From Marinisporobacter sp. (GTDB lineage Bacteria; Bacillota; Clostridia; Peptostreptococcales; Thermotaleaceae): a stretch of DNA of 24,000 bases. The DNA lies in assembly GCA_025210525.1 (NCBI GenBank), contig JAOARP010000047.1, positions 693,465 to 717,464 on the forward strand, written 5' to 3'. This document shows positions 1 through 24,000 of this stretch, piece by piece (within the stretch, counting starts at the first letter, position 1; each line of letters starts with the position of its first letter). The notes beneath the pieces were generated by a model. It ran no database searches. It was not told the DNA's origin and was given only the letters and a program-made list of their open reading frames with translations. Made by a program: the position numbers and the translations under genes.

Positions 1-121
1 AGATTATTATAGATTCTTTGGTCAATCTTTTTTGATCCATATTTCCAAATAAAATGCTATCTGTATTTCTGATTTTATTTTCCCAAAAGTAAAAACTATC
101 TTTTCTATCTAATCCTTGCAT
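1..121 (-). CDS. Partial CDS (N-terminal ~40 codons, continues past the left edge), function unknown
   Basis: ATG at 121-119 is preceded by GGGGGTGGG (rc of 127-135) with a 5-nt spacer. The frame stays open to position 1 (MQGLDRKDSFYFWENKIRNTDSILFGNMDQKRLTKESIII...). It is absent from the ORF track because it is truncated. Confidence 0.4.
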   Translation of the reverse strand, partial: MQGLDRKDSFYFWENKIRNTDSILFGNMDQKRLTKESIII

Positions 122-161
122 TCTTACCCACCCCCAAATCTGCTTTTATTCTAAATTGTCA

Positions 162-191
162 CAAAGGCTATATTTATAAATATAGCCTTTG
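162..191 (-). terminator. Perfect 30-nt palindrome/hairpin just downstream of rpsD; putative terminator
   Basis: caaaggctatatttataaatatagcctttg is self-complementary and lies 28 nt after the rpsD stop. The U-tract is weak, so confidence is moderate. Confidence 0.45.
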
Positions 192-218
192 TAAACAAAA
201 TAGACATGTACTTTTCCA

Positions 219-818
219 CTAGATGATTTGTGAATAAAATTCTACTACTAAATGGTCCCTAATCTCAATTGGAACTTCATCACGTTCAGGCATTCTTTCA
301 AGAACTCCTGAAAATTCTGCTTCATTCTTACTTAAGTAAGGCAATGCATATGTTACATTTTCTAAGAAGTTATTTTTAAACATCTCATTTTTTCTTGATT
401 TTTCCTTTAAGGAAATCACATCGCCTACAGAAACTCCATAGGAAGGAATATCTACTTTCTTCCCATTTACTAAGATATGACCGTGTACTACCATTTGTCT
501 TGCTTGTCTGATGGAACCTGCAAAGTTTAGTCTATACACTAGGTTATCTAGTCTACACTCAAGTCTTTTGATCAGTGAAGAACCTGTTGTCTCACTATCT
601 TTCATTGCAGCGTTTACATATCTTCTAAACTGCTTTTCCATCACTTCGTAGTAGCCTCTTAATCTTTGTTTTTCTAAAAGCTGTATGCCATAAGGAGATA
701 GCTTTCTTTTTTCTCTTGATTGTCCATTATCTCCTCGATTCATTGCTTTTGGATGTCCACAAACATTAAGTCCTAATCTTCTACATTTTTTAAATCTTGG
801 GCCTCTCATTCTTGCCAT
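219..818 (-). CDS. rpsD: 30S ribosomal protein S4
   Basis: [16 protein letters not shown]...[18 protein letters not shown]...RLDNLVYRL...[24 protein letters not shown]...VVEFYS is collinear with bacterial S4. The start is placed at the ATG at 818 (GGAG SD about 9 nt upstream) rather than the ORF-track start at 833. Confidence 0.93.
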
Positions 819-879
819 TTCAATCATCTCCATAACATAAATTTAGCCGCGATAATTTATGCCACCTGTGTACACATAT

Positions 880-908
880 AGTATATCAAGAATCTTATTT
901 GTTGTAAA
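880..908 (-). promoter_or_regulatory. Putative sigma-A promoter of rpsD
   Basis: The minus strand reads TTTACA (908-903), a 17-nt spacer, then TATACT (885-880). This leaves a ~60-nt leader before the rpsD start. Confidence 0.5.
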
Positions 909-995
909 TGATTATCGTTATCATTTTATAATTAATTTTCTTTTCCCCTCTATCTTTTTTATTTTTTCAAAGTATCATATCATCCCATCCAATAG

Positions 996-1020
996 AAAAA
1001 CCGTTGAAATTTCAACGGTT
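996..1020 (-). terminator. Rho-independent terminator after the 314-aa ORF
   Basis: A perfect 22-nt palindrome, aaccgttgaaatttcaacggtt (999-1020), is followed on the minus strand by TTTTTC. Confidence 0.6.
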
Positions 1021-1091
1021 CTCAGAAGAATAATTTCCAATATTTATTTTTAAATCATTGTGATAATCCATCTATATATCTTTCGTGTTTT

Positions 1092-2036
1092 TTATCCATC
1101 TACTAACTCAGCAGCTCCTTGCCACCAATAGTATGGAAGCATATCAAAGAGAAAATGTCCTTCCGAACTCACTGACTCATCAATATAATTATAAGTTGGC
1201 CCCTGTACTGGATTGTCTTCGAAGGTCATGATCTTATACCCTACAATGATCTTTTTTGTAGTCGTGATCTTCCCTTTGAATAAAGTTTTTTCCGTGTACT
1301 TATATATGGGTTCATAAATAGCTTCTCTACCATCACTATGAACATATTTAAGATTTCCTGAAGTAGAGCCATGGTAAATTGCTTTAAACCACATTAATTT
1401 TCTAAAACCTTGTCTTTCAGCTTCTTCTGGAGTAGCTGGTAGCTGATCATCTCCATTAAGCTCCATTCTTTCCTTATAGTGTATATCATCACGCCATTCT
1501 TCTTGACTGATAAATCTTCCTTCACTAGCATCAAAATACATAAAATTTTGGGGATTGCTCAAATAATTATCAGGCACCTTCAAGTAATCAATGATCATAT
1601 CCTTGAGCATAGGTAGCTTATAATGGTAAATAATCTTTTCTTCTGCTTCATCCTTATTTTTAGGTTTAGTAATCTTCTTTTTTAGCTTAATATAGATTTC
1701 ATCACCATGACCACCTCTTACATTTGTGCCTACTTGACTAGCGCCCATCCACCTATTGATCAATCTGTTATAATCATCAAACTCTGCAATTACAGTTCTT
1801 AGATTCTCTTTAATGATCTTATACTTATTTCCACTTGGTAAGAAGTCTTTTTCATATCCAACCCCTTCAAAATAACAGTCTTGAACGCTAGATATCCCTT
1901 TTTTAAATGCATATCCATATTGGTTCACTTCACTTTTATTTCTTTTATGACTACTTTGTAAATGTGGCACTAATTCTTTTTCATCCATTTCATTTTTTTT
2001 CTTTCCATCTGTAGCTGAGAACGTCACTTCCGTCAC
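1092..2036 (-). CDS. Hypothetical protein (314 aa), no motif recognised
   Basis: A long uninterrupted ORF with normal amino-acid composition and its own downstream terminator. The start is uncertain: GTG at 2036, or GTG at 2027 behind a GAGGTG SD. Confidence 0.6.
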   Translation of the reverse strand: MTEVTFSATDGKKKNEMDEKELVPHLQSSHKRNKSEVNQYGYAFKKGISSVQDCYFEGVGYEKDFLPSGNKYKIIKENLRTVIAEFDDYNRLINRWMGASQVGTNVRGGHGDEIYIKLKKKITKPKNKDEAEEKIIYHYKLPMLKDMIIDYLKVPDNYLSNPQNFMYFDASEGRFISQEEWRDDIHYKERMELNGDDQLPATPEEAERQGFRKLMWFKAIYHGSTSGNLKYVHSDGREAIYEPIYKYTEKTLFKGKITTTKKIIVGYKIMTFEDNPVQGPTYNYIDESVSSEGHFLFDMLPYYWWQGAAELVDG

Positions 2037-2092
2037 CTCAATCTAGTTTAATTTATTCCAATATAACAGCTCTTACTCCATATTTCAACAGT

Positions 2093-3823
2093 TTATTCAA
2101 ATTGCATATTGTAAAGTTGCGCATATATACCATTTCTTTCTATAAGTCTCTCATGGCTTCCTTTTTCCTTGATTCCCTCATCCGTAAGAACAATGATTTG
2201 ATCTGCATTTTTTATAGTACTCAATCTATGAGCAATAACTAAAGTAGTTCTGTTCTTTGATAGTTCTTCTAAGGACTTTTGTATAAACTTTTCACTTTCA
2301 TTATCTAATGCAGAGGTTGCCTCATCTAAAATAAGTAATGGAGGATTTTTTAGGAATACTCTTGCAATAGAAATTCTTTGCTTTTGTCCTCCAGATAGCT
2401 TAACCCCTCTCTCTCCCACATACGTATCATATCCATTTTCAAGAGTCATTAAAAAGTCATGAATATTGGCTTTCTTAGCAGCCTCTATGATTTCTTCCTC
2501 TGTAGCGTTTACTTTTCCATAGGCTATATTTTCCTTTATGGTACCAGAAAAAATATATACATCCTGTTGGACAATTCCTATATTACTTCTCAAACTTCTT
2601 AATTTTATATTCCTAATATCCTCACCATCTATAGTAATCCTTCCATCATTAATTTCATAAAACCTAGGAATCAAGCTGCAAAGAGTAGTTTTTCCTCCAC
2701 CAGAAGGTCCTACAAGTGCTACGGTTTTTCCTGATGGAATATTTATATCAATATTCTTTAAAACATTATGCTTTTCATTATACCTAAAGGATACATTGCT
2801 AAATAAAATGTCCCCCTTAGGCTTGATCATATCTTTTGCATCTTTTCTATCCTTGATCTCTGGTTCTGTACATATGATTTCTAAAAATCTCTCAAAACCC
2901 GTAATCCCTTTTTGAAATTGTTCTGTAAAATTAATCAGCTTTTCTAGTGGTTTTAAAAATATGTTGATATATAAAATATAGACAATCAAATCAGAAGTTT
3001 GTAAAGAACCTGTAGCAATAAAAATGCCTCCTGAAAGGACTACACTAAGATATAACAATCCTTGAAAAAAGTTATTTCCACTAAAAAATCTCCCCATGAT
3101 CAAATAACTATCTTCCTTTGTTTTTAGAAATGCTTCATTCCCTTTACCAAATTTACATTTTTCCTGCTCTTCATTAGCAAAGGATTTTACCACTCTTATT
3201 CCTGAAAGACTATCTTGTATTTGAGCATTTACATTAGCTATTTTTTGTCTATTCTTCCTAAATATTTTTCTCATTCTTTTGTTGTAAAAATATGAAAAAT
3301 ACAACATGACAAAAGTAAAAAATAGAAGAATCAAGCTAATCTTAAAATTGATATTCAGTAGTATAATAAAAGATCCTGTTATTTTAAGAATAGAAATAAA
3401 CAAATCTTCTGGTCCATGATGGGCTAGTTCTGATATATCAAAGAGATCCGTAATGATTCTTGACATCAATTTTCCTGTATTTTCGTTATCATAATAGGAA
3501 AAGGACAACTTCTGTAAATGGTCAAAAATATCATACCTCATATCCGCTTCCATTCTAGCTCCCATAATATGACCCCATGAAGTAATGAAATACTGACAAA
3601 AGTACCTGATAATGTATAAAAGCAGTAGTCCTACTCCTATATATATTACAACATGAGTGATTCGTTCTGCATCTTTGAGTACATATACATCATTGATCAG
3701 ATATCTCACAACCAATGGAAATGCTAAATCTATTATAGATAATAGAAATGCACATAACATATCTAAAAAAAACAATTTCTTGTATGGCTTATAATAAGCT
3801 ATAAATTTTTTAATACTATCCAT
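2093..3823 (-). CDS. ABC transporter, fused permease/ATP-binding protein (type 1 exporter, MsbA/MdlB-like)
   Basis: The N-terminal half is a hydrophobic six-helix region. The C-terminal half carries Walker A GPSGGGKTT, the ABC signature LSGGQKQR, Walker B LLILDEATSALD and an H-loop IAHRLST. Confidence 0.93.
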   Translation of the reverse strand: MDSIKKFIAYYKPYKKLFFLDMLCAFLLSIIDLAFPLVVRYLINDVYVLKDAERITHVVIYIGVGLLLLYIIRYFCQYFITSWGHIMGARMEADMRYDIFDHLQKLSFSYYDNENTGKLMSRIITDLFDISELAHHGPEDLFISILKITGSFIILLNINFKISLILLFFTFVMLYFSYFYNKRMRKIFRKNRQKIANVNAQIQDSLSGIRVVKSFANEEQEKCKFGKGNEAFLKTKEDSYLIMGRFFSGNNFFQGLLYLSVVLSGGIFIATGSLQTSDLIVYILYINIFLKPLEKLINFTEQFQKGITGFERFLEIICTEPEIKDRKDAKDMIKPKGDILFSNVSFRYNEKHNVLKNIDINIPSGKTVALVGPSGGGKTTLCSLIPRFYEINDGRITIDGEDIRNIKLRSLRSNIGIVQQDVYIFSGTIKENIAYGKVNATEEEIIEAAKKANIHDFLMTLENGYDTYVGERGVKLSGGQKQRISIARVFLKNPPLLILDEATSALDNESEKFIQKSLEELSKNRTTLVIAHRLSTIKNADQIIVLTDEGIKEKGSHERLIERNGIYAQLYNMQFE

Positions 3824-3830
3824 ATTCCTT

Positions 3831-4472
3831 CTATCCCCCTACCTCTCTTTGAATCATATACCTTCCACTATAGCTTAGTTGTATATAATAGTCAATAATC
3901 CTTCTTTTCCATTTCCCTAAGGGTTTTATCGGGTTTTCAGATAGGCGCTGGTGGTCATTTTCTAAATCTAACTCTATCTCTAAATCTAACTCTATCTCTA
4001 TCTCTTTCTCTATCTCTGGTGGACATTTGTCCTCTACTACTTCAAAATTGTCCTGATCGTTTTGGGACTTTTGTCCTTTTAACAACTCTTCTTTTCTTTC
4101 TGCCATCCTTTTTTTATAATCACTTACTCTCTTTTCTTCTGTTCTAGAATCTCCAACAAATTCTTGAATATGTAACATAAATATAGTCCCATCCTCTAAA
4201 ACTTCAATGAGTCCTAATGTCTTAAAAATTTCCAAAGCACCCCTTACCGTATCCTCATCCATAGATACAACAGTCGCTAACATCTTTTCATCATATGTAA
4301 TATATTCATTTAATTTTAGTTCCCCTTCAAACTTTAAGGATTTAAGATACATTTTTAGAATCAAATTGCTGTATTTATATCCATTTTCCATGGATTCTAA
4401 AAATTTTATCTCAGGTCTATCAAAAAAGTTATCCATTAGCTTTATGTAATAATATTTATGGTTAGTACACAT
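3831..4472 (-). CDS. Phage replisome organizer N-terminal-domain-like protein with an acidic repeat linker
   Basis: The N-terminus YYYIKLMDNFFDRPEIKFLESMENGYKYSNLILKMYLKSL...YDEKMLATVV...TVRGALEIFKTLGLIEV resembles the Phage_rep_org_N family as I recall it. An AAGGAGAG SD lies 6 nt before the ATG. The gene ends 7 nt before the ABC exporter start. Confidence 0.6.
   Translation of the reverse strand: MCTNHKYYYIKLMDNFFDRPEIKFLESMENGYKYSNLILKMYLKSLKFEGELKLNEYITYDEKMLATVVSMDEDTVRGALEIFKTLGLIEVLEDGTIFMLHIQEFVGDSRTEEKRVSDYKKRMAERKEELLKGQKSQNDQDNFEVVEDKCPPEIEKEIEIELDLEIELDLENDHQRLSENPIKPLGKWKRRIIDYYIQLSYSGRYMIQREVGG
3961..3996. repeat. 18-bp tandem repeat x2 (tctaaatctaactctatc) inside the CDS, followed by a degenerate tct/atc tract
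   Basis: Two exact adjacent copies at 3961-3978 and 3979-3996. They encode the acidic stretch EIELDLEIELDLE. Confidence 0.85.
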
Positions 4473-4681
4473 AAAAATCTCTCCTTATAAAAAATTCTCT
4501 CTTACCTATTTAGATGCAATTTTTTACAAAAATTTAGTATTAAAATTGGAACTCTTTTTCTATCTTTTAAGCTTCACTTTTTGAGCGAAAGCAAAAGTAA
4601 ATGAAAATACGGTAACTATGCTCTGTTAATCACTGTTTGATAAATCATCATAAATAATTTAGGTTTATCTTTAATCATAAT

Positions 4682-4709
4682 AAAAAAAAGTACCTATACA
4701 AGGTACTTT
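4682..4709 (-). terminator. Rho-independent terminator after the M20 amidohydrolase gene
   Basis: Stem agtacct/aggtact with a 5-nt loop. On the minus strand it is followed by a run of 8 T (A-run 4682-4689 on plus). Confidence 0.65.
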
Positions 4710-4782
4710 AATCACGAAAATTCATTAGTGATATAACTAATGGTGGTGCTAAGTCTATAGATTGTTTCGTCTTCTGTTTCTT

Positions 4783-5979
4783 TTAATAAATTCTATGTTG
4801 TTCAAATTCTTCCTTCACTTTATCCATCAATTCCTTACTATTAAACAGTTCCAAAACTGAATATGAAAATGCTTTTACAACCATACTTATTTTTTCTTTT
4901 GCCTCTTTACTATTGGCGTACCCTAAAAATTCTTCTTCGTGAACCTTTGCTATCCCATCTGCAATACCAATATTGCCATACATTGTAGGTGCAGCATAGC
5001 TGACATTTCCTACATCAGTTGAGCCTGGTATTTCATCTCTTTGACTAAAATTTTCAAATCCTACTTTTTCAAGATTTTTTCTAGCTATTTCAAGAAGGGT
5101 TTTATTGACTACAAGGTCATCGAATGAATTTTCAAACTTTTTTATTTCTAATTTTGCCCCTGTCATCAAAGCAGCTCCTCTAGCACAATTTTTTACTTTT
5201 TCCGATACAATATCTAAGTATTTTCTTTTTTGCGCTCTAACATAAAACTTACAGCTACAATGATCAGGAATAATATTAGGTGCTTCTCCGCCTTTTGTAA
5301 TGATTCCATGAATTCTAACATCTTGTTTTAATTGTTGTCTTAATGCACTTATTCCAGCAAAAGTTAAATTTACTGAGTCTAATGCATTTATTCCATCAAA
5401 AGGATAAGCTGCTGCATGACTTGCTTTTCCTATAAATTCAAATTCCCATGAATCCATTGCTAATGCTTTTGCTCTAAGATTATTTTCCTCGTATAAATGC
5501 ATTTGAAAGACTGCATCAATATCTTTAAATGCACCTTTATTAACTAAATCAACTTTGCTTCCAATAGTCTCCTCAGCAGGTGTTCCCATAACTACTATTT
5601 TACCTTTAAATTCTTCTTTCATTTTCGATAGAATTATTCCTGTTCCTACAGTAGTAGCTGCTATCCAATTATGTCCACATGCATGGGCTGGTTCTTTTTT
5701 TTCTCCATAACCAGGTAAAGCATCATATTCCGCTAAAAACGCTATAGTAGGTCCAAATTCATCTCCAAATTCAGCTCTAAAAGAAGTATCTATCCCTAGA
5801 TATGGATATTGGATTCTAAAATCATGCTTTTCCAATAAATCTACAATAAATTTAGAAGACTTATATTCTTCAGCGCCTAATTCTGGATGATTAAAAATAT
5901 AGTCACTTATGTTTTCAATTTCAGTTTCATATGATTTTACTAATTGATCTATTCTTTCTTGAACCAATTCTTCTCTCAT
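4783..5979 (-). CDS. M20 family amidohydrolase/metallopeptidase (AbgB/Acy1L2-like)
   Basis: Contains EYDALPGYG...HACGHNWIAATTVGTGI and a downstream GTPAEE block typical of M20D amidohydrolases. The ATG at 5979 is preferred over the GTG at 5988 because of SD spacing. Confidence 0.85.
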   Translation of the reverse strand: MREELVQERIDQLVKSYETEIENISDYIFNHPELGAEEYKSSKFIVDLLEKHDFRIQYPYLGIDTSFRAEFGDEFGPTIAFLAEYDALPGYGEKKEPAHACGHNWIAATTVGTGIILSKMKEEFKGKIVVMGTPAEETIGSKVDLVNKGAFKDIDAVFQMHLYEENNLRAKALAMDSWEFEFIGKASHAAAYPFDGINALDSVNLTFAGISALRQQLKQDVRIHGIITKGGEAPNIIPDHCSCKFYVRAQKRKYLDIVSEKVKNCARGAALMTGAKLEIKKFENSFDDLVVNKTLLEIARKNLEKVGFENFSQRDEIPGSTDVGNVSYAAPTMYGNIGIADGIAKVHEEEFLGYANSKEAKEKISMVVKAFSYSVLELFNSKELMDKVKEEFEQHRIY

Positions 5980-6048
5980 ATCTCCCACCCCTTTGATCTT
6001 TTATATTTATAATTTTGTATATTTTTTCAAATATATCTGTTATTAACT

Positions 6049-9000
6049 TTAACCTAATATATAATCCTGTTTTTCTTCTGCTACCCTATCACCTTGAATA
6101 TCTTCTACACTCACATTTCCACACATTTTTTCTGCTTGTCTCATAACTATTTTAAGCGCTTTTTTCGCGTGCTCTGGTGGATAATCATATTTTTTAAGTA
6201 GTCTTTTAATAATCCTTCTCATACCAGCTTGCGCACTTTTTCTAATACTCCAATCAATAGTAATATTATTTCTAATAGCAAGGGTCAATTCCTGAGCAAT
6301 TTTCTTTAGGACTTCATCTTCCATAAAATCTTTCACAACTGCATCTGCTGTTAAAGCATCATAAAAGGCAATTTCATCTTCATTCAATCCTAAATCAGCT
6401 TCTTCTTCTCTTGCTTTTTTCATCTCATGAGCCATTCGAATGAGTTCTTCTATAACTTCAGCATTGGTAATAGCTTGATTACGATACTTATTAAGAGCTT
6501 TTTTTAATTTTTCTGAGAACTTTTCAGATTTTACTAAATTTCTCTTTTCCATGGACTTAATATTGCCCTCGAGTAATTTTTTAAGCATCTCTACTGCTAA
6601 ATTCTTATGCTTTATTCCTCTTACTTCTTCTAAAAATTCCTCAGATAAAATTGAAACTTCTGGTCTTTTGAGTCCCATAGCATCAAATACATCAATGACA
6701 TCCTCTGAAATAATAGAACGCTCTAGCATTTGATTTACTCTTGCTTCAATTTCTCTCTTTGATTTCTTTTGGTTATGCTTTTGCTTAAGCTTAGAAAGAC
6801 TCGCCTTTACTGCTTTAAAATAGCTAATTTCAAGTGATTTTGCTTTCCCTTCATCTGTAGCTGCACATAAAGAATGTGCTTTTGATAATTCGATAGCTAT
6901 TTGCTTAAATTCTTTTTGCTCTTTTTCTGGTTTCCCAAGAATAAAATCCATACCACCTGTAATAGCTCTTATTCTCTCTACTTGTGATGTACCCATATAT
7001 TTTGAATAATCAAACCCATGCATCATATCTCCTAGTATTTCAAGCTTCTCTAGCATGATGCCTATAGCTACAGATGTATCAATACCAGTATTTTTCTTAT
7101 CTGAATCTGTATATTGTTTTAATGCTCTTTTTAAACTTTCAAGAATCCCCAGATAATCAACAACCACGCCACCTGATTTATCTTTAAATACCCTATTCAC
7201 CCTTGCAATCGCCTGCATAAGATTATGTCCCTTCATGGGCTTATCAATATACATAGTATGCATAGAAGGTACATCAAAACCTGTTAACCACATGTCTCGA
7301 ACAATAACGATCTTTAATTCATCATTATGATCCTTCATCCTTTTAGCTAATGTATCTCTTCTTTGCTTCCCTCCAACATGTTTTTGTAGTCTTTCATTGT
7401 CAGAAGCACTCCCCGTCATAACCACTTTTACTTTTCCTTTATCAATATCATCACTATGCCAATCAGGTCTTAATCTTACGATTTCATCATAAAGCTCTGC
7501 ACAAATTCTTCTACTCATACAAACAACCAGGGCTTTTCCATCTATGTTTTTTGATTTTTCTTCATAATGATTGACGATATCCTCTGCTAATTTTTTGATC
7601 CTGTTTGGTGAACCAACAACAGCTTCAAGTCTAGACCACTTGGTTTTGTTCTTTTCTCTCTCATTCTCTTCTTGTCCTTCTGTAACTTCTTCAAACTCAT
7701 CATCAATTTTTTTTAGTTCCTCTTCATCGGTTTCTAATTTTATAATTCTATTTTCATAAAAAATCTTTACAGTTGCTTTATCTTCAACAGCTCTAGTCAT
7801 ATCATAAACATCTATATAATGTCCAAATACAGCAGGTGTTGATTTATCTTCCATTTCAATAGGTGTTCCTGTAAAACCTATAAATGAAGCATTAGGAAGT
7901 GCATCTCTTAAATATTTTGCATAACCATATTTAACTTTTCCTGTTTTTGTATCTGTGGTAGCTTCTAATCCATACTGACTTCTATGAGCTTCATCTGCAA
8001 TGATAATCACGTTTTTTCTGTCTGTTAAAGCTGGCATTTCACCCTCTTCAGGCTTAAACTTTTGAATCGTGGTAAAAATAATGCCTCCAGCTTCTCTGTC
8101 ATTTAATAAATCATAAAGACCATTGATTTCTTTTGCCTTTGGTTTTGCTTGCTGTTTCTTTTGTTCATCTGTAAGCTTTCTAACATTCGCTTGTTTTGGA
8201 GTTTGCCTTAAAATATCCTTTGATTTAGAAAAGGTTGTAAATAATTGCTCATCTAAATCATTTCTATCTGTTATTACAACAATCGTTGGATTATTTAATT
8301 TTCTTACTAATCCAGCTGTATAAAACACCATAGAAAAACTCTTTCCAGACCCTTGCGTATGCCAAACAACACCAATCTTTCGATCCCCATTTTCTTTGGT
8401 TGCTTCTTTTGTCTTCTCAATAGCTTTGTTTACTGCAAAATATTGATGATAAGCAGATAATATTTTAATGATCGTTTTTTTATCTCCTATTTTATTTCCT
8501 TCTAAATCCTTTTCTTCGTCCTTTGATTCTTGGAATAATAAAAAGTTTTGAATAATATCTAATACCCTATCCTTTGCAAGCATCCCATTAAATAAAACTT
8601 CATACTGTGGCTTTGATAGTGGTTCAATATTTTCTCCATCAATACTTCTCCAATTCATAAAACGCTCTTCATTTGATGTAATAGTTCCAGCCTTTGCATT
8701 TATTCCATCAGATAGAATACAAAATGCATTGTAATTAAAAAGAGATGGTATATCTCTTTTATAGGTTTGTATCTGATTATAGGCTTGTTCAACCCCTACA
8801 TTTTCATCACTAGCTGATTTTAATTCCACTACTACTAATGGAATCCCATTAATAAATATAATTAAATCTGGTCTTCTTTCTTCATTTTCAATGATAGTAA
8901 ATTGATTTACCACCAAAAATTCATTGTTATTTTTCTTCCCATATTTATCATCAAAATCTATGATAAAAGCACGTTTTGTTCTAATACCTCCATTTTGTTT

Positions 9001-9312
9001 GAACGAAACCTCTATTCCCTCTACTAAAAGTTTATGAAAACTTCTATTGTTTTCAATAAGGCTGGGACTATTAAAGCTAATAATCTGTCTATAAGCCTCT
9101 TCTAACGCTTCTGCTGGCAAATCTCTATTGATTCTAAATAAAGAATCCCTTACCCGATCTTCTAAAATGACTTCACGATAATCTTTTCTCTCACGATACG
9201 CTCCATCACATGAAATATCTGGAGCAAATACATAATCATACCCTAATCCCTGCAAAATCTCTATGGCTGCTTCTTCTAAAAAAGCTTCTGTAAAGTTTTC
9301 TAATAAACTCAA
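6049..9312 (-). CDS. hsdR: Type I restriction enzyme, R (endonuclease/translocase) subunit
   Basis: 1087 aa. The N-terminal nuclease region contains [18 protein letters not shown]. Helicase motif I is [11 protein letters not shown] and the DEAH box is [10 protein letters not shown]. Later SF2 motifs ([12 protein letters not shown]) are present. TTG start at 9312 with a GGGGG SD 7 nt upstream. Confidence 0.95.
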
Positions 9313-9493
9313 AGCTTTTTCCCCCTTTCAACCTTTTATCATTTGAATAATATATCTCCGCTTACAAGTCAATTATCCCATTACCCTTTGGATAATTTTG
9401 TAATAAATCTCATTATTTTATATTGCTTTAATTTACTTTCTCGTGTATAATTTAGACATAATAGCATAGGTTAATTATATAATGCTTAAACGA

Positions 9494-9587
9494 GGCGAGT
9501 GATTTGATCCTTGCTATTCGTCAATTGGCATTATTCTAGGGCATAATAAGAATCTTAGTTATTTGGTGAGTGATTTGTTCCTTACTA
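9494..9587. repeat. Two 23-nt direct repeats (20/23 identical) in the SIR2-hsdR intergenic region
   Basis: ggcgagtgatttgatccttgcta (9494-9516) and ggtgagtgatttgttccttacta (9565-9587), 71 bp apart start to start. Confidence 0.6.
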
Positions 9588-9591
9588 AATG

Positions 9592-11169
9592 CTAGGATTC
9601 TTTAGTTTTATAGGACTTTAACCAGTCATAAATCTTAATCAATCTTCTAAAGTTAGTTTTATCTGTACCTTTTCCATCTGTAAAAATATTGCTATTATTT
9701 TTATAAAAATCTCTCAGAAAATCCTCAAGTTCTTCCACATCTATATTATCTTTTTGTAAAAGAGGTATTAATTCTAAACTCTTATATACTGTATGATTTC
9801 TTACAATATCATCTACCCTCTTATTTTCATAATCTTTTCTTTTCTTATGATTTCGTATAGTTCTACTTAACAACTCGTCATAATTAGATTTGATTGAATC
9901 TTCTATATATCTTGGTAAATCAACTGTTGCCTTTGCTATATATTTGTATATAGGAACACTCCCCGTATTATGCTTTAGTAATATAGGCAAACTTTGAGTA
10001 ACTACCAAATTCGAATCAAAATTTTTATTATCAAACAGGACATCTTCAAATATCTCCTCAACTTTCAATCCAGAATATCCTTTTTTTCCAAACTCTGATA
10101 ATACTCCTACACCAACTACAAATTCAACATTATCAAGATTCACATCATCTTCTATTCCAACAACTTGCATTTTGGTGGTAGGCTCATTATTAACTACCAA
10201 TTCATAGATTTCTTCTTTAAGTCTTCTTAATACAGTAGTATTATATTTAAATTTATTTTTTAATAATTCGTCATACAATATTGAATAATCTTTGATATAT
10301 ACTCTTGTCATTTCTAAGGTTTTATCATCTTCAAAAGATATGCTATGGGTTGATATTTCATCCTCTTTATCTGAATCATTCCATTCTACAAATATGAGTC
10401 TCTTTTTTAAACTTGCTAGCTTTTCTTTGGAGAGGCATTTCACAATTGATTTTAAAATCCCCTTAATATTTTTATCTCCAATAGAATAACCAAGAAATAT
10501 AATCGGATGTTCTAAAAATATAGTCAATATTTTAGCTGCTAAATACGCATTTTTTTCTTCAAATTCTAAATAATCTTTTTCATTAATCACTATAGAATCT
10601 GGCTCAGTACAACATCCATGAATTTTATATATTTCCCCTACCCCTTGTATATTTGAAAATATTAATTCTTCCTGTCCTACATATCTTGTATAATTCATCA
10701 AACTTTCTTCTATAAAAGTATCATAATTGGTTGTAATCACTGATGCTATACTTTTTTTACCGAGCTTTTTGAATAATTCTATTTCTTTGTCATATTCTAC
10801 TTTTACGTCCTGTGAATGATCTTTAATATATTTAGCAATTTCTATTTTAAGTGGTGATACCCCTTCAATCGCAAGTTTCTTATATATTTCTCTACTATCT
10901 TTGAATTTAAGATGTTCAAACCACAAATCAGAAATATCATGCTCTATTAATTCAGCAATTTTTTGATATTCGCCTACTTTAAACCCTTCATTTTTCGCTT
11001 TCCTACTATAAATTTCAAAAGCCAATTCATTGTCCTTAGCGAGCTTTGCCATTTCACGTAATAAAGCTTCCCAATTTCCTAAACCTAAATATCTCCTTGA
11101 TAAACCAGCACCAATAAATAGAACTGGTGCTGTATCAAAATTTTCAAATAAGGTCTTTAGCTTTTGCAT
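9592..11169 (-). CDS. SIR2-like (SIR2_2/ThsA-type) domain protein with an uncharacterised C-terminal domain
   Basis: N-terminal blocks are VLFIGAGLS, VITTNYD (N148), IYKIHGC (H184) and IIFLGYSIGD, in the order and spacing typical of defence-type SIR2 domains. An AGGAGA SD lies 5 nt before the ATG. The gene starts 30 nt after the hsdS stop. Confidence 0.8.
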   Translation of the reverse strand: MQKLKTLFENFDTAPVLFIGAGLSRRYLGLGNWEALLREMAKLAKDNELAFEIYSRKAKNEGFKVGEYQKIAELIEHDISDLWFEHLKFKDSREIYKKLAIEGVSPLKIEIAKYIKDHSQDVKVEYDKEIELFKKLGKKSIASVITTNYDTFIEESLMNYTRYVGQEELIFSNIQGVGEIYKIHGCCTEPDSIVINEKDYLEFEEKNAYLAAKILTIFLEHPIIFLGYSIGDKNIKGILKSIVKCLSKEKLASLKKRLIFVEWNDSDKEDEISTHSISFEDDKTLEMTRVYIKDYSILYDELLKNKFKYNTTVLRRLKEEIYELVVNNEPTTKMQVVGIEDDVNLDNVEFVVGVGVLSEFGKKGYSGLKVEEIFEDVLFDNKNFDSNLVVTQSLPILLKHNTGSVPIYKYIAKATVDLPRYIEDSIKSNYDELLSRTIRNHKKRKDYENKRVDDIVRNHTVYKSLELIPLLQKDNIDVEELEDFLRDFYKNNSNIFTDGKGTDKTNFRRLIKIYDWLKSYKTKES

Positions 11170-11199
11170 GCTTATCTCCTTTCTATTAAAATTTAAATT

Positions 11200-12459
11200 T
11201 TATGATACTTCATCCTTTGAATCAAATGGTACTCGGATTTCTCCTGACATTAGTTTTGGAAGAAGAGTGTCTCTAATACTTTTTAAATTTCTTGACTCTT
11301 TATCTAGCACTAAATATTGTTTGTCCAAGCATGATATAGTATCATCAAATTTTCTTATCATCTCAGCTGTGGGCTTTATAATTTTTATTCCTTTTAGATC
11401 TTTTTGGTTTATAGACCCAAATACAGTTCCTTCTCCATTAAATACATTAAATTTCTCTTTTAATTCTAACATTGTATATAACAAATACGAGTTCTTGTTA
11501 TATTTTGAACTTAATGAACATAACCCTCTACCAATACAACATTCTTCATTCGCTATGTTAATATCACCAACAGGTGCTCTAACACTCATTAAAATATCAC
11601 CTGCATTAGCCATTCGCTTAGGTTCAGTTGTATATAATCTTCTATTTGGAAATCTATTCGAAAAATCTGTTCTTCCTTGATAAAAAACAACTCCTTCACC
11701 TATTTCATTATAAGTAGACCCTTTTGGCGATTGTCCCATTGTGATATTTGCAATTTCGTCTAATCTAGCTATTTCCCATCCCTTAGGAATCATCCCAAGT
11801 TCACTTTCAACCATTTCTCCTCCACTAGACTTGTACGGTTCTCCCTTTTCATTTGGAAATTCAAATTTTACAAACCATTGTTTGAATATTGCTTGTGCCA
11901 TTTCTTCAAGATTTTTATTAATTTGGTTGTTGACTTCGATTTTTTCGTCTAGTGTTGAAAGGATGTCAGCAATGACCTTTTGCTCTTCAAGTGGTGGCAA
12001 ATTGATCTTAAAATATAATAAATCATTCATTTTCATATTAGGCTGAGTTGATGTTCCACCACAAATAGCTTGAATATGTCCTTTATAACGCTTACTTTGC
12101 ATATTATAGTAAAGATAATTATAATCTATGATATCTTGATTTACCTTTATTCTAATCAATCCATTATTATATACTGACTTCAAATCTTTTTGGATAAGCT
12201 TATTAACTCCAATAGTTGCTCCTGTCCTAGCTACAATAATATCTCCTTTTTTCAACTGAAACTTTGAATAATTTCTATCTTCGACAGAACAAAATCCCCA
12301 CTCTTTAAATTCCTTTTGTTGTGAAATGTCCTGTATCCTTAAACACTTAATACCACTATCATACTCCACAATTGGTGCTCTTTTTATTGCATCTAATCCT
12401 GTATTTGAAGATAAAATTGTTTCAGATATGTTAACTTTTTTCCAATCACTAAAACTCAT
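11200..12459 (-). CDS. hsdS: Type I R-M specificity subunit
   Basis: Two target-recognition halves are separated by the central conserved helix [40 protein letters not shown] matching C-terminal helix is [17 protein letters not shown]. The ATG at 12459 (GGGGGG SD 7 nt upstream) is preferred over the TTG at 12465. It overlaps the hsdM stop. Confidence 0.9.
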
Positions 12460-13966
12460 ATCCAATCCCCCCTAGATTTTTTCTAATCTCATCTTCTAGG
12501 CGTTTAGATTTAACAAACAACTCACTTAATTCACTTGTTAATTTCTCCATCTTTTCCTCAAATGGTATCCCATCATCTTCTACCTCTTCAATTCCAACAT
12601 ATCTTCCAGGTGTTAATACATATTCATGTTCTCTTACATTTTCTAATTTTGCTGATTTACAAAAACCTTTTACATCTTCATACTTTCCATCTATATTTCT
12701 CCAATTATGATAAGTCTTTGCAATCTTTTTAATATCATCATCCTTCAATTCCCTATGACGTCTATCAATCATTTCCCCTAAGTTTCTTCCATCTATAAAT
12801 AAAATTTCATTTTCTCTACTTCTAAACTTAGGATTGTTCTTTTTATTTCTATTTAAAATCCAAAGAGATACTGGTATTCCTGTAGAATAAAATAATTTAT
12901 CAGGCAATGCTACAATAGCATCTACTAGATCAGCTTCCAATAAATTTTTTCTGATTTCACCTTCATTAGAAGTATTTGAACTAAGGGAACCATTAGCAAG
13001 AACAATTCCTGCACAGCCATTTTGTCCTAGATGATAGATCATATGTTGAAGCCATGCATAATTTGCATTTCCCGCTGGTGGAGTACCATATTTCCATCTC
13101 ACATCATCTGTTAACTCTCCTCCACCCCAATCACTAATATTAAATGGTGGATTGGCTAATATATAATCAGCTTTTAGTGTTTTATGTAGATCATTATGGA
13201 AAGTATCATCATGATGACCTCCTACATTGGCATCTAATCCTCTAATGGCAAGGTTCATTTTACATAATTTCCAAGTAGTAGAATTAAGCTCTTGCCCATA
13301 TATGGATAAATTTTCAATTTTCCCTTGATGCTCTTCTACGAATTTCTCACTTTGAACGAACATCCCACCCGAACCACAACAAGGGTCATAAATTCTTCCT
13401 TGGTATGGTTCAATCATTTCTACTAAGGTTTTAACAACGCTAGTTGGTGTATAGAATTCGCCTCCACCTTTACCCTCTACACTGGCAAATTGACCTAAAA
13501 AATATTCATAAACTCTTCCAAGTAAATCCTTTTCTCCGTTTTCATGAAGCTTGATGGTTGAAATTAAGTCAATCAGCTCTCCAAGCCTTCTTTTATCTAG
13601 CTCTGGTCTTGCATAACGTTTATCTAGTACCCCTTTAAGGGTTGGGTTTTCTTTTTCTATTGCAATCATAGCATCATCTATATATTGTCCTATTTTAGAG
13701 TCCTTTGCATTGTCTTTGATATGACCCCATCTAGCTTCTTTTGGAACCCAGAATATGTTTTCATAGGTATATTCATCTCTGTCTTCCTCAAAACCATCAC
13801 CTTCTTCTAAAAGCTCTTCATATTTAGTTTCAAACTTATCAGAAATATATTTTAAGAATATAAGTCCCAATACTACATGCTTGTATTCACTTGCATCCAT
13901 ACTTCCTCTTAATTTATCTGCTGCTTTCCATAGTGTTTCTTCAAACCCAATATTTCCTGTTGTCAT
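12449..13966 (-). CDS. hsdM: Type I R-M N6-adenine DNA methyltransferase subunit
   Basis: HsdM N-terminal domain ([32 protein letters not shown]), SAM motif [12 protein letters not shown] and catalytic motif ILANPPF. A GAGGAGG SD precedes the start. Confidence 0.95.
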
Positions 13967-13987
13967 TTTTATTGCCTCCTCTTTTTC

Positions 13988-14434
13988 TTACTCAGCTATA
14001 CCAAATATTTCATAGAAATAATCTTTATCATTTTCTAATTCTTCTTGTAGCTCATTATCATCAATAAAAGTCTCTTTATCATACACACAATATACATGCT
14101 TTATAGTAAATTTATCTTTATGGTCTAATTTATAGGCTGTTACAACCTCTTTAACATGTTTTTTGTTTTTAGATTTTTGGATTACTACCCTATAAGTCTC
14201 TGAACCAAAGTCCTTTTCATAATAATGATTCCAACTGTTCCTTGAAGATTTATATACATAGTCTGGTTGCTCTAAAATATTTTTTATCTTTTCTATTGTT
14301 ATTTCAGGATGCCTAGTTTTTATATGATTTCTAAAATTTCGATAATACAAAATAATTTTTTCATGAATTCTTCCTTTAATTCTAAAAATCTTTAATTTAT
14401 TTTCAAAATAGTATTCCACCTTACATCTCCTCAT
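13988..14434 (-). CDS. Small basic protein of unknown function; possible RelE/BECR-fold toxin-like protein
   Basis: The ORF lies 21 nt upstream of hsdM. It has the motif HIKTRHPEITIEKIKNILEQPDYVY, then a beta-rich core (YRVVIQKS...VVTAYK) and an acidic tail. An alternative start is the GTG at 14419 with a perfect AGGAGA SD 6 nt upstream. The fold assignment is only a resemblance. Confidence 0.55.
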   Translation of the reverse strand: MRRCKVEYYFENKLKIFRIKGRIHEKIILYYRNFRNHIKTRHPEITIEKIKNILEQPDYVYKSSRNSWNHYYEKDFGSETYRVVIQKSKNKKHVKEVVTAYKLDHKDKFTIKHVYCVYDKETFIDDNELQEELENDKDYFYEIFGIAE

Positions 14435-14455
14435 TTCAATAAACTTAACTTTCCT

Positions 14456-15049
14456 TTAAAAATTATGATCATCAAACACTTCAAAAATCTCTTCTTCAAA
14501 TTCTTCTTGTTCTGGTTCACTACTTACCCAATCAGGTAAAACTTCATAGTAATGTGCCAATGCTTCTATTGTCTTATGCAACACTACTTCATGCTGCACT
14601 TTTTCAACTAATTCAATAATTAATTTATATGTATCCATATAAGGATTATTATCTACTACATTTAAAGCTTCTTTAAATCTTTCCATAAGCTTCGCCTTTT
14701 CAATATTTCTTTCAATAGTATTCATTTCTTCTTTGTCATAAACAGGCACTTCTACAAGATCATTTACTTCGCCCACCATAAATTGTTTTTCATGCTTTTT
14801 TATAACTGGTTTTAAGTCCCTCTTTAATTTTTCTTTTTGAATCTCTAGTTTTTCTATTTCTGATAAATCTTCACTGAAATATTGTTGATTTAGTCCAAAG
14901 AGTTTTTCAAGTATGGGGAGGTATTTTTTAGGAATTTTTTGTTTCTTTTTTACCCACATGTTTATATTTTGTTTCTTAATTCCAAGCTTTTCTGCAAGTT
15001 CTATATGTTGCATATTATAAAGACTCAGAATATATTCTAATCCTATCAA
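14456..15049 (-). CDS. XRE/Cro-type helix-turn-helix protein with a coiled-coil middle and an acidic C-terminal tail
   Basis: The HTH is MQHIELAEKLGIKKQNINMWVKKKQKIP. TTG start at 15049 with a GGGGGTG SD 5 nt upstream. The C-terminus is SSEPEQEEFEEEIFEVFDD. Confidence 0.75.
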   Translation of the reverse strand: MIGLEYILSLYNMQHIELAEKLGIKKQNINMWVKKKQKIPKKYLPILEKLFGLNQQYFSEDLSEIEKLEIQKEKLKRDLKPVIKKHEKQFMVGEVNDLVEVPVYDKEEMNTIERNIEKAKLMERFKEALNVVDNNPYMDTYKLIIELVEKVQHEVVLHKTIEALAHYYEVLPDWVSSEPEQEEFEEEIFEVFDDHNF

Positions 15050-15070
15050 GTATTCACCCCCAGTTTTCTT

Positions 15071-15126
15071 TATATTGTCTTAGTCAATATAATAATATTG
15101 TACTTTCTTTTATTGTCCTAGTCAAT
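15071..15126. promoter_or_regulatory. Pair of operator-like 16-nt repeats flanking the -10 element
   Basis: tattgtcttagtcaat (15073-15088) and tattgtcctagtcaat (15111-15126) are 15/16 identical. Copy A sits in a 21-nt near-palindrome, tatattgtcttagtcaatata (15071-15091). Copy B overlaps the -35 and copy A covers roughly +2 to +17. Confidence 0.5.
15097..15125 (-). promoter_or_regulatory. Putative sigma-A promoter of the HTH, 148-aa, hsdM, hsdS, SIR2 operon
   Basis: The minus strand reads TTGACT (15125-15120), an exact 17-nt spacer, then TACAAT (15102-15097). Confidence 0.6.
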
Positions 15127-15323
15127 TATATTTATGAAATTTATGGAATTCACTTCACTTTGATATTTAAGCACTAAAAAACACCCATCCTTCGCAGATA
15201 GATGCTCTTTATAGTTTTGTTTATATAGTAAAACTATGTTCTTCACTCACATGCGGATACTCTTGAAGCAATATCACGCTCAAATAACTTCGCAATAATA
15301 TCCTTATTATCCTATAATATGTT

Positions 15324-15350
15324 AAAACCTCCCTATGTTAGGAAGGTTTT
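15324..15350 (-). terminator. Rho-independent terminator of the two-gene cassette
   Basis: A 10-bp stem with one mismatch (aaaacctccc / ggaaggtttt) and a 7-nt loop. It begins 4 nt after the stop of the 60-aa ORF, and the stem runs into TTTT on the minus strand. Confidence 0.5.
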
Positions 15351-15354
15351 AATA

Positions 15355-15537
15355 TTATGCTCTTGCTACTTTTGACATAGCTATTCTTTTAGTTTCCACT
15401 CTTATCATACCTTTTCTATCAGTTGTAGGCATCACCCAACTATTGTTTTTTATTTCTTCAACAGTAGTTAATCGCTTTATCTTTACTCCTGCACTTCTAA
15501 ATCTTTCTTCCACAGTATTAACAGTTTTTGTTTTCAT
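15355..15537 (-). CDS. Small basic protein (60 aa), unknown function, translationally coupled to the upstream gene
   Basis: The ATG at 15537 lies 1 nt after the TAA stop (15541-15539) of the 376-aa ORF. A GAGGGTG SD sits inside the end of that ORF. The sequence is MKTKTVNTVEERFRSAGVKIKRL... and is K/R-rich. Confidence 0.55.
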   Translation of the reverse strand: MKTKTVNTVEERFRSAGVKIKRLTTVEEIKNNSWVMPTTDRKGMIRVETKRIAMSKVARA

Positions 15538-15538
15538 A

Positions 15539-16669
15539 TTAATCACCCTCTATACTACTAGTATACATTATTTCAGTATCTTTTTTCAAACTTTTTTCAA
15601 AATCATTAATTATATTATTAACCAAATCACGCCAGTTTGGAAAATTAGTTATATTAGGTAATAGAGATAACAATATAACATATTCTTTTCCATTTAGTTC
15701 AAAACATCTTGTGACATAAATTCTTCCTTTCTTTTTACTATATCCATTATTCATGAATACATGTGCATTAATTTTTAATATTCCCGCTAAAATGCCAGTT
15801 CTTTTTATACTTCTTAATACATTATTATTGATATCATCATCAAATACATTAACAGAGTATACCACATCATTATCATATTCATTTCTGATTTTAATGTTTA
15901 TCTCAAAGCATAGTTCAATCATTGATAGTAATATTGAATCCACCTCATCTAATTCTTCTAAATTTTTATTTTGGACTGTTGGCAAATACTTTCTGATAAA
16001 CCCATCTATCTTATCTTCTATATCTCCTCTTATTGTCTCTTCCATTTGATAACTCACTTGTAACTCTGATAGATTTTTTTTAGTTTCTATCGCATCAAGT
16101 TTTTTCACTTTTTCTAATATATCATTTATGTCAAAATAAATTGCATTAGGTATTTTATAATAATTTTGTATCATAGCATTTATATCAATATCTTCAAATG
16201 CACAACCATTAATATATTTTACCTTTATGGTTGTCACTTCATTATTGATATTTTTAGAATATGTATATATTTGAGCACAATGTATTATGGAATTTTTGTC
16301 AGTCAATTTTCTAAGATGATTAAATAATAGTTCTTTTTCATAAAAACTAAATAAGTCTTTAAGTTTTGTAACCAATGTACCTGTTTTTAGTTCTAGCAAT
16401 CTATTCTTTTCTTGAATTTCCTTCTTTTTTTCACTGATTTTTTCTTCATATGGTGAAATGATCAAATTGCTTACTTCAGTTAAAATAATAATTGTAATGA
16501 TACTTCCAACAATCGCCCAAACAACTTTAATTGTTAGCTGATTATCTAAAAATTTAATCCAAAAGTCAGTTTTATCTGTGTGATTTGAAATATAATAGTC
16601 TAATAATTTTCCTAATATCCAAAGGATTAATACTGAAACTACTTTTACTAATTTCCCCCATTTTTTCAT
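15539..16669 (-). CDS. Membrane-anchored protein (2 predicted TM helices, coiled coil, ~270-aa cytoplasmic domain), unknown function
   Basis: Hydrophobic stretches at residues 7-23 and 47-71. A charged heptad-like segment follows (EEKISEKKKEIQEKNRLLELK). No P-loop or nuclease motif was seen. A GGGGA SD and a TATAAT -10 (16706-16701) lie upstream. Confidence 0.7.
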   Translation of the reverse strand: MKKWGKLVKVVSVLILWILGKLLDYYISNHTDKTDFWIKFLDNQLTIKVVWAIVGSIITIIILTEVSNLIISPYEEKISEKKKEIQEKNRLLELKTGTLVTKLKDLFSFYEKELLFNHLRKLTDKNSIIHCAQIYTYSKNINNEVTTIKVKYINGCAFEDIDINAMIQNYYKIPNAIYFDINDILEKVKKLDAIETKKNLSELQVSYQMEETIRGDIEDKIDGFIRKYLPTVQNKNLEELDEVDSILLSMIELCFEINIKIRNEYDNDVVYSVNVFDDDINNNVLRSIKRTGILAGILKINAHVFMNNGYSKKKGRIYVTRCFELNGKEYVILLSLLPNITNFPNWRDLVNNIINDFEKSLKKDTEIMYTSSIEGD

Positions 16670-16924
16670 TTGTACATTTCCCCAATCATCTTAAAGCGTA
16701 ATTATACTTATTTTAGCATAATATTCTCATATCTAGTTTACAACTTAAGAGCAAAATATTCAATTCTTAAAATATTTCCAATTGTTAATTTTACATTCGT
16801 ATTTCAAATAAAGTTCTAATCCATCATGGTCAATCCGAATAATTTTCTCTTTCCCCCTCGCATACCCCCGCTAAGCTCTACTCTAATACTTCATCTTATA
16901 CTACTATCAGCTCATGATCTTTGG

Positions 16925-17385
16925 CTTTCATTTTTTCTTGAATATAATTTTGAATATGAATTTTGGTAAACCTAATTCTATTGTTATACGCTTACCATCT
17001 AAAGCTTCAATAGCCATTTTTGTAGTATTTGCAGTTTAAATATAATAATCTTTAAATCTTTTTTTCTTTTCTGTTAATAGCTTATATATTAAATTCCTTA
17101 GTTTTTTTGAAGTAATTCAAGTCTTTTTTTGAAGTTCCTTAAATGCACTAAGCCCTTGTTTACATAATATCAGTGCTTTATTTACTAATGTTTCTTGTTT
17201 TTTTCATACATAAATACTCCAAAGTTCTTTTTCTTTAAAAGGATATACGATTAATGTACCTACCTTTTCAAGCAGCTCAAAAACTTCATCTTTTAAATAA
17301 ATGTTCAGGAATATTAATTGAATATTCTTGGTTAATAAGGGCTACTTTATCATCAATTTGTCTAATGACATCTTTAGAAATATGC
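16925..17385 (-). pseudogene. Degraded ImmA/IrrE-like gene downstream of the XRE repressor (multiple frameshifts and stops)
   Basis: Minus-strand fragments in shifting frames read ISKDVIRQIDDKVALINQEYSINIPEHLFKR / KDEVFELLEKVGTLIVYPFKEKELWSIYV / KKQETLVNKALILCKQGLSAFKELQKK / ..TANTTKMAIEAL. The layout resembles ImmA N-terminus, then HExxH, then E-AN-FA, but the catalytic residues are not intact. No ORF over 60 aa remains. Confidence 0.35.
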
Positions 17386-17733
17386 TTATTTAAACAATCC
17401 ATGAGTAGCTAACTCCTCTTCCATATTAGAAAGATTATTTATTAAAGAAAAAATATAATCAGCTGTATCATGATTCTCAATCGTTCTATATAAATGAACA
17501 ACCTCTAATTCCCTTTCTTCAATTATATTGTTTCCACTAATAAGTTCTTCAACCGATATATCTAAGAAATTTGATACAGCAACCAATTCCTCTGTCTTGA
17601 TAGCTTTCTTTCCCTTAATAATTTTATTAACAACTTGTTTAGAAGTGCCCAATCCATTAGCTAACTCTACTTGGGTTTTATTTTGTTTGTTTAAATAAAA
17701 AAAAATATTAGATCCAATTTGCATGATATCCAT
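17386..17733 (-). CDS. XRE-family HTH transcriptional regulator (prophage repressor-like)
   Basis: The HTH is KTQVELANGLGTSKQVVNKIIKGKKAIKTEELVAVSNFLDISVEELI. It is divergent from the integrase fragment. Confidence 0.85.
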   Translation of the reverse strand: MDIMQIGSNIFFYLNKQNKTQVELANGLGTSKQVVNKIIKGKKAIKTEELVAVSNFLDISVEELISGNNIIEERELEVVHLYRTIENHDTADYIFSLINNLSNMEEELATHGLFK

Positions 17734-17771
17734 ATCAACATCTCCTTCTAACAGAATTTACTATTGGTTTA

Positions 17772-18137
17772 ATGACAAAGAAAATTCTTCTAAAGTATAT
17801 ACAAATATTTAAACCAATGCCAGAATTACCTACTAAAAAAGTATTTCTCAATCAATATAAAAAACCTATTACCCCCAATGCCCTTGAAATGGTTATCACT
17901 AGGTTACGAAAAAAGACAGGCATTACACGCTTACACCCTCACATTCTTAGGCATACATTCGCTACTAAGTATTTAATTGAAGGTGGTGACATATTCTCAC
18001 TACAGCAGATATTGGGTCATACAAGTTTAGAGATGGTTAGAAGATACTCGCATCTAGCATCAAGCTATGTTATAGCGAACCATAAAAAGTTATCACCTTT
18101 GGATAATTTACAAAAAAGAAAGCATAATTTTTCTTAA
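17772..18137 (+). pseudogene. Tyrosine recombinase/integrase, C-terminal fragment only
   Basis: Contains box II and the catalytic tail, HPHILRHTFATKYL...GHTSLEMVRRYSHL (HxxR ... H ... Y). It lacks the N-terminal core-binding domain and the first catalytic Arg block. It is 121 aa, whereas full-length enzymes are roughly three times longer. It lies about 90 nt from a tRNA 3' end. Confidence 0.8.
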
Positions 18138-18193
18138 AATCGTTATGTTTAGACTATAGTGTTATGAGTCAATCAGTGACTTTCAAAAAAAAT

Positions 18194-18223
18194 AAAAAAG
18201 CCTTGGAATTCCAAGGTTTTTTA
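18194..18223. terminator. Bidirectional rho-independent terminator (end of the tRNA operon and the integrase fragment)
   Basis: aaaaaag-ccttggaattccaagg-tttttta: a perfect 16-nt GC-containing palindrome flanked by A and T runs. Confidence 0.75.
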
Positions 18224-18229
18224 TCGTTT

Positions 18230-18306
18230 TGGCACACCCTGAGGGACTCGAACCCCCGACGAACTGATTCGAAGTCAGCCACTCTATCCAACTGAGCTAA
18301 GGGTGC
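18230..18306 (-). tRNA. tRNA-Arg (anticodon UCG)
   Basis: The reverse complement folds as a cloverleaf with anticodon loop CTTCGAA, T-loop TTCGAGT and an encoded CCA. Several G.U pairs are present, including 1:72. Confidence 0.8.
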
Positions 18307-18335
18307 ACGTTTATTTATACTATTATATGTTAAGA

Positions 18336-18359
18336 AAGTTAGCATATACATGCTAACTT
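18336..18359. other. 10-bp hairpin between tRNA-Gly and tRNA-Arg(UCG)
   Basis: aagttagcat-atac-atgctaactt. It could be a processing site or a weak terminator. Confidence 0.4.
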
Positions 18360-18365
18360 TAAAAT

Positions 18366-18439
18366 TGGAGCGGATGATGGGAATCGAACCCACGCTATCA
18401 GCTTGGAAGGCTGAAGTTCTACCATTGAACTACATCCGC
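18366..18439 (-). tRNA. tRNA-Gly (anticodon UCC), copy 1
   Basis: GCGGATGTAGTTCAATGGTAGAAC...CTTCCAA...GGTTCGATTCC...CCGCTCCA. Identical to the copy at 18816-18889. Confidence 0.92.
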
Positions 18440-18448
18440 AAATTTTAG

Positions 18449-18524
18449 TGGTGACCCATCCGCGGCTCGAACGCGGGACACCTTGATTAAAAGTCAAGTG
18501 CTCTACCAACTGAGCTAATGGGTC
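18449..18524 (-). tRNA. tRNA-Lys (anticodon UUU)
   Basis: GACCCATTAGCTCAGTTGGTAGAGC, anticodon loop CTTTTAA, T-arm CCGCGTTCGAGCCGCGG, encoded CCA. Confidence 0.92.
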
Positions 18525-18529
18525 TTATA

Positions 18530-18606
18530 TGGGGTGGATGATGGGATTTGAACCCACGCATGCAGGAGCCACAATCCTGTGTCTTAACCACTTGACTACA
18601 CCCACC
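18530..18606 (-). tRNA. tRNA-His (anticodon GUG)
   Basis: Anticodon loop TTGTGGC. An extra 5' G gives the 8-bp acceptor stem (G-1:C73) characteristic of tRNA-His. CCA is encoded. Confidence 0.92.
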
Positions 18607-18607
18607 A

Positions 18608-18684
18608 TGGCGGGTCCACAGGGATTCGAACCCCGGACACACGGCTTAGAAGGCCGTTGCTCTATCCAACTGAGCTATGAACCC
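18608..18684 (-). tRNA. tRNA-Arg (anticodon UCU)
   Basis: GGGTTCATAGCTCAGTTGGATAGAGC, anticodon loop CTTCTAA, T-loop TTCGAAT, encoded CCA. Confidence 0.9.
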
Positions 18685-18779
18685 AAGTCATATCTGCATC
18701 TTCATTTAATACTTTTAATGGAACCTAGCCTGTTAACTAAGCGATTCACGCAAAATCATAGATTTTGGTTCTCTGCTTA

Positions 18780-18805
18780 TATCCAACTGAGCTATGAACC
18801 CAAGT
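18780..18805 (-). repeat. Orphan duplicate of the 5' leader plus the first 22 nt of tRNA-Arg(UCU)
   Basis: The 26 nt tatccaactgagctatgaacccaagt are identical to 18663-18688. Homology stops in the D-loop, and no T-arm or anticodon arm follows. Confidence 0.8.
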
Positions 18806-18815
18806 TTTAAAAAAT

Positions 18816-18889
18816 TGGAGCGGATGATGGGAATCGAACCCACGCTATCAGCTTGGAAGGCTGAAGTTCTACCATTGAACTACATCCGC
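18816..18889 (-). tRNA. tRNA-Gly (anticodon UCC), copy 2
   Basis: Identical over 74 nt to 18366-18439. The aaaatt 3' flank is also shared. Confidence 0.92.
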
Positions 18890-18935
18890 GTATTGTTTTT
18901 CTTCAATCAAGAATTATTTGTCCTGACAAGATAAT

Positions 18936-18964
18936 ATATTATCACAATCACTTCATTCTGTCAA
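18936..18964 (-). promoter_or_regulatory. Internal sigma-A promoter of the tRNA cluster (drives Gly-Arg-His-Lys-Gly-Arg)
   Basis: The minus strand reads TTGACA (18964-18959), an exact 17-nt spacer, then TAATAT (18941-18936). Confidence 0.65.
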
Positions 18965-19012
18965 GACTTTTTTCACCATCCAATATTTTAATGAAATGTT
19001 GATCATTAAAGT

Positions 19013-19089
19013 TGGTCGAGGTGGCAGGATTTGAACCCGCGGCCCTCTGGTCCCAAACCAGATGCGCTACCAAACTGCGCTACACCTCG
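19013..19089 (-). tRNA. tRNA-Pro (anticodon UGG), copy A
   Basis: CGAGGTGTAGCGCAGTTTGGTAGCGC, anticodon loop TTTGGGA, T-loop TTCAAAT, encoded CCA. Confidence 0.92.
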
Positions 19090-19140
19090 TCATGATGAAA
19101 ACTTAGTCAATAAGCTTTAATGAAATGTTGATCATTAAAG

Positions 19141-19217
19141 TGGTCGAGGTGGCAGGATTTGAACCCGCGGCCCTCTGGTCCCAAACCAGATGCGCTACCA
19201 AACTGCGCTACACCTCG
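19141..19217 (-). tRNA. tRNA-Pro (anticodon UGG), copy B
   Basis: Identical to copy A. It is part of a ~128-bp tandem duplication that includes the downstream hairpin ctttaatga-N8-tcattaaag. Confidence 0.92.
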
Positions 19218-19235
19218 TTCCAACTGACAAGCTAT

Positions 19236-19264
19236 AGTATACTGGATAGAAAAAGTAAAGTCAA
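19236..19264 (-). promoter_or_regulatory. Upstream sigma-A promoter of the tRNA cluster
   Basis: The minus strand reads TTGACT (19264-19259), an exact 17-nt spacer, then TATACT (19241-19236), about 19 nt before tRNA-Pro B. Confidence 0.65.
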
Positions 19265-19308
19265 AATCAAAATCATGGTTTTAACAATTATTTAACATGA
19301 TTTTGATT
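19265..19308 (-). terminator. Long hairpin after the phosphoesterase gene; putative terminator abutting the tRNA promoter
   Basis: A 13-bp perfect stem, aatcaaaatcatg / catgattttgatt, with an 18-nt loop and T-rich flanks on both strands. The long loop lowers confidence. Confidence 0.4.
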
Positions 19309-19395
19309 GATTTTCTTTTTTTTTTGACGTTTTCCTCGAGATAGCAACAGTTTTTATTCTTTTCATTGTTTCATTATTAACTGAATCTTTGAAAA

Positions 19396-19866
19396 TTATA
19401 CTTCAATAATATGACTTTTTACATTTTTTCCATCTAGTTCTATGATTCCATAAGAAGCCTTAGACCCTCCCCTAGGACTGGTCAGGCTCCCTGGATTCAT
19501 GATTAATACATCTTCATGCTTCACCTTTACAGGCATATGGGTATGTCCAAATAATACGATATTACATCCCTCTTCTAACCCTTTATAATAAATCCTTGAT
19601 AGACTAGATTTTACCCCATACTGGTGTCCATGGGTTAAAAACAATTTATGTTCTCCAAGGTCTAAGACCTTCTCATCTTCAATTTCACCTCTATCACAAT
19701 TCCCCTTTACACTTACTACTTTTATGTCGGTATTTTCGCTGATTGCTAAAGCATCTGGGTAATAATCACCTAAATGAATCATTAAATCTATTTTATCCAT
19801 TTTAGCAATAATATGTTCAGCTAAATGAATCTTTCCATGGGTATCACTCATTACTACAATTCTCAA
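19396..19866 (-). CDS. YfcE/MJ0936-family metallophosphoesterase (B. subtilis YsnB-like)
   Basis: Motifs MSDTHG, GDY, GNCD, THGH and GHTH appear in canonical order. TTG start with a GGAGGAG SD. Confidence 0.88.
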   Translation of the reverse strand: MRIVVMSDTHGKIHLAEHIIAKMDKIDLMIHLGDYYPDALAISENTDIKVVSVKGNCDRGEIEDEKVLDLGEHKLFLTHGHQYGVKSSLSRIYYKGLEEGCNIVLFGHTHMPVKVKHEDVLIMNPGSLTSPRGGSKASYGIIELDGKNVKSHIIEV

Positions 19867-19879
19867 CGATCTACTCCTC

Positions 19880-20476
19880 CTACAGTACTTCTCCTAAGGC
19901 TACCTTTAGTTTCTCAAGGGCATTTGCTCTATGGCTAATTTTATTCTTTATTTCTGATCCTAATTCTGCAAAGGTTTTATCATATTCAGGTACAATAAAT
20001 AACGGATCATATCCAAATCCACTCTCACCCTTCTTTTCAAATCCTATAAATCCTTTACATTCTCCTCTTACACTAATTTTTTTACCATCAGGAAATGCTA
20101 CAGATATGACAGATACAAATCTTGCATTTCTTTCTTCCATAGGTAACTCCTTTAGCATATGAAGTAGCTTTTCATTATTTTTTTCATCTGTTGCTCCTTC
20201 TCCTGAAAATCTTGCAGAATATACACCAGGTTGATTATCAATTGCCTTTACCTCAAGACCTGAATCATCTGCAATAGCAATAGCTCCTGTCTCTTTCATT
20301 ACTTCTACTGCCTTTTTCATGGAGTTTTCTTCAAAGGTTTCCCCATCTTCTATGATTTCTAAATTTTCTAATCCTACCTCATCCATGCTTTTTATAGTTA
20401 AAGGAAAATCCTTTAAAATAACTTTTATTTCTTCTAATTTATGTTTATTTTTAGATGCAATCACTACTTGATTCAT
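19880..20476 (-). CDS. rdgB: Non-canonical purine NTP pyrophosphatase (dITP/XTP pyrophosphatase, Ham1/RdgB)
   Basis: VIASKNKHKLEEI...ADDSGLEV..L...PGVYSARF...FGYDPLF...SHRANAL. The ATG at 20476 (1 nt after the rph stop) is preferred over the ORF-track start at 20503. Confidence 0.9.
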   Translation of the reverse strand: MNQVVIASKNKHKLEEIKVILKDFPLTIKSMDEVGLENLEIIEDGETFEENSMKKAVEVMKETGAIAIADDSGLEVKAIDNQPGVYSARFSGEGATDEKNNEKLLHMLKELPMEERNARFVSVISVAFPDGKKISVRGECKGFIGFEKKGESGFGYDPLFIVPEYDKTFAELGSEIKNKISHRANALEKLKVALGEVL

Positions 20477-20477
20477 T

Positions 20478-21242
20478 CTATTTCGCTCCTGTCTCTTCTT
20501 CATTTACTTTTCCAATCAATTGGTGAATGTCTCCTAAAGCTTCTTTCTGCATTTCTATAAGCTCCATATTTCCTTTTTCAGCAAGCTCTAAAAGAGCATT
20601 TAGTTCTTGTCTGCTAAAAGGTGCTTCTTCCCCTGTTCCTTGTACCTCTACAAACTCTTTTTTGTCTGTCATGATTACATTCATATCTACTTTTGCATTA
20701 GAATCTTCTTGATAGCATAAATCTAACACAGGTATATCCTTTACTACCCCTACACTAATAGCTGCTACATAATTTTTTACTGGGAATGTTTTTATTTTCT
20801 TTGCTTCATAAAGCTTATGTAATCCTTGTGCTAATGCAATAAAAGCTCCAGTTATAGATGCAGTTCTTGTTCCACCATCTGCTTGAATCACATCACAGTC
20901 TATCCATATAGTTCTTTCTCCTAAAGCATCTAAATTCACTACAGAACGTAATGCTCTTCCTATAAGTCTTTGGATTTCTTGTGTTCTTCCATCCACTTTT
21001 CCTCTGCTAGATTCTCTTATTTTTCTTGTCTGAGTAGATCTTGGAAGCATGCCATATTCTGCTGTTACCCAACCTGTTCCCTTTCCTTTTAAAAATGGAG
21101 GAACCCTTTCTTCTATTGAAGCTGTACATATTACTTTTGTATTTCCCATCTCTATGAGCACTGAGCCTTCTGCATAGGCTAAATAATCCTTTGTGATTGT
21201 AACTTTTCTTAATTCATTTTCTTTTCTACCGTCAAATCTCAT
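20478..21242 (-). CDS. rph: Ribonuclease PH
   Basis: [14 protein letters not shown]...[18 protein letters not shown]...[24 protein letters not shown]...[25 protein letters not shown] is near-collinear with B. subtilis Rph. Confidence 0.95.
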
Positions 21243-21356
21243 GTTTTCCTCTCCTATTCTTTTTGCTTATCATCATAAATTATTGTACCATATAAACCCA
21301 TCTATTACATCTTTCTTTAGTGTATCCCTTCCGCTGTTCATTTATTTCTTCATAAT

Positions 21357-21380
21357 AAAAAACCAGTGGAAAACCACTGG
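21357..21380 (-). terminator. Rho-independent terminator after gerM
   Basis: Stem ccagtgg/ccactgg with a 4-nt loop, followed on the minus strand by TTTTTTTATT. Confidence 0.65.
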
Positions 21381-21383
21381 CTC

Positions 21384-22412
21384 TTATTCATATTGATTAG
21401 CAAATGTAGGGACTACTACAGGATCTTCTTTATTTTCTTTTCCTAACTTCAATTCCTTTCCATTTACAAATAATTTCACTCCAGCAACTTCTGGATTTTG
21501 TTCTTTCACAGTAAGCCCAAAGGATTTTGCTACACTATCCACTGCTCCTTTATTATCTACAACCTCGAGTATTTCTTCAGAAAGATTAATACAAGCCACA
21601 CTATCATTCATATCTACACTTACTATATGAGTTCCTTTTGGAATTTCACTATATAACCCTAATCCCTCTGGTGGTCCTTCAACTAGCGCATCTAATGCAT
21701 CTAATACATTTGTGCTTGCAGCGTCTTTCTTTTCAATTCCCTTTGTAACAGGTACAAAATAGGATTCTAATCCATTTGTTGTCCCTTCATAATATACAAC
21801 TACTTTATTATCACTCTTTTCTGCACTTACATAGTTGATATCATCTCTAGTAAGTGTTTGTGCTGTTTTTGTCCCAAACTCAAGACTATTAGGAGCTTTT
21901 CCATTGATCATCAGTTGTACACAATCAATTGTAGGAAATTCTGTCAACGTATAAGTTACTGCTTTTACTAGCGCTGTTTCTTCTTCTTTACTAAAATAAT
22001 TTAAAAAGTCACTGCTAAAATCTACTTTACAAATTCCATCTTTAATACTCATTCCTCGAATTTCTGTGTTTGCAGGAATCGTTGGAATCAATCCTATTTC
22101 TTCAATGTCTTTTCTATTTGCAGGATTGTCAATCATTGCTCTTAATGCTTCTTTTGCTATTCCTCTTCCTTCTGTCCAAGGAATTTTTCTCATAACAGGG
22201 ATTAAGAATCCTTTTTCATCTTTATAATAAAGCACCGTATTTCTTAATCCTTCACTCATTTGTGCATCATCACCACTCTCAATAATATTCGAAGCAGATT
22301 GTTCCTCATCTTCAAATAATCCTTTAACCATTTGGATAGGATTTGCACACCCAGCTAAACTGATCATCATGCATAGTATTAAACCTATAGCAACTACTCT
22401 TTTCACCTTCAT
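21384..22412 (-). CDS. gerM: GerM-like sporulation/germination lipoprotein (two GerMN domains)
   Basis: Lipoprotein signal MKVKRVVAIGLILCMMISLAGC. The blocks VDFSSDFLNY, TYTLTEFPTID and YFVPVTKGI match B. subtilis GerM (ADFSNEFKNY, YYVPVTKRI). The position upstream of rph matches B. subtilis. Confidence 0.85.
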   Translation of the reverse strand: MKVKRVVAIGLILCMMISLAGCANPIQMVKGLFEDEEQSASNIIESGDDAQMSEGLRNTVLYYKDEKGFLIPVMRKIPWTEGRGIAKEALRAMIDNPANRKDIEEIGLIPTIPANTEIRGMSIKDGICKVDFSSDFLNYFSKEEETALVKAVTYTLTEFPTIDCVQLMINGKAPNSLEFGTKTAQTLTRDDINYVSAEKSDNKVVVYYEGTTNGLESYFVPVTKGIEKKDAASTNVLDALDALVEGPPEGLGLYSEIPKGTHIVSVDMNDSVACINLSEEILEVVDNKGAVDSVAKSFGLTVKEQNPEVAGVKLFVNGKELKLGKENKEDPVVVPTFANQYE

Positions 22413-22580
22413 CCCCTTCCCTCCTTAACAAATGTCTCTATAAGATTATATTAGTGAGAGGAGGATACTATGTCTAAATCTATAAATTTGTATTATTTTC
22501 TTTTTATCGGCTCTATAAGATTTCTCAAGATAACATTTATTTATGATAAATTCTCTAACACCTTTAAAGTGCTATGTGAC

Positions 22581-22608
22581 AAAAGGAGATGCAAATGCAT
22601 CTCCTTTT
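22581..22608 (-). terminator. Rho-independent terminator after the amidase gene
   Basis: aaaaggagatgc-aaat-gcatctcctttt: a 12-bp stem overlapping the stop codon, followed by a T-run on the minus strand. Confidence 0.7.
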
Positions 22609-24000
22609 ACTCTTCATCAAAATATCTTTTAATTCCATTAAATAATGCTTGTGCAGCTTTTTGTCTATATTCAGCTGTACGAACCAAAGACCCTTCTGTT
22701 GGATTTGAAATAAATCCTACTTCTGCAATAACACTAGGCATGTTTGTTTCTCTTATAACAACAAACTCTGGTTCGTTTTTAATTCCTCTATCCTTTGCTT
22801 TTAAAGCTTTGATCATTTCTTCTTGTATAGTCTTTGCAAATCTTTTACAATCTCTGTTTGGATCATCTACGTAAAGCATTTCAATCCCTGATACTTTTTT
22901 ATTTTCAGCATAATTATAATGAATACTCACAAATACAGCTCCACCTAATCCATTAGCTACCTCTGGTCTTCCATATAGATCAAGGGTTCTATCATCGTTT
23001 CTTGTCATATAAGTAGTAAATCCTGCTTTTTTTAGTAAATCATTTAATCTTAATGATGTATCTAACGTAAGCTCTTTTTCTACTAAGTTAAGTGCTTTAT
23101 TACTAGCCCCTGGGTCTTTTCCTCCATGTCCTGGATCAATGATTACAAGTCTACCACTATAGCTAGAAGTTTTTATTCTTCTATTTTCAAATTTTATGAT
23201 AATCTCCTCTGTATATTGATCTGTAGTTTCTATTCTGTAGTCTGTTGTATCTTTTAATTGTAAAGCCATGTAGTAATAATCATCATCTTCATTTACACGA
23301 ATACTTTTTATCAAGCTATCATCAATATTTACTATTTTTTCTTCTAATTCTATTTTATTTTTAGGTACTTTTACAATCAACTCGTTGGTGATAGTAGCAT
23401 AATCTACATTATACTCTCCTAATTCTTTTAATGTTAGCCTTACGAATGACCTATTCATATCCTCTCTTTGATAATGAATATATTCCATTTTTTCATCTTT
23501 TGATGGATCAATAGGAATTTTATTGGTATATACAAAAATATTCGTTCCTTCATCTTGAACAAATATATTTTTAAGACTTTGTCCTTCTTCAAGGTCTAAA
23601 ACAACACGAACGATTTTATCGTCTGCATCATAATTATCATCAGGAGCAAATTGTGCTGTCCTAATCCTCGTAACCCCCATTTCTCCAATAGGGATTTCAC
23701 TTTGTTCAACAGCCAATTGTGCATTGATTACATCTACAACTACTTTGTTTCCAAAGTCCATCACATTGTATTGAGGCTCTTCTTCTGTCTCAATGACAAT
23801 AGCATCTAAACCGTCTTTGTTTTGTAAACAAATATTTTTTACAGCGTTTAAAGCTTCTTCCTTTGAATTTTCACCTTTTGGAAATTCAACCTTAATGGCA
23901 CCTATATTTTCATCAAATAAGACCTTATACTCTTTTTTCATAACTAAATCAATAACAATCCTACTAACATTTCTAGGACTAGTTTCAAATATAGAGCCTC
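22607..24000 (-). CDS. N-acetylmuramoyl-L-alanine amidase (Amidase_3) with N-terminal AMIN-like repeats; probably 5'-truncated by the window edge
   Basis: The catalytic domain has IIDPGHGGKDPGA, VSIHYN and ...EVGFISNP. The reading frame upstream of the ORF-track ATG (23941) stays open to position 24000 (..GSIFETSPRNVSRIVIDLVMKKEY..). That stretch ends in an RIVIDL motif like the later IVRVVLDL. The true start may therefore lie outside the window. Confidence 0.85.
   Translation of the reverse strand, partial: GSIFETSPRNVSRIVIDLVMKKEYKVLFDENIGAIKVEFPKGENSKEEALNAVKNICLQNKDGLDAIVIETEEEPQYNVMDFGNKVVVDVINAQLAVEQSEIPIGEMGVTRIRTAQFAPDDNYDADDKIVRVVLDLEEGQSLKNIFVQDEGTNIFVYTNKIPIDPSKDEKMEYIHYQREDMNRSFVRLTLKELGEYNVDYATITNELIVKVPKNKIELEEKIVNIDDSLIKSIRVNEDDDYYYMALQLKDTTDYRIETTDQYTEEIIIKFENRRIKTSSYSGRLVIIDPGHGGKDPGASNKALNLVEKELTLDTSLRLNDLLKKAGFTTYMTRNDDRTLDLYGRPEVANGLGGAVFVSIHYNYAENKKVSGIEMLYVDDPNRDCKRFAKTIQEEMIKALKAKDRGIKNEPEFVVIRETNMPSVIAEVGFISNPTEGSLVRTAEYRQKAAQALFNGIKRYFDEE

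Follow-up and report, generated by a model that had tools for sequence, protein, structure and literature searches.

Judged by its sequence, the gene situated between hsdS and hsdR in a type I restriction-modification (R-M) operon of Marinisporobacter sp. encodes a defence-type SIR2 protein of the catalogued candidate family PDC-S25. The family was already known; what is newly found is a conserved gene for a small structured RNA, convergent with the SIR2 gene and located at its 3' end. We suggest that the operon carries an RNA-controlled SIR2 NADase whose partner is a structured RNA and not a protein, and assign to this reading a probability of about 0.45. Among the effectors of abortive infection, SIR2 NADases form a major class. 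To our knowledge, control in all characterised cases is exerted by a sensor domain of the protein, by a partner protein or by a small signal molecule. If the proposal is true, a widespread SIR2 family with a structured RNA companion would represent a new control logic for NAD+-depletion immunity, and would be the first RNA-controlled NADase system of abortive infection. Further, the 'single-gene' entry in PADLOC, a widely used annotation resource, would have to be amended, Rfam would gain a further RNA family, one whose genetic partner is clear, and the silencing of an R-M-embedded effector could be tested directly on a two-part cassette of about 1.9 kb.

The window, that is, the whole stretch of 24,000 nucleotides that was analysed, contains the following genes of the R-M operon.

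6049-9312, minus strand: hsdR, restriction subunit, TTG start (TIGR00348, E = 1.7e-179; Pfam HSDR_N, SWI2_SNF2 and T1RH-like_C)
9592-11169, minus strand: SIR2 gene, 525 aa, ATG start, stop codon at 9592-9594
11200-12465, minus strand: hsdS, specificity subunit (Pfam Methylase_S in two stretches, E = 5e-36; PADLOC Specificity_I, E = 5.5e-107)
12449-13966, minus strand: hsdM, methyltransferase subunit (Pfam N6_Mtase, E = 7e-116, and HsdM_N, E = 6e-30; PADLOC MTase_I, E = 5e-244)

Pfam, NCBIfam and PADLOC agree on the identities of hsdM, hsdS and hsdR, and the hsdM-hsdS-X-hsdR slot noted in the preliminary description of this DNA stands. The hsdM and hsdS genes overlap by 17 nt. The hsdS stop codon and the SIR2 start codon are separated by 30 nt, with AGGAGA ahead of the start, and no terminator-like hairpin is seen on the minus strand within 5900-15600; from these features, co-transcription of SIR2 with hsdMS, as had been assumed, is plausible. 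The gap between SIR2 and hsdR is 279 nt. A search for att-site repeats that would delimit an island yielded no convincing repeat.

The SIR2 open reading frame contains the motifs VLFIGAGLS, VITTNYD, IYKIHG and IIFLGYSIGD. Its N-terminal SIR2_2 domain (approximately aa 1-290) carries G20/G22, N148 (codon 10726-10728) and H184 (codon 10618-10620); recomputation reproduced the frame, the four motifs and both codon positions as originally reported. The match to Pfam SIR2_2 (PF13289) has an E-value of 3.4e-26 and a score of 92.4 bits, well above the gathering cut-off of 24.5. Both N148 and H184 are unchanged across 25 homologues with identity down to 47%. In a profile search against PDB, N148 aligns with the Asn of TTNYD and H184 with the catalytic His in KomC, SeThsA and DSR2, and the deposited chains of the KomC mutants H146N and H146A depart from the wild type exactly in the column of H184. 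The protein is presumably an NADase. The full-length AF2 model has low confidence at the catalytic loop (aa 164-209) and at aa 309-361, and we make no claim about the geometry of the active site.

The preliminary description held that the protein does not fit known SIR2 architectures, and here it has to be corrected: the PADLOC HMM PDLC04968 for PDC-S25 matches almost end to end (E = 7e-169; aa 2-519 of 525, profile positions 12-514 of 517), and the second model of the same family, PDLC04967, gives E = 1.4e-60. Alignments with the PADLOC ThsA HMMs are confined to the SIR2 part (aa 125-298), no PADLOC DSR model is among the matches, and no NCBIfam model matches the protein. The all-helical C-terminal domain (approximately aa 296-525) is confined to the PDC-S25-type architecture: among the best 150 of 835 cluster representatives, every protein that contains it is about 515-555 aa long or a fragment, and it is never fused to other effectors. 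Searches of this domain against Pfam, PDB and known folds gave no match (best Foldseek E = 1.1), and a Foldseek search with the SIR2 protein retrieves defence (anti-phage) SIR2 structures only. The family comprises more than 2700 relatives in a protein search, forming 835 clusters at 50% identity, and is spread over many bacterial phyla and one archaeon; members are also found in prophages and on plasmid pXO2.

PDC-S25 is listed in PADLOC as a 'single gene' phage defence candidate, nominated by 'guilt-by-embedding', its members occurring within BREX, DISARM or type I R-M (Payne, Hughes, Fineran and Jackson, 2024, bioRxiv 10.1101/2024.01.29.577857). The gene considered here resembles the family in the full-length HMM match and in the embedding in type I R-M, the very ground for the nomination. 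It differs from the catalogued definition, which describes a single gene and does not include the conserved convergent small-RNA gene. The main text of the preprint is silent on a small RNA, its supplements contain neither 'PDC-S25' nor 'SIR2' as text, and no description of the RNA element is present in the literature searched. Queries combining PDC-S25 or SIR2 with embedding, hsd, ncRNA or RNA antitoxin returned only the PADLOC embedding preprint, a genome survey listing PDC-S25, and reviews; for no PDC-S25 member does this literature contain experimental phage defence or NAD+ depletion.

By sequence, the closest solved SIR2 domains are those of KomC from Kongming (E = 6e-16) and ThsA from Thoeris (SeThsA, E = 3e-12). 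However, KomC works with KomA, KomB and a nucleotide signal, and neither partner is encoded in the window. ThsA carries a SLOG domain and depends on ThsB, a TIR protein; the locus has neither a SLOG/STALD domain fused to SIR2 nor an adjacent ThsB. DSR1 and DSR2 share with our protein the N-terminal SIR2 with the same catalytic Asn and His (ITTNYD ... KVHG, H171 in DSR2) and the organization as a single polypeptide with a non-catalytic C-terminal domain; by analogy, abortive NAD+ depletion would be the expected output. At that, DSR2 has about 1000 aa and a large helical-repeat sensor, an alpha-solenoid C-terminal domain binding the phage tail tube protein, whereas the present protein has 525 aa and an unrelated helical domain; the DSR2 match is restricted to aa 141-253, and no RNA partner of DSR has been described. 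In agreement with the preliminary description, scans of 20 open reading frames in the window revealed no TIR, HerA, Argonaute/APAZ or STAND domains, and the locus lacks the partner domains of SIR2-HerA, SIR2/pAgo (SPARSA) and AVAST-type SIR2 systems.

The 279-nt gap is more than a spacer: it harbours the conserved small-RNA gene, overlooked in the preliminary description, with the following elements.

9423-9451, plus strand: sigma-70-type promoter of the small RNA, with -35 TTGCTT (9423-9428), a 17-nt spacer, and TG plus -10 TATAAT (9444-9451)
9458-9612, plus strand: gene of the small structured RNA, about 150 nt, convergent with SIR2; the start at about 9458 is predicted from the promoter
9481-9532, plus strand: RNA module 2, with outer helix AAUGCU (9481-9486) / GGCAUU (9527-9532) and hairpin GGCGAG...CUUGCU (9494-9515)
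9548-9602, plus strand: RNA module 1, the terminator, with outer stem AAGAAUCUUAG (9548-9558) / CUAGGAUUCUU (9592-9602) and hairpin GGUGAG...CUUACU (9565-9586), followed by UUUAGUUUUAU

The promoter, which like the terminator is called by consensus, has a -10 block and a -35 GCAAT (sense) block that are invariant in four loci (L001, L002, L003 and L005), and a promoter match of at least 10/12 precedes the RNA in 68% of 56 loci versus 1.2% of control segments. The RNA is predicted from these signals to be expressed. No open reading frames of at least 20 aa are contained within 9468-9591. The 3' end of the RNA, including the module 1 terminator, overlaps the SIR2 stop codon (9592-9594), and the RNA also covers the last SIR2 codons; across the 56 loci the overlap with the SIR2 frame ranges from -4 to +46 nt. 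Since the RNA terminator and the RNA promoter separate hsdR from SIR2, hsdR needs a promoter of its own within 9313-9420.

The two modules are outlined by a 23-nt direct repeat (D2) present in both, an inverted repeat (I1) in module 1, and the covariance-model alignment. In each module, an invariant G.U/G-C/U.G helix (GGUG with UGCU) is surrounded by a stem of variable, covarying sequence. The folding energy of the element is -46.6 kcal/mol (z = -5.5) on the plus strand and -23.6 kcal/mol (z = -2.2) on the minus strand. In the alignment A4, which was not fitted to the model, the 34 pairs are 97.3% paired, with compensatory changes at 16 of them; these values are reached in none of 500 shuffles, and slid controls yield 41-58%. 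The alignment A7, formed by 38 diverse sequences with the window included, is 93.8% paired, a percentage that is inflated, as is that of A5, because both alignments were fitted to the model; compensatory changes are seen at 24 of its 34 pairs, and the covariation score is 0.64 versus 0.26. Read on the SIR2 strand, the invariant G.U and U.G pairs would turn into A.C mismatches, and hence the strand of the RNA is fixed.

The covariance-model match in the window spans 9477-9605, with scores of 41.2 bits (E = 1.4e-7) for model R2 and 62 bits (E = 1e-9) for model R3. At gathering scores, Rfam 15 contains no family for the element, only tRNAs reaching the threshold. The best sub-threshold match on the element with E up to 10, Srn266, scores 18.6 bits versus the cut-off of 63 and is not credible; Srn266 was not found beside distant SIR2-like genes of Streptococcus prophages. 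Likewise, the locus L048 gave no Rfam match.

The RNA accompanies the SIR2 gene in many phyla. The covariance models place it at the 3' end of SIR2 in 59 of 80 loci (56 sources by R2, three more by R3), and all matches with E < 1e-3 in 1.36 Mb are antisense at SIR2 3' ends. The variant found in the Verrucomicrobia/Lentisphaerae keeps the same core helix. Motif matches adjoin SIR2 3' ends in four of four cases in IMG/VR and in 39 cases in metagenomes. A regular expression written for the GGUG/UGCU hairpin failed to detect most loci positive by the covariance models and was discarded. The conserved structured RNA is probably the missing partner of the PDC-S25 SIR2.

There are exceptions on both sides. 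At least 12 independent contexts contain the RNA but no SIR2, at most an indirect hint of an antitoxin role. A good promoter is retained by only 4 of 11 such orphans, and hence many of them may be decaying remnants. The idea that SIR2 in these loci is written in another genetic code or persists as a pseudogene was rejected, as tblastn with codes 11 and 4 revealed only a remnant of the C-terminus of about nine aa. Conversely, the pXO2 homologue of SIR2 (36.6% identity) is followed by a plain terminator and no recognisable RNA, and about 11 of the 80 loci give no clear call either way. Hence the RNA may not be obligatory.

The mechanism that we propose is as follows. An abundant RNA would bind the SIR2 protein, probably via the C-terminal domain and with one module per protomer, and would silence the NADase, acting like a type III antitoxin; or else it may reduce SIR2 expression through the antisense overlap at the 3' end. 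Loss or displacement of the RNA caused by a phage would release NAD+ depletion, and the infection would be aborted. In the clade of the window, the SIR2-RNA cassette would have settled directly behind hsdS and would be co-transcribed with hsdMS, while the RNA terminator would set it apart from hsdR; it would form a second line of defence travelling with type I R-M, and not one held latent by it. A more general statement, that PDC-S25 as a whole is a two-component SIR2-sRNA module, with a NAD+-depleting toxin restrained or armed by the RNA, tandem G.U-rich helices read by the C-terminal domain, and one clade fixed as an R-M accessory backing up restriction, is offered tentatively, the odds being somewhat against it.

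The nearest precedents for such control are ToxIN and AbiF, whose RNA gene precedes that of the toxin in the same orientation and whose toxin is an RNase binding or processing this RNA (PMC13064643). What is shared is the coupling of an effector protein to a small RNA of its own that is structured and built of repeats, the association with abortive infection being a property of the ToxIN/AbiF type. The difference is that here the RNA is downstream and convergent, its two modules are not identical, and the effector is a SIR2 enzyme. In terms of type III toxin-antitoxin systems, the locus has the linked structured RNA gene, but neither the same-strand upstream position of the RNA nor an endoribonuclease toxin. 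The convergent layout is typical of type I (antisense) modules and not of type III, and counts against the antitoxin reading.

The RNA could also act exclusively as an antisense, base-pairing with SIR2 mRNA at its 3' end, as well as with hsdR transcripts that arise by read-through, tuning stability or termination, and binding no protein. In type I toxin-antitoxin systems it is established that the gene of the toxin and that of the antisense RNA can overlap at the 3' ends, as in txpA/RatA and bsrG/SR4 of Bacillus subtilis, whose toxins are small membrane peptides. These pairs are similar to our locus in the convergent arrangement, the 3'-end overlap and the strong independent RNA promoter, and the terminator hairpin here is common to both strands. 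However, we consider this explanation doubtful. A conserved covarying structure is unnecessary for pure antisense action, while here such a structure is deeply conserved beyond the overlap. Module 2, situated outside the overlap and featuring the same invariant helix, would be left unexplained, and a 525-aa enzyme is unlike the peptide toxins known in type I systems. Moreover, predicted pairing in trans between the RNA and the SIR2 translation start region is the same for cognate and non-cognate combinations (p = 0.66), that is, there is no cognate-specific complementarity.

Control of SIR2 by the R-M enzyme, suggested in the preliminary description by comparison with PrrC, is unlikely as the main explanation. 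According to it, association with HsdMS(R) keeps SIR2 latent, a phage anti-restriction protein unleashes it, and the RNA is secondary. The order hsdM-hsdS-X-hsdR is that of EcoprrI, the effector is plausibly a back-up for R-M in both cases, and the short hsdS-SIR2 junction without a terminator looks operonic. The enrichment of homologues beside hsdS is strong: in 80 species genomes no protein neighbours recur other than HsdS, HsdM and HsdR, whose genes always share the strand of SIR2, and in 16 loci hsdS immediately precedes SIR2. The clade of the window is R-M-linked in 16 of 18 informative loci, always directly after hsdS, with the order M-S-SIR2-R seen in the window and 11 related loci. However, SIR2 is the last gene in six loci with the order R-M-S-SIR2, and the homologues from pXO2 and prophages occur without R-M. 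No hsd gene is present within about 10 kb in 35 of 65 informative loci, and hence the SIR2 family does not depend on R-M; the resemblance to PrrC stands for the slot, but not for dependence on Hsd as a family trait. The widely conserved partner is the RNA and not the Hsd proteins. PrrC itself combines an ABC-ATPase with an anticodon nuclease and is kept latent via the R-M complex, whereas the SIR2 locus shows SIR2_2 only. Finally, PrrC is described as almost exclusively embedded in type I R-M (bioRxiv 10.1101/2024.01.29.577857), whereas members of the SIR2 family stand alone at most loci and have an RNA partner of their own.

It is highly improbable that there is no functional RNA at all, the element being a bidirectional terminator combined with DNA that serves the downstream gene, here hsdR, as promoter or operator. 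The outer stem of module 1 is indeed bordered by A-runs and T-runs on both strands, and in the window the element is just upstream of hsdR. However, the element trails SIR2 whatever gene is downstream, including loci that lack hsdR, and the near-consensus promoter is directed into it, not outward. Dozens of compensatory changes together with the invariant G.U pairs fit only an RNA made from a single strand, and termination does not need module 2.

That the gene encodes a housekeeping deacylase of the sirtuin type, or is a degenerate passenger with no role in defence, is scarcely credible: nothing specific speaks for it except that SIR2 domains are also present in protein deacetylases, whereas the matching models are SIR2_2, PDC-S25 and ThsA-type ones and not those of classical sirtuins, the structural neighbours are all anti-phage NADases, and the open reading frame is intact, conserved across phyla and resident in R-M operons, plasmids and prophages (phrog_2695, E = 2e-138).

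The 279-nt gap between hsdR and the SIR2 gene, for which the preliminary description recorded no known partner, contains a conserved putative small-RNA partner, a convergent two-module gene of about 150 nt at approximately 9458–9612 (+). It appears to be undescribed so far, and it is what gives the locus its interest. The DNA is that of low-GC Clostridia, and the surrounding genes are arranged as follows.

14456–15049 (-), HTH regulator
13988–14434 (-), PBECR3-like nuclease
12449–13966 (-), hsdM
11200–12465 (-), hsdS
9592–11169 (-), SIR2 gene, a 525-aa ORF
6049–9312 (-), hsdR

The motifs noted earlier in the SIR2 ORF and their codon positions are all present as quoted. The spacing also holds: the SIR2 ATG, with AGGAGA ahead of it, lies 30 nt from the end of hsdS, and hsdR starts 279 nt past the SIR2 stop codon. 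Since no terminator-like hairpin was found on the (-) strand in 5900–15600, co-transcription of SIR2 with hsdMS is plausible. Two small genes (within 13988–15049 (-)) immediately precede hsdM, with gaps of 21 nt; they encode a 197-aa XRE-type HTH protein (phrog_36540, E=2e-76) and a 148-aa protein of the Barnase/EndoU/RelE type (Pfam E=2.5e-7, barely over the cut-off). They could form a toxin–antitoxin or regulator–effector pair of the same operon; homologues of the HTH gene are found again upstream of hsdM in three related loci.

The SIR2 protein shares 100% identity with one named "SIR2 family protein" in a Marinisporobacter MAG. The profile search proposed for it yields a Pfam SIR2_2 match (E=3.4e-26). 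The PADLOC profile PDC-S25 covers the full protein (E=7e-169), while the PADLOC models for ThsA, SIR2 and Argonaute-SIR2 match far more weakly and only in the SIR2 part. The full-length PHROGs family phrog_2695 (E=2e-138) has no assigned function, and NCBIfam has no model for the protein. A profile of 25 homologues matches the solved structures of KomC (6e-16), SeThsA and DSR2. The assignment of N148 and H184 is borne out, as the family ITTNYD and YKIHG motifs align with TTNYD and (K/Y)xHG of these proteins, the H184 column being the exact site where the deposited KomC H146N and H146A chains depart from the wild type. Both residues are invariant across the family. Foldseek with the AF2 model (pLDDT 74) retrieves anti-phage SIR2 structures only. 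Judged by its sequence, the assignment to defence-type SIR2 proteins with intact predicted catalytic residues is established. The C-terminal 230 residues are conserved and modelled as all-helical, with pLDDT >90 over aa 360–525; this domain has no match in Pfam, PDB sequences or PDB folds. It is present in 835 cluster representatives from a library of 1.84 billion proteins, and in the best 150 of these it is always C-terminal in proteins of about 515–555 aa, or in fragments; hence the two-domain architecture is fixed.

The preliminary description was correct in placing a SIR2 defence candidate in the R-M slot; its view that the architecture is unknown has to be abandoned, because a SIR2 gene in the PrrC slot is catalogued as PDC-S25, a candidate without experimental characterisation. 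Payne et al. (bioRxiv 10.1101/2024.01.29.577857) collected 145 "phage defence candidates", PDC-S25 among them, from genes lodged inside BREX, DISARM and type I R-M systems; they included them in PADLOC and themselves call them untested. In the literature searched, it is otherwise named only in a listing for an E. coli O157 genome. The gene is a new member of this known candidate family.

With each GTDB species represented by a single genome, a scan produced 577 relatives; the 80 best loci were retained and analysed by ORF calling and iterative HMM searches for neighbour families. The only recurrent ones are HsdR (24 loci), HsdS (23) and HsdM (20), invariably on the SIR2 strand, with HsdS immediately upstream at 16 loci. 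By a rough estimate, hsdS is the immediate upstream neighbour by chance for about one in several thousand genes, and thus the enrichment beside hsd genes is real. However, it is clade-specific. Flanking DNA was sufficient at 65 loci; two or more hsd genes lie near SIR2 in 21 of them, one in nine and none in 35. In the neighbour-joining tree, the clade of the window has 23 leaves (including the window and the homologue loci L003 to L021), scored as R-M in 16 cases, questionable R-M in one, none in one and too short in five, with the gene order M-S-SIR2-R or R-M-S-SIR2. The location of SIR2 behind hsdS is established as fixed in this one clade. In the remaining clades SIR2 is mostly stand-alone, and R-M genes are lacking at the homologues from B. 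anthracis pXO2 and from prophages (phBC6A51, BK5-T, mycobacteriophage J1). In this the family differs from PrrC, which was reported to be almost exclusively embedded (bioRxiv 10.1101/2024.01.29.577857).

Among related Clostridium loci, the first stretch of about 170 nt past the SIR2 stop codon is conserved like coding sequence. A direct repeat of 23 nt occurs there twice, and an inverted repeat brackets its first copy together with the stop codon. The same design is seen in nearly all 80 loci, with or without R-M genes: an outer stem AAAGAGC...CCCTTT enclosing a small hairpin with AGCA...CACC flanks, this unit once more at a distance of 50–70 nt, and a conserved block ...ATTATACA...TTGTAAA, which on the opposite strand is a near-consensus promoter, e.g. 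TTTACA-17-TATAAT. Stem mismatches that are A.C on the SIR2 strand are G.U on the other one. For the antisense strand of 25 loci, RNAalifold predicts two modules comprising 34 pairs, and compensatory changes occur in 16 of these. Both modules hold invariant G.U/G-C/U.G helices, in which GGUG pairs with UGCU. In alignment A4, not fitted to the model, 97.3% of cells are paired, versus 41–58% when the partners are slid, and none of 500 shuffles equals the observed values. A further alignment, fitted to the model, covers 38 diverse sequences with the window among them; here 93.8% of cells are paired, 24 of the 34 pairs show compensatory changes, and the covariation score is 0.64 versus 0.26 in shuffles.

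The promoter in the window is TTGCTT (9423–9428), 17 nt, TATAAT (9446–9451) on the (+) strand; in the 70 nt upstream on the RNA strand, 68% of 56 loci show a sigma-70 match of 10/12 or better, versus 1.2% of 1120 control segments. The RNA at 9458–9612 (+) folds at −46.6 kcal/mol (z=−5.5), compared to −23.6 (z=−2.2) for the complementary strand, and there is no ORF of 20 aa or longer in 9468–9591. Rfam 15 contains no family for the RNA, and no SIR2-associated ncRNA was found in the literature searched. The Streptococcus sRNA Srn266 of Rfam aligns end to end with it (9494–9601 (+), only 18.6 bits versus a gathering score of 63) in a similar layout, hairpin, hairpin and stem around hairpin, either by chance or through a distant relationship. 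Two Streptococcus prophages carry SIR2-like genes, and Srn266 was not found next to them.

The first covariance model, R1, identified 43 loci. At E<1e-4 the rebuilt model R2 has matches in 56 of 81 sources, always opposite the SIR2 strand and abutting its stop codon, and its best match elsewhere in the 1.36 Mb had only E=0.06. In the window, R2 picks out 9477–9605 (+) at 41 bits (E=1.4e-7 for the window by itself), and its successor R3 yields 62 bits (E=1e-9) and adds loci L001, L003 and L069. The models miss eight loci of Verrucomicrobia and Lentisphaerae, in which a distinct variant retains the terminator stem and the G.U/G-C/U.G core. It is established that SIR2 has a dedicated convergent element, which possesses a promoter and a terminator and covaries in the manner of an RNA, and that the two are co-inherited across phyla. 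The pair also occurs in an archaeal methanogen: the genome of Methanolapillus africanus (L079, 11544–11661) has a SIR2 gene of 38% identity and, convergent with it, the RNA (39 bits, E=2e-5), which points to horizontal transfer as one unit. The partnership is near-constant rather than strictly universal, as about 11 of the 80 loci have no firm RNA call and the pXO2 homologue is followed by a simple terminator, with no recognisable two-module RNA downstream. The latter (L081, 3956–5728) is a full-length PDC-S25-type protein with 36.6% identity, its gene being followed by a site-specific integrase.

The exact 24-nt module 1 motif was also scanned in IMG/VR and metagenomes. In IMG/VR, three contigs hold it, in four stretches altogether. 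Three of the stretches have a SIR2 gene or fragment whose end lies beside it on the opposite strand; the fourth shares its contig with one of them. Of 81 metagenome matches, 39 abut a SIR2 3' end convergently and in four cases the contig is too short for a decision. The remaining 38 are full-length RNAs (64–115 bits) without a SIR2 gene, which in the loci examined is reduced to a few C-terminal codons; examples with intact structure, among L089–L168, are L150 (399–517) and L165 (3984–4102). These orphans span at least 12 distinct downstream contexts, one accounting for 21 matches, and the recurrent neighbours inspected look like R-M genes (Dcm-type methyltransferase, restriction endonuclease, HsdR-like). 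As a promoter match of at least 10/12 is retained in just four of 11 orphan contexts, many may be decaying.

In stand-alone loci, SIR2 with its orphan helical domain is the sole conserved protein, and the two similar modules with the invariant wobble-rich helix look like paired protein-binding sites. Hence we favour a model in which the RNA would bind and silence the predicted NADase, or gate it in some other way, and infection would free the enzyme by loss or displacement of the RNA. The proposed principle is like that of type III toxin–antitoxin and abortive-infection modules, whereas the anatomy is unlike theirs. A type I-like antisense mechanism is rated second: the convergent layout with the 3' overlap fits it equally well, but the test for base pairing of the RNA with the SIR2 start region was negative. 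As the RNA terminator and promoter sit between SIR2 and hsdR in the window, hsdR must be transcribed separately; any transcript reading through this region would be complementary to the RNA over its full length. Masking of SIR2 by Hsd proteins, by analogy with PrrC, may operate in the window clade, but the family at large is not dependent on R-M and does not need it; as originally formulated, the coupling is not supported.

The R-M/SIR2 cluster appears to lie inside a degraded integrative island. A truncated phage-type integrase (17772–18137 (+), 121 aa, the catalytic end only) adjoins tRNA-Arg(tcg), eight tRNA genes are clustered at 18230–19217 (-), and the GC content is 26–28% across 14–18 kb versus 32–40% past the tRNA cluster; a search for an att repeat found none. 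A 376-aa ORF of the same island (15539–16669 (-)) has no match in Pfam, NCBIfam, PADLOC or PHROG. Another remnant of a mobile element may be a phage replisome-organiser or DnaD-like ORF (3831–4472 (-), Phage_rep_org_N, E=4e-28), whose neighbours are an ABC transporter on one side and an M20 peptidase on the other. Further afield, in Streptococcus phage IPP23 (L083, 4242–4323 (-)), a sub-threshold match to the S. pyogenes sRNA Spy779816 (39.6 bits versus 67, E=0.002) lies downstream of two distant SIR2-like genes that form a split pair; it is on the strand opposite to theirs, convergent as in the PDC-S25 family. Finally, a full-length but distant SIR2 relative (25.8% identity), listed without annotation, is encoded in a Neisseria gonorrhoeae chromosome filed among plasmids (H46, NZ_CP119140.1, 1583012–1584490).

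Follow-up and report, generated by a model that had tools for sequence, protein, structure and literature searches.

A paired membrane-anchored GAF-like protein and small basic protein on mobile elements of Bacillota, and their possible role as a conflict module

The window, a 24,000-nucleotide stretch of a Marinisporobacter sp. contig (JAOARP010000047.1), contains two adjacent minus-strand genes in a genomic island, one for a 376-residue protein with hydrophobic N-terminal segments and one for a basic protein of 60 residues. A first-pass annotation, made from the letters of the window and a list of its open reading frames, read the pair as a self-contained cassette and as a possible undescribed defence module of the abortive-infection or toxin-antitoxin kind. 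Here we ask whether the cassette is a real and conserved unit, which known proteins it resembles, and what its two products may do.

Gene anatomy and family of the cassette

The genes and their expression signals are located as follows.

15539..16669, minus strand: gene for the 376-aa membrane-anchored protein, a putative effector or toxin (ORF with ATG start)
15355..15537, minus strand: gene for the 60-aa basic protein, a putative neutraliser or antitoxin (ORF with ATG start)
16701..16730, minus strand: promoter-like site with -35 ATGAGA, an 18-nt spacer and -10 TATAAT (16706-16701), 10 of 12 positions matched
15324..15350, minus strand: core stem of a terminator-like hairpin (extended stem 15314-15358), which begins at the stop codon of the small gene

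The open reading frames, their coordinates and their strand agree with the first-pass annotation. The junction of the two genes reads gagGGTGAtTAAtATG, and therefore the small ORF starts 1 nt past the TAA of the large gene. The Shine-Dalgarno sequence of the small gene, GAGGGTGA, lies within the 3′ end of the large gene, so the coupled arrangement described earlier is seen directly at the junction. The small protein has a pI of 11.0, with 15 lysine and arginine residues among its 60.

The cassette had also been credited with its own promoter and its own terminator. The TATAAT box is present ~30 nt upstream of the ATG of the large gene, with a weak -35 (ATGAGA), but the site does not rise above chance, as 24 promoter-like matches were found in this AT-rich DNA and 19.1 are expected from shuffles. 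Because such matches are no commoner than in shuffles, a promoter at this position is plausible and without statistical support. The terminator-like hairpin reaches -18.5 kcal/mol (z = -6.2), a value that 0 of 200 shuffles equalled, which supports the proposed terminator. A scan for the simple terminator pattern did not call the hairpin at 15324-15350, because its U-run belongs to the stem.

A profile search with the large protein found 252 cluster representatives at E ≤ 1e-3. The named representatives are all from Bacillota and are all called "hypothetical proteins"; the bacteria that carry the pair are spore-formers. In 11 of 11 distinct loci, a basic ORF of 49-63 aa lies directly downstream of the large gene, with a pI of 9.7-11.5, a gap of -20 to +64 nt, and a Shine-Dalgarno sequence in each case. 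Given the number of representatives and the small ORF kept beside the large one in every distinct locus, both cassette genes are real. At the nearer loci, the small protein aligns clearly to that of the window; at the most distant ones, similarity is weak at most. Divergence of the large and the small gene runs in parallel (r = 0.64, Mantel p ~8e-4). The generic layout of type II toxin-antitoxin modules, two adjacent co-transcribed genes inherited as a unit on mobile or accessory DNA, agrees with the short gaps at all 11 loci, with this parallel divergence and with the mobile-element contexts.

Pfam, NCBIfam, PHROGs and PADLOC contain no match to either window protein and no consistent match among 105 family members; with PADLOC-DB v2.0.0, there were 0 matches for the window proteins and scattered single weak matches among the 105. 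PDB sequence searches with the family profiles matched neither protein, and neither a recognisable DNA-binding motif nor a family match was found in the small protein. The family is rare, with 5 clusters at close range. By blastn and tblastn, the cassette has no match among the INPHARED phages and only one among the PLSDB plasmids, on a Brevibacillus marinus plasmid. In pattern scans with the close subfamily, a Desulfosporosinus MAG was the one addition, beside an IMG/VR contig that was already known. Searches of the literature turned up neither the family nor its accessions. The term "undescribed" in the first-pass annotation therefore stands, as no PADLOC, Pfam, NCBIfam or PHROGs model matches the cassette and no description was found in the literature searched; within these libraries and this literature, the cassette is a conserved unit without previous description. 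A match to a known non-defence family, which had been named as a finding against the defence reading, did not appear in the libraries scanned.

Architecture of the large protein and comparison with known systems

In the AF2 model of the 376-aa protein (pLDDT 93.4), two membrane helices lead through a stalk to a GAF/IclR-like fold that bears a helical insert. The parts are arranged as follows.

16583..16666, minus strand: transmembrane helix 1, residues ~2-29; positively charged N-terminal patch MKKWGK (hydropathy; AF2 helix 2-29)
16460..16531, minus strand: transmembrane helix 2, residues ~47-70 (hydropathy; AF2)
16295..16459, minus strand: cytoplasmic stalk helix, residues 71-125, continuous with transmembrane helix 2 (AF2 helix 47-125)
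15542..16294, minus strand: alpha/beta domain of GAF/IclR-effector-like fold, residues 126-376; residues 175-262 form a helical insert of ~90 residues (AF2, Foldseek)

The two N-terminal hydrophobic helices noticed in the first pass correspond to segments at residues ~5-28 and ~45-70, and at least 104 of the 130 full-length family members have two such segments. Between the helices is a short loop of residues 30-46, and a Y-x-ISNH motif at the start of this loop is invariant in the subfamily. The predicted topology is one of two N-terminal transmembrane helices with the bulk of the protein in the cytoplasm. Both termini are predicted to be inside, and only ~17 residues are predicted to be extracellular. 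The hydrophobic heptad positions 78/81/85/88/92 of the stalk are kept family-wide, which suggests a coiled coil; in the model, the rest of the stalk packs against the globular domain.

The C-terminal part had been said to look loosely like a GAF/PAS sensor fold, and comparison of the model with PDB structures lends support to this, as the best matches are folds of the IclR-effector and GAF type. The top match of the Foldseek search is TtgV (2xrn, E 8e-4, probability 1.0). The IclR-effector domains match with probability 1.0 and E values of 8e-4 to 9e-3, at TM-scores of only 0.26-0.39. HrcA, PDE6 GAF and fRMsr also match (TMt 0.55 for fRMsr), with E values of 0.5-0.8 for PDE6 GAF and fRMsr. Against BFVD, nothing was found under E 1e-2, and a 'GAF domain-containing protein' was matched with probability 0.97. 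The GAF models in Pfam match neither the window protein nor the 105 family members. Residues ~126-376 share a six-stranded sheet, flanking helices and a loop-lined pocket with TtgV (2XRN), HrcA (1STZ), PDE6 GAF and fRMsr (4MMN), at a sequence identity of 5-10% and overall TM-scores of 0.26-0.55. Unlike these proteins, the large protein is membrane-anchored, has a large helical insert, and lacks a DNA-binding or catalytic partner domain. No domain beyond the GAF-like fold is present. Nine polar-core residues are near-invariant in the family (Q133, Y135, N164, Q168, R290, G292, K313, R316 and Y318). The strongest conservation lies in this GAF-like core and not in the membrane helices, and all strongly conserved residues are cytoplasmic.

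This architecture invites comparison with SpoIISA/SpoIISB(/SpoIISC), a membrane toxin-antitoxin system of Bacillus. In SpoIISA, three N-terminal transmembrane segments are followed by an extended helix and by a GAF fold in the cytoplasm, and killing requires the full-length protein; SpoIISB, a basic protein of 56 residues, binds the GAF dimer and neutralises SpoIISA (PMC3057836). The large protein of the cassette resembles SpoIISA in its layout: transmembrane helices at the N terminus lead into an extended helix and a GAF-like domain in the cytoplasm, and no further output domain is present. As with SpoIISB (~56 aa), a basic protein, here of 49-63 aa, is encoded immediately downstream, and the cassette family, too, belongs to Bacillota. 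There are also differences. The large protein has two membrane helices rather than three, it has 376 residues with a ~90-residue helical insert rather than 248, and the family is carried on mobile elements, whereas SpoIISA/SpoIISB belong to the Bacillus core genome. In addition, conservation is concentrated in the GAF-like pocket, opposite to the pattern in SpoIISA, in which the membrane helices are conserved over the GAF part (PMC4926146). Because conservation sits in the GAF-like core, the globular domain could itself be the active element, as an enzyme or as a specific receptor.

Sequence homology to SpoIISA was rejected, as hhalign of the family profile against Bacillus subtilis SpoIISA, with the query sequence verified against 3o6q_A, gave a probability of 0.6%. 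The Pfam model SpoIISA_toxin matches neither the window protein nor the 105 family members, and SpoIISB_antitox matches none of the small proteins of the cassette family. The 50 best Foldseek matches of the large-protein model do not include the SpoIISA structure 3o6q. The cassette is thus best read as analogous to SpoIISA/SpoIISB and not detectably homologous to it.

Signalling defence systems have sensor-fused membrane effectors with two transmembrane helices, among them Cap14/Cap15 and Saf_2TM of CBASS, PycTM of Pycsar, and the CARF-TM proteins of type III CRISPR systems. Like these effectors, the large protein consists of a short two-helix membrane module and a cytoplasmic ligand-sensing fold, with no enzymatic domain, and the sensor-controlled membrane damage that we propose below would follow the same mode. 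However, its sensor fold is GAF/IclR-like, in contrast to SAVED, CARF or cNMP-binding folds, and where those systems have an enzyme that produces the signal, the cassette has a small protein partner. No CD-NTase, cyclase or Cas10/CRISPR gene lies beside the cassette in the window or in any related locus, and the Saf_2TM and CARF-TM models each gave an isolated weak match in 1 of 105 members. A CBASS-type reading was set aside because no cyclase adjoins the cassette. A holin/antiholin lysis cassette was likewise set aside because no endolysin is adjacent in any locus; Pfam and PHROGs gave no holin match, and the large protein, with 376 residues and a large cytoplasmic domain, is unlike holins.

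Genomic settings and stand-alone phage copies

In the window, the cassette has an Xre regulator and an integrase fragment as neighbours at one end; at the other end is a type I restriction-modification operon in which a SIR2 gene is embedded. This is the placement reported in the first pass, and the island also carries a PBECR3 nuclease. There is no obvious sign that the cassette belongs to the restriction-modification/SIR2 operon next to it. The Xre regulator, which lies upstream of the cassette, matches the PADLOC candidate system PDC-M69A, and this match is no evidence that the cassette belongs to that system, because a ~700-nt stop-ridden stretch intervenes and the regulator is absent at the other loci. 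No att-type direct repeat of the tRNA-Arg region was found elsewhere in the window.

Only ~10 contexts were seen. All loci with enough flanking DNA show a mobile-element or island setting, L004 and L012 being uninformative (the neighbours in L004 have no assigned function). Prophage packaging regions and integrase neighbours are found at L001, L002 and L023, an element with integrases and resolvases at L025, an ICE at L028, and a plasmid at L029, where IS3 and an integrase adjoin the cassette. L015 is an island with DarT/Macro (DarTG) and HepT/MNT, and L027 is an island with a helicase, NERD and DUF2726. Across the 11 distinct loci, no neighbouring target gene recurs and the pair alone is kept. 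Housekeeping contexts for the homologues, which the first-pass annotation had named as contrary evidence, were seen in none of the loci. We note that a mobile-element location fits non-defence accessory functions equally well.

Carriage exclusively on prophages, ICEs, plasmids and islands, together with the membrane location of the large protein, would suit superinfection or entry exclusion, in which the membrane protein keeps competing elements from injecting DNA or entering by conjugation at the envelope, the small protein is accessory or regulatory, and no cell death takes place. A recombinase lies directly upstream of the cassette at L001, L023 and L025, a placement that recalls prophage sie genes. 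We nevertheless regard exclusion as quite unlikely, since so little of the protein is predicted outside and its bulk, with every strongly conserved residue, is in the cytoplasm. Known exclusion proteins do not typically have an obligatory basic partner in the cytoplasm either, and a phage that carries the small gene alone is hard to explain in this way.

Such phages exist. The small gene occurs without the large one in two SPbeta-like phage contigs, which also encode TerL, a portal protein, a sigma factor and a YonO-type RNA polymerase, and no large-gene homologue was found within the 20 kb and 8.9 kb examined around it. The product is 57-60% identical to the small protein of the window, which makes it closer than any paired copy. 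The stand-alone gene has its own consensus promoter (TTGACA-17-TATAAT), stands at the head of a tRNA operon, and is under purifying selection (dN/dS ~0.13). There is a precedent for a phage antitoxin mimic (PMC11481870).

The position of the phage copy at the head of a tRNA operon would also agree with a signalling or regulatory module, in which a membrane sensor of the envelope state or of a ligand in the GAF pocket sequesters and releases, in the manner of an anti-sigma system, a small DNA- or RNA-binding regulator of element genes. Two transmembrane helices, a coiled coil and a GAF-like domain are the layout of bacterial signal-transduction sensors, the nine near-invariant polar residues suggest a specific ligand, and a pI of ~10-11 is compatible with nucleic-acid binding by the small protein. 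Integrases or recombinases often adjoin the cassette, or packaging genes follow shortly downstream. However, the small protein lacks a recognisable DNA-binding motif or family match, no target gene recurs beside the 11 loci, and phage, ICE and plasmid contexts differ in regulatory logic. A signalling role is therefore unlikely in our judgement.

The strongly promoted stand-alone gene could further be taken to mean that the roles are reversed, with the small protein as the active partner, for example a phage inhibitor directed at the host, and the membrane protein providing immunity or storage. A related possibility is a non-conflict accessory membrane function that hitch-hikes on mobile DNA, and the rarity of the family (5 close-range clusters, one PLSDB plasmid, no INPHARED phage) would be in line with either. 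Both proteins should always be made together, because the large gene lies upstream and is translationally linked wherever it is present, which speaks against these proposals, as does the absence of housekeeping synteny in any locus. In addition, two Desulfosporosinus variants have a disrupted large gene (a 13-nt deletion and a ~61-nt insertion) and an intact small gene; it is the large gene, not the small one, that is disrupted, although both sequences come from metagenome assemblies and the disruptions could be assembly errors. We consider reversed roles or a non-conflict function improbable.

Proposed mechanism and meaning of the cassette

The explanation that we tentatively favour, at somewhat less than an even chance, is that the cassette is a two-gene conflict module of mobile elements, a membrane toxin with a small neutraliser, of the toxin-antitoxin or abortive-infection type. 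We infer that the two proteins bind each other and that the large one is toxic when released. In this mechanism, the large protein would insert into the membrane through its two N-terminal helices and oligomerise through the coiled-coil stalk, which would hold the GAF-like domain in the cytoplasm. The translationally coupled small basic protein would bind this cytoplasmic domain and keep the large protein inactive. As the sensor fold is not followed by an enzymatic output domain, the only candidate output would be the membrane part. The trigger may be that the small protein is lost or displaced, or that a ligand binds in the strongly conserved polar GAF-like pocket. Such an event might follow from loss of the element, from an infecting phage that shuts off host synthesis, or from a phage-induced metabolite. 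Once triggered, the membrane helices would damage the membrane, and the outcome would be post-segregational killing or abortive infection. SPbeta-like phages would use the small gene alone, under its strong promoter, as an antitoxin mimic that disarms the module. The two Desulfosporosinus variants with an intact small gene beside a disrupted large one, unless they are assembly errors, also speak for this explanation.

A narrower version is possible but more doubtful. In it, the cassette would be an undescribed anti-phage abortive-infection family of Bacillota, with a GAF-like cytoplasmic sensor of fully conserved polar pocket controlling a two-helix membrane-damaging module and a small basic protein restraining it, and SPbeta-like phages would have captured the small protein as a stand-alone, early-expressed anti-defence gene. 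Defence and counter-defence would then form a matched pair that can be recognised in the sequence alone. The suggestion of a toxin-antitoxin-like or abortive-infection-like defence module in the first-pass annotation gains two supports, an architectural analogue in SpoIISA/SpoIISB and the stand-alone phage copies. Several of the mobile contexts contain known defence or toxin-antitoxin genes, and the defence role itself is only suggested by these findings.

Should the favoured reading be wrong, there would still be ~250 cluster representatives with a confident fold model and no annotation anywhere, which makes the family a clean curation target. If the favoured reading is true, the cassette would be the second lineage, independent of the first, in which a membrane toxin is under GAF regulation and has a small protein as its antidote; this lineage resides on prophages, ICEs and plasmids of Clostridia and Bacilli and not in the core genome. 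The nine near-invariant pocket residues offer a handle on the ligand or trigger, a question that arises for SpoIISA itself as well. The stand-alone small gene of SPbeta-like phages would be a natural counter-measure, usable for tests of specificity and mechanism.

The cassette and its surroundings in the window

The cassette lies on the minus strand, with the following features around it.

18230-19217, minus strand: eight tRNA genes (Arg, Gly, Lys, His, Arg, Gly, Pro, Pro)
17772-18137, plus strand: integrase C-terminal fragment, 121 aa, abutting the tRNA array
17386-17733, minus strand: Xre-type regulator (HTH), PADLOC PDC-M69A match, E 2.6e-22
16670-17385, minus strand: ~700 nt of stop-ridden fragments after the Xre-type gene
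15355-16669, minus strand: cassette, consisting of the large gene (15539-16669, 376-codon ORF) and the small gene (15355-15537, 60-codon ORF)
14456-15049, minus strand: HTH protein, 197 aa, YdaS/HTH_3 match and full-length phrog_36540 match
13988-14434, minus strand: PBECR3-type nuclease, 148 aa, with PBECR3 nuclease domain
6049-13966, minus strand: type I R-M operon hsdM-hsdS-SIR2(PDC-S25)-hsdR

The junction between the two genes reads GAGGGTGAtTAAtATG, so the small-gene ATG lies 1 nt past the large-gene stop and its Shine-Dalgarno falls within the large gene. Two stretches of the large protein are hydrophobic (residues ~5-28 and ~45-70), and the small protein has a pI of 11.0. A TATAAT at 16706-16701 (minus strand), with a poor -35, lies upstream of the large gene and is a plausible promoter, although shuffles of this 26% GC DNA contain nearly as many sites of equal quality (24 found, 19.1 expected). 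A strong hairpin (-18.5 kcal/mol, z = -6.2) starts at the small-gene stop codon and occupies 15324-15350; a simple terminator scan did not call it because its U-run belongs to the stem. The reading frames, junction, embedded Shine-Dalgarno, TATAAT and terminator-like hairpin are all found where the first-pass annotation had placed them.

The cassette sits in an AT-rich accessory segment adjoining the tRNA array and flanked by housekeeping genes: rpsD at one end and rph, rdgB-like, gerM-like and amidase genes at the other. A Marinisporobacter sp. MAG encodes ribosomal protein S4 and RNase PH with >90% identity to those of the window, which makes the host a marine clostridial spore-former. The Xre-type gene, integrase fragment and hsd/SIR2 operon agree with the earlier description of a cassette between prophage-remnant regulators and a type I R-M/SIR2 operon. 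The integrase fragment and tRNA array (17772-19217) probably mark the boundary of the island; a search of the rest of the window for an att-like repeat of the tRNA-Arg region gave no match. A 93-aa ORF at 18529-18810 (plus strand) merely overlaps tRNA genes. The stop-interrupted frames after the Xre-type gene (within 16670-17733, minus strand; for example ...ELLEKVGTLIVYPFKEKELWSIYV followed by a stop) look by eye, at 16670-17385, like a decayed ImmA/IrrE-type partner gene. The adjacent HTH and PBECR3 genes (13988-15049, minus strand), between the cassette and the R-M operon, look like a separate toxin-antitoxin-like or phage-derived module. The SIR2-domain gene (525 aa) is inserted between hsdS and hsdR and matches PADLOC PDC-S25 over its full length (E 7e-169). 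A further mobile-element remnant may lie beyond the operon, where a gene for a phage replisome-organiser N-terminal domain protein (3831-4472, minus strand) is flanked by genes for an MsbA-like ABC transporter and an M20 amidohydrolase.

A two-gene family of Bacillota

Both cassette proteins gave zero matches in Pfam, PADLOC, PHROGs and NCBIfam. Among 5.8 billion proteins, a word-indexed search picked out only four other clusters (41-61% identity). An exhaustive profile search, run against 1.84 billion cluster representatives, yielded 252 family proteins at E<=1e-3, of which 131 reach E<=1e-10; the majority are 320-425 aa long. Named members are "hypothetical protein" of Clostridium, Paenibacillus, Intestinibacter and Brevibacillus, one member is wrongly labelled "fumarate reductase subunit D", and a DNA scan found a locus in a Desulfosporosinus MAG. 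When 105 members were scanned singly against the four libraries, no consistent match was obtained, and profile searches of PDB sequences gave no match for the family. These results bear out the initial impression of a domain without a recognised motif and, together with the lack of any mention of family accessions in the literature searched, that of an undescribed module.

We compared 11 distinct loci (the window, L001, L002, L004, L006, L012, L023, L025, L027, L028 and L029). A small ORF directly follows the large gene in all 11, encoding 49-63 aa with a pI of 9.7-11.5; its start ranges from 20 nt inside to 64 nt past the large gene, with a Shine-Dalgarno ahead. The nearer small proteins have W-[VI]-M-P-T-x-D-[RK]-[KR]-G-M-I as a common motif, and the most distant ones share only a similar layout, with alignment weak at best. 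Pairwise identities of large and small proteins correlate (r = 0.64, Mantel p ~8e-4). The gene pair is a conserved unit.

Genomic contexts of the loci

Window: tRNA-adjacent island with type I R-M, SIR2 and PBECR3 nuclease
L001: tyrosine recombinase upstream, short ORF between
L002 (IMG/VR contig L011): directly upstream of terminase and portal
L023, Clostridium pasteurianum prophage: recombinase on one side, packaging and head genes on the other
L025, Intestinibacter-type element: integrases, resolvases, DnaD-like genes
L027: island with DUF3427 helicase, NERD, NUDIX, DUF2726, AEP primase-helicase
L028: ICE with TrbL, PrgI, VirB4-type ATPase, topoisomerase III, SNF2 giant protein
L029, Brevibacillus marinus plasmid: adjoins IS3 and integrase
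L006 and L015-L022, Desulfosporosinus island: DarT/Macro, HepT/MNT, IS605, integrase fragment

Nine of the 11 loci could be judged from their flanking DNA, and each of them is in a mobile or accessory element; L004, with unannotated neighbours and a GH18 chitinase in the vicinity, and the 1.5-kb contig L012 were uninformative. No housekeeping synteny was seen around the loci in a qualitative comparison. The cassette family is an unannotated, mobile-element-borne two-gene family of Bacillota, for which an exclusion role is a less likely reading.

Near-identical Desulfosporosinus contigs differ in the large gene (L019 1344-2500; L015 8769-10000): in one, a 13-nt deletion frameshifts and splits it, and in another ~61 nt are inserted at its 3' end, with the small gene intact in both. 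These disruptions fit counter-selection of a toxic gene, or alternatively assembly error. Within 5 kb of the cassette, this island also carries a DarT and Macro-domain (DarG-like) pair and a HepT/MNT pair (L015 3084-4785).

Fold of the large protein and comparison with SpoIISA/SpoIISB

A model from five sequences was mediocre (pLDDT 73), and one from a 105-sequence alignment was confident (pLDDT 93.4, pTM 0.79), with the following predicted elements.

Residues 2-29: helix, TM1
Residues 36-44: short helix in a ~17-residue outside loop
Residues 47-125: single continuous helix, TM2 and stalk
Residues 129-174: three strands
Residues 175-262: helical insert
Residues 279-299: two helices
Residues 303-336: three strands
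Residues 346-374: C-terminal helix

The predicted topology agrees with the two N-terminal hydrophobic helices described at first, and two such segments occur in at least 104 of 130 full-length members. Stalk residues 78/81/85/88/92 form a hydrophobic heptad pattern conserved family-wide, which suggests a coiled-coil oligomer. The top Foldseek PDB matches are IclR-family effector domains (TtgV 2xrn, E 8e-4, probability 1.0), followed by HrcA, MYC3, PDE6 GAF and fRMsr (TMt 0.55); a BFVD match is a "GAF domain-containing protein" (probability 0.97). The globular domain is thus predicted to be GAF/IclR-like, in fold class only because TM-scores are low, in keeping with the "GAF/PAS-like" C-terminal part noted earlier.

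Conservation focuses on the sheet and helices 279-299, and the membrane helices, loop, stalk and insert are variable. Q133, Y135, N164, Q168, R290, G292, K313, R316 and Y318 are 91-100% conserved in sequences otherwise ~20% identical, and they probably line the canonical GAF pocket. Since this pocket may make a ligand, or even catalysis, central, a membrane sensor with a small regulator is a rival, less likely reading of the pair. The large protein has a sensor-type fold without an output domain, so that its activity would have to come from the membrane helices or from binding by the globular domain, the sole candidates.

SpoIISA/SpoIISB is the closest described system. In SpoIISA, TM segments at the N terminus and an extended helix accompany a cytoplasmic GAF fold that dimerises via a helical bundle, and the protein kills only in its full-length form, by membrane damage; SpoIISB, basic and 56 residues long, is encoded just downstream and wraps the GAF dimer with sub-nanomolar affinity (PMC3057836). 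We note that hhalign of the family profile against SpoIISA (sequence verified against 3o6q_A) gave a probability of 0.6%, the Pfam SpoIISA and SpoIISB models did not match the cassette proteins, and 3o6q did not rank among the 50 best fold matches. The large protein has two TM helices, whereas SpoIISA has three, and is 50% longer, with an insert. Its conservation lies in the GAF-like pocket, whereas TM2, TM3 and the C-terminal helix hold most of the invariant residues of SpoIISA (PMC4926146), and its family is mobile, whereas SpoIISA belongs to the core genome in Bacillus. We read the cassette as an analogue of SpoIISA/SpoIISB with a similar predicted architecture, not as a member of that family.

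Solo small genes in phages and a possible mechanism

Two metagenomic SPbeta-like phage contigs, L013 (160 kb, TARA) and L014, carry a small-protein gene whose product is 57-60% identical to the window's, above the paired small proteins (<=48%); a large-gene homologue is absent from the DNA examined of both. L013 encodes terminase, portal, sigma factor and a YonO-type RNA polymerase. The polymerases of SPbeta-like Bacillus phages and of Clostridium phage D-1873 share 50-57% identity with that of L013, and the GC content of L013 (30.6%) matches the window's. In both contigs the solo gene has a TTGACA-17-TATAAT promoter with TG ahead and a Shine-Dalgarno, and dN/dS between the two copies is ~0.13. 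The solo small gene is therefore a real, selected phage gene, and judging from these signals it is probably strongly expressed. It is the first gene of a tRNA array or lies inside one. The arrays of these phages are large, with 14 tRNA genes in L013 and nine in L014 within the stretches examined, and in both contigs a DUF2828/DUF7788 gene (PHROG "RNA-binding protein", Ro/TROVE-like) follows shortly after the solo small gene; the tRNA and DUF2828/DUF7788 features fall in L013 8716-10238 and 13058-13132 and in L014 2328-2746 and 5622-6849.

On the strength of the likeness to SpoIISA/SpoIISB, we propose the same toxin/neutraliser logic for the cassette, and we infer all of its functional steps. 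The large protein would be a membrane toxin kept inactive by the small co-translated basic protein, the outcome on a mobile element would be addiction or abortive infection, and the solo phage copies would be antitoxin mimics, of a kind reported for DarTG (PMC11481870). Reversed or other roles of the two proteins are less likely. Toxin plus neutraliser, as a toxin-antitoxin or abortive-infection module, is the best supported reading, which we hold at slightly below even confidence. The architecture, mobile contexts and solo phage copies partly support the putative defence or toxin-antitoxin-like role first suggested. With matched solo copies in phages and an invariant pocket at hand, the toxin/neutraliser hypothesis can be tested directly.
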